Assembly (NCBI RefSeq): GCF_006345805.1
Contig: NC_043021.1
Span: forward strand, 13,516,001 to 13,580,000
Origin: Octopus sinensis
Lineage: Eukaryota
Direction: 5' to 3'
DNA: 64,000 nt
Shown here: in pieces, positions 1 through 64,000 of the stretch
Numbering within the stretch: the first letter of the stretch is position 1
Layout: each line of letters begins with the position of its first letter
Made by a program: the position numbers and the translations under genes
Notes under the pieces: generated by a model
What the model was told of the DNA's origin: nothing
What the model saw: only the letters and a program-made list of their open reading frames with translations
Database searches by the model: none

Positions 1-108
1 CGCAACCGCTGAGCCTGGATGCGCATTCATCCATCCATCGATGCTCTCGGTGTTGGGGGTTGACCAGCTTTCTCTTCTGCGGGTCTTACGAATAGCAAAG
101 GACCACAT
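1..108 (-). CDS. Possible N-terminal coding exon of an unidentified gene running off the window (MWSFAIRKTRRRESWSTPNTESIDGWMNAHPGSAVA...)
   Basis: Non-repetitive, higher-GC sequence. ATG at 108-106 opens a frame that stays open to base 1. A candidate acceptor (ttttcttgcttag) at 291-290 would start the exon at 289. No recognisable homology. Confidence 0.3.
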   Translation of the reverse strand, partial: MWSFAIRKTRRRESWSTPNTESIDGWMNAHPGSAVA

Positions 109-611
109 TTCGGACTTCTCCCACTACAGAGGCACGATCTTGCGAGCTCTGGGACGAAGACCGCTTCACTCAACAGCAACAGCAACAGTAGCAGCAATGA
201 CAGATAGGGTGGAAGCTGGAACAATCCTCGTCGCTGCCACTAATGTCTTCAGATACTGCAAAGATGTGATCTGATAGGAATCTTCAGATCTAAGCAAGAA
301 AACATGAAAGAGAAACTGTAGGAGGTGAACAGAGCCAGCAGGTTCTTAGGCCAGACATGGGCAAAGTCTTTGATGATGTCAAGTGCAGCAAAACCGTTTT
401 AAATGCTGAAGTGCTTTGGTGATAGCAGTGGTTGGGTGTGTGCATGTGTGGGTTGATAGTAATGGTGGCGGCAGCGGCGGCGGCGGCGGCGGCGGTGGTG
501 GTGGTGGCGGTGGTGGTGGTGACTGTGGTAGTGGAGTTGAGTGTAATGATACTGACACATGCAAACATACATATGTATGTATATCTATTGACCTATCTGT
601 TTGCCTGTCTG

Positions 612-642
<31 letters not shown>

Positions 643-669
643 GTCTATCTATCTATCTATCTATTTATC

Positions 670-745
670 TATAATAATAATAGTAATAATGAAATTATTG
701 TATACAGTACTCAAGTGCACCACAACTTGTCAGAAAGTGCTACTC
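670..745 (-). mobile_element. 3' tail fragment of CR1-like LINE
   Basis: Matches the 3' end (gcactttctgacaagttgtggtgcac...tttcattattatt) of the copies at 9.6-10.0 kb and 54.7-55.3 kb. Confidence 0.7.
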
Positions 746-1315
746 TCTCTCTCTCTCTTTCTCTGTGTGTGTATGTGTGTGTGTGTGGTGTGTGTGTGTG
801 TGTATAGGAGAAGAAAATGTAATATAATAACAAGGAGAAACTCGTGGTTTTCGCTGGTATGCCTTTAATTTAATTAGATAACAAAGAAGTAGGAAAGTAT
901 ACCAGTGAAAACCATGATTTTCCTATTGTTATTACATCCATTTTATTCTCCTATATAACCTAAATTATGGTTTACCAACCAAACCACCTGCTACCAAACA
1001 AATTTATGAAAGACTGTACCTTCCCAGGTAATAACCAGGAGCAACTTTGGATTGAGTTATCACTTAGAGATAATAAACCCGAATGAATTATCCTTTGTTT
1101 ACAGCTAACATGGAAAATTCTATAAACAGTTACCAGGGTAGCAAAATTCACGCAAGTAACAAGTATGTCGACAGTAAAAGAACTTGAATAACACCTGCGC
1201 TCAACTCCATTTATTTACTTATACATACATACATACATACATACATACATACATACATACACATATATATATATTTATTCCACGTCCTCGCGTTGTTGTG
1301 TTTCCATGTTTGGAT

Positions 1316-1352
<37 letters not shown>

Positions 1353-1384
1353 TGTGGAATCACAATAACTTGAGAGACTTATAT

Positions 1385-1515
1385 ATCATGCATTGTGTCT
1401 CCAAGCAATCCTTTCCGGTTCAAATACACAACATGGCTGGTCTTATTTCAAAATCAAAGGACAAAAGTCTATGAGAAAACATGAAAAAAAACAAGAAGGT
1501 GACTATGAAAGTTGG

Positions 1516-1546
<31 letters not shown>

Positions 1547-2262
1547 GTTTAATGTCCGTTTTCCGTGCTAGCACGGGTTGGACGGTTCGACCAGGGTCTG
1601 GGAAGCCTGGGGCTGCACCAGGCTCCAGTCTGATCTGGCAGTGTTTCTACAGCTGGATACCCTTCCTAATGCCAACCGCTCCGCAAGTGTAGTGGGTGCT
1701 TTTTTACGTGCCACCTGCACAGGTGCCAGGGGAGTCTGGCATCGGCCATGATCGGTTGGTGCTTTTAACATGCCACCGGCACGGAAGCCAGCCAAGGCGG
1801 CGCTGGCATCGGCCACGTTCAGATGGCGCTTTTTATGTGCCACTGGCACAGAAGCTAGTCGAGGCAGTACTGGCAACAGCCACATTCGAATGGAGCTTTT
1901 TATGTGCCACCGGCACAGAAGCCAGTCGAGGCAGTACTGGCAACGGCCACGTTCGGATGGAGCTTTTTATGTGCCACCGGCACAGAAGCCACTCAAGGCG
2001 GCACTGGCAACGGCCACATTCGGATAGGAAAAAAACCAATGGGACACAACACTTGGTTTTCTTTCCTTTCGTTCTTTTTCCATATCCATTTACCTTTTGT
2101 TTTTCTTTCCGCATTTTCTCATTCCACCTTTTGTATTCACCTTCTTCTTGCTTTTTCTCATGTTTTCTCATAGACCAGAATCCTTTCGAAGTTTTCAAAT
2201 AAGACCAGCCGTGTTGAGCATTCGAGTCTGAGGGTCTGCTTGGAGATGCAATGCATGACATC
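1385..2262. repeat. Fold-back element with ~130-bp inverted arms, interrupted by a SINE
   Basis: 1385-1518 is the diverged reverse complement of 2121-2262. Confidence 0.75.
1518..2025 (-). mobile_element. SINE family C ((GAT)n tail, internal ~61-bp tandem repeats). Other copies near 15135-15460, 17420-17745, 22170-22450, 27770-27915, 28920-29055, 34580-34800, 36325-36482, 53185-53390 and 59660-59820
   Basis: Shared block tggttggcgttaggaagggcatccagctgtagaaac...ccatgctagcatggaaaacggacgttaaacgatgatga, plus repeated gtgccaccggcac...gttcggatggagctttttat units. Confidence 0.8.
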
Positions 2263-4940
2263 ATATGATCACATGACTGACCAGGCTATCAGATGTTGGT
2301 CTCCAGTTCGCTGAGCTGTAGAAATGAGTTGCAACATCACTGGTGCCCAAGCTGTATCAGCCTTTGCCTTTCTCTTGGATAACATCAGTGGCATGGAAAG
2401 GTGAGGCTGGTATGCATGGGTGATTACTGGGTTTCCACAAAACAACCTCGCCTGACTTGTGCCTCGGAGGGCTAATCCCATGATCGTTCATGACCGAAGG
2501 GGGTCTTAACCCTTTTGATATATACTAGTCTGTGTATCATATTTAAAGCAGATATATTGTTGAAAGCCTAATTAACTGAGGCATTCAGTCTGAGATTGTA
2601 TCTCATATTGAAGCACAATATTAAAAACATGCATAAGTATATTAGTAGAAGACAAAATCGTCCAGTAGCAAGGGCGACATTACTAAAAATGCATTTCTGC
2701 TTCTTTGGGCTTCATCAGTGACAAGTATCCACTGGAAATTGCATGCTAAGACTAAATCTACTGTTACTGATATAAGACAACAGTGACTGAAAAATCACTG
2801 ATGCTGCAAGCAGCCAACAGGTAGAATATTGATTCATTTAGGGTTTTTTTTTTATTATTATTTATAAGTTGAGGTTTTCATTCTCTTTGCTATCCCAAAT
2901 TTAAAGAAAGAAAATTAACTTTTCTGCCCCAAGAGGAGCAGGGAGGAGGAGGAGGGAAGAAGGCAGAGGACGAGGATGGGGAAAAGAGGGGGTGGAGAAA
3001 GAGAGGAAGAGGCAGAGGAGAAGGAGGAGGAGAGGTTGCAAAGAACTAAGGAAAGATCAGAGCTCCGTTGAAATACCACAAACTTTCTGAATGAGCATGC
3101 AAAGGTGAACAAGAGAGAGAGAGATAGACAGACAGACAGACAGACAGACGGACAGATGGACAGACAGACAGGCAGGCAGACAGACTGAAAGAAAGAAAGA
3201 AAGAACTGTTATTGTGTTTGCATTGGAACAGTGTGTTCTTTGTTTGCCTTTTGTTTTATTATTCATTGTCCTTTTTTATCAAACAAATCTGTTTTCTTTT
3301 TTTAAATTTTCTTTGAGGAATTTCTCTACACCTGAAATTAAAACTAAGAAATTGGTTAAATAAATAAATTTTACAAAATAAATAGATCAAAGAGTCCCTT
3401 CCCTCTCCGAAAGAAAAGAGCCAATGACCGGACGAACCAATTGTGATGTAGCAAGTTGATGAAGAAATGAAACCATTTAGATTCTTGGTACAATTGCTTA
3501 ATTAATTAATTACTTAAATAGCGGTTGTGGTGGGGGGTGAGGGGTGGAACTTACATTTTTTTTTGTTTTTTGCTGTTGTTTTTTTTGTTGTTTTTTATGG
3601 TGTGAGTGTGAGTGAAGGTCAACAACAACGCCACAAAATAGGCAGCAAAGTTGACTTGAATGACTCCCTTCCGTGCCCCTGCCCCACCACTCACACACGC
3701 AACCACCACCACCACCCCAGTTCCACCACCACCACCACCACCCTTCACTCCTGTGTCTTGGAATGGAAAACGAAAAGGTGGTGGCGGCGGCAGCAGTGGT
3801 GGGTGGGGGTAGAGGTGTTGGGATGGGGGTGGGGGGTTAGAGGTGTTGGTGGTTTTGGTAGCGCTGGTGGTGGTGGTGGTGGTGGTGGTGGTGATGGTTT
3901 CAGAGTTGTTAGCTGAAGTGGAGGGATTTGATTAGGAAGGTCGTTGGAGGATGGGAATGGATGATAGAGGTGAAGTGAGGTGTGGGTGGGGTTGGGGGGT
4001 GAAGGTTTTTGCGGGGGAGGTGGGGGTCAAGTATCTGAAATTGGTTTCAATCAATGAAGATGCAGAATTAAAATGTTTTAAGACGATTCCACATTGAACT
4101 TGGTTGTCTTCTGACTCAGTGAATTGTTGAATAATGCAGAAAGAAGGAAGAGAAAAGCAGGGGTGGGGGTGGGGTTAAAGAGAGACATACAGACAGACAG
4201 AAAGAAAGAGAATGAAAGAGAGAGAGGAAGGGAAAAGATGAAGAGAGAGACAAGAAGAAAGAGAGAGAGAGGGGCAGAAAAAGGGAAAGAAATTAAGGGA
4301 GACACAGATAGAAAAAGACAGACAGGTAGAGAGGAAGAGAGAGAGAAAAAGAAGACGAGAAAGACAGAGTGAAACAAAAGGAGAGACAGACAGACAGAAA
4401 GAGAGAGTGACAGGTAGAGAGAAAGTGAGAAAGACAGGTAGACAGAAATAGAAGGAGAGAGAGAAAGACAGGGAGAGATAGAGATTGATAGAGACAGAGA
4501 AAAAGAAACAGAAAGAGAGGAAGAGAGAGAAAAAGAGAGAAAATGGGAGAAAAAGAAAGAGTACAAGAAGTGCAATAGAGAGAGAGAGAGAAAGAGAGAG
4601 TGAGAAAAGAGTGGAGTAAGATCAGGGGAAAAAATGTGAAAGAAAGTAATTCCTTCATTTAAATGAGGTTAATTTTGTTAATTAATCAATTTAGAAAGAA
4701 TGAATTTTAAACTTACGTATGGTTAGTGTATTGCTAAGTTTATTTCTGCTTTTGTATTGTTTTTTTTTAATTGTATTTCTGTGTGAATGTGTGTGTGGTG
4801 TGTGTGTGTACAGATGTGCATGTGTGCATGTGTGTATTGCATGCATTTTTACATCTGTGTGAGTTTGCTGAAGTATGTCTGCTCCATGTATTCCATATGA
4901 GTTTTAGGTGCAAATTTCTGTGTACGTGTGTTTATGTGTA

Positions 4941-4981
<41 letters not shown>

Positions 4982-6429
4982 TGTGTGAGCATGCAAGAAA
5001 GTACTGGAGTCGATTTGTTTAACTAAACCCTTCAAAGCAGTGCCCCAGCCTGGCCGTAGTCGAATGACAGAAGCAAGGACTCTAAGTAAGAGAGATATGT
5101 CCTCACAATATTTGGAAGTCTGTGTGAGAAGTAAAAATCCTTCTTGAACTCTTCTCCTGATATGTATATCAAACCAATGGAAAATATGACCTCATAAACT
5201 TGAAAGCAAAACAAAAATAAAGGTGAGAGACAAGTATAATAATTAATGGAAAGGATAGAGGAACAGACATGAATAAACTCATTTCATCAGCCAACTTTTA
5301 TCCAGAGTCTTTACAGTTTCAGCACTTGGAAAAAGTTGGTATCTCTCATCTGGAAAACATCTAGGTTCAAACAAAATGAAATGAAGATAAGTCTTATGGC
5401 TAAAAGCATACAGAGTGTTATAAAAAGAAAAAAAATGAAGAAAAAATGTCAAGTCTTTTCTAAGGAAAACAAACAGAACAGACTTAAGAAAGGTGCAACA
5501 AAGAAGAACAAGTGGATATAGAGTATAAACAAAGGTGTCTTGCAACTTTTGGGTAGATATAACTTGGACAGAATGAAATATTTGATAGTCAGTGCTATTT
5601 TTGCGAGACAAAAACCGAACAGAAAGGAGTGGTGGATATAAGCAAGAGTGGGTGGCAAGGAAGGTGGAGAGTAAGAATGAGAGAGAGAGAGAGAAAGGAC
5701 AAGATAGAGCAGACAGAAAGAAAACTTGTGTGAGTCACAATGAGAGAAAACAAGTCGATTATGACGTAAAATATACTAGAAATGAAAATCAAAATAACAG
5801 TGAAAGACTTGTGCAATAATTAATAAAAAGGACTAAAAAAACATGGATGAACCCATTTCATCATCAGCCGAATTTTTGTCCAGAAGCAATATGATTTCGC
5901 CACCTCTTCTCTGTCTCCACTATCGTTTTCACATACCACCTTTGCCCTTTCTTTCTCTCTATTTCACTGTCTATTTTGCATTGATATATTGACGTCATCG
6001 TTTAATATCTGCTTTCCATGCTGGCATGGGCTGAATGGTTTGACCGAGGGCTGCGATGTTACTGTTTGTTACTAACATCGCATTTTGGCCTCACCTAGTT
6101 TTCTCTCATTGATACATACATGTATCAAATTTCTCATGATGGGTTCATTATAAGTTGATTACGCCATACCCTCTGCAACGCTACACCTACTAACTGGCAC
6201 TTCACATATAAACTTTCACCCCTGTAACACGGACCATAACCAATAAACCCACCACTAAAGTTCTATGGAAACTCAGTGTGAACTACTGCCTAAAATTATC
6301 CTTCCTGCAAAAAATTCCTCCTGAGAACGATTATATTCACCTACCCAACACTGGATGAAATAACGTGGATCTTAGAACATATTACAGGAAGTCTGTATCT
6401 TATTTCCTCTTGCTATACTCTTTACTTGG

Positions 6430-6991
6430 ATAATTCACCTTTGGAAACATGGGTGGTTCGTTCAACATCCTTAAACAACCCTTATTCAGGAATCTTTTGA
6501 GCGGGATGGGTTACTCGACCAGAAGAAAATTCTAACTGGGCCCCACCTGCAAGGTCATGAGTTGTTTATCTTGATATGAGATCACCATGTCATGCACATA
6601 TGGTTGTGATGCATGTGCCTGGTGTACCCTTATCAGACGAGTAGTCATAATGGGTATACTGGGCTTTGTATATTTTAGCCCAGTGTCACTTTGATAGCAT
6701 GCACTGCTCTCTCACTCAATAATAATAATAATAATAATAATAATAATTATTATTATTATTATTATTATTATTATAATCCTTTCTACTATAGGCATAAGGT
6801 CTAAAATTTTGGAGGAGCGGGGTCAGTCGATTACATCAACCCTCAGTGTTCAACTGGTACTTATTTTACCACCCCTGAAAGGATGTAAGGTTAAGTTGAC
6901 CACAGCGGAATTTGAACTCAGAACATAAGGATGAACAAAATGCCGCTAAGCATTTTACCTGGCATGCTAATGATTCTGCCAGCTTGCTGCC

Positions 6992-7044
<53 letters not shown>

Positions 7045-7830
7045 CCTTTCTACTAAAGGTACAAGGCTCAAAATACTTGAGGAGGGGAGTCATCAGTTAC
7101 ATCGACCCCAGTGTTTCACTGGTACTTAATTCATCAGCCCCAGAGGAATGAAAGGCAGAATTGACCTCGGTAGAATTTGAAAACAGGGCAAAGATGGATA
7201 AAATACTGCTAAGCATTTCGCCCAGCATACTGATTATTCTACTAAATAATAATATAATAATAATAATAAATGCCCTGATGTAGTACCAAGCAGTGGCTCT
7301 CGTGGCTTCTGATCTTAACTGATTGGAAGTGTTATCATGTACATTGTTTTGTCTTGGTATAAAAGATGGGCTACAGCAAATATTCTGCTCAATAACACAG
7401 ATTTGCCTGTCAGTTGATTGACCTAAACCAGTTGAGCATGTCCCTTAGTGGCTGACGATATGTGCATCTCTGATCACGAGCAGAAGTAGTGGGGAGCATC
7501 ATAGCCATGTGTTGAGAGGGATTCTTTGGAGTTTGAAAAATTCACCTTTGGAAACATGGGTATTTTGTTCAACATCCTTAAACAATCCTTATTCAGGGAT
7601 CTTTTGAGCGGGATGGGCTACTCAACCAGAAGAAAATTCTAATTGGGCCCCACCTGCAAGGTCAGGGGCTGTTTATCTTGATATGAGATCACCATGTCGT
7701 GCATATATGGTTGTGCTGCATGTGCCTGGTGTACCCTTATCAGACAGGTGGTCATGATGGGTATACTGGGCTTCGTATATTTTACCCCAGTGTCACTTTG
7801 ATGGCATGAACTGCTCTCTCACTCAATAAT
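6430..7830. mobile_element. Two copies (6430-6722 partial, 7268-7830) of a dispersed element embedded in (AAT)n; third fragment reversed at 10083-10240
   Basis: Closely similar ~290-bp block ttcacctttggaaacatggg...ctctctcactcaataataat. The longer copy is bounded by (AAT)n on both sides. Confidence 0.7.
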
Positions 7831-8321
7831 AATAATAATGATGATGATGAAGATGATGGTGATTTCTTTATTAACCACAAGGGTTTACATGAATAAAAAC
7901 ATTATGGACAGCACAGGACAAAACAAAAAAACGTGTGTGTGTATGTGTGCGAGTGTGTGTATTTGTGAGGGTTTTGCATGTAAACAAGACTCATAAAATT
8001 AATAAAATGATGATGATGATGATGAATAAAATGTCAAATGTTTTGGTGCACGACTTTTGGCCCAGCCTGCATATACATTTGCACACATAATTATGTTGTT
8101 TTGTTCTTCCCCTATCTCTCCCCCATCTTCCCCTTTTCACAACTCTGCCCCCTCTCTCTTCTTTTACTCCCTGTCTCTCTTCCTCTCCTTCCTTCTTTCT
8201 TTGTTTTTCTTCAGAGTTTTTTTTTTCTTTTCACACTTCCCTCCTTACTTATTTCCTTTCCCTCTTCTCTCTCGATTACAACAACTGTAGTAAGGCTGTT
8301 GACATGAAGTAATACAGCATG

Positions 8322-8360
<39 letters not shown>

Positions 8361-9631
8361 TATATATATATATATATATAATATATATATATATAATATA
8401 TATATATATAATATGTCACAATCAAAATGAAATATAATGCTTGCCATCCACTGAAATAAAATATAGCAAACTATCGTTTTACACTTTGTAATTAAAGACT
8501 TGAAATATCTTCTTGGCAAAAATAAAAACATATATTTCATCAGCGGTAGCAGAAGCAGAGGAAACAGTAGCAGCAGCAGCAGTGGAAGCAGCAGCAGCAG
8601 GAGGAGCAGCGACAGCAGCAGCCATTCGAGAATTTGGACCTGGAGATCTCCATTTCCAGCGACTTTGAGGGCCACCTCCCAGTGGTGTCGGGCGTCAATG
8701 AAGAGCCCTCGACTACAACAAGACGACCAAAGTTTTTTCTTTTTCCAAGGCCTGGGGTCTCCCGCCCCTAAGCCCTAGACCATCACCTAATCACCCTTAC
8801 CCGTCTTGTTGCTTAACAACAACAACAGCAGCAGCAGCAGTGCTGGTGTGTTTATATCCCTACAATTTAGTGGTTTGACAAAAGAGACTATGTACTAGGC
8901 TTTACAAAAAATAAAAAGTGCTGGGGTTGGTTTGTTCAACTAAAATTCTTTGATGTGGTGCCCCAGCATGGCCACAGTCTAATGACTTAAACAAGAGAAG
9001 GATTAAAATATATATATATATATATATATGATAGGCTTCTTTCAATTTCTGTTTACCAAATTCACTCACAAGGTTTTCCGTTTGCCCTGGGTATCATAAA
9101 AGACAGTTGCCCAAGATACCACAAAGTGGAATTGAACCTGGAACCATGTGCTTAGAAAGCAAACTTCTTACCACACAGCTACACTACTTGTGCTGAAATA
9201 CCATTCAACGAAATTTTTCAAAACACAAAGATGAAAAAAAATATGTTTGCACTGAATTTTTGAGTGCAAGTAAAACAGAAATATATATATTTATAAATAT
9301 ATATAATCTATATATTTGTCTCTTGTGAGATGGAGAGGAGGTGGCAGAAATATGCATATTGCTTTGAATCTTAAAACTGCATCATGTTTTAACCTATTTC
9401 TAAATTTAGTTACTTTATTACCATGAGTATATAATAAACTATGCCCTTGTTATAAACTAATAACTACTATTGATATTATTGTTGTTGTCGTTATTAAGGT
9501 GGTGTGCTGGCGAAATTTTTAGCATGCCGAGGAAAATGCTCAGTGGTATTTAATCCGTTTTTACGGTCTGAGGTTCAAATCCTGCCAAGATCAACTTTGT
9601 TCTTCATCGTTTCGAGGTCGATGAAATATTA

Positions 9632-10025
9632 TTAACCATCTTACAAACAATAACTCTAAGCACCTTTTCAAACTCCACCCGTCTAGCACCCGTGGACATA
9701 TTTACAAAGTCAGAAAACAGCACAGCTCCCATGACTTTAGGAAACATTTTTTCACACTGAGAGTTGCTGAAGCATGGAACAAACTGCCGGCATCAGTTTT
9801 TAGTTGTCGGAGCACTGCATCCTTCAAAACTTCCATGCTTCCTGAGATTCGCCAACACTACACCTGATTTTCTCCCCTCCATACACACACAAGCATGTAT
9901 CTGACTCATACATTGTTCGCTTTCCAGACATTTCTACATTACTGCATATACTTTATACGCACTTTCTGACAAGTTGTGGTGCACCTGAGCACTGTATACA
10001 ATAATTTCATTATTATTATTATTAT
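9632..10025 (+). mobile_element. CR1-like LINE 3' end (ORF2 C-terminus, 3' UTR, (ATT)n tail)
   Basis: Translates to HLFKLHPSSTRGHIYKVRKQHSSHDFRKHFFTLRVAEAWNKLPAS, containing the TRGH...RV..WN.LP motif of CR1/L2-group ORF2. Confidence 0.85.
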
Positions 10026-10563
10026 AATTAACAGTTGAGCATTGGAGCTGATGTGATTGATTTGAAATCATTATTATTATTATGACCTTACAGGTGGGAC
10101 CCAGTTAGAATTTTCTTCAGGTCGAGTAGCCCATCCCACTGAAAAGGTTCCTGAATAAGGCTTGTTTAAGGATGATGAACAAAACACACATATTTTCAGA
10201 GGTGAATTATTCAAACCCCCAAAGAATTCCTTTCAATACACATATGTGTGCATATGTGTGAGAGTACGAATGTGTAAGCATGTGTGAATGAGTGTGTACA
10301 TGTATGCGTCAATCTGTGTGTATGATGATGATGATGATGATGAGGAGGAGGAGGAGGGGGGAGGACAGTAATTCTATAGGAGTAGACAACAAACCCTAGG
10401 GCACATACATACATGCCTATGTATGTAGTGTGTGTGTGTGTGTGTGTATTTTATCTTTTACTTATTTCAATCATTAAATTGTGGCCATGCTGCAGCACCA
10501 TGTTGAAGAATTTTTTAATTAAATGAATCAACATACATATGCATGCATGTATGTATGTATGTA

Positions 10564-10632
<69 letters not shown>

Positions 10633-10939
10633 GACAGTCAGACAAGCAGGCAAGCAAGTAGACAGTCAGTCAGACAGACAGACAGACAACACCACACAAT
10701 TTCCACCAACCAGATTCACTCACAAGATGTTGTTCAACTTGGAGCTACAATGGAAGGTGCCACACCGTAGGAGTGAACCTGAAACTGTGTGGTTTACTAA
10801 GTGAGCTTCTTAACCAGGCACTCATCCTTGCCCCTATGCAAATCAATTGTATTTTGTGCACTGTTCAGCTGCAATAGCATGTGTGCAGATAAATGCATTC
10901 CTTGAATGTTCACATTCGTTTGTCCGGAAAGATAAGTAG

Positions 10940-11085
10940 ATATTTAAATTTAATTTAAATGTTGAAATGAATCTAACGGTTTTTGCGAGTTTCTAAATGG
11001 CTTATAAACACCTTCCACGCTGCAATTGTTTTCGTTCCAGCACACGATCTCAGATCAGGTCACTTGCTATGCAAGTACATCTCCG
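10940..11085 (+). mobile_element. Fragment of the fold-back family seen at 49.0-49.5 kb
   Basis: aatttaaatgttgaaatgaatctaacggttttt...caagtacatctc matches the arms at 49032-49170 (reverse) and 49290-49355. Confidence 0.75.
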
Positions 11086-11599
11086 ATAAGTAGATAGTTT
11101 TTCTGTTATTTATTATTTATACTTTTGTATGTCTGAAAGTGAGATTGTCAATTGGTAGAACCCAATCTCAGATAAAACTAAATCGACTACATCAATAAGT
11201 TTACATATCACAGAAGCTGTATTTCCAATGAAGGGGATGTATTTCTGTTCCAATATTCCATCACTCCATCACTTCAATATTTTATTATTCTATCACTCTG
11301 TCATTTCACCATTCCACTATTCCATCATTCTATCAATTTGTTTGTACATCATTCTATCACTCCATTATTTCACCATTCCACTATTCCATCACATTACTAT
11401 TCTATCATTTCATCAATATATTATTCCATCACTCCATCTTTCCATTATTCCACAATTCTACCATTCCATCATTCAGAGCTACAAATTTTACAATGGTAGT
11501 TTATACAACATTAATGAAAATATTTGGTTACTATAGCAACAAGAGGAGTTGCTTATGACCAAGTTGATGGCTTGGCTGAATAGCAACCTAATGGCAATT

Positions 11600-12430
11600 T
11601 TATGTTGACATATTTAATGGTTAATTAGTGCTGACATATTTAATAGCTAATTAGAGATGACTCGTTTCATGGTTAATTAGTGACACATATTTAATGGTTA
11701 ATTTGTGCTGACATTAATGGTTAATTAGGGATGATATATTTAATGGTTAATTAATACCGACATGTTTAACAGTTAATTAATGCTGACATATCTAAGAATT
11801 AATACTGGCATGTTTAATGGTTAATTAATGCTGACATATTTAATGATTGATTAATGCTGACATATCTAAGGGTTAATTAATACTGACATGTTTAATGGTT
11901 AATTAATGCTGACATATTTAATGATTAATTAATGCTGACATATCTAAGGGTTAATTAATACTGACGTGCTTAATGGTTAATTAATGCTGACATATTTAAT
12001 GATTAATTAATGCTGACATATCTAAGGGTTAATTAATACTGACATGTTTAATGGTTAATTAATGCTGACATATTTAATGATTAATTAATGCTGACGTATT
12101 TAAGGGTCAATTAATACTGGCATGTTTAATGGTTAATTAATGCTGATGTATTTAAGGGTTAATTAATGCTGACATATTTAATAGTTAATTAATGGTGGCA
12201 GAATTGTTAGCACACCGGGCAAAATGCTTAGCGGCATTTCATCCATCTTTACATTCTGTGTTCAAATTCAGCCATGGTCAACTTTGCCTTTCATCCCTTC
12301 AGGGACAATAAAATTAGTACCAACTGAGCTCTGGGGTCGATGTGACTTCTCCCGAACATGCTGGCCTTGTGCCAAAATTTGAAACGAATTAGTGATGATA
12401 TATCTAATGGTTAATTAATGCTGATTAACT
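11600..12430. repeat. 26-bp minisatellite with 3-unit (78-bp) higher-order structure, interrupted by a SINE at ~12190-12385
   Basis: Units of consensus GCTGACATATTTAATGGTTAATTAAT, with three variants cycling in order. Confidence 0.9.
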
Positions 12431-12664
12431 AGGAATGATAATTAATGCATGGATTAAATGGAGGAATGGGTGGGTAGATATATGGAAGGACAGGTTGCTG
12501 GATAGGTGGGTGGACAGCCAATGAGTGGATAGGTAAACAGATGAATGGCTGAGTAGATGGACGGGTGGTTGGGTAGGTGACAACATTAGCTGGAGAGGAG
12601 AAATGGATGGATAAATCGGGTGGTTATTTGGGTGGATGACTGGATGTTGGGTGGCTGAATTTAA

Positions 12665-12871
12665 TGTTCTTTTATTCTTTTATTTGTTTCAGTCATCTGA
12701 CTGCGGCCATGCTGGAGCACCGCCTTTATCGAGCAAATCAATCCGAGGACTTATTCTTTGTAAGCCTAGTACTTATTCTATCAGTCTCTCTTGCCAAGCC
12801 ACTAAGTGATGGGGACATAAACACACCAGCATCGGTTGTCAAGCGATGTTGGGGGGGACAAACACACACAA

Positions 12872-12937
<66 letters not shown>

Positions 12938-13100
12938 GACAGGCTTCTTTCAGTTTCCGTCTACCAGATCCACTCATAAGGCTTTGGTCGGCCCAAGGCT
13001 ATAGTAGAAGACACTTGCCCAAGGTGCCATACAGTGGGACTGAACCTGGGAACCATGTAGTTGGTAAGCAAGCTACTTACCACACAGCCACTCCTGCACC
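12665..13100 (-). mobile_element. SINE family A (tRNA-derived, ~400 bp, internal microsatellite)
   Basis: Pol III A/B-box-like head gcaggagtggctgtgtggtaag...ggttcagtccc and tail aaataaaagaataaaaga on the minus strand. Confidence 0.9.
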
Positions 13101-13669
13101 TGATAGGTAGTGAAATAGATGAATGATGGGTGAATAAATAAATGGGTAGATGAACAGATGGACAGATGGATAGATTGATGGATGAGGCAGCTGTTTAGAT
13201 GTATGGACGGATGGATGGATGGATGCATGCATGCATCAGTGGAGGGAGGGATCAGTATGAACGGGTGAATGGATAAATTGATTCATGGATGAATGGGATG
13301 GATGGACAGGTAAGCAAACGTTGTTAACCAATGCATGGATCTAAATAGGTAGGTAGGTCGGATACAGGTAGGTAGGTAGGTAGGTAGGTAGGTACGTAGG
13401 TACGTAGGTAGGTGGGTAGGTAAGGTAGGTGGGTAGGTAGGTAGGTCAGATGCTTAACTATCCAACATTGTGGGATAGTTAAGCAGGTACATAAGTAGGT
13501 AAGTAGGTAGAAATAGGTATGAAGTTATCTGGTTTGGTAGATCGGTAAGTAATTTACATAGATAAGTAAAAGTGTATAGATGTTGGTAGGTGTATAGATA
13601 GGTGGGCGGTAGACATGTAGCTACATAAGTAAGTATACATGTATATCTACTCACACACACACACACACA

Positions 13670-13710
<41 letters not shown>

Positions 13711-14147
13711 GCATGTGTCAAAAAGTAATGCAAACAAAAATGTATTACTTTCTGACTCCCCCTTGTTTGTGTATGTATGTATATATATATATATATATAT
13801 ATATACTTATGTGTCTGTCTATCTATCTAGCTGTCTGCCTTTCTTTCTATCTACCTAGCTCTCTCTCTATATTTGTATGTATGCACATTTGTATCTATGT
13901 ATGTATGTATGCATGTATGCATGTATGTATGTATACATGCATGCATGTATGTATGTATGTATGTATGTATGTATGTATGTATGTATGTATGTATGTATGT
14001 ATGTATGTATGTATGTATGTATGTATGCATGTATGTATGTATGTATGTATATAGAATTAAGGATAAAATCACTTCAATGATTTTATCAAGTAGCCAGCAT
14101 GAAATAAAAACCTTACAGGTAACATTTTATACTATAATTTATAATTA

Positions 14148-14420
14148 TATAAATAATTATATTAAAGGGTGTGGGCTGACCACACCAACACGCTAGAAAT
14201 AGATGCCAAATAGCTCTAAAACTAACTCAATACTCCATTAGCACAGGTTGTAAGTGGGCAGATGTAAATTGATTTACAATTGAACAAAAATGCTTATTTT
14301 TCATCTGCCTGCTTACAACCCATGCTAATGGAGCATTGAGGTAGTTTTAGACCCATTTGATGTCTATTTCTAGCATGTTGGTGTGGTCAATCCACACCTT
14401 TTAATATAATTATTTATATT
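14148..14420. repeat. Fold-back element; second copy at ~16075-16270 inserted into a SINE head
   Basis: Inverted arms of ~115 bp (ataaataattatattaaagggtgtgg... / ...ccacaccttttaatataattatttat). Confidence 0.8.
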
Positions 14421-14929
14421 ATTATACATTAGTGTGTATATATATATATATATACAAATTGAGATAGGGGTTGTAAATGCAACCCTCCATGGGATCAACC
14501 ATAAAGGTCTAATATTGGTAAAATGAGACATACTTATCTACATGGCCGAAACAGCTGTAAGATGTAATCTATACTTATATTTATATTTACTTATATTTAT
14601 ATTCTCTTTTATATATATTCTACTTATTATACAACATTACTCTTTTATGTACACTTTTTTATGTACATTCCTTTATGTACACTGATTTGTTCTGCTTTTT
14701 ATATTTAACCCTACAGTCTCTTATGTGGTGGTTTAATAAAGTATGTGATTGAGTATTATCTGGTAATTGATATTTGATTTAGATGTATTTCTCCATTTTC
14801 TTATCTTGTATATATATATATATATATATATACACATACATATAAATATAAATAAGGATAAGATCGATATTTAAATACCGATCTTATCAGGTGGCCAGCA
14901 TGGGAATTAAAACCTTCAAAGGTAATAAT

Positions 14930-15080
14930 TATTTAAAATTATACTTTAGGGTATCCAAGAGATACCACTACGCTGGAAATAGCAGTCAAAACTTGACTCT
15001 AAAACCAAGTTTTAGAGTCAAGTTTTGACTGCTATTTCCAGTGTGGTGGTATCTCTTAGATACCCTAAATTATAATTAGT
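14930..15080. repeat. Fold-back element; related copy at ~52905-53085
   Basis: tttagggtatccaagagataccact...ctctaaaac / gttttagag...ggtatctcttagataccctaaa near-perfect palindrome. Confidence 0.8.
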
Positions 15081-17073
15081 CAAGTACGCCAACACCAACA
15101 TCAAAATAAAAATCAAATGGAAATTGTAGTTAAGACACCTGTGCTGGTGACACGTAAAAAGCACCGTCCAAATGAGGCAGATGCCAGCACCGCCTGACTG
15201 GCGTCCGTGTTGGTGACACGTAAAAGCACCAACCAATCATGGCCATTTGCCAGCCTCCTCTGGCCCCTATGCCGGTGGCACGTAAAAAACACCCACTACA
15301 CTCTTGGAGTGGCTGGCGTAGGAAGGGCATCCAGCTGTAGAAATACTGCCAAACCAGACTGGAGCCTGGTGCAGCCTCCATGGCTTACCAGACTCCGGTC
15401 GAACCGTCCAACCCATACTAGCATGGAAAACGGACGTTAAATGATGATGATGATGATGAGTAGGTAGATAGTTTGCTAGATGTAGTATTTAAAATCTAAC
15501 TTATTATAAACAAATAATTGATCATTTTCATTATTTAGCTGCAGGTCAACTTTTGTCAAGTAGACAAGGATCAGAGTGTTCCGGCCATGATCATCTCATC
15601 TTATTTCAGACAATATGTCCCTTTTTACACACCCACCTACCTCTCTATCTACCCACATTTCCAGCCATCACCCATCCGCCTCTCTATCCATCCATCCATC
15701 CACCCAATGAGAAAGAACTATTTAATGCTGGCAGAGTGTGATTTGAAGGATATTTAACTCTCTTTTCTAGCAAGTCCAGTGACTACATAGAGGTTTCTTT
15801 GTCGGTTCACGTCAGTGTAACATGATGGGCGCAGGGTAGTAACAGAAGACCCATAAAAGTGATGCAGTTAGTGGAAAACATAGATAAATGACTAACAAGA
15901 CAAAAAGTAAAAAGTTAATTAAAATATTAGCTAAAAGGTGTGTGAGATGTTGTTCAATAGAATCGCATAATACTCTGTTAATTGCACGCTTGTGTTGAAT
16001 TAATAATAAAGAACTTAATGGCAAGTCTGGTGAAGGCATGTGGTTTACTGGTTAGGGATATTTAGCTTATGATTATATTAGAGGACGCAAACTGACCACA
16101 CCAACACACTAGAAATAGACGCCAAATGGCTCTAAAACTACCTCAATATTCCATTAGCACAGGTTGTAAGTGGGCAGATGAAAAAATAAATTGATTTACA
16201 ATTGATCAAAAATGCTTATTTAGTTTTTCATCTGCTTGTTTTACAACCCATGCTAATGGAGCATTGAGGTGGTTACGAGTTCAATTCCTGGTAGTCTAAG
16301 GTGTCCTTGAGCAAGATTCTTTATTGCATGTTGCTCCAGTGCACTCAGCTGGTAAAAATGGGGTATGGGTGACTGTGGAGTGCTCAGCCACTTGCATGTT
16401 AATTTCACAAACAGGCTGTTCCATTGATCAGATCAACTGGAACCCTTGTCATCGTAACTAATGAAGTGCCAGTTAATGGCAAGTCTACAATATTTTTCTT
16501 AGTCTTATCCAATCCACTTGCAATGGGGTTGAACATGAAACTACATGGTTGGGAAGTAAACTTTTCAATCACAGCAATGGTCAACAATGTATATTTCTAT
16601 ATCCATTGTTACAGAGATAAAAGCTGATTAAGTTGTCAGATTCAGACTCTCAAAGATTCATTAAGAATAGAAACATTCAATAAACAAAGAGACACCATAT
16701 AACAAGGCCTCTGAAGATGGCCATGGGGTGTGTCGAAAGTCAAGATTCATTAGTTAAAGCTGTCTATCCATTTAGGCAACTAACCACTGACAGATAGAAT
16801 GTTTTGCTACTTTAAACCATACAAAGAGATCAGAGCTACAAGTTTTGCCAGACATGCATTAATAAAGAGCTCTTCCTAAATGATTGATTTATTGAAAGAA
16901 ACAAAGTGCAAGGACTTCGATTTATGGCAACACAACAAACAATTGGAAATGGAGAAGAGAAGTTTAAGCTTTAATATGCACAGACACTCAAGTAATTACA
17001 TCTGCATATTAATGTGTGTGTATGTGTGTATGTGTGTAAAAAGAAAGAAAGAAAGAAAGACAGAGAGAGAGAG

Positions 17074-17127
<54 letters not shown>

Positions 17128-17756
17128 GATGAGGTAGGTTGGTAAGCATGTAGATAGGTTGGTCAGTGGGTAGGAATGAAGAAGAGAAATTTAAACATTA
17201 ATATGAGCAGACACACAAATAATTACATATATCTGTACACAGGCATTCAAACAATAACGCATACACATACGCATACATACACACACACATACATACATAT
17301 ATGTATTATGTATGTCTGTATGAATGTGTGAGTTCATACATGTATATGTCTGTAGATGTGTAAGTATATGCTTGTGCGTATACACATATATTTATCTACA
17401 TAAAGATATATATATTGTGATACCAGTGCCGGTGGCACATAAAAGAACCATCCGAACAAGGCCGTTGCCAGCGCTGCCCCGACTGGCTTCCGTGCCGGTG
17501 GCACGTAAAAAGCTCCATCCAATCGTGGCCGTTTGCCAGCCTCGTCTGGCACCTGTGCCGGTGGCACATAGAAAGCACCCTCTACACACATGGAGTGGTT
17601 GGCGTTAGGAAGGGCATCCAGCCATAGAAACATTGCCAGATCAGACTGGGCCTGGTGCAGCCTCCTGGCTTCCCAGACCCCAGTTGCACCGTCCAACCCA
17701 TGCCAGCATGGAAAGCGGACGCTAAACGATGATGATGATGATGATGATATATATAT

Positions 17757-17787
<31 letters not shown>

Positions 17788-17869
17788 CACATACACATAT
17801 ATATACACAATACCTATATGTGTAAATATTGTGTGTGTACTTATATATGCATAGATGGATGGATGGATG

Positions 17870-17940
<71 letters not shown>

Positions 17941-18871
17941 GTAGGTAGGTAGGTCTGACAAGATCCACCAGATCATCATCCATGACACATGTGACTGAAT
18001 ACACTTGACTGGAACACCAGGCCATCTCAATTTTAATTCCGCAGCAGGCAGCTGGTATTCATTCATTTTCAGCTGCGAGGGCTGGACCAATGTGAAAATG
18101 AAGTTCCTCACTCAAAAACACTGCATACCGACTGGTTCAGGAATTGAACCCATAATCACCAAATCACCACATATGATATTTCTATGTTGACCACTCACTC
18201 TTGACATACATCATTCCTGTAAATGTCTTAAACATTTAAATATGCAAAATCTTTGATCTCTTCATCCTAGATGATTTGGGAAAGGATCACGACAATGTCG
18301 AGTCTGTGCCAACACTCATGGGGTCATAAGGAAATATTGTCTCTTTATGTGCCAAAGATGTTTCAGAGAATATTCCAATAACTGGATTTATGAAGCTTGA
18401 CTAATGGTTAATACTGGATGTCCCAAAAGTCACTGATGGGTTTTAATTTTTAATAACATCTCTTTACTCTCTTTTACTTGTTTCATTCATTTGACTGCAG
18501 CCATGCTGGAGCACCGCCTTTTAGTCGAACAAATCGCCCCCAGGACTTATTTTTTGTAAGCCTAGTACTTATTCTATCGGTCTCTTGAGGCCCTGCTAAG
18601 AAACATCATTTAACTGGTTTAAAAGACAATAAATTTCATTATAATATAAAAGAAGATGAAGGTGGCAAACTAGTGGAACCATTAGCATGCTGGACAAAAT
18701 GCACAGCAGCATTTTGTCTGTCTTAATGTTCTGAGTTCAAATACTGCTGAGGTCGACTTGCCCTTCATCCTTTCAGGAAGTACCAGCTGAAGACTGCAGT
18801 TGATGTAATCGACTTAACTCTCATCCCTCAAACATGCTGGCCTTGTGCCAAAATTTGAAGCCAATATAAAA

Positions 18872-19045
18872 GAAGACATGGAACGAAGTACTGAAGGATG
18901 ACCTCTGGACGCTGACCCTTTCAGACGAGATGGCAAAGGACCAAGATTCCTGGTGTCTTGCTGTACTCAAGAAGACCCAAACTCCACAGCAGGGATGTTA
19001 AGGCCACCACTCACCCTGGCAAAGAGGATTGGTCTGCAAGAGTCC
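18872..19045 (+). mobile_element. RTE-clade LINE ORF C-terminal fragment
   Basis: Translates to KTWNEVLKDDLWTLTLSDEMAKDQDSWCLAVLKKT, resembling the RTE-type KTW...V..D......A.DR..W ending. Confidence 0.6.
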
Positions 19046-19162
19046 TGCACTGGTGTCATGTAAAAAGCATTTGTGCTGGGGCCACATAAAAGCACTCAGC
19101 ACATCCTGTAAAGTGGCTGGTGTTAGGATGGGCACCTAGTCATAGAAACTATGCCAAATTTT

Positions 19163-19398
19163 AAGGCGACGAGCTGGCAGAAACGTTAGCACGCTGGGTG
19201 AAATGCTTATCGGTATTTCGTCTGCCGTTATGTTCTGAGTTCAAATTCCGCCAAGGTTGACTTTGCCTTTCATCCTTTCGGGCTCGATAAATTAAGTACC
19301 AGTTACACACTGGAGTCGATGTAATCAACTTAATCCCTTTGTCTGTCTTTGTTTGTCCCCTCTATGTTTAGCTCCTTATGGACAATAAAGAAATAAGA
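19163..19398 (+). mobile_element. SINE family B (tRNA-derived, Meta-domain-like core). Other copies near 6775-6993, 7040-7240, 9495-9630, 12190-12385, 18660-18860, 19938-20155, 21820-22035, 55845-56080 and 60200-60565
   Basis: Head aaggcgacgagctggcagaaacgttagc...gagttcaaattcc followed by the core gactttgcctttcatcctttcggg...gataaattaagtaccag. Confidence 0.85.
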
Positions 19399-20836
19399 AA
19401 CCAAGCCAAATCAGACCGGGGCATGGTGCAGCCCCTAAGCTTGCCAGTGCTGATCAAACCAGCCCAGCCCAGCCTGGAAAACAGACATTAAGGGATGGTG
19501 ATGATGATGATAGCAAATCTTAATTACATTCACACAGATATTAGAATTAGGATTTGGAATAGTTTGTTCTACTCAACTTCAATTAGAAATTCCAGCAACA
19601 CGCGTCACGTCTAAGCATAGCATGAAATATTAATACACACCCTTGATGTAATTATGAGTGTATATGTATGACCAACATGTGTTTCTGAAAGCATGATTGC
19701 ATACATACATATATACATACATAACAGGTGACATATATTCCAGGTGTGCTTGTTGTGTGCTGCACATCCATCAAAAATGGCAAATCCATTATGAATATTA
19801 ATTACCCTAACTCATTAATTAATCACAAATTATAACGGAAATCTTTTGTGATACCTTGCTCGAAATTTGATGACAGATGTCCTGAAATAACACAGCACAT
19901 GTTACAGCACATTGGATCATAATATGGTGCAGGGTGTAAGGCAGGGGGAGCTGACAGAAACGTCAGTACTCCAGGCAAACTGATTAGCAGTATTTCATCT
20001 GTCTTTACGTTCTGAGTTCAAATTCCGCCGAGATCAACTTTGCCTTTCGTACTTTTGGGGTCAATAAATTAAGTACCAGTTGCGTACTGGGGTTAATCTA
20101 ATCGACTTCCCCACCCCCAAAAAATTTCAAGCCTTGTGCCTAGAGTAGAAAAGAATATGGTACAGGGTATAGTGGAAGATAATGGGAGAATGGCAAAGAA
20201 TTTATGGCAAAGGGTGTGCGACAGCTTTGACAGCACAATCGTATGTTCGTTTTTGTGGCAAGAAGTTGCACATTTAAATTAATTTAAAATTCCTAAAGTA
20301 AAACAAACTTTTTTAACAATAATTTATTTTTTCTTACAGTATCATCATATAACTTTGATCTTAATTTGAATAAATACTAACTTTCATGGATCACAAAGTC
20401 AGGGAAGACTAAGTGACCTTGGTTTACTTTCAATTGCCAAAAAGTGTACTAATTCAACTCAAGTAAAGTGGTTCATTGTACGATGAGGTTATTGGACATT
20501 TTACATCTCAAAGAAGAAGAATATAACTTACATATAAGTAATTTAAGTAAGTAAAATTATATGGTTTCTTATTTTCCACTGTGTGAACATAAGAAAATTA
20601 TGGTTTATTTTAGAATGCTTACAATGAATAGGGTATTATCAATTCAGTTTAGTGCCACATATTTGTATCCTAATTGAATTAAGTTTACATTATTTATATT
20701 TTGGATCCTGCATTCTGAATAGAAATACACAGTTTGTTTGCCTAATTTTAATAATATTAATGTTAATCATAGCATGGTCAGTGTGGCAGCACACACAATG
20801 ACAACAACCATATGCAACAGATACATACATACATAT

Positions 20837-20871
<35 letters not shown>

Positions 20872-21002
20872 GGAGCAATGTCTGGAGCAAAGTATGGCTG
20901 AACTTGGGTCCTTGGGGGAGGGAATTCAGATCCCATAATGAGGTGTCCCGGTGAACCTGTAAGTTAAGGCAAGCAGGACAGAGGAACCAGAAGTGTGGAT
21001 AG

Positions 21003-21415
21003 GTGCAGGAGTGGCTGTGTGGTAAGTAGCTTGCTTACCAACCACATGGTTCCGGGTTCAGTCCCACTGCCTGGCACCTTGGGCAAGTGTCTTCTACTAT
21101 AGCCTCGGGCCAACCAAATCCTTGTGAGTGGATTTGGTAGACGGAAACTGAAAGAAGCCCGTCGTATATATGTATATATATATATGTGTATGTGTGTGTA
21201 TATGTTTGTGTCTGTGTTTGTCCCCCCAACATCACTTGACAACCGATGCTGGTGTGTTTACGTCCCCGTAACTTAGTGGTTCGGTAAAAAGTGATCGATA
21301 GAATAAGTACTAGGCTTACAAAAAATAAGTCCCGGGGTCGATTTGTTTGACTAAATTGGTACTCCAGCGTGGCCCCAGTCAAATGACTGAGACAAGTAAA
21401 AGAGTAAAAGAGTAT
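21003..21415 (+). mobile_element. SINE family A, full-length copy. Further copies near 10450-10835, 26220-26550, 29130-29505, 34145-34565, 35500-35885, 39560-39925, 47140-47490, 47790-48195, 52112-52885, 58290-58570 and 58858-59235
   Basis: Complete head, body and (gtaaaaga)n tail, highly similar among copies. Confidence 0.9.
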
Positions 21416-23059
21416 GCTACAAATGATCATGATATCTGGAACTATAAAAAAAATCTCTAAGACCTTCTTAAGTTTAAAGTATTACGGTTAAAACACATTC
21501 CTTCGCAACCTTGCTACCAGGTAGGTGGCCTGTCAAAATTTACTCTAAATTGAAAATGGAAAGAGAAGAACATGTATATAAAATTGACAACAGCTTTAAA
21601 ATTTCACTGAAACTATTTTTTTTTCAATTGTTGAATTCCATTGAAGTTTGATTTGTGATGGAAAGATTTAACTAATTAGTGAGGAAGAAGAATGCTACAA
21701 AGGGAGATAATGTCATTGTTAATGAGAGACAACAAAAAATGTAAATGAGAAAGGTTAAAAGAGAGAAATACTGAATTAACCCTTTTACCATTTAAACTGA
21801 CCATATCCGGCCCAAATATTCTTTTCTACACTAGGCACAAGGCCTGAAATTTTGCAGGAGGAGGCTAGGCAATTAGATCGACCTTAGTGTGCAACTGGTA
21901 CTTCATTTATCGACCCTGAAAGGACAAAAGTCAAAGTCAACCTCGGCAGAATTTGAACTCAGAACGTAAAGATAGACGAAATACTGCTAAGCATTTCGCC
22001 CGGCATGCTAATGTTTCTGCCAGCTCACCACCTTTATCTGGCCCAGATATTGTTCTTGTTTTATGTTCAAACTGGCCAGAGTCACCTCTCACACCAACCT
22101 TACAATGTCATTCTAAAAAACAAACAAACACATCATTGAAATCATGAAGCTGTGATATAATGCATTATTAAAAGGCATCTTGTCCACACTGTGAAGTGGT
22201 TGGCATTTGGAAGGCCCTTCCAGCTGTAAAAACCATGCCAAAACTGACCATACCTGTGCTGGTACCATGTAAAAAGCACTCCAGCAACTCCGTGAGGTGG
22301 TTGGTGTTAGGAAGGGCATCCAGCCGTAAAAACCATGCCAAAGCAGACACAGTAGTTTCGGGTAGTCTTCTTTCTGGCTGGCTCCTGTCAAACCGCCCAA
22401 CCCATGCCAGCATGGAAGCTGGACGTTAAACAATGATGATGATGATGATAATGAATAAATAAGCATCTGAGAGAGTAATCTGAACGCTAAAAAGTTTTTT
22501 AAAATGGAATGGATGCTAAGTGTAAATGCACATGCGCATGTGTGTGTGCACATGTGCATGTCTGTGTGCACATGTGCATGTGTGTGTGTGCATGCATGCA
22601 TGTGCACATATGTATTGGCAATGAAGGAGAGATTCAATTGAGAGCATTAGTCATATTCATGGTTAAAATCAATATGAAGAATTCGTTCATTTCCATTACT
22701 AGTTTATAATTAATGAAATTACCTGCCGGGGAACAATAAACATATAATCGTGTGTTTGTGTGTGTGTTAAAAAAAATCAATCATAAAAATTTGAATACTT
22801 ATATATTTTATAAGCACTGGCATGAAATTACTTTGTGCTTAAGAAGTTTGCTCTAGGTTCAGTCCCGTTGCCCTTCTGCATGACTACCTGGGACAGGTGC
22901 CATCTAGTACAGCCCCAGGGCTAATCAGAGCCTTGTGAGTGGGGGCTCCATAGACAGAAATTGAAAGGAGCTTAGCATGTATGTGTAGCTGTATGCGTGT
23001 GTATGTGTATAAATGCATGTGTGTGAGTCTCTCTCTCTCTCTGTATATATATATATATA

Positions 23060-23388
23060 TATATAAAATATTATTTGAGACAAAACCACTATTTTGCAAA
23101 ACAAACAAGGAAAGACTTAATCAATACATAAATTTAATAAATAGTCAAAAAAACCGCCACTACAATCGTTTCTTGTCTTATCGACAATAATCAGGTGGAC
23201 TTCCAATATTCAGTTACAAATTATGAATTGTAACTGAATTATTGGAAGTCCACCTGATTATTGTCGATCAAGACAAGAAACGATTGTAGTGGCGGTTTTT
23301 TTGACTATTTATAAATTTATGTATTGATTAAGTCTTTCCTGTTTGTTTTGCAAAAATAGTGGTTTTGTCTCAAATAATATTTTATAAT
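23060..23388. mobile_element. Near-perfect fold-back element with a hammerhead-like motif in each arm
   Basis: ~160-bp inverted arms (tataaaatattatttgagac... / ...gtctcaaataatattttata). Confidence 0.8.
23250..23292 (+). ncRNA. Minimal type I hammerhead ribozyme-like motif (core CUGAUUA); mirror copy 23157-23198 minus
   Basis: CCAC-CTGATTA-TTGTC gatcaa GACAA-GAA-ACGATTGT-A-GTGG: stems I, II and III form and the cleavage triplet is GUA. Confidence 0.65.
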
Positions 23389-23496
23389 ATTTTACTATAA
23401 AATTGGATTTAATCCTAAATCTGATTTTTTTTCCCTGTAAATTTGGATATATTCCCAATATTTATTATATATATATATATATATATAATATTATAT

Positions 23497-23538
<42 letters not shown>

Positions 23539-23840
23539 TGTGTGTGTGTGTAAGTGTGTGTGTGTTTGTGTGTGTGTGTAAGTGTGTATGTGTGTGTTGG
23601 GTTTTCTTGTCTTGACATTGCCTGAGAGTTGTAAGTGAGTGTCATTGTTATACTAGCAGTGTCATTCATTTCCAGTCTTCTAACATCCAGCCAAGAGGAA
23701 ATATTACCTGGCATATTACCTGGAAGCAGGTGTGGGTTTGTAACCAGATTGGTATCGGGCAATAATAACCCTGCCTCAATGAATTCCATATGGTAGACAA
23801 TCGAAAGATAGAAAATTACTATTTTTAGCAGCAGTACTTC

Positions 23841-24079
23841 GTAGTAAAGATTGTTTGCCAACATAACATGGCAGTCCTGGTTTAGGACGAATGTTGCTGT
23901 AATTTAGCCCCAGGAGACATCGTCTCCAGCTGGCTATACAACACGATCTTGTTCAAAAATATAAGGACACAGATCGTGTCATATAGCCAGGTGGAGACAA
24001 TGTCTCCTGGGGCTAAATTGCAGCAACATTCGTCCTAAACCAGGACTGCCATGTTATGTTGGCAAACAATCTTTACTAC
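23841..24079. repeat. Fold-back element with ~110-bp inverted arms
   Basis: gtagtaaagattgtttgcc... / ...ggcaaacaatctttactac. Confidence 0.85.
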
Positions 24080-24279
24080 AGTTGAAAGATAGTTTTGCCT
24101 GCAGTGTCTGTGGTTGCATTACACACTCAAAAACCAGTCCTGTTACTCAGGGAAGGTCTCACACACACAAAATATATACAATAATGCACCAATATTTACT
24201 GAAAATAGCAGTCAATAATATATGACACTATAATAAAGCTTCACTGTATATGGTGGTGGCAGTGGTGGTGATGGTGGTG

Positions 24280-24590
24280 GTGGTGGTGGAATTGGTGGTG
24301 GTGAAAGCAAACATATGAGGCAAAGATAAGGCAAAGGTAACGGTTACCTTCTTGAGTTATACTGACTCATAAGGGCCAGTTTCCCGCTTTCTATGGCACA
24401 TAAATTCCCTCACCTGGACAGGATGCTGGTCAGTTGCAGGATGATACATGTTTGCCATCTGAGTGGACAGGAGCAATTTGAAAAGAAGTGTTTTGCTCAA
24501 GAACACAATGTGTCGCCCAGTCCAGGAATTGAAACCACAATCTTACAATCATGAGTCCAACACCCTAACCACTAAGCCATGTACCTCCAC
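24280..24590 (-). mobile_element. tRNA-derived SINE (CORE/V-like body)
   Basis: Minus-strand head gtggaggtacatggcttagtggttagggtg...ggtttcaattcc followed by ttgtgttcttgagcaaaacact. Confidence 0.7.
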
Positions 24591-24939
24591 TTAAGTGACA
24601 AAGGAAGGAAGAGGAGCAGTTGAATGGGGGGATGAGATGAAGAAGGATGAAGAGGTGGGTGAAGAGTTGAGGAGGTGAGGAGAAGTCAGGAGGTGAGGTT
24701 CTTAAGCAGGGAATTAATCTAAATTTATTCCAAGTCAATATGAGTTTAAATTGTTTGGTATTTTGGGAATGGAATAAAATGGAATTTGTATTTTTTCTGA
24801 AGAGGCAAACAGACATGGGGGACACTTGAATGTCAACAGGTTGTTTTAGAGTTAAAAGGATATTGGAGCATTTTGGCAGGCATAATGTCAAAATATTGCT
24901 TACAGAGAAGACTACTTGGGGAAGTGTTGGTCCATATGA

Positions 24940-25734
24940 AGAAGGTGGTGGTGGTGGTGGTGGTGGTTGGGGATTGTGGTAGTGGTAGTGGTGGTGTGGT
25001 GGTGGTGTGGTGGTGGTGGTGGTGGTGGTGGTGGTGGTTGGTGGGTAGTAGTGACAGCATGGTGTTGATGCACTGATGATGGGAGCGGCGGTGGCGGCAG
25101 CAGTGGTGGTGGTGGTGGTGGTGGTGGTGGTGGTGGTGGTGGTGGTGGTGGTGGTGGTGTGGTGGTGGTGGTGGTGGTGTGGTGGTGGTGCAGCAGGTGG
25201 TAATCATACAACTAATAACTATAATGGTGATGCTGCTTCTGTTGTTAGGGGATGGGGTTGTCATGGTGATGAGGGGACGGTGGTATTCGTGATGGTACTG
25301 GTGATGATGGCATCCAAGGGTCAGGGTTATTATTAGGGGTGTTAGTGGGGTATCCACGTGATGGTAGTTGTGGTGGTATTAATCGTGGCGATGTTTACAT
25401 TATAGATGGCTTTATTTACAGTAGTGGTGGTGGGCATGGTTATGGATTTAGCAGGGGAGAGTGGAGGGGTTGTCATAGCCACAGTATTAGTGATGTGAGT
25501 GGTATTTGTGAAGGTGGTGGTAGTGGTGGTGATCTCAGTAGCAGTGCTGACATTATGGAGGGTGATATTTACGGTAGTAGTTGTGGTGGTCATGTTAGTA
25601 AAGGGGATCAGGGTCGTGGTGGTGGTCATGGAATGAGGGGAGGTGTCGTGGTTGTAGTATTAGTGATATAGGTGATATTGTTGAAGGTGGTGGTGGTGGT
25701 GGTAGTAGTGGCAGCTAGTTAGTGATGTTGTCTG

Positions 25735-25766
<32 letters not shown>

Positions 25767-25886
25767 GGTGGTACTTTTGAAAGATGTTTATTATTTTAAC
25801 AACTAAGACTGATCAATCTGTCCAGCAGCTGCAGCGGCGCCCGTCGTCGTCGTCGTAGTAGTAGCTGTAGTAGTAGTAGTAGTAGT

Positions 25887-25917
<31 letters not shown>

Positions 25918-26043
25918 CAGCAGCAGTAGTTCTTATTATAGTGTTGATGCTAGTAGTAGTAGCAGTAGCAGAAGCAGTAGCAGCAGCAGCAGTAGTATTA
26001 CTAGTAGTAGTAGTAGTAGTATTGGTGGTGGTAGTAGTAGTAT

Positions 26044-26077
<34 letters not shown>

Positions 26078-26080
26078 TTC
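24940..26080. repeat. Low-complexity (GGT)n/(AGT)n trinucleotide region
   Basis: Directly visible; accounts for the poly-H/P/V/W ORFs in the track. Confidence 0.9.
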
Positions 26081-27432
26081 AGATTAAATGTAAACAGTGT
26101 TGGTTGTGTTGTTGCTGTCATATTTACCCACCCACCCCCCGACCTCCAGGTCAGCCCTGAATGACCTCATTTAGGATCAAAGACATTCCAGTCATGACTA
26201 CCCTACCTGAGATATACATATCTATTCTTTTATTCTTTCACTCGTTTCAGTCATTTGACTGCGACCATGCTGCAGCACTGCCTTCAAGAGTGTTAGTTGA
26301 ACAAATCAACAAATCAAGCCTAGCACTTATTCTATCAATCACTTTTGCCAAACCGCTAAGTTACAGGGACATAAACACCACAGCATTGGTTGTCAAGTGA
26401 TTGTATATACATATATACGATGGACTTCTTTCAGTTTCCATTTACCAAATTCACTCACAAGGCTTTGGTCGGTCCAAGGCTATAGTAGAAGACACTTGCC
26501 CAAGGTGCCATTCGGTGGGACTGAACCTGGAACCATGTGGTTGGGAAGCATATATACATAAATACATATATGTTATACATGAAAAAAACAAAGTCTAGAG
26601 GTACGAGAAGTGAATATTTTCTTTTATTCTTTTACTTGTTCAAGTCATTTGACTGCAGCCATGCTGGAGCACCACCATAAAGGGTTTCTTTAGTTGAAGA
26701 AATCGACCCCAGGAGTTATACTTTGTGAGCCTAGTACTTATTCCATCATTCTCTTTTGCCGAACCACTAAGCTACAGGGGTGTAAGCACAGCATTAAACA
26801 ATACAACTGTATATTCACAAATTAATGCAAATAAGGAAAACTAGTTCATCAGATCACTGGACCATCATGATTACACCAATAATTCAACTCTAAATACACA
26901 CACAAAATTTCCTCTTTATATACACAATGTATGGAAAGCTAAAAGTGGACAGAAGTTAGATTGATATGGTCAGTAAAAGTGACGATATATTGTACTGCTT
27001 CATATCAATTAAGTTAAAGTGCTAGATAGAATTTAAGGAATTGGCAATCCTTAATATAAGCAAATAACAAGAAGAAATATGAGGAGGAAGTAAAAATAGA
27101 TAAAGTAGAGGATAAAAAGCTTAACAAGAAAATTGCAGTAAAGCTGCATGATAGTGGTGTCAGGCATGGCATGCAGACCATCATATAACTTGTTTTATTC
27201 TTCTCTTCCATTTTATTTTGACATGTGCATTGCATGTTCATACTTCTTATTCTGGTTCCTACTCAAAACTGTTTGCAGATCACAACCATCTCGTAAACCT
27301 GCGTTCATGAGGAGTACTTTGCACTCCAGTGGTTGTAAAAAAAATCAAATGTAAAATGATGACGATGAGGGCAAGGGGCGGAAGATGTATGTGTGTGTGT
27401 GTGTGTGTATGTGTGTGTGTGAGTGTGTGTAT

Positions 27433-27475
<43 letters not shown>

Positions 27476-27487
27476 GTGTGTGTGTGT

Positions 27488-27519
<32 letters not shown>

Positions 27520-28778
27520 CTGTAGGTTTGTACATATGTGTGTAAGTTACTTGTTGTTACTTGACAATCGATGGTGGTGTGTTTGCATAAACCCGTAACT
27601 TAGCGCTTCGGCAAAAGAGACTGATAGGATAAGTACTAGGATTACAAAGAATAAGTCCTGGGATCGATTTGCTCGACTAAAGGTGGTGCTCCAGCATGGC
27701 CACAATCAAATGACTGAAATATGTAAAAGAGTAAAAGAGTATATATATATATATATATACATATGTATATATCGTCATCATCATCATCATCGTCATTTAA
27801 CGTCTGCTTTCTATGCTAGCATGGGTTGGACGATTTGACTGAGGACTGGCGAATTAGATGGCTGCACCAGGGTCCAATCTAATCTGGCAGAGTTTCTACT
27901 GCTGGATGCCCTTCCTATATATATATATATATTATATATATATATATATATATAATTATTAATTTAATACTTGTTGACCTCACTGGAGCTGGTATCACAT
28001 AAAAAGCACCCAGTGCCCTCTATAAAGTGGCTGATTTCATTTCATTTGAGTTTGAGTCCATGCTCAGGCCAAGTCAAAGACTCCACCCTCAGAGTCTGGT
28101 GTGGTTGCCAGGTTGTATTCTCTGTTTAATTTTGACATGTGTAGGAGCGAGTTTGAGTCAGTTTGTGCTCGTTGTGTATATCCTGGGAGATGGGGTTCAT
28201 CTCTAATGGTGCTTAAGTATCTATCCAGCTGCAATTTGAATGATGCTAGGAAGCGTATCTAGCCAAAGAAACCATGCCAAAGCTGCGAACAGAGATTGAT
28301 ACAGTCTCCTGACTTGCCACTTCCTGCCAAACCATCCAACCTTTGCCCTCATGGAAAATGAAATTAAATGGTGATGATGATGATTTGTACATGTTGTATA
28401 TTGTATGTCTGTATCTACATACGCTACACATCAAAAAAGAACTGGCACTTCATTGGTTATGGCAACAACAGCTGCAGTTGATGAGGTCTGAAAAACAGCC
28501 TGCTCATGAAATTGACATGCAAGTGGCTGAGTACTCCACAGACATACGTACTCTTCACATAGTTCTCAGGTACAACTCATTTTTACTCAGTAGGTTTTTT
28601 TTTAAGTGGTTGGTGATAGGGAAGGCATCCAGCTGTAGATACTATACCATAGCACACACAAGCACACATATATCCATACGCACACACACACACATATATA
28701 TATACATATATATATGTGTATGTGTGTGTGTATATATATAGGTGTATATGCTTATATATATATTCATACACACACTCT

Positions 28779-28810
<32 letters not shown>

Positions 28811-29059
28811 CACACAAGAATAGAAGGATAAAATCACGTTAATGATTTTTATCAGGTTGTCAGCATGAAATAGAAATTTCTATATTAAATTAATAATTAT
28901 ATATATATATATATATATACGAAGGGCATCCAGCAGTAGAAACTCTGCCAGATCAGATTGGGGCCTGGTGTAGCCATCTAGTTTGCCAGTCCTCGGTCAA
29001 ATCATCCAACCCATGCTAGCATAGAAAGCAGACATTAAATGACGATGATGATGATGATA

Positions 29060-29075
29060 TATATATATATATATA

Positions 29076-29132
<57 letters not shown>

Positions 29133-29884
29133 CTCTTTTACTCTTTTACATATTTCAGTCATTTGACTGTGGCCATGCTGGAGCACCGCCTTTAGTCGAC
29201 CCCAGGACTTATTCTTTGTAATCCTAGTACTTATCCTATCAGTCTCTTTTGCTAAGTTATGGGGATGCAAACACACCACCATCGATTGTCAAGCGATGTT
29301 GGGGGGACAAATACAGACACACAAACATATACACACAAACATACACATACATATATACGATGGGCTTCTTTCAGTTTCTGTCTACCAAATCCACTCACAA
29401 GGCTATAGTAGAAGACACTTGCCCAACGTGCCACGCAGTGGGACTGAACCTGGAACCATGTGGTTGGTAAGCAAGCTACTTACCACACAGACACTCCTGT
29501 GCCTATATATATATTTACATATATATATATAATTACATTAAGGGAGCAGAGAGAAACGACCTATCTCCTACATGCTTGAAATAAATGCAGAGGCACTAAG
29601 AAACCTTTTTGTAGTTTCTTATTGCCTTGGCATTTATTTCAAGCATGTAGGAGATAGGTCGTTTCTCTCTGCTCCCTTACACACACACACACATATATAT
29701 ATATACATATGCTGGCCTGCTCGCTTAGCCAGCGGGGTGGCGTCATTCAAAGGCTAAAACAATGCGAACGCATTGTGACCAGTGATGTGTAACTACATCT
29801 GATGGACTGGTCGGTCACGTGATCACGTGATATACATATGCATACCATACATGCATATACATACATACATATATATATATATAT

Positions 29885-29940
<56 letters not shown>

Positions 29941-30662
29941 CTCTTTTACTCTTTTACATATTTCAGTCATTTGACTGTGGCCATGCTGGAGCACCGCCTT
30001 TAGTCGACCCCAGGACTTATTCTTTGTAATCCTAGTACTTATCCTATCAGTCTCTTTTGCTAAGTTATGGGGATGCAAACACACCACCATCGATTGTCAA
30101 GCGATGTTGGGGGGACAAATACAGACACACAAACATATACACACAAACATACACATACATATATACGATGGGCTTCTTTCAGTTCTGTCTACCAAATCCA
30201 CTCACAAGGCTATAGTAGAAGACACTTGCCCAACGTGCCACGCAGTGGGACTGAACCTGGAACCATGTGGTTGGTAAGCAAGCTACTTACCACACAGACA
30301 CTCCTGTGCCTATATATATATTTACATATATATATATAATTACATTAAGGGAGCAGAGAGAAACGACCTATCTCCTACATGCTTGAAATAAATGCAGAGG
30401 CACTAAGAAACCTTTTTGTAGTTCTTATTGCCTTGGCATTTATTTCAAGCATGTAGGAGATAGGTCGTTTCTCTCTGCTCCCTTACACACACACACACAT
30501 ATATATATATACATATGCTGGCCTGCTCGCTTAGCCAGCGGGGTGGCGTCATTCAAAGGCTAAAACAATGCGAACGCATTGTGACCAGTGATGTGTAACT
30601 ACATCTGATGGACTGGTCGGTCACGTGATCACGTGATATACATATGCATACCATACATGCAT

Positions 30663-30700
<38 letters not shown>
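29060..30700. repeat. Tandem duplication, unit ~808 bp
   Basis: SINE A + fold-back + SINE tail block occurs twice (e.g. tactctttta at 29131 and 29939). Confidence 0.9.
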
Positions 30701-30717
<17 letters not shown>

Positions 30718-30859
30718 GACATATACATATGTATATATATTTATATGTATAGACACATACATATACATATGATAGGTTTAAGCATCATGGAGGCACTGGA
30801 TAAACCAAACTCAGACATATGAGAGGTGCCACCACCAAGGACAGCAAACATATACATAC

Positions 30860-31998
30860 ATATATATGTGTGTGTGTGTGTGTATGAGCATGTGTTGTGT
30901 GTGTGTGTGTGTTAACATGAACGCCCACACACACAGGTCAAGTTACTAACCTCATCATCCTTAAACACAGAAAAATGCTATGAATGTATGAATGTTACTG
31001 TTTTACAGGAGAGGCACTTGACAACCAAGAAACTGTTTCTTGTTCTTTTTGTTTACATAATTTATTTCTTAAGTTTGCTAAGATAAAGAAATCAGAAGAC
31101 GGTGGTGGGCTAGCTGAACGGATTGTCTGCTTTTCCCTATTCAATTATGTTCCCTTAACATTCTGAGTTCAAACCTCACTGTAGGACATCTTAGCTTCTC
31201 AACCTTCTGTGGGTTGATAAACTGAAGGGCTAGTTATGTAGGTGGAGTAACAGAGGTTCAGATATGTCTGTGGGGTAAGAAGTTTGCTTCCCAACCACAT
31301 GGTTCCAGGTTCAGTCCCACTATGTGACACCTTGGACAAGTGTCTTATACTATAGCCTCAGGCTGACCAAAGCCATGTGAGTGGATTTGGTAGATGGAAA
31401 CTGAAAGAAACCCATCATATATATACACACACACACATACACATGCATATCTATTATATAAAATCCATTCTGTCTGTCTGTGTGTGTGTCTTCTAGGATC
31501 TCGGGCATCCTCCATCTGATTGTGCTCAAATTTGATATGTAGATACCGATGGTATCAGGGTGTGTATAAGTCTTGAAAAAATTACAAAAATCGATTCCAG
31601 GTGAGAATGCGATCGGTAAAGCTGTTTTAATCCTGCTTTTCTTCCGTCAACCTGTACATAACTGCACCTTCCATTTTTTGTTGTTTTTGTACTGCTCAAA
31701 GGCACGATCCTTTCCTGCCAAGCTTACTGTTTAAACCATATTTGTGCTCTCCCATTCAACAGCCTTATCATTACTGGTACTTTAAACTCTTCGGTTGCAT
31801 AAATCGTTTTTCTTTGGAATAGAAATAAGTCTATCTTTATTTCTTCTTTTGCTGGTGTCTCAAATTTAGGTTAAATCAGTGTTTCTCAAAGGGGAGGCCT
31901 ATGGGATGGTCGGACAAGTTGTTTTGAGAAAATTTGGTTTAAATGCTTGACAACTCAGCACTGTCCACTGAGCGGGGGGGGGGGTTTGCTCGTATATA

Positions 31999-32034
<36 letters not shown>

Positions 32035-33667
32035 TGTATGTATGTATGTATGTATGTATGTATGTATGTATGTATGTATGTATGTATGTATGTATGTATG
32101 TATGTATGTATGTATGCATGTATGTATGTAGGTATATATATATATATGTGGAGGCGCAATGGCCTAGTGGTTAGGGGAGCGGACTCGCGGTCGTAGGATC
32201 GCGGTTTCGATTCCCAGACCGGGCGTTGTGAGTGTTTATTGAGCGAAAACACCTAAAGCTCCACGAGGCTCCGGCAGGGGGTGGTGGTGATCCCTGCTGT
32301 ACTCTTTCGCCACAGCTTTCTTCTGTTGGCCTGCTCACTTAGCCAGCAGGATGGCGTCATTTGAAGGCTAAAACAATGTGAAGCGCATTGTGACCAGCGA
32401 TGTGTAACAACATCTGATAGCCTGGTCGTAAAAAGAAAAAAGAAGAAAAAAAGATATATATGTAAGTATATATATGTGTGTGGTGTGTGTGTGTGTGTAT
32501 GAGCATGTGTGTGTGTGTGTGTGTGTGTTAACATGAACGCCCACACACACAGGTCAAGTTACTAACCTCATCATCCTTAAACACAGAAAAATGCTATGAA
32601 TGTATGAATGTTACTGTTTTACAGAGAGGCACTTGACAACCAAGAAACTGTTTCTTGTTCTTTTTGTTTACATAATTTATTTCTTAAGTTTGCTAAGATA
32701 AAGAAATCAGAAGACGGTGGTGGGCTAGCTGAACGGATTGTCTGCTTTTCCCTATTCAATTATGTTCCCTTACATTCTGAGTTCAAACCTCACTGTAGGA
32801 CATCTTAGCTTCTCAACCTTCTGTGGGTTGATAAACTGAAGGGCTAGTTATGTAGGTGGAGTAACAGAGGTTCAGATATGTCTGTGGGGTAAGAAGTTTG
32901 CTTCCCAACCACATGGTTCCAGGTTCAGTCCCACTATGTGACACCTTGGACAAGTGTCTTATACTATAGCCTCAGGCTGACCAAAGCCATGTGAGTGGAT
33001 TTGGTAGATGGAAACTGAAAGAAACCCATCATATATATACACACACACACATACACATGCATATCTATTATATAAAATCCATTCTGTCTGTCTGTGTGTG
33101 TGTCTTCTAGGATCTCGGGCATCCTCCATCTGATTGTGCTCAAATTTGATATGTAGATACCGATGGTATCAGGGTGTGTATAAGTCTTGAAAAAATTACA
33201 AAAATCGATTCCAGGTGAGAATGCGATCGGTAAAGCTGTTTTAATCCTGCTTTTCTTCCGTCAACCTGTACATAACTGCACCTTCCATTTTTTGTTGTTT
33301 TTGTACTGCTCAAAGGCACGATCCTTTCCTGCCAAGCTTACTGTTTAAACCATATTTGTGCTCTCCCATTCAACAGCCTTATCATTACTGGTACTTTAAA
33401 CTCTTCGGTTGCATAAATCGTTTTTCTTTGGAATAGAAATAAGTCTATCTTTATTTCTTCTTTTGCTGGTGTCTCAAATTTAGGTTAAATCAGTGTTCTC
33501 AAAGGGGAGGCCTATGGGATGGTCGGACAAGTTGTTTTGAGAAAATTTGGTTTAAATGCTTGACAACTCAGCACTGTCCACTGAGCGGGGGGGGGGGTTT
33601 GCTCGTATATATATATATATATGTATGTATGTATGTATGCATGTATGTATGTAGGTATATATATATA

Positions 33668-33759
<92 letters not shown>

Positions 33760-34112
33760 ATATATATATGTGGAGGCGCAATGGCCTAGTGGTTAGGGGA
33801 GCGGACTCGCGGTCGTAGATCGCGGTTTCGATTCCCAGACCGGGCGTTGTGAGTGTTTATTGAGCGAAAACACCTAAAGCTCCACGAGGCTCCGGCAGGG
33901 GGTGGTGGTGATCCCTGCTGTACTCTTTCGCCACAGCTTTCTTCTGTTGGCCTGCTCACTTAGCCAGCAGGATGGCGTCATTTGAAGGCTAAAACAATGT
34001 GAAGCGCATTGTGACCAGCGATGTGTAACAACATCTGATAGCCTGGTCGTAAAAAGAAAAAAGAAGAAAAAAAGATATATATGTAAGTATATATATGTGT
34101 GTGGTGTGTGTG

Positions 34113-34125
<13 letters not shown>
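30860..34125. repeat. Tandem duplication, unit ~1616 bp
   Basis: gttaacatgaacgccc at 30911 and 32527; colinear throughout. Confidence 0.9.
32148..32430 (+). mobile_element. SINE family D, young CpG-rich tRNA-derived copy (duplicated at ~33770-34050)
   Basis: Head gtggaggcgcaatggcctagtggttagggg...ggtttcgattccc with A and B boxes; its tail is shared with 29710-29830. Confidence 0.8.
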
Positions 34126-34150
<25 letters not shown>

Positions 34151-34936
34151 GGTGTGCTGTGTGGTAAGAAGCTTTCTTCCCAACTACACGGTTTCAGGTT
34201 CAGTCCTATTGTGTGATACCTAGGGCAAGTGTCTTCTACTGTAGCCTCAGACCAATTAAAGCCTTGTGAGTTGGTTTGATAGACGGAAGCTGAAAAGAAG
34301 CCATGTGAGTGGATTTGGTAAGCCATCGTGTGTGTGAGTATATATGTGTGTGTTTGTGTGTCTGTGTTTGTCCCCCCAACGTCGCTTAACAACTGATGCT
34401 GGTGTGTTTACCTCCCTGTAACTTAGTGGTCCAGCAAAATAGACCGATAGAATAAGTACTAGGCTTACAAAGAATAAGTTCTGGGGCCAATTTGTTCAAC
34501 TAAAGGTGGTGCTCCAGCATAGCTACAGTCAAATGACTAAAACAAATAAAAGAGTAAAAGAGTATACATTTATATATATCATCATCATCATCATCATCAC
34601 TTAATGTCTGTTGTCCATCTTGGCATAGGTTAGACGATTTGAATGGGTTGGCATGCTGGAAGGCTGCGCCAAGCTCCAGTCCGACTTGGCATGGTTTTCG
34701 GCGACCAGATGCCCTCCATAACGCCAACCACTCCAAGAGTGTAATGGGTGCTTTTATGTTCCACCAGCATGGGTGACATTTGCATGACACCGGGGTGCCT
34801 TTACATGTCAATTTGTGTGATACTGGTATCTGCTATGACTAATTTTGCTCAGTTCAATGGGTCTTCTTCTCAAGCACAACATAATGCCAAAGGTCTTGGT
34901 TATTGCCTCTGCGACGCCTATCACTTGAAAGGAACT

Positions 34937-35358
34937 TCTTCAGGTGTCTTGGGGAAATTTCGAACCTGGGTCCTAATTACTAAGGTAGTTTTCAATGTTA
35001 TTATTATTACAATTATTATTATTATTATTATTGTTCAGGTCACTGCCTGGAATCGAACTCAGAATTTTGGAGCATATGGCGAAGTGGTTAAGAGTGCAGG
35101 CTACTAATCCCAAGATTCCGAGTTCAATTCCAAGTAGTGACCTGAACAATAATAATAATAATAATAATGATGATAATAATAATAACAGCAACAACAACAA
35201 CAATAACATCGAAAAATACCTTAGGAATGAGAACCCAGTTTCGAAATTTCCCCAAGACACCTGAAGATGGCTGAAGAGTATATCAGCCGAAACATTGTGT
35301 TAACAACAAACAAGATGAGGAGAAATATCCGTCGAATGTAAATAATGTAAATAATGTA
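34937..35358 (+). mobile_element. tRNA-headed element carrying a hammerhead, preceded by an inverted partial copy of itself
   Basis: tRNA-like head at 35069-35142, (AAT)n spacer, hammerhead at 35256-35301, (aaataatgt)n tail. 34937-35070 is the reverse complement of ~35107-35267. Confidence 0.7.
35256..35301 (+). ncRNA. Minimal type I hammerhead ribozyme (Penelope type)
   Basis: GACAC-CTGAAGA-T-GGCTGA agagtata TCAGCC-GAA-ACAT-T-GTGTT. Canonical core; stem III is probably ACGT decayed by CpG mutation. Confidence 0.7.
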
Positions 35359-36286
35359 TTTTGATTTCAATGTTTTCCATGTTCATTTTCATGAGTCATT
35401 CATAGCATCATATTTTTATTTTAATTATTTTATGTCCCCACATGTGTTGTAGTGTCCCCATCTATGTAGTGTCGCCCTTTATGGCAATTTAAAAGAAATA
35501 AAGTAGCTTGCTTACCAACCACATGGTTCCAGATTCAGTCCCACTACGTGGCACCTTTTCGAATGTGTCTTCTACTGTAGCCTCGGGCCGACCAAAGCCT
35601 TGTGAGAGGATTTGGAAGACAGAGACTGAAAGAAGCCCGTCATATATATATGTGTGTGTGTTTGTGTGTGTGTGCCTGTGTGTGTCTGTGTTTGTCCCCC
35701 AACCATCGCCTGACAACCGATCTTGGTGTGTTTACGTACTCGTAACTTAGCGGTTCGGCAATAGTGACCGATAGAATAAGTGCTAGGCTTACAAAGAAGT
35801 CCTAGGATCGATGTGCTCGACTAAAGGCGGCGCTCCAGCATGGCCGCAGTCAAATGACTAAAACAAATGAAACAAGTGAAAGAATAAATAATTTTTTTAT
35901 GACAGCAGAACCACAAAACGCTCAGCTAATGGCAGAAGGGAAATAACTCTAAATAATTTCTTCATTGGGAAACAAGGGAGATAATGCATATTTATACCGT
36001 CTTGATTTCGTGGAATCGCTGCTATTTTAATTATTTTCCAAATACTTCCAGATGCAGCCTCGTGGTAAATAAGTTATGCATGTGGTGTGGTTACTGTTTG
36101 CTGTAAAAACTATTTTAATTATTGCTATTTTCGTCGTATTTATTCCCGGTTTAGATTTTTTATGGTCCATACATTAAATTGAATAAATAAACTCTTTGAC
36201 GAAGTTGTTTTCGGTTATTAACGAGATGTGAACAACTACTTCATAGCTCAAGGTGGATACACTTAATAAAACTACATATATGCGTT

Positions 36287-36320
<34 letters not shown>

Positions 36321-36482
36321 CACTCGCGGAGTGGTTGGCGTTAGGAAGGGCATCCAGCCGTAGAAACACTGCCAGATCTGACTGGGCCTGACGAAGCCTT
36401 CCAGCTTCACAGACCCCAGCTGACCCGTCCAACCCATGCTAGCATGGAAAACGGACGCTAAACGATGATGATGATGATGATG

Positions 36483-36541
<59 letters not shown>

Positions 36542-37122
36542 ATATATAGGCTTATGGCTTAGTGGTTAGGGCGTTGCATTCATGATTATAAGATTATGAG
36601 TTCGATTCGGGGATCAGAAAATGTGTTGTGCTCTTGAGCAAAACATTTCAATACTCATTGCTCCAGTCCACTTGGCTGACAAAAGCGAGGAATTTTTTGG
36701 ACAGACGGGACTGGGTTGAATATATACGAGATGGTATCAAACATTCCCGCACTAGTTCTGTCGTGCGCCAACAGATGGCAGCACACGGTTACGTGTGCTG
36801 TGAGAGCTTACAGTGACCTTCATGAGGCAGTGTGCCGAGTGGGATTGCTGTGTTTACTTGAAAGTTGTGAAATTTGTGTCTTTGCGGACACGTGTATGAT
36901 GTAGTCTGTGATTTTGCCATGGTCATGAAGTGGCTGCGTGATAAGTAGCTTGCTTACCAAACACATGGTTCCGGATTCATTCCCACTGCGTGGCAAGTGT
37001 CTTCTACTATAGCTTCAGGCCGACCAAAGCCTTGTGAGAGGATTTGGTAGATGGAAACTGAAAGAAGCCTGTCGTATATATATATATATATATGTATGTA
37101 TGTGTGTATATATATATACATA

Positions 37123-37659
37123 TATCACATCACCGACTCCTTCACCTACACTTCTTCCAATATCATCAATTGCATCACCTGCTCTCACTGCCATTCTCTG
37201 TACATCAGACAAATGGGACGCCGCTTGGCTGACTGGTTCACGGAACACCTCCGAGACATCTGCCTCGGCAATGACACCCCGTTCTCACGCCATTTCCGCT
37301 CTACCGGTCACTCTTTGCAACACCTGTCTGTGTTCGGATTGTCATTGCACAGAGGCCATCCAGACTCCCGTTTGCACCGTGAACAGGGATTGATCTTCTC
37401 TCTTCGCTCCTTTGTGCCATGTGGGCTCAACTCTCCTCCTCCCTCCCACCCACCTCTCTTCTATTGCTCCGACTCCTACTTCTCTTCACCCCTACTCTCT
37501 TCTCATACCCACCTCCCCCTTCCCCGTCAACCCTCCCCCATAAGCCCACCCCACCCCTACACATTCCTATTCCACCTTCCCATCCCATCCCTTACACCCT
37601 CTCCTACATACTCCACCTCTACCCCCACCCTCTGCCTTTCCCTGTTAACCTTTCTCTGA
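37123..37659 (+). mobile_element. Penelope-like element (Neptune type) GIY-YIG endonuclease fragment, decayed
   Basis: FTYTSSNIINCITCSHCHSLYIRQMGRRLADWFTEHLRDI...SRHF...HSLQHL...RLHREQGLIFSL...PCGLN: GIY..CxxC..YIG, R..EH, RE and GLN motifs, followed by a pyrimidine-rich tail. Confidence 0.85.
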
Positions 37660-38360
37660 TATTGCTGCACCTTTTATGTGTCCAAAGCTTGCATCAGGTG
37701 CATCTTCTACGCCTTTCTACAGATTGAGTAGGGCTGTCTACCTGAAGGGATTTGTGATTTGTTTGCTTTTTTATTTATTCAGACTGGTTTTGCTAGGTTG
37801 ACTTTAAGGCTCTTTGATTCTAGACCTTGCTTCCATACTTGGAACTTCTTCTCTAGTTCTGGTAGTGATTCAGCTATAAAAGCAAGGTCATTAGTACAGA
37901 GGAGCTTCTAGGGGCAGCCTGTCTTAAGTTCCTCTGTTATTGCCTGGAGGACTATGATGAACAAGAGGGAGCTGAGGACTGATCCTTGGTGGACTCCTAC
38001 TTGTATCCTGAATACTTCGTTGTATTCATTGCCAACCTTCACCTTACTGGTAGTGCCCCTGTACAGCTCTCACTAAGCACTCATCTATCCCTAGTTTCCA
38101 CATTGATCACCAAATAAGGGATCAAGGAACTCCCTAATTAGTTGGGCTATGACTCACCCCGTAGCTTTCATCACTTGATCCAACAATTTGATACCTCTGT
38201 AATTATTTCTATCTAAAGCATCACCTTTACCTTTGTAGCAGTTGATCACATTGTTGCTACACCAATCATTGGGTGCGACTCCTTTGTGAGCCACCTGATT
38301 TACAATACGGTGACTAGACCATAACCAACACCATCAGATATTTCACATCTTGGTATTTTT
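37660..38360 (-). mobile_element. RTE-clade LINE reverse transcriptase fragment, decayed
   Basis: Minus strand reads VHQGSVLSSLLFIIVLQAITEELKTGCP*KLLCTNDLAFIAESLPELEKKFQVWKQGLESKSLKVNLAK, with the QG..LSP.LF motif and a degenerate YADD region. Confidence 0.8.
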
Positions 38361-38551
38361 TCCAAACCAATTTTTTAATTTAGAACTTTTAATTCATCTG
38401 AAGAAAATGTTTTTTTTTTGCACTGTAATTTGTTTATTCATCAATAAAAAACACATCTGAAACAACTGTAGTGAACTTTAATCATTTTGTGTTCTTTCTT
38501 TATATGTGCTTGTGTATATGTACATATATAATATATATATATACACACATA

Positions 38552-38762
38552 TACAAGGTGGTGCTGAAAAACTCCTGGCTTTAAGGGTATCACAAAAGGC
38601 CTGGTTGGAGGCTCAGCCTTCTGAGTTCTTTGACAGGGCTTAGAAAAACTGAAAGACTGCTACAATAAGTGTGTGAATCTGAGAGGGGAATATTTTGAAT
38701 AAAATCATAATTAACTGATTTTCCTGTATTTTCTTTTATCCAAAGCCAGGAAATTTTATACA
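38552..38762. mobile_element. Degenerate Tc1/mariner-like MITE
   Basis: Begins TA-CAAGGTGGTGCTGAAAACTCCTGGCTTT; the far end carries AAAGCCAGGAAATTTT as an imperfect inverted repeat. Confidence 0.45.
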
Positions 38763-40295
38763 CATTCATACATATAGTGGTTAAGAAGTCTGCTTTGCTA
38801 CCAAATGTTTTCATGTTCAAGCCTACTTTGCAGCACCTGGGCCAAGTGTCCCACAGAATAAATACTTTTTTTTATCAAAAATCTCAAACAAATTTTAGTG
38901 TTCTTTATCATAATAAATAGTGTCCCTGATGTGATCACTTGTTACGATAAAGAACACTAAAATCTGTTTTGATAAAAAGAAAGCATTCTTATCATAAACA
39001 AAAAATGTCATTACTACAAACAAGACACCATGATAGTTCAAAGATTATTGCTCTTGGACTGCAGTGATAGTAGTAACAGTCAAAACGTTAGCTGGTCCTA
39101 TCCATTCATTGTTTCTGTGTTGTCACAGCACTTTGGTCAGTTGCTGTTGACCAGTCTGATGTTTGCCATCTATTGCCTTTTGTTCAACGTTTGTTATTAG
39201 TAGCTAAGATGCACTGAAAATATATAGTGGTGGTTTGGCTCAGAAAGAAGCATGCCAAACATGAATTTTTTGTTGGAGCCAGTTCCACAGAAAGTCTTGA
39301 TTGGTCAGATTTTTGTTGATGTCATAAGTAATATCTTAGCAAATTTCAACTGTATTCTTGAATGTTTTTTGTTCTTGTTTTTACACTGGATATAGTGATA
39401 TAGGTTTGATTGTTATTATATTCCTGCTACAGATATTTATGTTTGGAACATAAGCATTATGTATCTCTGCCAAATTCAGAAAATATGCATTTCTGCAAAA
39501 GACATAAGGTTGATGGGTAGGGGGCATTGAACTGCAGACATGCTGTACTATAAATATCTTTTACCTTTTGCTTGTTTCAGTCATTTGACTGCAGCCATGC
39601 TGGAGCACCACCTTGAAGGATTTTAGTTGTACAAATCAACCCCAGGACCTATTTGGCAAGCCTGGTACTTATTCTATCGGTCTCCTTGCCAAACGACAAA
39701 GCTACGGGGACATAGACACACCAACTGCCAAGGACAAACACAAAGATATATACACACACACAGGTATGTGCGTACATACATATACACGATGGGATTCTTT
39801 CTGTTTCTGTGTCCCAAATTCACTCACAAGGCTTCGGTTGGCCTGAGGCTATAGTAAAAAACACTTGCTCAAGGTGCCATGCAGTGGGACTGAACCCAAA
39901 ACCATATGGTTGGGAAGCAACTTCATTTAATCTTTTACTGGTTTCAGTTATAGCATTGCGGCCATGTAGGAGCACCACCTTTAAGAGAGTTGTTGATGAA
40001 ATCGATGCCAAGTCTAGTGTTTATTGTATCAGTTTCTTTTCTGCTGAAATGCCACATAAGGAGGTAAACAAACCAACACCAATTATCAAGTAGTGGGCAT
40101 TGGGAAACAAAGACACACATGCGCACACTATGTGCAGATCGCATTTGAAATGGATAAATATACTTTGAAAATATAGTTTCATTTTCTAAAAATTTTAATT
40201 GCTTTCGTGAAAGTTTCAATTTATTCAAGGTGAACAAGCAATTATAGATGCCAAAGCAAAACATATTTATATCCTCAAATACAAACGAATAATCT

Positions 40296-40570
40296 GGCAT
40301 TCTTTCGATATAACTCGACAAAAATCAAAACATTTCACTTTGGGTATTTCCGTGGAAGCAAATGACAGTTTGATTCTGTTTTCTGCTTGGAAATTTGCAG
40401 ATTTTACATACACACATGAAACAGGTAAGAACAAATATGCAAGGTTTTTTTTTCTTCAAGTTTAAAATGAGACATTGCTGGCATAATTTCATTATATCTA
40501 TACTCCACAACCCACGGGAATACCCAAAGTGAAATGTCTCAACCTTGTCGAGCTATATCGAAGCAATGCC
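40296..40570. mobile_element. Merlin-like MITE family 2; second copy 59585-60003 in opposite orientation with a SINE inserted
   Basis: TIRs GGCATTCTTTCGATATAACTCGAC / GTCGAGCTATATCGAAGCAATGCC; 8-bp flanks AATAATCT/AATAATAT here and AAAATTGT/GAAATTGT in the second copy. Confidence 0.6.
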
Positions 40571-40605
40571 AATAATATTTATATACAGAAGAAAAAAAGG
40601 CAATC

Positions 40606-41018
40606 TTTCGTCTCTAGTAGACCTTTCCGTCGATTTCCGTAAAAAATTTTTTTTTTTACATATGGGCTTGCAGGAACTTTTGAAGTAATGAGAGCGAAAG
40701 AGACTAAGAGCAAGCGATTGTATGACGAGGGAAGTTCTTTTGAAGTTACCGTGCATGGGAACATTGATGTACATGTGTGTGTGTGTGTGTGTGTGTTTGA
40801 TGGGGTGTGGGAGACACACAGTATGTTGTGTAAGTGAAGTGCTTCTGTCAGTATGTGTGAAGAGACAGAGTAATGTGTGAAAGAAAGAGATAACTGAAAT
40901 TTTTTACTCGGTGTATGTGTATATGTATGTATATTACTTCAAAAGTTCCCGCAAGCCCATATGTAAAAGAAAAAAAATTTTTTTACGGAAATCGACGGAA
41001 AGGTCTACTAGAGACGAA
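40606..41018. mobile_element. MITE-like element with ~85-bp inverted repeats
   Basis: ttcgtctctagtagacctttccgtcg...gaagtaat mirrored by attacttc...cgacggaaaggtctactagagacgaa. Confidence 0.75.
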
Positions 41019-41285
41019 TGATCGCCGAAAAAAAAAAGCTGTAAATCCGCAAACTCAGTTTCCTGCCTTTTTAAAACAATTTTTTTTAATATTAAAACAA
41101 AACTGTTTGGAAATTCTTTATCTCTTGCTGTTAGAAACACAAAAATCTAAAAACCACTTTAAAAAAAAGGATAAAATAATTTACAAAAAGGTTCTTTCAG
41201 AAATCCACTCTGAAGTGAATATTTGTCGATAATGCTTTACACAAGGCTCTTCCCTTCAAGTTAGTAGAAAATGATTTATATGAAA

Positions 41286-41816
41286 CTAGCAGTATCGCCC
41301 GGCGTTGCTCGGGTTTGTAAGGGAAATAACTATATAAGCATTTTTAGAGAGTTATAGCCAAAAAATGCATTAAAAATGGAATAAAAAATTATGATAATTT
41401 TTTTTTTAAATCGTTGACTCAGTGTCTTCAAGCCATGAAGTCGTTGTTCTAAAAGAACGCTGGTCTCCTTGACAACGCGTTACGACGTTGATTTCCTTAC
41501 ACTCCCTTCCCCACAGCTTCACGAGGGAGGGAAGAAGGGGAGAAGAAAACAGGTGCAGGAGTGACCATGGACGCCAACTCCGCCGCCATCGACACACGAA
41601 AAATTATGCATTAAAATGGAATAAAAAATGATGTTAAATTATTTTTAAAATCGTAGACTCATCGTAGACGCGCGCTAATACTCAGACGGGCTCGATATGA
41701 ATCACGACTATAAGATACCCGGTTTTGGTTAAACTGCACCGCAAAATGTGGGAGTAGTTAGGAATCTAAATCGAAGGGGACAGACACTCACACAACTACA
41801 GTTTTATATATATAGA
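41286..41816 (-). mobile_element. Non-autonomous Helitron
   Basis: On minus: 5' TC start, 3' CTAG end, subterminal hairpin CCCGAGCAACGCCGGG, inserted between A and T. Confidence 0.8.
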
Positions 41817-41917
41817 TTTGACTGCTATTTGTAACAGTTCCAATGGACATACAGAATCGCATGCTGGCGAGTTGTGAAAGTGGATTTCTGATCGGGAAGC
41901 AAGGCTCGGTGGGTTAA

Positions 41918-42135
41918 CCCTTTCATTGCCAACCCAGCTGAAACCGGTTCTGGCTCTGAGTACAAATGTTTTGTTTTCATAAGTTTTGAATTAAAATTTT
42001 CCACCAAACATTAGTCACACTTTATGTTCCTAATACTAGCTGAATGGTAACTAAATTATTTTACTAAATTCTTTGTTATATTTAAAGTAATTGAAAGAAA
42101 CAGAGCATCTCAAAATAAATACAGTAATGAAAGGG
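41918..42135. mobile_element. piggyBac MITE
   Basis: TTAA TSDs at 41914-41917 and 42136-42139; TIRs CCCTTTCATT / AATGAAAGGG. Confidence 0.85.
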
Positions 42136-42174
42136 TTAATAGATAAGGGTCGAGCGAAATGTTGTGACATTCGG

Positions 42175-42365
42175 GGTGCTATTTAAGAAGAGTGGTCCCG
42201 GTGCGCGCACTCGCGTATCCGCGCTAGCTAGTCGAGACTACTCGATTTTTTTTTTTTTCAAATTCATTTACTTTGCTAGGTAGTCGTTGTGGGATCGACC
42301 AGTCACGACTAGCTAGTGCGGATGCGTGAGTACGCGCACCGGGACCACTCTTCTTAAATAGTACC
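42175..42365. mobile_element. Merlin-like MITE family 1
   Basis: Perfect 8-bp TSD ACATTCGG (42167-42174, 42366-42373), ~70-bp TIRs and GG...CC termini. Confidence 0.8.
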
Positions 42366-42511
42366 ACATTCGGTTGTACATCCAAGAAATGCACCCGTGA
42401 AAATGGTCTAAACGGGAAACACGAAACCGGTATTTTAATAACGCTAAAAAAAAAATCTATGAGTCACTCATCCGCTTTATTACCGTTCTGTTAACCTGAC
42501 AATCAAGTTAC

Positions 42512-43520
42512 CTTTCTAACGAAAGAACTAGAAAGGTTAAACAAGCAAACACTGATAGACATAACAATAAGAAATTTTAAGATATTGGAATTCTTAACTG
42601 AACCAGGGAAATTGAAGGAAAGGATGTGCGTTTGTGTGTGCTCTCGTGCAAACTGTGCGTGCCTTGAATAAAAAAAAAAGGTGTATGTGAAACCTGAGAA
42701 AAGTTGTAGGTCGAATAACAGAGAGAATATTTTGCTTGAGTAAACAAGGTGAGCCGTACGTATCCGAGGACCCTCTCTCTCTCGCTGTAAGTATGTAGGT
42801 ATACACACAGAGGTATCAGCGCCAAGCAGTGTTTAGGCATTAGCGAACTTCAGGTTAGTTAAAATATGTTTTTGTGACATATTTTATCTTCTAAAGGCAA
42901 ATTCACTGCAGTTACCGAAGAGCAAAAAATTTCTTATGGTGAAAGAGGATTTTAAAAAAAAAAGACCACCTTTTTTTACCGTAAGAGATTTTTTTTTCTC
43001 TACAATATCTGCAGCGAATTTACCTTCAGAAGTTGAGATATGACGCATACATACTTTAACTTCAATTCGCACGCACACACACACATACAAACATACATAG
43101 ATAGATAGAGAGAGAGGGGGGGTGGAAATGTATACAGAGAGAGAGAGAGAGCTTGATGGAGGGAGATTTTCAGTGGTGGTGCAGAGAGAACCACCTGTCA
43201 AAAAAGCGTAAGGTGAAAGGGGAAAAAAGGTTAATAATATTCGACTACTGCTACCCGGTAAGAAATGATAGAACTTCATACAGATGAATATTTCTTTCGC
43301 ATGAATTCGTAGGAGAGCGAGGGAGAGGACGAGAATGGGGGTGTGGTGATATTCATCTGCAAATGAGTGATCCGTCTGGCACGAAAAGCCATTATCGACA
43401 CCACCATAATACGAGTAAAGTTACACCTGTCTCTTGACACGGGTGTGATTTCTGATCGGCGGTTTTTCGAAGTAACTACCACTACTGCCAATGAATTAGG
43501 TGATGGCAGTTTCCTTCTGT
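42512..43520 (-). promoter_or_regulatory. CpG-retaining putative promoter with candidate non-coding 5' exons (ending at 43024; and 42693-42512)
   Basis: SINE-free, CpG-rich segment. Minus-strand donor ctgaag|gtaaat at 43023, acceptor ttttctcag| at 42694, donor gaaag|gtaact at 42511. Confidence 0.35.
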
Positions 43521-44211
43521 GAAAGAATTTTTTGTAAAAAAAAAATTTTTTTTTTAAAACACAGAAATGCAATTTTTAACATTTTTACCCCCAAATTCAA
43601 TGCCCTTTGCCGGCAAATTTTTACCAGATTATACTCATCTTACAAAACAAGTATTCATAGTCACTCTTACGGTCCTAGATTCGACAGAAAGAAAAAAAAT
43701 AGCGACGGTATTAAAATTGTAGCATTCTTTCGATATATCGAAGGAATTGCCTAAATTGTTTTACAAAAACTAAAATTCCAAATAAATTCCGAATGTGTGT
43801 TTCATACAACGGAAACTACAATTCTGGAATGTTTTACCCCAAAATTCAATTTTTTTCTGCACTCTTCTTCCGTACCATTTCCTTTCCTATGATGTAAGAG
43901 AACTCGAGGGAGCTGCTATTTCCTAATTCCACCCACTTCTTTTTAGACTAGTTTGCTGTCTAAGTAGGTCTACTCTGACCCAGAAAACTCATGATCTAAA
44001 GCATTCCAACCATGACCATATAATCTGCTTGCTGATTACGTTAAACCTCGAATATATTATTGATTACCGGTTGATAGATATTAATACAAACAATTTAGGA
44101 CCGTCGCTTCTTTTCTTTCTATTCGCAGAATATAGAACCATATAAACTAGAAACTCAAATAACAGTGCTACTTAATAATCGAGCTCTGGCCATTTGACAT
44201 GTTATAAGTAG

Positions 44212-44607
44212 CAGCCAAATCTCTTAAAATCACACCCTTCTATCTTGAAAGAATAAGAGTAGGGACAACAAAAAAGATGGGATAATCACGGGAAAATTCT
44301 TCGAACATATATGTGCTCGATCGCATTGTTCGTTATAGCAGTACCCCAGATACACAAGTTAATACACCTAATTTACTCAAAGCCGGTCTCTTTAAGGCAA
44401 CCTTGCCTCCAGCCAAATCTCTTAAAATCACAACCTTCTATCTTGAAAGAATAAGAGTAGGGACAACAAAAAAGATGGGATAATCACGGGAAAATTCTTC
44501 GAACATATATGTGCTCGATCGCATTGTTCGTTATAGCAGTACCCCAGATACACAAGTTAATACACCTAATTTACTTAAAGCCGGTCTCTTTAAGGCAATC
44601 TTGCCCC
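44212..44607. repeat. Direct tandem duplication, unit 198 bp
   Basis: cagccaaatctcttaaaatcac at 44212 and 44410; a few substitutions between copies. Confidence 0.9.
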
Positions 44608-45182
44608 CTTTAATTGTACATAACACTGTATTTGTTTCAGTTAATGGGCAATGCAAATCTATTCGTTGTTTTTTGACATTGTAAGGTTATTCGAATTATA
44701 CTGAACGTGTTTCTACTTGGATGGAATTTGTAACCATGTTTCAAATTTCAACATTTCTTGGATTATTGAAATTATTAAACCAACATTGTTATTGTATGAA
44801 ACGAATATTTTGATTTTTTTTTTTTTTAAATATATTATTGCTAGAAATACGAGACTGCTATAAAGTAGTTACCCGTACGTAATTAATCGACTCTAAATAT
44901 ATAAATGAAACTGAAAAAAAAAAAAAAACAGGACCTGGCGGGATTTGATCTCACAAATAACAACACTAGACTGGACTTTTGAGTTTTACTTTAGATCTAT
45001 GTACAATGATGTTAGCTGTAATGGTTAAAAATGTAAACACGAGAAATGACTTATATATATAATTACGTGTACACACACACACACACATAATTGCCCTCTT
45101 CTTGCGAATATAGATATATAAATAAACACACACAGACACACACACACTCGAAATGTTTTTGTATTAAAAATATTGTAATAAA

Positions 45183-46223
45183 TTACATTTTACGCTTGTA
45201 TATTTTTTTAGCAAACGTAAGAAATATTTCTTTCGGTAAATGCGAACATTTCTCAATTTTCTCCAGTAAAAGTTTGTAACTTTCTTCTTCGTACTTCAAG
45301 AAAAGTTCATCAAGCTTAAGTTCCTTGTATAGCGATTTCACACACTGGATCTTGTGGGGACAGTCGCATCCATAGTTTCGTTCCAAGACAGTCTTTTGTT
45401 CGTCGGACACTAAGGACAGGGCTTGCACAACCAACCAGCTACACTTACCGTCTTCGATGTCGGTCCCGATCTTCCCCGTTACGGAGGGATCTCCAAAACA
45501 ATCCAAGTAGTCGTCCTGGATTTGGAAGTATTCCCCCATCTGTAATAGAATATCCTTGGCTTCGTTATGGATTTCCTGTTCTTTGATGCCAGCCATGTAC
45601 ATGGCCAGCCCAACGGGTAGGTAAAAAGAATAAAAAGCAGTTTTGAATTTGACAATTTTCTTATATTTTTCTAGACTGAATTTCTCAAACTCTATCTTGC
45701 CATCAGGCGGAACGATGACCAAATCAAGCATTTGACCCATGACGGTCTTTGAGGTTATCGAATGAAATAACTCCAACAGTTCGACATAATAAGGCTTGCT
45801 GCGGAAATATTTCCTCAGTAAAGTATAAATCGACATTTCGAGGAAAAATGAATCGTTAATGGCAATTTTCCCGATGTTTTCCACCCGATACCAGCATGGC
45901 TTGCCTCTACGCGTGACGGAATTGTCCATAATATCGTCTGCGACTAGAAAGAAAGCCTGAAGCCACTCGATGCACCAACCTAAAATCCGAGCCAGGCGAA
46001 GATCGTCTTCGGAAACTTGTCCATTCATTAAACCTGTGTAGGCCGCCGGAACTGTTGTGCCTCGATTCTTTTTGCCGAAAGGAACATTATATGAACACAC
46101 TTCTCTCACTCTTTCCAGCAAATCGTCACCTTCAAATTGGTTTTTCCATTCTGTGCTAATATCTTCTAAAAGCACAGGAAACAACTCGTCGAACTTTTCA
46201 ATATCCGATAAATTTGCACTCAT
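45183..46223 (-). CDS. FDPS: Farnesyl diphosphate synthase (trans-prenyltransferase), 346 aa, single coding exon
   Basis: GKKNRG, first aspartate-rich motif QAFFLVADDIMD + RRGKPCW, GQMLD, KTAFYSF, second motif FQIQDDYLD, GKIGTDIEDGKCSWL and basic C-terminus KIYKRK. The FF upstream of the first DDxxD indicates C15 product specificity. Confidence 0.97.
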   Translation of the reverse strand: MSANLSDIEKFDELFPVLLEDISTEWKNQFEGDDLLERVREVCSYNVPFGKKNRGTTVPAAYTGLMNGQVSEDDLRLARILGWCIEWLQAFFLVADDIMDNSVTRRGKPCWYRVENIGKIAINDSFFLEMSIYTLLRKYFRSKPYYVELLELFHSITSKTVMGQMLDLVIVPPDGKIEFEKFSLEKYKKIVKFKTAFYSFYLPVGLAMYMAGIKEQEIHNEAKDILLQMGEYFQIQDDYLDCFGDPSVTGKIGTDIEDGKCSWLVVQALSLVSDEQKTVLERNYGCDCPHKIQCVKSLYKELKLDELFLKYEEESYKLLLEKIEKCSHLPKEIFLTFAKKIYKRKM

Positions 46224-46771
46224 AATTCCAGAGTGATTCCTGTAGATCTTAAATCAAGGTGGACACGTGTAGTGACTCCGTGAGAAACTTCTTCGGTTTT
46301 CCGCTTGTTTTTTTCAAGTCATATACTTATATATTCATACTATTCATGTATAAACTGTCGACAAGGATAAGTGCTTTACAACAATTAAGCTGGTAAGTAA
46401 ATCACACGATACAGCTTCACGGTGACTGGTGATCATGAAGGTGTAACCAAGTTGATGTATACCAAGTTTTTGAAGGCTTCTGTTGCTACTTCAGAAGTCA
46501 CGTGCCCGGTTATTTGCGAGATTATCGCCGTCGGCCAACCAGTTCTCGTCCGTTGCCAAGGATACGGTACAATAAACTTAATGGTGACTGCTGTTCGTTA
46601 CGACAGCTCCCCGACTGATACGCCTTGTCGTCACTTAACTGTTTTATGGCCAAATGACGACTTCATAAATTATTGCTGTTGTTGTTGTTATTGTTTGGAC
46701 CAACATTTCTCGGAAAAAGAAACAAATATATAAGCAAACCCACCACACAAGCAACTCTCACTCCTTCTGCC

Positions 46772-46879
<108 letters not shown>

Positions 46880-47395
46880 AGCTTTCGCCTTAGGAATAAA
46901 TAAGTGAATATATATTTTTTTTTACTTCCTTCAGTCATTAGACTGCGGCCATACTGGAACACCGCTTTGAAGAAATTTTGTCTAACAAATCGATCCTGGT
47001 ACATTTTTTTAAAACCTGGAACTAATTCTATCGTTCTCTTTTACTGAACCTCTAAGTTATGCGATATAAACAAACCAACACTGATTGTGAAGCTGTGGTG
47101 GAGATAAACACACACACATATATAATATGTAGATATGCTTTTATCTGTTTATTTATTTCAGTCATTTGACTGAGGCCATGCTGGAGCACTGCCTTTTTAG
47201 TCAAATTGATCACTTATTCTTTGTAAGCTTAGTACTTATTCTATTGTTCTCTTTTGCCAAACCTCTAAGTTATGGGGACGTAAACACACCAACATTGGTT
47301 GTCTAACGATGATGAGGGAACTAACACAGACACACAAACATACATACATACATACATACATACATACATACATACATAATACATACATACATACA

Positions 47396-47429
<34 letters not shown>

Positions 47430-48776
47430 CATATACAATGGGCTTCTTTCAGTTTCCACCTACCAAATCCACTCAAGAGGCTTTGGTCGGCCACGTTCAG
47501 ATGGTGCTTTCTACGTGCCACCGGCACGGGTATCACAACTACAATTTCCATTTCATTTATATTTTGATGCTGATGTTGATGTACTTCACTCAATAAGTCT
47601 CCTCAAGCACAGCGGGTCACCCTACGATCCAAGGCTAGCACAGAAGGCCGTCTTGCGAGCCATGAACTCACTTCATTTGTCAGGTTTTCACAGTCACAGC
47701 ATATCTCAGAGGTCTCAGTCTTTCAAAAAAAAAAAAAAAAATCCAATTGGACCTCGTTACCCAATTTTCTACAAACAATGAAATGTGATACTCTTTACTC
47801 TTTTACTTGTTTCAGTCATTTGACTGCGGCCATGCTGGAGCACCGCCTTTAATCGAGCAACTCGACCCCGGGACTTATTCTTTTGTAAGCCCAGTACTTA
47901 TTCTATCGGTCTCTTTTGCCGAACTGCTAAGTGACGGGGACATAAACACACCAGCATCGGTTATCAAGCAATGCTAGGGGACAAACACAGACACACAAAC
48001 ACACACACGCATATATATATATATACATATATACGACGGGCTTCTTTCAGTTTCCGTCTACCAAATCCATTCACAAGGCTTTGGTCGGCCCGAGGCTATA
48101 GTAGAAGACACCTACCCAAGGTGCCACGCAGTGGGACTGAACCCGGAACCATGTGGTTGGTTGACAAACTACTTACCACACAGCCACTCCTGCGTGATGA
48201 GTCCAAATGCGTATTTTTTACGATAAAACGTGGACAAGTTTTACTTTCCTCTGAAAACCTAAAAATGAACGGCTTCACAATACACACAAACACATGCATG
48301 CACACATACACACTATTATCATCATTACTATAGTTATAATATTGTAAGGTCCACTTTTCCATGCAAGCATGGATCAAACAGAATTAGTCGAAGCAGATTT
48401 TTGATGGCTTCATGCACCTTCTATCACCAACACTCACCGTTTCCAAGTAAGGTAATATTTTCCCCATGGCCGGACTTCTTATATAACCATGATTCTCATT
48501 TGAAATTATTGCGTGATGTCTTCAAGCTCGTTGTATATCCACATATATACAACTGGCTTCATTCAGTGTTCATCTACAAATTCACTCATAACGCTTTGGT
48601 CAGCCAAGATTTTTAATAGCAGGCACTTACTTCCCCAAGGTGGCACACTTTGGGATTGAACCCAAAACCATGTTGGGAAGCAAACTTCTAATCTACAACA
48701 GCCATAACTTATATATATATATATACACACCCATTCTAGCATGGAAAGTGGATGTTAAACGATGATGATGATGATG

Positions 48777-48813
<37 letters not shown>

Positions 48814-48819
<6 letters not shown>

Positions 48820-48962
48820 GAAATAATTTTATTCTCAAACGCAAGATAATTCTAATAATATAGCAAACTACCCATTTTTCTGCAAAATATGGTTACTTTA
48901 TCCTGTCCTTGTTATATTATTAGCATTATCCTGCATCTGAGAATAAGATTATTTCCTTATCT
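48814..48962. repeat. Fold-back element
   Basis: ataaaggaaataattttattctcaaacgcaagataat / attatcctgcatctgagaataagattatttccttat. Confidence 0.7.
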
Positions 48963-49031
48963 TTCAACACATCTCAACAGTTCTAAAGTAAACTTTGTTT
49001 ACTTTCTTCATAATTTGAAATATATATATTA

Positions 49032-49500
49032 CAGAGATGTACTTGCATAGCAAGTGACCTGATAAGAGATCATGTGCTGAAACAAAAACAATTACCGCAT
49101 GGAAGGTGTTTATAAACCATTTAAAAACACGCAAAAATCGTTAGATTCACTTCAACATTTAAATTTAATTTGCCAAAATATTTTCGTTGCTTTCAGACTG
49201 CGACCAGTTCACTGACAAAAGCACTGATGAGGCATGTGATTTTGTCAGTGAACAGGTTGCGGTCTCAAAGCGATGAAAATATTTTGGCAATTTAAATTTT
49301 GAAGTGAATCTAACGGTTTTTATGTGTTTTTAAATGGGTTATAAACAACTTCCACGCACTGATGAGGCATGTGATTTTGTCAGTGAACAGGTTGCGGTCT
49401 CAAAGCGATGAAAATATTTTGGCAATTTAAATTTTGAAGTGAATCTAACGGTTTTTATGTGTTTTTAAATGGGTTATAAACAACTTCCACACTGCAATTG
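49032..49500. mobile_element. Fold-back element with one inverted and two tandem (135-bp) hammerhead-bearing units
   Basis: The left arm (to 49220) is the diverged reverse complement of the right arm; 49221-49355 is repeated at 49356-49490. Confidence 0.8.
49241..49290 (+). ncRNA. Type I hammerhead-like motif with G3-C8 swapped core; copies at 49376-49425 (+) and 49169-49219 (-)
   Basis: TTTGTCA-GTGAACA-G-GTTGC ggtctcaaa GCGAT-GAA-AATATT-T-TGGCAA. Confidence 0.6.
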
Positions 49501-49585
49501 TATATATATATATATATATAAAACAAATTAAAAGGGAGGCTTATAATCAATTTGAACCTAAAAGCAAATTTAAAGGAGGTCACAA

Positions 49586-50014
49586 AAGTGACAGAAGGTA
49601 CTGACCAGCATCAGCTATTGCTAGAAACAAGAGTTAAAACGACTCAAAAGCCACAAGAGCACTGTCTTAATGACTGACAAAGGGAGGTAAGTCCCTAGCG
49701 TTTATAGATCGAATGATTTCGGATTTTGATGTAGACCATCTTAATCCTCGTCAGTGACTCTTAACACCTAGGGTTAAATTTAACAACCTCTGTTGGTCTT
49801 ATATAAGAAAACCGTTGAAAATGCTGAATTTTAAATGGTAAAAGACAGACAAAGGTAGTTAAGTTTAACTCTAGGCATTAAGAGTCGCTGACAAAGATTA
49901 AGATGGTCTCCATCAAAATCTGAACTCGTTGGATCTGACTATAAATGCAAGGGACTTACCAACCTTTGTCAGTCATTTCTTGTGGCTGGTGCTGGTCAGT
50001 ACCCTCCATCACTT
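49586..50014. mobile_element. Fold-back element with a hammerhead in each arm (49706-49759 minus; 49883-49940 plus)
   Basis: Consensus of the two arms: AGTCA-CTGACGA-GGATT..AATCC-GAA-ATCG tt CGAT-C-TGACT. Confidence 0.7.
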
Positions 50015-50023
50015 ATATATATA

Positions 50024-50955
50024 TGTGCGTTCACATTCCTGTCTTCTACCAAGAAATCTAATGCTTACAGCTTAGTTTTTTTCTTGGGGCTGGCCGAGTT
50101 GGAGCAAATATCAGAATTGAACAGCCGAAATTTGCTATGATGATTCGGTGTCTGACTGAAGATTGAAGGCTTCGAATGATTTGTCTGTGTTCCGTGTTCG
50201 TCCCTTCCTGTATTTCACGTTCATTATATATAAAAACATTCATTCTTATATTATTGCGGCGTTACGTGCACCCCCCCGTTTGTTTGTCCAATTTTAAACC
50301 CTGCACGACTTCTATACACACTGTCTTTTACTACCCGCCATTGCTTCTTCACCAAACTTTTTGGCGCCCTCCGATTCTTCCCCTCTCTTCCTCCCCTCTT
50401 CCTCCCATCCTCCTTAATCCCTTCTTTCTCCTTTTCTCTTGGTCACTGATTCTGTCCCCTGCCTTCCAGCCTCTTTGATTCCCTCTCTCTCTGTCTCTCT
50501 TTTTCTCTCTCTCCTGCGACCTGCTGCTTCTTAAACCATTCTGTTGGCCTTCGTATCTCGACCAACATGTGTCCCCGCTACCGAAACGGTAATTATTTCT
50601 ACGCCAGCTATGTTGTTGTTGTGTTTTTGTCTCATTTGGTCTAAAGTCGTATGACAACCATCGTTATATATGTTTTGTTTATTCATTACTGTTTTCAATT
50701 TCGTTTTCGTCTCTTGTATTCACATCCGTCTTGTGCGTTCACATTCCTGTCTTCTACCAGAAATCTAATGCTTACAGCTTAGTTTTTTTCTTGGGGCTGG
50801 CCGAGTTGGAGCAAATATCAGAATTGAACAGCCGAAATTGCTATGATGATTCGGTGTCTGACTGAAGATTGAAGGCTTCGAATGATTTGTCTGTGTTCCG
50901 TGTTCGTCCCTTCCTGTATTTCACGTTCATTATATATAAAAACATTCATTCTTAT
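50024..50955 (+). mobile_element. Element with ~225-bp terminal direct repeats (pseudo-LTR-like, possibly Penelope-related); diverged relative at ~53530-53910
   Basis: 50024-50250 is repeated at 50732-50955 around a pyrimidine-rich interior; no TG..CA ends or PBS recognised. Confidence 0.55.
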
Positions 50956-50983
50956 ATATATATTATATATATATATATATATA

Positions 50984-51381
50984 CTAGCAGTATCGCCCGG
51001 CGTTGCTCGGGTTTGTAAGGGAAATAACTATATAAGCATTTTTAGAGACTTATAGCAAAAAAATAGCAAAAAAATGCATTAAAAATGGAAAAAAAATGAT
51101 GGTAAATTTTTTTTTAAATCGTTGACTCATCGTAGACATTTTAGAGAGTTACTTCCCTTATATAATAGCGAAAAAATGCATTAAAATGGAAAACAAATTA
51201 TGGTAAATTATTTTTAAAATCGTAGACTCATTGTAGACGCGCGCTAATACCCAGAAGGGCTCGATACGAATCACGACTATAAGATACCCGGTTTGAGTTA
51301 AACTGCACCGCAAAATGTGGGAGTAGTTAGGAATCTAAATCGTAGGAGACAGACACACAACTTCACTTTTATATATAAAGA
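50984..51381 (-). mobile_element. Non-autonomous Helitron, same family as 41286-41816
   Basis: Identical 3' end (ctagcagtatcgcccggcgttgctcggg on plus), TC 5' end, inserted in (TA)n. Confidence 0.8.
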
Positions 51382-51399
51382 TATATTTATATATTTATA

Positions 51400-51439
<40 letters not shown>

Positions 51440-52078
51440 GAGAGAGAAAGAGATGCATACATACATATGTGGTTGTGTAAGTGGATGTCGAGAGAGAAAG
51501 GGTTGAAAGAAATTTGACAGCTATATTGAATGTCTGTCGTGGCAGTGGTGGTGGTGGTGGTGGTGGTGGTAAGGAATGACATTAAAGAGCAAAAACCAAA
51601 TGTAGGTCAGAACTCTTAAGCATTGAGCTGTGTTATTAGGGTCAAGGTGAGACAGACACCAAGTAGGCAAATTTCAACCCATGAAAGAGGCAGAAGGTAA
51701 GAAAACGGAGGTGGTGGTGGTTGTGGTGGTTGTTGGAAGCCCGTTCTCACGGAATCATAAAAGGGAAGGAAACAAAAAGACACTCACTTTACCTCTTTAA
51801 AAATATGCACAACATGAATCAGTAGATTCCCTTCTCCCTTCCTCACCTCCAAGAAAACTGTATGGCATTAACCCATTAAATCATTAGTGTGTGTAAACTT
51901 GATTAACAAAGAGACTGGCTTCAAAGGGAGTGATTGAAAAGAATAAATTGGTCCGTTCTCACTTGAGAAATTATTCATAAAAGTAACTGCAGACGAATAT
52001 TAATTGTCCTGGAATTGGATGAGATGTCTGGTAAATTAAATTGGCATACACAAAGAAACAGACACTCGAATACACATG

Positions 52079-52113
<35 letters not shown>

Positions 52114-52340
52114 TCTTTTACTCTTTTACTTGTTTCAGTCATTTGACTGCGGCCATGCTGGAGCACCGCCTTTAGTCGAGCAAATCGTCCCCGGGACTTA
52201 TTCTTTGTAAGCCCAGTACTTATTCTATCGGTCTATTTTGCCGAACCGCTAAGTGACGGGGACGTACACACACCAGCGTCGGTTGTCAAGCAATGCTAGG
52301 GGGACAAACACAGACACACAAACATACATATATATATATA

Positions 52341-52710
52341 CTAGCAGTATCGCCCGGCGTTGCTCGGGTTTGTAAGGGAAATAACTATAAAGCATTTTTA
52401 GAGAGTTATAGCCAAAAAATGGGAAAAAAATGATGGTAATTTTTTTTTAGTTAAAAAGGTCGAGTTGCGTCCCCTAGACAGTCTGTGGTTTGTGTTTCTG
52501 ATTCTCGACCCCATGTCGAATTTATCGATTTTTTTCAGAACTGGGGGAACTTTTCAAAATTTTCGCTGCGTTAGTTTTGAATTATGACATTGGGCTATGT
52601 GTGTGTCAAGTTTCATCAGAATCGGTTGAAAGCCGTGGTCAGGGTGAGGGTACAACCTAACAGACACACAGAAACACACACAGACAAACTGCCGTTTATA
52701 TATATAGAGA
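52341..52710 (-). mobile_element. Non-autonomous Helitron nested in the microsatellite of a family A SINE
   Basis: Same 3' CTAG/hairpin end with a different interior; the SINE resumes on both sides. Confidence 0.8.
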
Positions 52711-53450
52711 TATACATATATACGACAGGCTTCTTTCAGTTTCCGTCTACCAAATCCATTCACAAGGCTTTGGTCGGGCCGGGCTATAGCAGAAGACAAT
52801 TACCCAAGATGCCACGCAGTGGGATTGAACCCAGAACCATGTGGCTGGTTAGCAAGCTACTTACCACACAGCCACTCCTGCGTCTATATATATATAAATT
52901 TATATAAATAAGGATAAGATCGTTAATTTAAATATTGATCTTATCAAGTGGCCAGCATGGGAATAAAAATCTTCAAAGGTAATGATTATTATTAAAATTA
53001 ACATTTAATGTGGCTTTAGAGTCAAGTTTTGGCTGCTATTTCCAGCGTGGTGGTATCTCTTAGATACCCTAAATTATAATTTATATATATATATCATCAT
53101 CATCATCATCATTATCATCATCATCATTATCATCATCATCATCATCATCACTACCATCATCAGCATTATCGCATCATCATTATCATTTAACGTGTTTTCC
53201 ATGTTGGCATGGGTTCAACGACTTGATAGGAGCTGGCCAGCTAGGGGGGATCAGGGCTGCACCAGGCTCCAATTGTCTGTTTAGGCATGGTTTCTGTGGC
53301 TGGATGCCACATGAAAGGCACCCAGCACACGCTATAAAGTGGTTGGTATTAGAAAGGGCTTCCAGCCATAGAAACCATGCCAAAATAGACAATTGGATAG
53401 TGGGGCATATATGTGTAGGTATTGTATGATAACTCCTATACTATTTTGTA

Positions 53451-53514
<64 letters not shown>

Positions 53515-53904
53515 TATATATATATATTGTTGTCTTCGTCTGCCGAAAAAGGCATTTTTTTCCAAATACGCCAGCTAAACTAAGTTGTACTGTCTTTAGT
53601 CGTAAGACACCCACTGTTTTTGTCCTGTTATTACTATTATTGTTTTTTGCATTTATATTCGTGTGGCATCATCCATTTTCTGTCCTTGTTTCGTATACAT
53701 TCGATCCTTTTTCCAAGAAATATAATGCTCGTAGCTTAGTTTTTCCTTGGGGCTGCCCGGATCGGAGCGATCTCAAGATTAATCAGCCGAAATTGCGAGG
53801 ATGATCTGGTTCTTGACTGAAGATTGAAGGCTTCGAATGTCCCATCCGTGTTTTTTGTATCGTCTTCTAAATGTTTTACGTTCTTGTCCCAGTTTGTGTT
53901 TTTC

Positions 53905-53939
<35 letters not shown>

Positions 53940-54206
53940 ATACAAATAAGAAAATAGAGAAACAAATTTAGTTTGTTCATCAACTTTCAGATATTAGAAT
54001 GTTGGATTATTTATTCAGTTAACAAAATGAGAACCTCACTATCATACATATATATCTTATAATTCAATACATATAAGATAAGAATACAAATTATAAAATT
54101 CATAATATAAATTATTGAAATCATTAAAACCACTTTGGATAAATACTATTCCATAGTGGGTTACACCCATAACCCCTATCTTACTTTGTATTATACACAC
54201 ACACAC

Positions 54207-54451
54207 ATGATGTTATAATCAGACCACAAATCTATGAAATACAGCTGCCAAAGGTTTCCTGACCAAAACATTAATTTATTTTGCCATTCCTCAAGCTGAG
54301 AAGAAAACCGTTTGTCAGTTGCTCTATTTAAAAATCAACTGACAAACACTCGTTCTCAGCTTGAAAAATGACAAAATAAATTGATGTTCCAGCCAGGAAA
54401 CCCTGGGTAACTATATATAACAAGACTTGCGGTTTTTATTATAACATCATC
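54207..54451. mobile_element. Fold-back element with hammerhead-like motifs (54242-54298 minus; 54357-54413 plus)
   Basis: Arm consensus CAGC-TTGARRA-A-TGGC..GCCA-G-GAA-ACCCTGGGT-A-GCTG. Confidence 0.55.
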
Positions 54452-54707
54452 TTTACTCTCTTAACTGATCGAGTGCTACTTTACTTGCTGAAACCTCACC
54501 ACACTACACACACACACAACGCACGCATGCACGGATTTGTGACAGCAGCAGAAATATCAACACTAACACCAACGACCCCCAACACCAGTGTTACACCCGG
54601 AGATGATGACCTCGCCAACACCAGCAGCACCAGAGCGGCTACTGGCTTCAGGCACAATATTACTGAGCAGCAATACTACATCCTAGATTCAGATGAATAT
54701 GGTACTT

Positions 54708-55295
54708 AATAATAATAATAATAATGAAATTATTGTATACAGTTAGTTCTCAGGTGCACCACAACTTGTCAGAAAGTGCATATAAAGTATATGCAGTAAT
54801 GTACAAATGTCTGGAAAGCGAACAATGTATGAGTCAGATACACGCTTGTGTGTGTATGGAGGGGAGAAAATCAGGTGTAGTGTTGGCAAATCTCAAGAAG
54901 CATGGAAGTTTTGAAGGATGCAGTACTCCGACAACTAACAACTGATGCCGGCAGTTTGTTCCATGCTTCAGCAACTCTCATTGTGAAAAAATGCTTCCTA
55001 AAGTCATGGGAGCTGTGCTGTTTTCTGACTTTGTAAATATGTCCACGGGTGTTAGACAGGTGGAGTTTGAAAAGGTGCTCAGAGTTATTGTTTGTAAGAT
55101 GGTTAATAATTTTATGGGTGTCTGCCAAGTCAGCTGCCAGACGTCAGAGTTTCAATGTGTCCATGCCCAGGGAAGTAAGGCGTTCAGAATATGGCAAATG
55201 CCTGATGGAGGGTATTCTTTTGGTTGCACGTCGCTGAACGGCTTCCAGACAATTAATATCCTGGGCAAGATAGGGGTTCCAGACCAGTGATGCAG
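54708..55295 (-). mobile_element. CR1-like LINE 3' fragment
   Basis: ORF 54871-55128 contains NTRGHIYKVRK...FFTMRVAEAWNKLPASVV; upstream LEAVQRRATKRIP motif; (ATT)n tail. Confidence 0.85.
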
Positions 55296-55550
55296 GCACC
55301 AGAATTTAGTACGGTATTATCCATAAAATTTCAAAATAAAGTGATTAAAATAAAAATAAGCAACAAGGATATCCAGAGGTCATACAGTACAATCGTTTTT
55401 TGTGAGAGAGTGCTGCCGAGGTAATGAAGGTCGTTAATGGCTTCTAGAGGTGTGTCCCCTATGGTGATGGTAACTTCTGGTATTGCTTCAGTGGTCAGGG
55501 CATATAATCCTAATGACCCCTTCAAGACTCCTGTAGACTATCCTCTACAG

Positions 55551-55738
55551 CAGTGCTCTGCAACTGTTATGGTATGGCACACTAGTGTGCCACGAGATGG
55601 TGCTAGGTATTGTCGCAGTATAACTCAAATATAATTTTTCCCCTATACTTTTAGTTGTACTTTTAGTGTTCAGGTGTAATACCAAATTTTGAAAAGAATA
55701 TAAGTGCTCTGCAAATGAAAAGATTTTGCAGAGCACTG
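55551..55738. mobile_element. hAT (Charlie-like) MITE
   Basis: TIR CAGTGCTCTGCAA / TTGCAGAGCACTG; 8-bp TSD CTCTACAG/CTCTACAT. Confidence 0.8.
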
Positions 55739-56666
55739 CTCTACATTGAGCTTGTCAACAGGAAATGACATCGAGGACCCCCAAAACACAGATTCAAAGA
55801 CCATCTGAAGTCTTCCCTCCTTCAAGCTGAAATCAGCCCTTAACACCTATTTCTTTATTACCCACGAGGGGCTAAACATAGAGAGGACAAACAAGGACAG
55901 ACATAGGTATTAAGTCGATTACATTGACCCCAGTGCATAACTGGTACTTAATTTATCGACCCCGAAAGGATGAAAGGCAAAGTCGACCTTGGCGGAATTA
56001 GAACTCACAACGTAACGACAGACGAAATACGGCTACGCATTTCGCCCGGCGTGCTAACGTTTCTGCCAGCTCGCCGCCTTATCAGCCCTTAACACCTGGG
56101 AAACAGAAGCCTCCAACTATGCATCCTTTCAAGGAGAGGAGAAAGACTGAAAAAGAAGTAAAAAGAAGGCAATGCAAGGCACAGAAATTCCAGCCATGCC
56201 CATCACCCACCCTGCCATACGATCATTGCCCTAAACTGTTCCATTTCCAACTGAGCCATGTTAGGTTTAAGTATTATGGAGGCACCAAATGAACCAAACT
56301 CGGACATGAGTGGTGCCAATGGTCAGTTTTGCCTTTCATCCTTTTGGGATCAATAAAATAAGAACCAGTTGAGCACTGAGATCAATGTAATCAACATCCC
56401 TTTCCCTGAACTTGCTGGCCTTGTGCCAAAATTTGAAACTATTATCTATTTCTCTATCTATCTATCTATCTATCTGTCTATCTATCTGTCTATCTTTCTT
56501 TCTATTGATATATCTCTACATACATACATGTATATTTAGATGTGTGTGTGTATGTATGTATGTATGTATACACACACACACACACATATATATATGTATA
56601 TATATGGCGGTGCCCCAGCATGGCCACAGCTCATGAGCTGAAACTAGATAAAACGAAAAAAAATTG

Positions 56667-56755
<89 letters not shown>

Positions 56756-56869
56756 AAGCATGTGTTTATTTGAAAAAATACTTTTCTAAATATAAAATTA
56801 CTACCTATGTAAAAAAAAAAATCTTGAATAAAATAGATTAATAAAAAGATGATCCAAAAAAATCTAGAT

Positions 56870-56906
<37 letters not shown>

Positions 56907-57169
56907 TGACAGAGAGAGAGGGAGGAGACATACATAGGTATTAATACACACAGTCATGTGTATGTAAATATAACAGACTGCAAAAAGAAAAACTGAATAG
57001 CAAGAATGAAAAGGAAATCTAATTAAATTAATCAAAAGAAATTTAATTAAATTTTTGAGTTTTTCAAATTTTTTAAATGAGTTATTTCCCCTTTCGACCG
57101 ATTTCGTTTTTAACGATAAAAAAAAAAATAACAACTAGTTAACTAATCAACAACGCCGATATAAAATCA

Positions 57170-57304
57170 ACGTCGGCAATTCAAAAGACGTTCGCTGATT
57201 GGTCGAGGGCGCGAATTTTGAAAATTCGTATTTGCAGCTGTTGTTTCATCTTGTTTTTATTCTTCAGTAATTCTCTGATTTGGAAACGAACTGAATTTTA
57301 AACG
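57170..57304 (+). promoter_or_regulatory. Putative cell-cycle promoter and non-coding first exon of the CDCA3-like gene
   Basis: Reverse CCAAT (ATTGG 57198-57202), GGGCGCGAA (57207-57215), TTTGAA (57217-57222), local CpG cluster, donor acg|gtaatt at 57305. Confidence 0.55.
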
Positions 57305-57493
57305 GTAATTCTTTGGTTTATCTATATTCATTCAACTATATATGTAAATATGAATAATAAGAAGTCACAATATGGCAATTTCTATTTTATCTGTGTATTT
57401 TCTTAGGTTTTTCTTTGAGGATTGTTTTCGTCAAATTGAAGTTGTTTACACCCCTTCAACTATATATATGTATATATATATATATATATACAA

Positions 57494-57782
57494 ACTGGGG
57501 CTACAAACTACAGTAGCATCCACCCTTTTGGGTTAGCCATATTCAAATGGCTTATATGCATCATATATATATATATAGTCACAATGAGGGATATTTGAAC
57601 CTTTTATAGGGATATTTTTTCAAGATACGCTGGTTTAATATATTGTATTTTGAGGAGATGTTTCTTCAATGAATGTATTATATAAAATGTATATAATATA
57701 TATATATATACTACTGGGGCTACAAACTACAGTAGCATCCACCCTTTTGGTTAGCCATATTCAAATGGCATATATGCATCGT

Positions 57783-57826
<44 letters not shown>

Positions 57827-57930
57827 TCACAATGAGGGATATTTGAACCTTTTATAGGGATATTTAGTGCTGGTTTAATATATTATATTTTGAGGAAATG
57901 TTTCTTCAATGAATGTATTATATAAAATGT
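57494..57930. repeat. Direct tandem duplication, unit ~220 bp
   Basis: actggggctacaaactacagtagc at 57495 and 57713; copies differ by substitutions and indels. Confidence 0.85.
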
Positions 57931-58006
57931 CGTAAAATATTCAACATTATTATCGAGTTAGAAAACACACCGATCTAATGGATACAAATTAATTTATTAA
58001 CTAATC

Positions 58007-58207
58007 CAGTGGTTTTCAACCAGGGTTCCGCCAGTACAGTGCAGGGGGTCCGCAAGAAGTTACAAAACTGCTAAAATCGGCAGTAATTTTTAATTCTCCT
58101 GTGCAGATATGTGTGCATAAGACTATTAAATTATTGCACTGGGGTTCCTCGAGCCAGTGGAATGTTTCCTTGGGGTTCCGCTCCAGCAAAAAGTTTGAAA
58201 AGCACTG
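58007..58207. mobile_element. hAT MITE nested in a fold-back element (~57945-58282)
   Basis: Perfect 8-bp TSD AACTAATC; TIR CAGTGGTTTTCAA / TTGAAAAGCACTG. Confidence 0.85.
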
Positions 58208-60625
58208 AACTAATCAGTATGTTGATTAATTAATAAATTAATTTGTATCTATTAGATGTCCCTGTTTTCTTCCTCGATAATATATATATATTCACTCATT
58301 AGATGCGGCCATACTGGGACACCACTTTGTAATGTTTAGTCGAACAAATAAACCCCAGTATTATTATTTTTTTTTTTTGAGGTCTGATACTTATTCTATC
58401 GGTCATTTTCGCCGAACTGTTACGTTACGCTGATTTAAATCCACACTGGTTATCAAGCAGTGGAGGTCAAACACACACATACTATGGGCTTCTTTCAGTT
58501 TCCATCCACTAAATCCACTCACAAGGCTCTGGACGGCCCAAGGCTATAACAGAAGACGCCCTAGGTGCCAAACAGATACATACCATTAGTGCTCAGGTCG
58601 AATTTGTGTCTAATCTCCGACTTTAAATGCAGGTGTGTGGGTGCTGACTAAATGAAGATTGTCTACAAGCAATATATCGATTAAGCTGGTATATGAATAA
58701 TTGAATACAAGGATAGGCTGGTAAATAACACGTATAGGGGTTAGAATGTGATATGTTTATATTTACACAGCATTTAGAGAAAAATGCATTATGGAGTGTA
58801 AATTTGAATTCCGCTGCTCTATGCATTTATTTTTCTCTATATATTGTACAAAATGTATAGGCGCAGGCGTGGCTGTATGGTAAGAAGCTTGCTTCCCAAC
58901 CACATGGTTCCGGGTTCAGTCCCATTGCGTGGCACCTCGGGCGGCTGTCTTCTACTCTAGCCTCGGACCAACCAAAGCCTTGTGAGTAGATTCGGTAGAC
59001 GGAAACTGAAAGAATCCTGTCATATGTGTGTGTGTCCTACTACCACTTGATAACCGATGTTAGTGTGTTTACGTCACCGTAAGCTAGCGGTTCGGCAAAG
59101 AGATTGATAGAATAAGTACCAGGCTTAAAAAAGATTTTTTAAAAAGACTGGGGACGATTCATTCGACTGAAAATTCTTCAAGGCAATGCCCCAGCATGGC
59201 CACAATTTAATGGCTGAAACAAGTAAAAAATAAAAATACGACTTTGTTTCCTTTTAACTTCCAGACAAGTGTATATTTTTTTAATGAAATTTTCTACAAA
59301 TATGCTTCAAATGGTATAAATTATGATTATATCAGAATTTGTAAAAAAAAATTATCTGTGGATGGGGAGAGAAGTTTTGGAAAATTTGAAGAAGTCACTA
59401 TTGTTTTCTAATAACTTACAGAAAATGGGTGATTAAAAAAAATTTTTTTTTTTAATTCTCTACAAATACTTTTCAAAGTCTGTAGATTACGATTGTACTG
59501 GAATTTGATGTGGAAAAAAAAAATTGATGGGCTTCCACACATAAATACTGACATGAAACTTGAAATTTGGAAAAACAAAATTGTGGCATTCCTTCGATAT
59601 AGCTCGACATGGTCGAGACATTTCACTTCGGATATTTTCGTGGGGTGTGGAGTATAGATCATCATCGTTTAACGTCCATTCTCCATGCTAGCATGGGTTG
59701 GACGGTTCGACCGGGGATCTGGGAAGCCAGAAGGCTGCACCAGGCTCCGGTCTTATCTGGCAATGTTTCTACAGCTGGATGCCCTTCCTAACGCCAACCA
59801 CTCCGTGAGTGTAGTGGGTGCCGAAATTATGCCAGCAATGTCTCGTTTTAAAAAGCCTCGCATATTTGTTCTTACCTGTTTCATGTGTGTATGTAAAATC
59901 CGCAAATTTCCAAGCAGAAAACAGAATCGAACTATCATTTGCTTCCACAGAAATACCCAAAGTGAAGGGTTTTGATTTTGTCGAGTTATATCAAAAGAAT
60001 GCTGAAATTGTGATGTGTGTCAGTCTGTATGTATGCATGCTCATAATTTTTTTGTCACATTCCGATACAATTGGAATCTAGGCTGTATTTTTTTTAAAAT
60101 TTCATTAAGAAAATATCCATTTTTCCGAAAGTTGTGAAGAAACAAAGCTGGTGGGTGGGACACACTTGTGTAGGTATGCTAACGTATGTGTGTATTGGTT
60201 TCAAATTTTGGTAGAATGCAAGCAATTTCGGGAAAGGGATAGGTCGATTACAATGACCCCCAGTGTTCAACTGGTACTTATTTTATCGACCCTGAAAGGT
60301 AAAGTCAACCTCAGCGGACGAAATGCTGCTAAGCATTTGACTTCTACTCTAGCCTTGGACTAACCAAAGCTAAAATATAATTACTTATTGTACAAAATGT
60401 CTTGCAGTATTCCTTCCAGCTCTTTACATTTTGATTTTCAAATTCCACTGAGGTTAACTGAGCCTTTCATCCCGCCAGGATCGATGAAATACGAGTGAAC
60501 TACTAGGGTCATAGTATCACCTAACCTCATCCTCTTAAAATCACTGGCTTTGTACCTAAATTTCATTAAAAAATTTTTTTTATTTTAGGGACTTTTAAAA
60601 TTTACCTACTTCTTCAAATATCACC

Positions 60626-60857
60626 ATGGGCAACTGGATAAGTGGAACCCAGGATCCAGCAGCTGATGTTGCCACTCCGCCGCCATCAGTGCTTTCCTTA
60701 CATCAACGGTATTCCCTCGATCCTCGATCCCCTTCTACATTCTTCAAGCGTACCCCTATCTTGGTGTGTGACAAACCAAATCCAATGCTCGATCCACGAT
60801 CACCATCTTTTGAAATCAACCGAACCCCTTTATTCTGTAGCTACCACAAAGAAAATG
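60626..60857 (+). CDS. CDCA3: CDCA3/Tome-1-like protein, first coding exon
   Basis: MGNWIS start (possible myristoylation Gly2), two DPRSPS...RTP repeats characteristic of CDCA3, Kozak ACCATGG, upstream acceptor ttttag| at 60588, donor G|GTAAGA at 60858 (phase 1). Confidence 0.75.
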
Positions 60858-61829
60858 GTAAGAATTTTTTTCTTCTTTTTTTATCTTTTGGCTCCTTCCC
60901 CACCCCACCCCACATCTCATGTCAGAAGCTAATACCTTTCTTATTTCAGAGGTTCAAATCCTACCCCGATAACCATTTCTCCACTCATGTTCACTATTCA
61001 CTGCATTTCCCTCCACCCACTCGCCTCTCACATTCTCACAAACTTTTTTTATCCACCCTTACCACATCTCCTTATTCACCTCCCTGCAACTTGAGGGTAC
61101 ACCCTGACACCTCTTTACTACCATACCCCTCCTCCAGCTGGGACAACCATGTGTCTCCTTCTGCAGCAAGACATCTATCTCTACCCCCCCCTATTTTACT
61201 GTAACCTCCCATCATCTGGCATAAAGCCACCTCCTCAATACTACTCCCACCCCACTCCCTCACTTAGGTCTTTTTCTTGTGAATATTTGTTGACCCCACT
61301 AGTCCCAGTGCCTCATAAAAAGCTTCCAATATATTCTGTAAAGTGGTTCGTGTTAAGAAGGGCATAATGTCAAAACAAGCAGAGAAAAACATACATGCAT
61401 ATTTACATTTATATATACAGTAATCACTCACAATATCATGGTTCACCTGTCACACCCTCAGTACATAGCAGATTTTTCTGGCTAATATATATAAATTTAT
61501 ATCACGGACTCCTCACTATATCTTGGGTTTCTGTGGCCGATAGGTATTTAGTTTTTTTAATTTTAATTATTTCTCTGGTAAAATACGCATTTTCATGCCT
61601 AAAAATTAATGTCCCCGTCACTTAGCGTTTCGGCAAAAGAGACCGATAGAATAAGTACTGGGCTTCCAAAGAATAAGTCCTGGGGTCGATTTGCTCGACT
61701 AAAGGCGGTGCTCCAGCATGGCCGCAGTCAAATGACTGAAACAAGTAAAAGAGTAATTGATAAATAAAAATACAGTACAGTACTGCACTGTATAACACTT
61801 TAATTAAAATATATTAAAGAAAATATGTA

Positions 61830-62370
61830 GTGCAGGCGTGGCTGTGTGGTGCGTAGCTTGCTTACGAACCACATGGTTCCGGGTTCATTCCCACTGCATG
61901 GCACCTTGGGCAAGTGTCTTCTACTATAACCTCAGGCAGACCAAAGCCTTGTGAGTGGATTTGGTAGACAGAAAATGAAAGAAACCCGTCATATATATAT
62001 GTGTGTGTGTGATTGTGTGTCTGTGTTTGTCCTCCCAACATCGCTTGACAACCGATGCTGGTGTGTTTGTGTCCCCGTAACTTAGCGGTTCGGCAAAAGG
62101 GACTTATTCTTTGTAAGCATCGGTTGTCAAGCGATGGTGGTGGGGGACAAACACAGACACAAACATATACACACACACACACACATACATACATACATAT
62201 ATATATATACGACAGGCTTCTTTCAGTTTCCGTCTACCAAATCCACTCACAAGGCTTTGGTCAGCCCGAGGCTATAGTAGAAGACACTTACCTAAGGTGC
62301 CATGCTGTGGGACTGAACCCTGAACCATGTGGTTCGTAAGCAAGCTACTTGCTACATGGCCACTCCTATG
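61830..62370. mobile_element. Inverted pair of family A SINEs in the CDCA3-like intron
   Basis: Plus-strand copy 61830-62100 is joined directly to a minus-strand copy 62100-62370. Confidence 0.85.
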
Positions 62371-62559
62371 TAATTATTAAAATATTTTGTATACTGTAGG
62401 AGTATGACCAAGTTATTGCAGATGAATCTTAACAACAAAATCTTATGTGAACCCCTAAGGGCCAAATGAGCCCAGTTGAGTTCCACTAATATAGAGTTAC
62501 CTATCTTTTCTATTTGAATTCAAATCCCATTAGCATAGTTACCATCATATGTACTTACT

Positions 62560-63468
62560 TTCTTGTCTCATGCTTGTGTGTGTGTGTTGTTTTATTGTGC
62601 ATGTGTGTGTGTGTTTCTTGCCTTATTGTGCATGTGTGTATGTGTCTTGCTTAGTGTGTGTTTGTGCGTATGTGTTGTCTTATTGTGTGTGTGTGTGTTT
62701 CTTCCTTACTGTGCATGCGTGTGTGTGCCTTTCTTGCTTAGTGTGTGTATGTGTTTCTCATTTACTGTGCATGTGTGTGTGTGTCTTTCTTGCTTAGTGT
62801 GTGTATGTGTGTTTCTCATTTACTGTGCATGCGTGTGTGTGTGTCTTTCTTGCTCAGTGTGTGTATGTGTGTTTCTCATTTACTGTGCATGTGTGTGTGT
62901 GTCTTTCTTGCTCAGTGTGAGTATGTGTGTTTCTCATTTACTGTGCATGCATGTGTGTCTTTCTTGCTCAGTGTGTGTATGTGTGTTTCTCATTTACTGT
63001 GCATGCGTGTGTGTCTTTCTTGCTCAGTGTGAGTATGTGTGTTTCTCATTTACTGTGCATGCGTGTGTGTGTGTCTTTCTTGCTTAGTGTGTGTATCTCA
63101 TTTACTGTGCATGCGTGTGTGTGCCTTTCTTGCTTAGTGTGTGTATGTGTGTTTTTCATTTACAGTGCATGCGTGTGTGTGCCTTTCTTGCTTAGTGTGT
63201 GTATCTCATTTACTGTGCATGCGTGTGTGTGCCTTTCTTGCTTAGTGTGTGTATGTGTGTTTTTCATTTACAGTGCATGCGTGTGTGTGCCTTTCTTGCT
63301 TAGTGTGTGTATGTGTGTTTCTCACTTACTGTGCATGCGTGTGTGTGTCTTTCTTGCTTAGTGTGTGTATGTGTGTTTCTCATTTACTGTGCATGTGTGT
63401 GTGTGTCTTTCTTGCTTAGTGTGTGTATGTGTGTTTCTCATTTACTGTGCATGTGTGTTTGTGTCTTG
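62560..63468. repeat. ~55-60-bp GT-rich minisatellite, intronic
   Basis: Unit gtgtgtatgtgtgtttctcatttactgtgcatgcgtgtgtgtgtctttcttgctta repeated more than 12 times. Confidence 0.9.
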
Positions 63469-63737
63469 CAGTGAATTCAAGAACATATTAATCTCCAATC
63501 AGTTTGCATGCAAATATGTGCACTCACTTGCAGACAACAGCATCTGAGAGAACCATCAACATCAACACTACCACCACCAACAACAACCAGCTAAAATGCT
63601 TGTTCCTTTGTGTGTGATAGCGTTTGTCTCTTCTGTGTGCTTCTGGTACTTGTTCTGTGTGTTTTTGTGTGTGCTGTGTTGTGTACATCCACCATGCACC
63701 CTCTCTCTCTCTCACAATCCATTTGTCTACTCACCAG

Positions 63738-64000
63738 AGGTCACAAATACCCCGGTACCGCAACCCGCTACTGCATTCACGTCGTCACCGATGGTAAACA
63801 AGATCAAGCCACTGTCCTTCGAGGGGGACAGTGAGAGGGAGGAGGAAGAGGTGCACGAGAATGAGTCATCGTATTTGTCCATCATGTCCGAGCAGAATAT
63901 CAGCACCCACCACAACATCACCCTGGCTCAGCCGGACTACCTAAGTGACCAGATGACCCATCTGGTTGCAGAGTGTTCCATCACAGAGAAACCGGACATC
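63738..64000 (+). CDS. CDCA3: CDCA3-like protein, next coding exon (partial, runs off window)
   Basis: Acceptor ctcaccag| at 63737. A phase-1 join to 60857 gives ...KEN-E-VTNTPVPQPATAFTSSPMVNKIKPLSFEGDSEREEEEVHENESSYLSIMSEQ..., open for 87 codons to the window end. Confidence 0.65.

What the first reader, a model, noticed from the sequence alone, without database searches (positions are those of the whole stretch)
49169..49490. G3-C8 swapped hammerheads in a 135-nt tandem, retrozyme-like unit
Seen: consensus TTTGTCA-GTGAACA-G-GTCGC..GCGAC-GAA-AATATT-T-TGGCAAA in three copies, two in tandem 135 nt apart and one inverted. Known: C3 and G8 form a tertiary pair and the double swap G3/C8 restores activity; tandem minimal hammerheads with palindromic stem III fold as dimers and release unit-length RNAs that circularise (non-LTR retrozymes). 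Standard CUGANGA searches would miss this motif. Caveats: the cleavage triplet is UUU, the inverted copy has U at position 9, and the two tandem units look identical so could be an assembly duplicate.
Basis: partly seen in the sequence, partly recalled or inferred. Interest (0 to 1): 0.75.

Follow-up and report, generated by a model that had tools for sequence, protein, structure and literature searches.

The report
Swapped-core hammerhead in Penelope retrotransposon leader
This is a decayed copy of the front end of an abundant jumping gene whose RNA carries a hammerhead motif with two paired core letters swapped (G-C for C-G); intact copies elsewhere likely cut themselves slowly, while the 135-base doubling here is likely a late local duplication or assembly error, not a circular-RNA element.

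Summary
The three motifs are real, but this is not a retrozyme. The locus is a head-to-head insertion of the 5' end of a coding Penelope-like element (PLE). The family has at least 4,901 arms, and L191 shows arm, ORF, 3' UTR and arm again. G3-C8 is the family's master state (91 of the first 100 of 1,440 listed). Sister PLE families keep U3-A8 or C3-G8 with covarying stems, so the fold is under selection. Intact copies are predicted to fold; the window's copies are not. The two 135-nt units share 12 private changes, so the duplication came long after insertion; it could not be checked in reads. Short copies start 16 nt before the ribozyme, with an untemplated G in 34 of 55, likely a copied cap. 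Only 4 of 128 arms start near the cut site, so templates were mostly uncut. Cleavage is untested. I found no natural G3-C8 in print, but Lünse 2017 was unavailable. This scan reported the same swap several times before, on other DNA of this genome.

The parts
49029..49220 (-). Left arm: copy of the PLE 5' end with the long 3' end (includes the ~60-nt 'tail', which is the start of the ORF); begins at stem I; 7% from subfamily majority
49029..49087 (-). 'Tail' between the two fixed 3' ends of the family (reference positions ~150 and ~208); present on one arm only, as in typical PLE insertions
   Evidence: compare
49169..49219 (-). Inverted hammerhead motif, decayed (A9 to U, one stem II pair broken); fails the descriptor and is predicted not to fold
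49221..49224 (.). Junction bases (GCAC) between the two arms
49225..49355 (+). Right arm, unit 1: starts at the family's main 5' boundary (inferred RNA start); 9% from subfamily majority
49241..49290 (+). Hammerhead motif 1: stem I 49241-47 with 49285-90, G3 49248, C8 49253, A9 49254, extra G 49255, stem II 49256-60 with 49270-74, GAA 49275-77, palindrome AAUAUU 49278-83, U17 49284 (predicted cut after it)
49334..49357 (+). Remnant of the ORF start (ATG at 49334); in the full-length copy L191 this reads on into the long ORF
49356..49490 (+). Right arm, unit 2: exact 135-nt duplicate, sharing 12 private substitutions and a 6-nt deletion with unit 1; late duplication or assembly error
   Evidence: not testable in contigs
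49376..49425 (+). Hammerhead motif 2 (G3 49383, U17 49419), identical to motif 1
49491..49500 (+). Short 3' end of the right arm (first fixed end of the family)
49501..49520 (.). TA microsatellite flank (a second TA run lies at 49018-49029); 82 of 128 sampled arms end at a TA run

Best explanation
The locus is a decayed two-armed insertion of the 5' end of a protein-coding Penelope-like retrotransposon whose leader carries a minimal type I hammerhead with a natural G3-C8 core, likely a slow, partner- or protein-assisted self-cleaver in intact copies and predicted dead here. SHOWN: the motif lies about 50 nt before the AUG of an ORF with RT and endonuclease motifs, and again after the ~1 kb 3' UTR. 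Arms have two fixed 3' ends inside the ORF start and mostly end at TA runs. G3-C8 is the master state of old and young subfamilies. Sister families hold U3-A8 or C3-G8. INFERRED: (1) A capped RNA starts at the A of CTC|AGATG, 16 nt before stem I. (2) The element's RT primes on nicked AT-rich DNA at either of two internal sites just inside the ORF start, as shown for Anolis PAc. When it uses the copy of those sites near the RNA 5' end, it runs through the uncut hammerhead and off the cap. This gives the thousands of ~145- and ~205-nt arms with an extra G; two such events give the head-to-head pair. (3) Helix III would form between two AAUAUU palindromes (dimer) or with help from the protein, and cleavage after UUU would remove a ~60-nt capped leader. 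(4) The 135-nt repeat arose at DNA level after the copy had decayed, or in assembly.
For: Coding parent: L191 has an arm at 3543-3748 running into an ORF at 3657, the endonuclease part ending at 6868, and a second arm at 7904-8050. 25 of the 30 best endonuclease loci have the arm downstream on the same strand; 21 of these 25 pass the scan with G3-C8, 1 has A3-U8 and 3 fail. Abundance: 378 exact 48-mers, 1,440 and 4,901 pattern hits, controls 0. Between-family covariation: among the first 100 of 9,398 non-G3 hits (control 63), the GTTGC-stem family has U3-A8 in 53 of 56 and the GTCAC-stem group has C3-G8 in 35 of 43 (hand count). Two of these families sit behind ORFs 49-56% identical to this one. 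On 10 chosen copies the 3-8 pair is Watson-Crick in 10 of 10 in three forms, and 2 of 5 stem II pairs change on both sides; the covariation score is 0.52 against at most 0.15 for slid controls. Old and young subfamilies differ at about 10 places around the motif, 5 of them in loop II, and at none of the 42 core, stem and helix III positions (P about 0.03 by my arithmetic). 40 of 183 arms carry a stem I change that keeps pairing (U-A to U-G). Intact copies fold with stems I and II (11 of 12 pairs above 0.9 in L191). The extra base between 9 and 10.1, G10.1-C11.1 and the palindromic helix III are the published min-HHR hallmarks (PMC4209133). C3G/G8C partly rescues the PAc PLE hammerhead, which needs protein, and PAc inserts uncut RNA from two internal starts (PMC11167929). 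5' ends: 66 of 128 arms reach positions 1-10 (11 of them continue into the UTR) and 4 begin at 58-68. The base before AGATG is G in 34 of 55 short copies and 0 of 45 UTR-containing copies (hand count of the first 100 of 1,697; script check on 30 of them gave 12 of 19 and 0 of 11; background G 17%).
Against: No cleavage data exist and no RNA data were obtained. There is no pile-up of 5' ends at the predicted cut site, which fits slow cleavage but equally none. The engineered swap rescues only partly. A very young sister subfamily has C at position 9 (17 of 43 rows; 25 of 25 top copies), and family B has a 3-bp stem I, which hints at relaxed catalytic constraint. The AAUAUU duplex is only -0.2 kcal/mol. 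Rfam finds no hammerhead in the window or in six intact loci. Pfam and PDB gave no RT or endonuclease hit for the ORF, so that assignment rests on motifs read by eye (recalled) and on UniRef names of homologues. The covariation set is small, hand-picked and related, and family B's stem I is out of register in the alignment. The inferred start site also looks like a splice acceptor (CTAAC, pyrimidines, YAG). 9 of the 34 G cases could come from the facing arm; without them it is 25 of 46. All listed-row tallies come from contig C1 only.
Confidence: 0.68

Rival explanations
1. Same PLE leader, but the motif is a catalytically dead or near-dead hammerhead fold, kept for structure: protein binding, packaging, or control of translation or transcription.
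For: Templates were mostly uncut. A9 is replaced by C in a very young sister subfamily. PAc inserts without needing cleavage, and no RNA-seq ends were seen at its cut site. Published min-HHRs are weak in vitro.
Against: Position 3 and position 8 change together and stay Watson-Crick in three forms; this pair forms in the active-site fold. U4, G5, A6, G12, A13, A14 and A15.1 are invariant in the 10 aligned copies.
Confidence: 0.22
2. One reading: a non-LTR retrozyme, in which tandem 135-nt units fold as a dimer, release monomers and circularise.
For: Two head-to-tail motifs with palindromic helix III. A 25-unit, ~127-nt array of the same motif exists at G000:C27. Retrozymes are proposed to derive from PLE pLTRs (bioRxiv 2026.07.22.740005).
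Against: The units share all 12 private changes while being 9% from the family majority. The dimer or two-monomer folds are -14 to -16 kcal/mol against -58 for the misfold, and with the left arm the stems have probability 0. Tandems are rare: 1 of 81 loci. In the C27 array, 21 of 25 units share a change that breaks stem I, and the array sits inside one two-armed insertion, which points to DNA-level expansion. Published retrozyme monomers are 150-450 bp and use canonical type I motifs.
Confidence: 0.05
3. The fixed 5' boundary is a spliceosomal 3' splice site rather than a transcription start, so short copies come from spliced RNA.
For: Full-length copies have a branch-point-like CTAAC, a pyrimidine tract and CAG or TAG right at the boundary. 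The D. virilis Penelope intron ends at its hammerhead.
Against: Short copies share no upstream exon sequence, only a single G. Both arms keep the AG. The two 3' UTRs checked have no GAG|GT donor, and their AG|GT sites would give C, not G, before AG. The two readings are not exclusive: read-through transcripts could still splice here.
Confidence: 0.15
4. The hammerhead likeness is chance in a palindromic MITE-like repeat.
For: No Rfam match; individual copies show no compensatory changes.
Against: It is linked to a PLE-type ORF, and a fully canonical CUGANGA version with the same extra G and stem II occurs in sister families. Stems covary.
Confidence: 0.02

Closest known systems
Minimal type I hammerheads (min-HHR) in pLTRs of metazoan PLEs (Cervera and de la Peña 2014, PMC4209133; text parts 1-2 of 4 read, one of two supplement files searched)
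   Same: Extra nucleotide between 9 and 10.1, G10.1-C11.1, palindromic helix III, U17 common, location in a PLE repeat, mostly dispersed single or opposite-strand copies, and a 3-8 covariant family (U3-A8 in Schistosoma).
   Different: The core pair is G3-C8, which is not mentioned in the parts read. Helix III has 6 nt and stem I has 7 bp. Three pairings coexist in one clade of one genome.
PAc (Poseidon of Anolis carolinensis; Frangieh et al. 2024, PMC11167929; text parts 1-2 of 4 read)
   Same: Hammerhead at the pLTR-ORF junction; two internal RT starts inside the ORF start that define a tail; AT-rich targets; uncut RNA as template; C3G/G8C partly active as an engineered mutant.
   Different: Here G3-C8 is the wild type. 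The motif lies wholly upstream of the AUG. The ORF has a C-x3-C-x2-C linker (Neptune/Nematis type by PMC8557442 passages; no tree was built), and the tail is about 60 nt.
Metazoan non-LTR retrozymes (PMC7229834, passages; bioRxiv 10.64898/2026.07.22.740005, part 1 of 5)
   Same: Short tandem units with a type I motif can arise from this repeat (this locus; the C27 array).
   Different: The family is the end of a coding element and is dispersed as single or inverted arms. The tandems are rare and decayed, and no RNA or circles are shown.
Natural 3-8 covariants (Perreault et al. 2011, PMC3088659, passages)
   Same: A compensatory change of the 3-8 tertiary pair in nature.
   Different: The passage reports U3-A8 only.

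Membership tests
Type I hammerhead ribozyme | Core N3 U G A N N8 A9, G12 A13 A14, A15.1-U16.1, H17, with N3-N8 Watson-Crick | tested here: met
   Met as G3-C8 in the family and in the two + copies; the inverted copy has U9. The strict C3/G8 consensus is not met.
Type I hammerhead ribozyme | Stems I and II form and covary | tested here: met
   Predicted in intact copies and covarying across families; not predicted in the window's copies.
Type I hammerhead ribozyme | Stable helix III | tested here: inconclusive
   The palindrome AAUAUU can pair only between two motifs, at -0.2 kcal/mol.
Type I hammerhead ribozyme | Site-specific self-cleavage | not testable with these tools
   Indirect only: no excess of insertion 5' ends at the cut site, 4 of 128.
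Type I hammerhead ribozyme | Match to an Rfam hammerhead model | tested here: not met
   No hammerhead among the 150 listed of 180 window matches or in six intact loci at E<=0.001. Those six include canonical-core sister copies, so the test is insensitive to this minimal class.
PLE min-HHR | Extra nucleotide between 9 and 10.1; G10.1-C11.1; palindromic 15.2-16.2 and loop 3 | tested here: met
   against the list; the window's + copies have decayed to G10.1-U11.1.
Penelope-like elements (C-terminal endonuclease) | Single ORF with RT followed by a GIY-YIG-type endonuclease | tested here: met
   Stop-free frames of 722-1042 codons with RT and endonuclease motifs read by eye; homologues named RT-domain proteins. 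Pfam and PDB gave no RT or endonuclease hit.
Penelope-like elements (C-terminal endonuclease) | pLTR, partial tandem or inverted 5'-truncated copies, one-sided tail | tested here: met
   L191 and L133; 43 of 81 loci head-to-head; 3' ends 57 short and 70 long of 128.
Neptune or Nematis clade | CX2-5CxxC linker and RT phylogeny | tested here: inconclusive
   The linker is present; no tree against reference PLEs was built.
Non-LTR retrozyme | Family organised as tandem repeats with an intact hammerhead in each unit | tested here: not met
   1 of 81 sampled loci has adjacent same-strand hammerhead arms; window units are predicted misfolded; 21 of 25 units of the C27 array break stem I.
Non-LTR retrozyme | Non-coding, non-autonomous element | tested here: not met
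   The repeat is the terminal part of a coding element.
Non-LTR retrozyme | Unit-length linear and circular RNAs | not testable with these tools
   Only contigs were available; no raw RNA reads.

The most novel reading that the evidence does not exclude
One PLE clade has walked its hammerhead through three Watson-Crick states of the 3-8 pair (C-G, U-A, G-C), plus a C9 variant, to tune a slow ribozyme that sits 16 nt behind the cap. The ribozyme acts as a timed self-decapping switch between translating and packaging the element's mRNA. The thousands of short insertions with a copied cap G are a fossil record showing that only uncut RNA is retrotransposed. This would be the first natural, genome-wide G3-C8 hammerhead and a direct handle on the open question of what PLE hammerheads do.
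Probability: 0.25. Interest if true: 0.72.

Novelty: new variant of a known kind. Interest (0 to 1): 0.46.

Why it matters
Descriptor searches for CUGANGA or UUGANAA miss this family, which has thousands of copies here, so ribozyme counts in animal genomes, and statements that some PLEs lack hammerheads, are probably too low. A natural G3-C8 core next to U3-A8 and C3-G8 sisters gives a ready allelic series for testing how much catalysis PLEs need. The mapped RNA start, cut site, AUG and two RT starts within about 200 nt make the role of PLE hammerheads testable with one short transcript. This particular locus is an ordinary dead copy.

Tried and rejected
Rfam: only microsatellite and hairpin noise, no hammerhead. 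Covariation among individual copies: none, 1 unpaired double change in 1,440; this is uninformative because copies decay neutrally. Reads: no RNA holder listed on record. Laying contigs was swamped by other copies. At 100% identity, no contig of four runs covered the duplication junction, but none covered the locus-specific arm junction either, so there is no verdict on whether the duplication is real. The CTGATGAG at 49223-49230 and a CTGA..GAAA stretch in the tail are not hammerheads; they did not pass the scan. The endonuclease-like remnant at 37051-37659 (Pfam none) has thousands of relatives; I did not link it to this element. A Pfam family I recalled for PLE proteins is not in the library. 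Splice donors that could supply the extra G were not found. Out-of-register microhomology (CACTG) would give a 133-nt period, not 135. The duplication has 0 or 2 nt of microhomology depending on the boundary; with the latter the units differ by one CpG change. Literature: searches found G3-C8 only as an engineered mutant. Lünse et al. 2017 (small PLE hammerhead variants) and Przybilski and Hammann 2007 are not held, and I saw only their titles in reference lists; one supplement file of PMC4209133 could not be searched. Any of these may already show a natural G3-C8.

Full report
Observation. The motif occurs three times in the window, against 0.01 expected. Two copies lie in an exact 135-nt tandem. 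A descriptor that allows any Watson-Crick 3-8 pair finds only these two in 64 kb; shuffles give 0.2 hits. The quoted stem II is in none of the three copies: the + copies have two wobble pairs, including G10.1-U11.1, and the inverted copy has U9 and a broken pair. The real unit is larger than the finding. It is a left arm (49029-49220, minus strand) and a right arm (49225-49500) facing head to head between TA runs, and it folds as one long hairpin.

Family. The repeat is abundant in G000, an octopus-like genome (best named protein relative from Octopus vulgaris). There are 378 exact 48-mers, 1,440 hits of a 35-place pattern open at core positions 3, 7 and 8, and 4,901 hits of a downstream 27-mer; all controls were 0. 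By hand count of the first 100 rows, position 3 is G in 99, position 8 is C in 92, and both hold in 91. Only 1 of 1,440 changes both positions, and it is unpaired. I then took loci chosen by the downstream 27-mer, not by the hammerhead (L062-L147, covering the 100 listed hits apart from one held earlier as L034; duplicates removed). Of 81 loci with arms, 43 are head-to-head and 38 single, and only L146 has adjacent same-strand hammerhead arms. Of 128 arms, 57 end at the short 3' site, 70 at the long one and 1 elsewhere, and 82 end at a TA run.

Coding parent. Eleven of these arms continue upstream into a shared microsatellite-rich sequence, which in L133 leads to the end of an endonuclease-type frame. 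Using that protein as query, 25 of the 30 best loci carry the arm about 1 kb downstream on the same strand. L191 holds the whole element: arm, ORF starting at the ATG that is also in every arm, RT, one frameshift, endonuclease, 3' UTR and arm again. The RT and endonuclease motifs were read by eye from recalled patterns. Pfam and PDB gave no such hit; homologues carry RT-domain names. A C-x3-C-x2-C linker fits the Neptune/Nematis type (PMC8557442 passages), but I built no tree. Inverted truncated copies, a one-sided tail and TA targets are standard PLE features. In Anolis PAc, two internal RT starts inside the ORF define the tail (PMC11167929, parts 1-2 of 4).

Is the hammerhead real? The extra base after A9, G10.1-C11.1 and the palindromic helix III match the published min-HHR class (PMC4209133), and U17 appears in several rows of its supplement. 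Old and young subfamilies (mean divergence 4.5% and 1.5%) differ at about 10 places, half of them in loop II, and at none of the 42 core, stem and helix III positions. That set of 183 arms is partly selected on the motif. Sister elements with 49-56% protein identity carry a motif downstream of their ORF with U3-A8 or C3-G8. A search that excludes G3 gave 9,398 hits against 63 in the control. In the first 100 rows, 53 of 56 GTTGC-stem copies are U3-A8, 35 of 43 GTCAC-stem copies are C3-G8 (17 of the 43 have C9), and 1 row is a decayed copy of this family (hand count). One GTCAC-stem family with C17 was not linked to an ORF. On 10 hand-picked copies the 3-8 pair is Watson-Crick in all 10, in three forms, and slid controls score far lower; relatedness inflates the shuffle test, and family B's stem I is misaligned. 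The engineered C3G/G8C swap is partly active in general (PMC8495972 passage) and in PAc, where cleavage needs the protein. Against: the C9 variant is very young and abundant, helix III is marginal, and Rfam sees none of these motifs.

This locus. The arms are 7-9% from their subfamily majority. Intact copies fold with stems I and II; all three window copies have pair probabilities near 0, alone, and the two + copies also in context. The two units share all 12 private substitutions and a deletion that the left arm lacks. The duplication therefore followed decay and is not a product of the original insertion. Contigs could not tell a real duplication from an assembly error. The one long array found (25 units at G000:C27) lies inside a single two-armed insertion, and 21 units share a stem-breaking change. 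The retrozyme reading is not supported.

5' ends and mechanism. 66 of 128 arms reach the first 10 reference positions and only 4 begin within positions 58-68, where the cut is predicted; that is no more than the background of random truncation. In the first 100 of 1,697 hits, the base before AGATG is G in 34 of 55 short copies (C 12, A 5, T 4) and in none of 45 copies that keep the upstream UTR (a script check on 30 agrees; background 17%). No shared sequence lies further upstream. An untemplated 5' G is read as a copied cap in L1 insertions (PMC9341517 passages), and D. virilis Penelope has an internal promoter (PMC2377424 passages). I infer a capped RNA starting 16 nt before stem I. RT priming at the two internal sites near the RNA 5' end would then run off the cap and leave ~145- and ~205-nt stubs with the ribozyme uncut. 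The same boundary also looks like a splice acceptor, which I keep as a rival. Cleavage, if it happens, would drop the capped ~60-nt leader; that role is inferred only.

Novelty. Perreault 2011 reports natural U3-A8, and so does Cervera 2014. Searches found G3-C8 only as an engineered mutant. Lünse 2017, Przybilski 2007 and one supplement file were out of reach and may bear on this. Earlier notes of this scan describe the same swap in this genome several times. They are unchecked AI notes; I tested the main points independently, and none of the excerpts shown mentions the 5' G. Verdict: a new variant of a known kind, real at family level and predicted dead at this locus.

Noticed in passing
window 49669-49977: A second fold-back repeat right beside the finding (77% self-complementary over about 310 nt). 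It carries a decayed hammerhead with a canonical CUGACGA core on the minus strand near 49730-49760 and a more decayed inverted copy near 49880-49940; probably another PLE end.
   Followed up: partly
window 45183-46253 (-): Intact, intronless 356-codon frame for a polyprenyl (farnesyl diphosphate-type) synthase, Pfam PF00348, E 3e-78; it lies about 2.8 kb from the insertion.
   Followed up: partly
window 37051-37659 (+): Remnant of an endonuclease-like frame resembling the PLE GIY-YIG type (read by eye; no Pfam hit), with 8,644 candidate relatives in the genome.
   Followed up: partly
L313 (G000:C27:13556000-13565900), about 1700-5080: Array of 25 hammerhead-bearing units of 124-129 nt inside one two-armed insertion; 21 units share a change that breaks stem I. 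Its units end at nearly the same place as the window's duplicated unit.
   Followed up: yes
L227-L251: Very young sister PLE subfamily (40 of 40 scored copies 100% identical over 156 nt) whose hammerhead has C instead of the conserved A9; older relatives have A9.
   Followed up: partly
L175, about 3390: One copy of this family with A3-U8, a paired double transition; a single case, so it may be chance.
   Followed up: no
L191 6868-7904; L133: The element's ~1 kb 3' UTR is largely (TACA)n-type microsatellite and ends in a sequence that looks like a branch point, pyrimidine tract and YAG, exactly at the inferred RNA start.
   Followed up: partly
L014, minus strand about 2621 from its 5' end: An unrelated canonical minimal hammerhead (CUGAUGA, extra A, palindrome ACGU) next to a copy of this family.
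   Followed up: no
window 48817-48958: Small inverted repeat: 50-nt arms, 88% complementary, 42-nt spacer.
   Followed up: no
window 44212-44605; 50020-50230 with 50730-50950: Other near-identical local duplications: a 198-nt tandem at 98% and a ~210-nt stretch repeated about 710 nt apart. Late duplications or assembly duplicates are not rare in this region.
   Followed up: no
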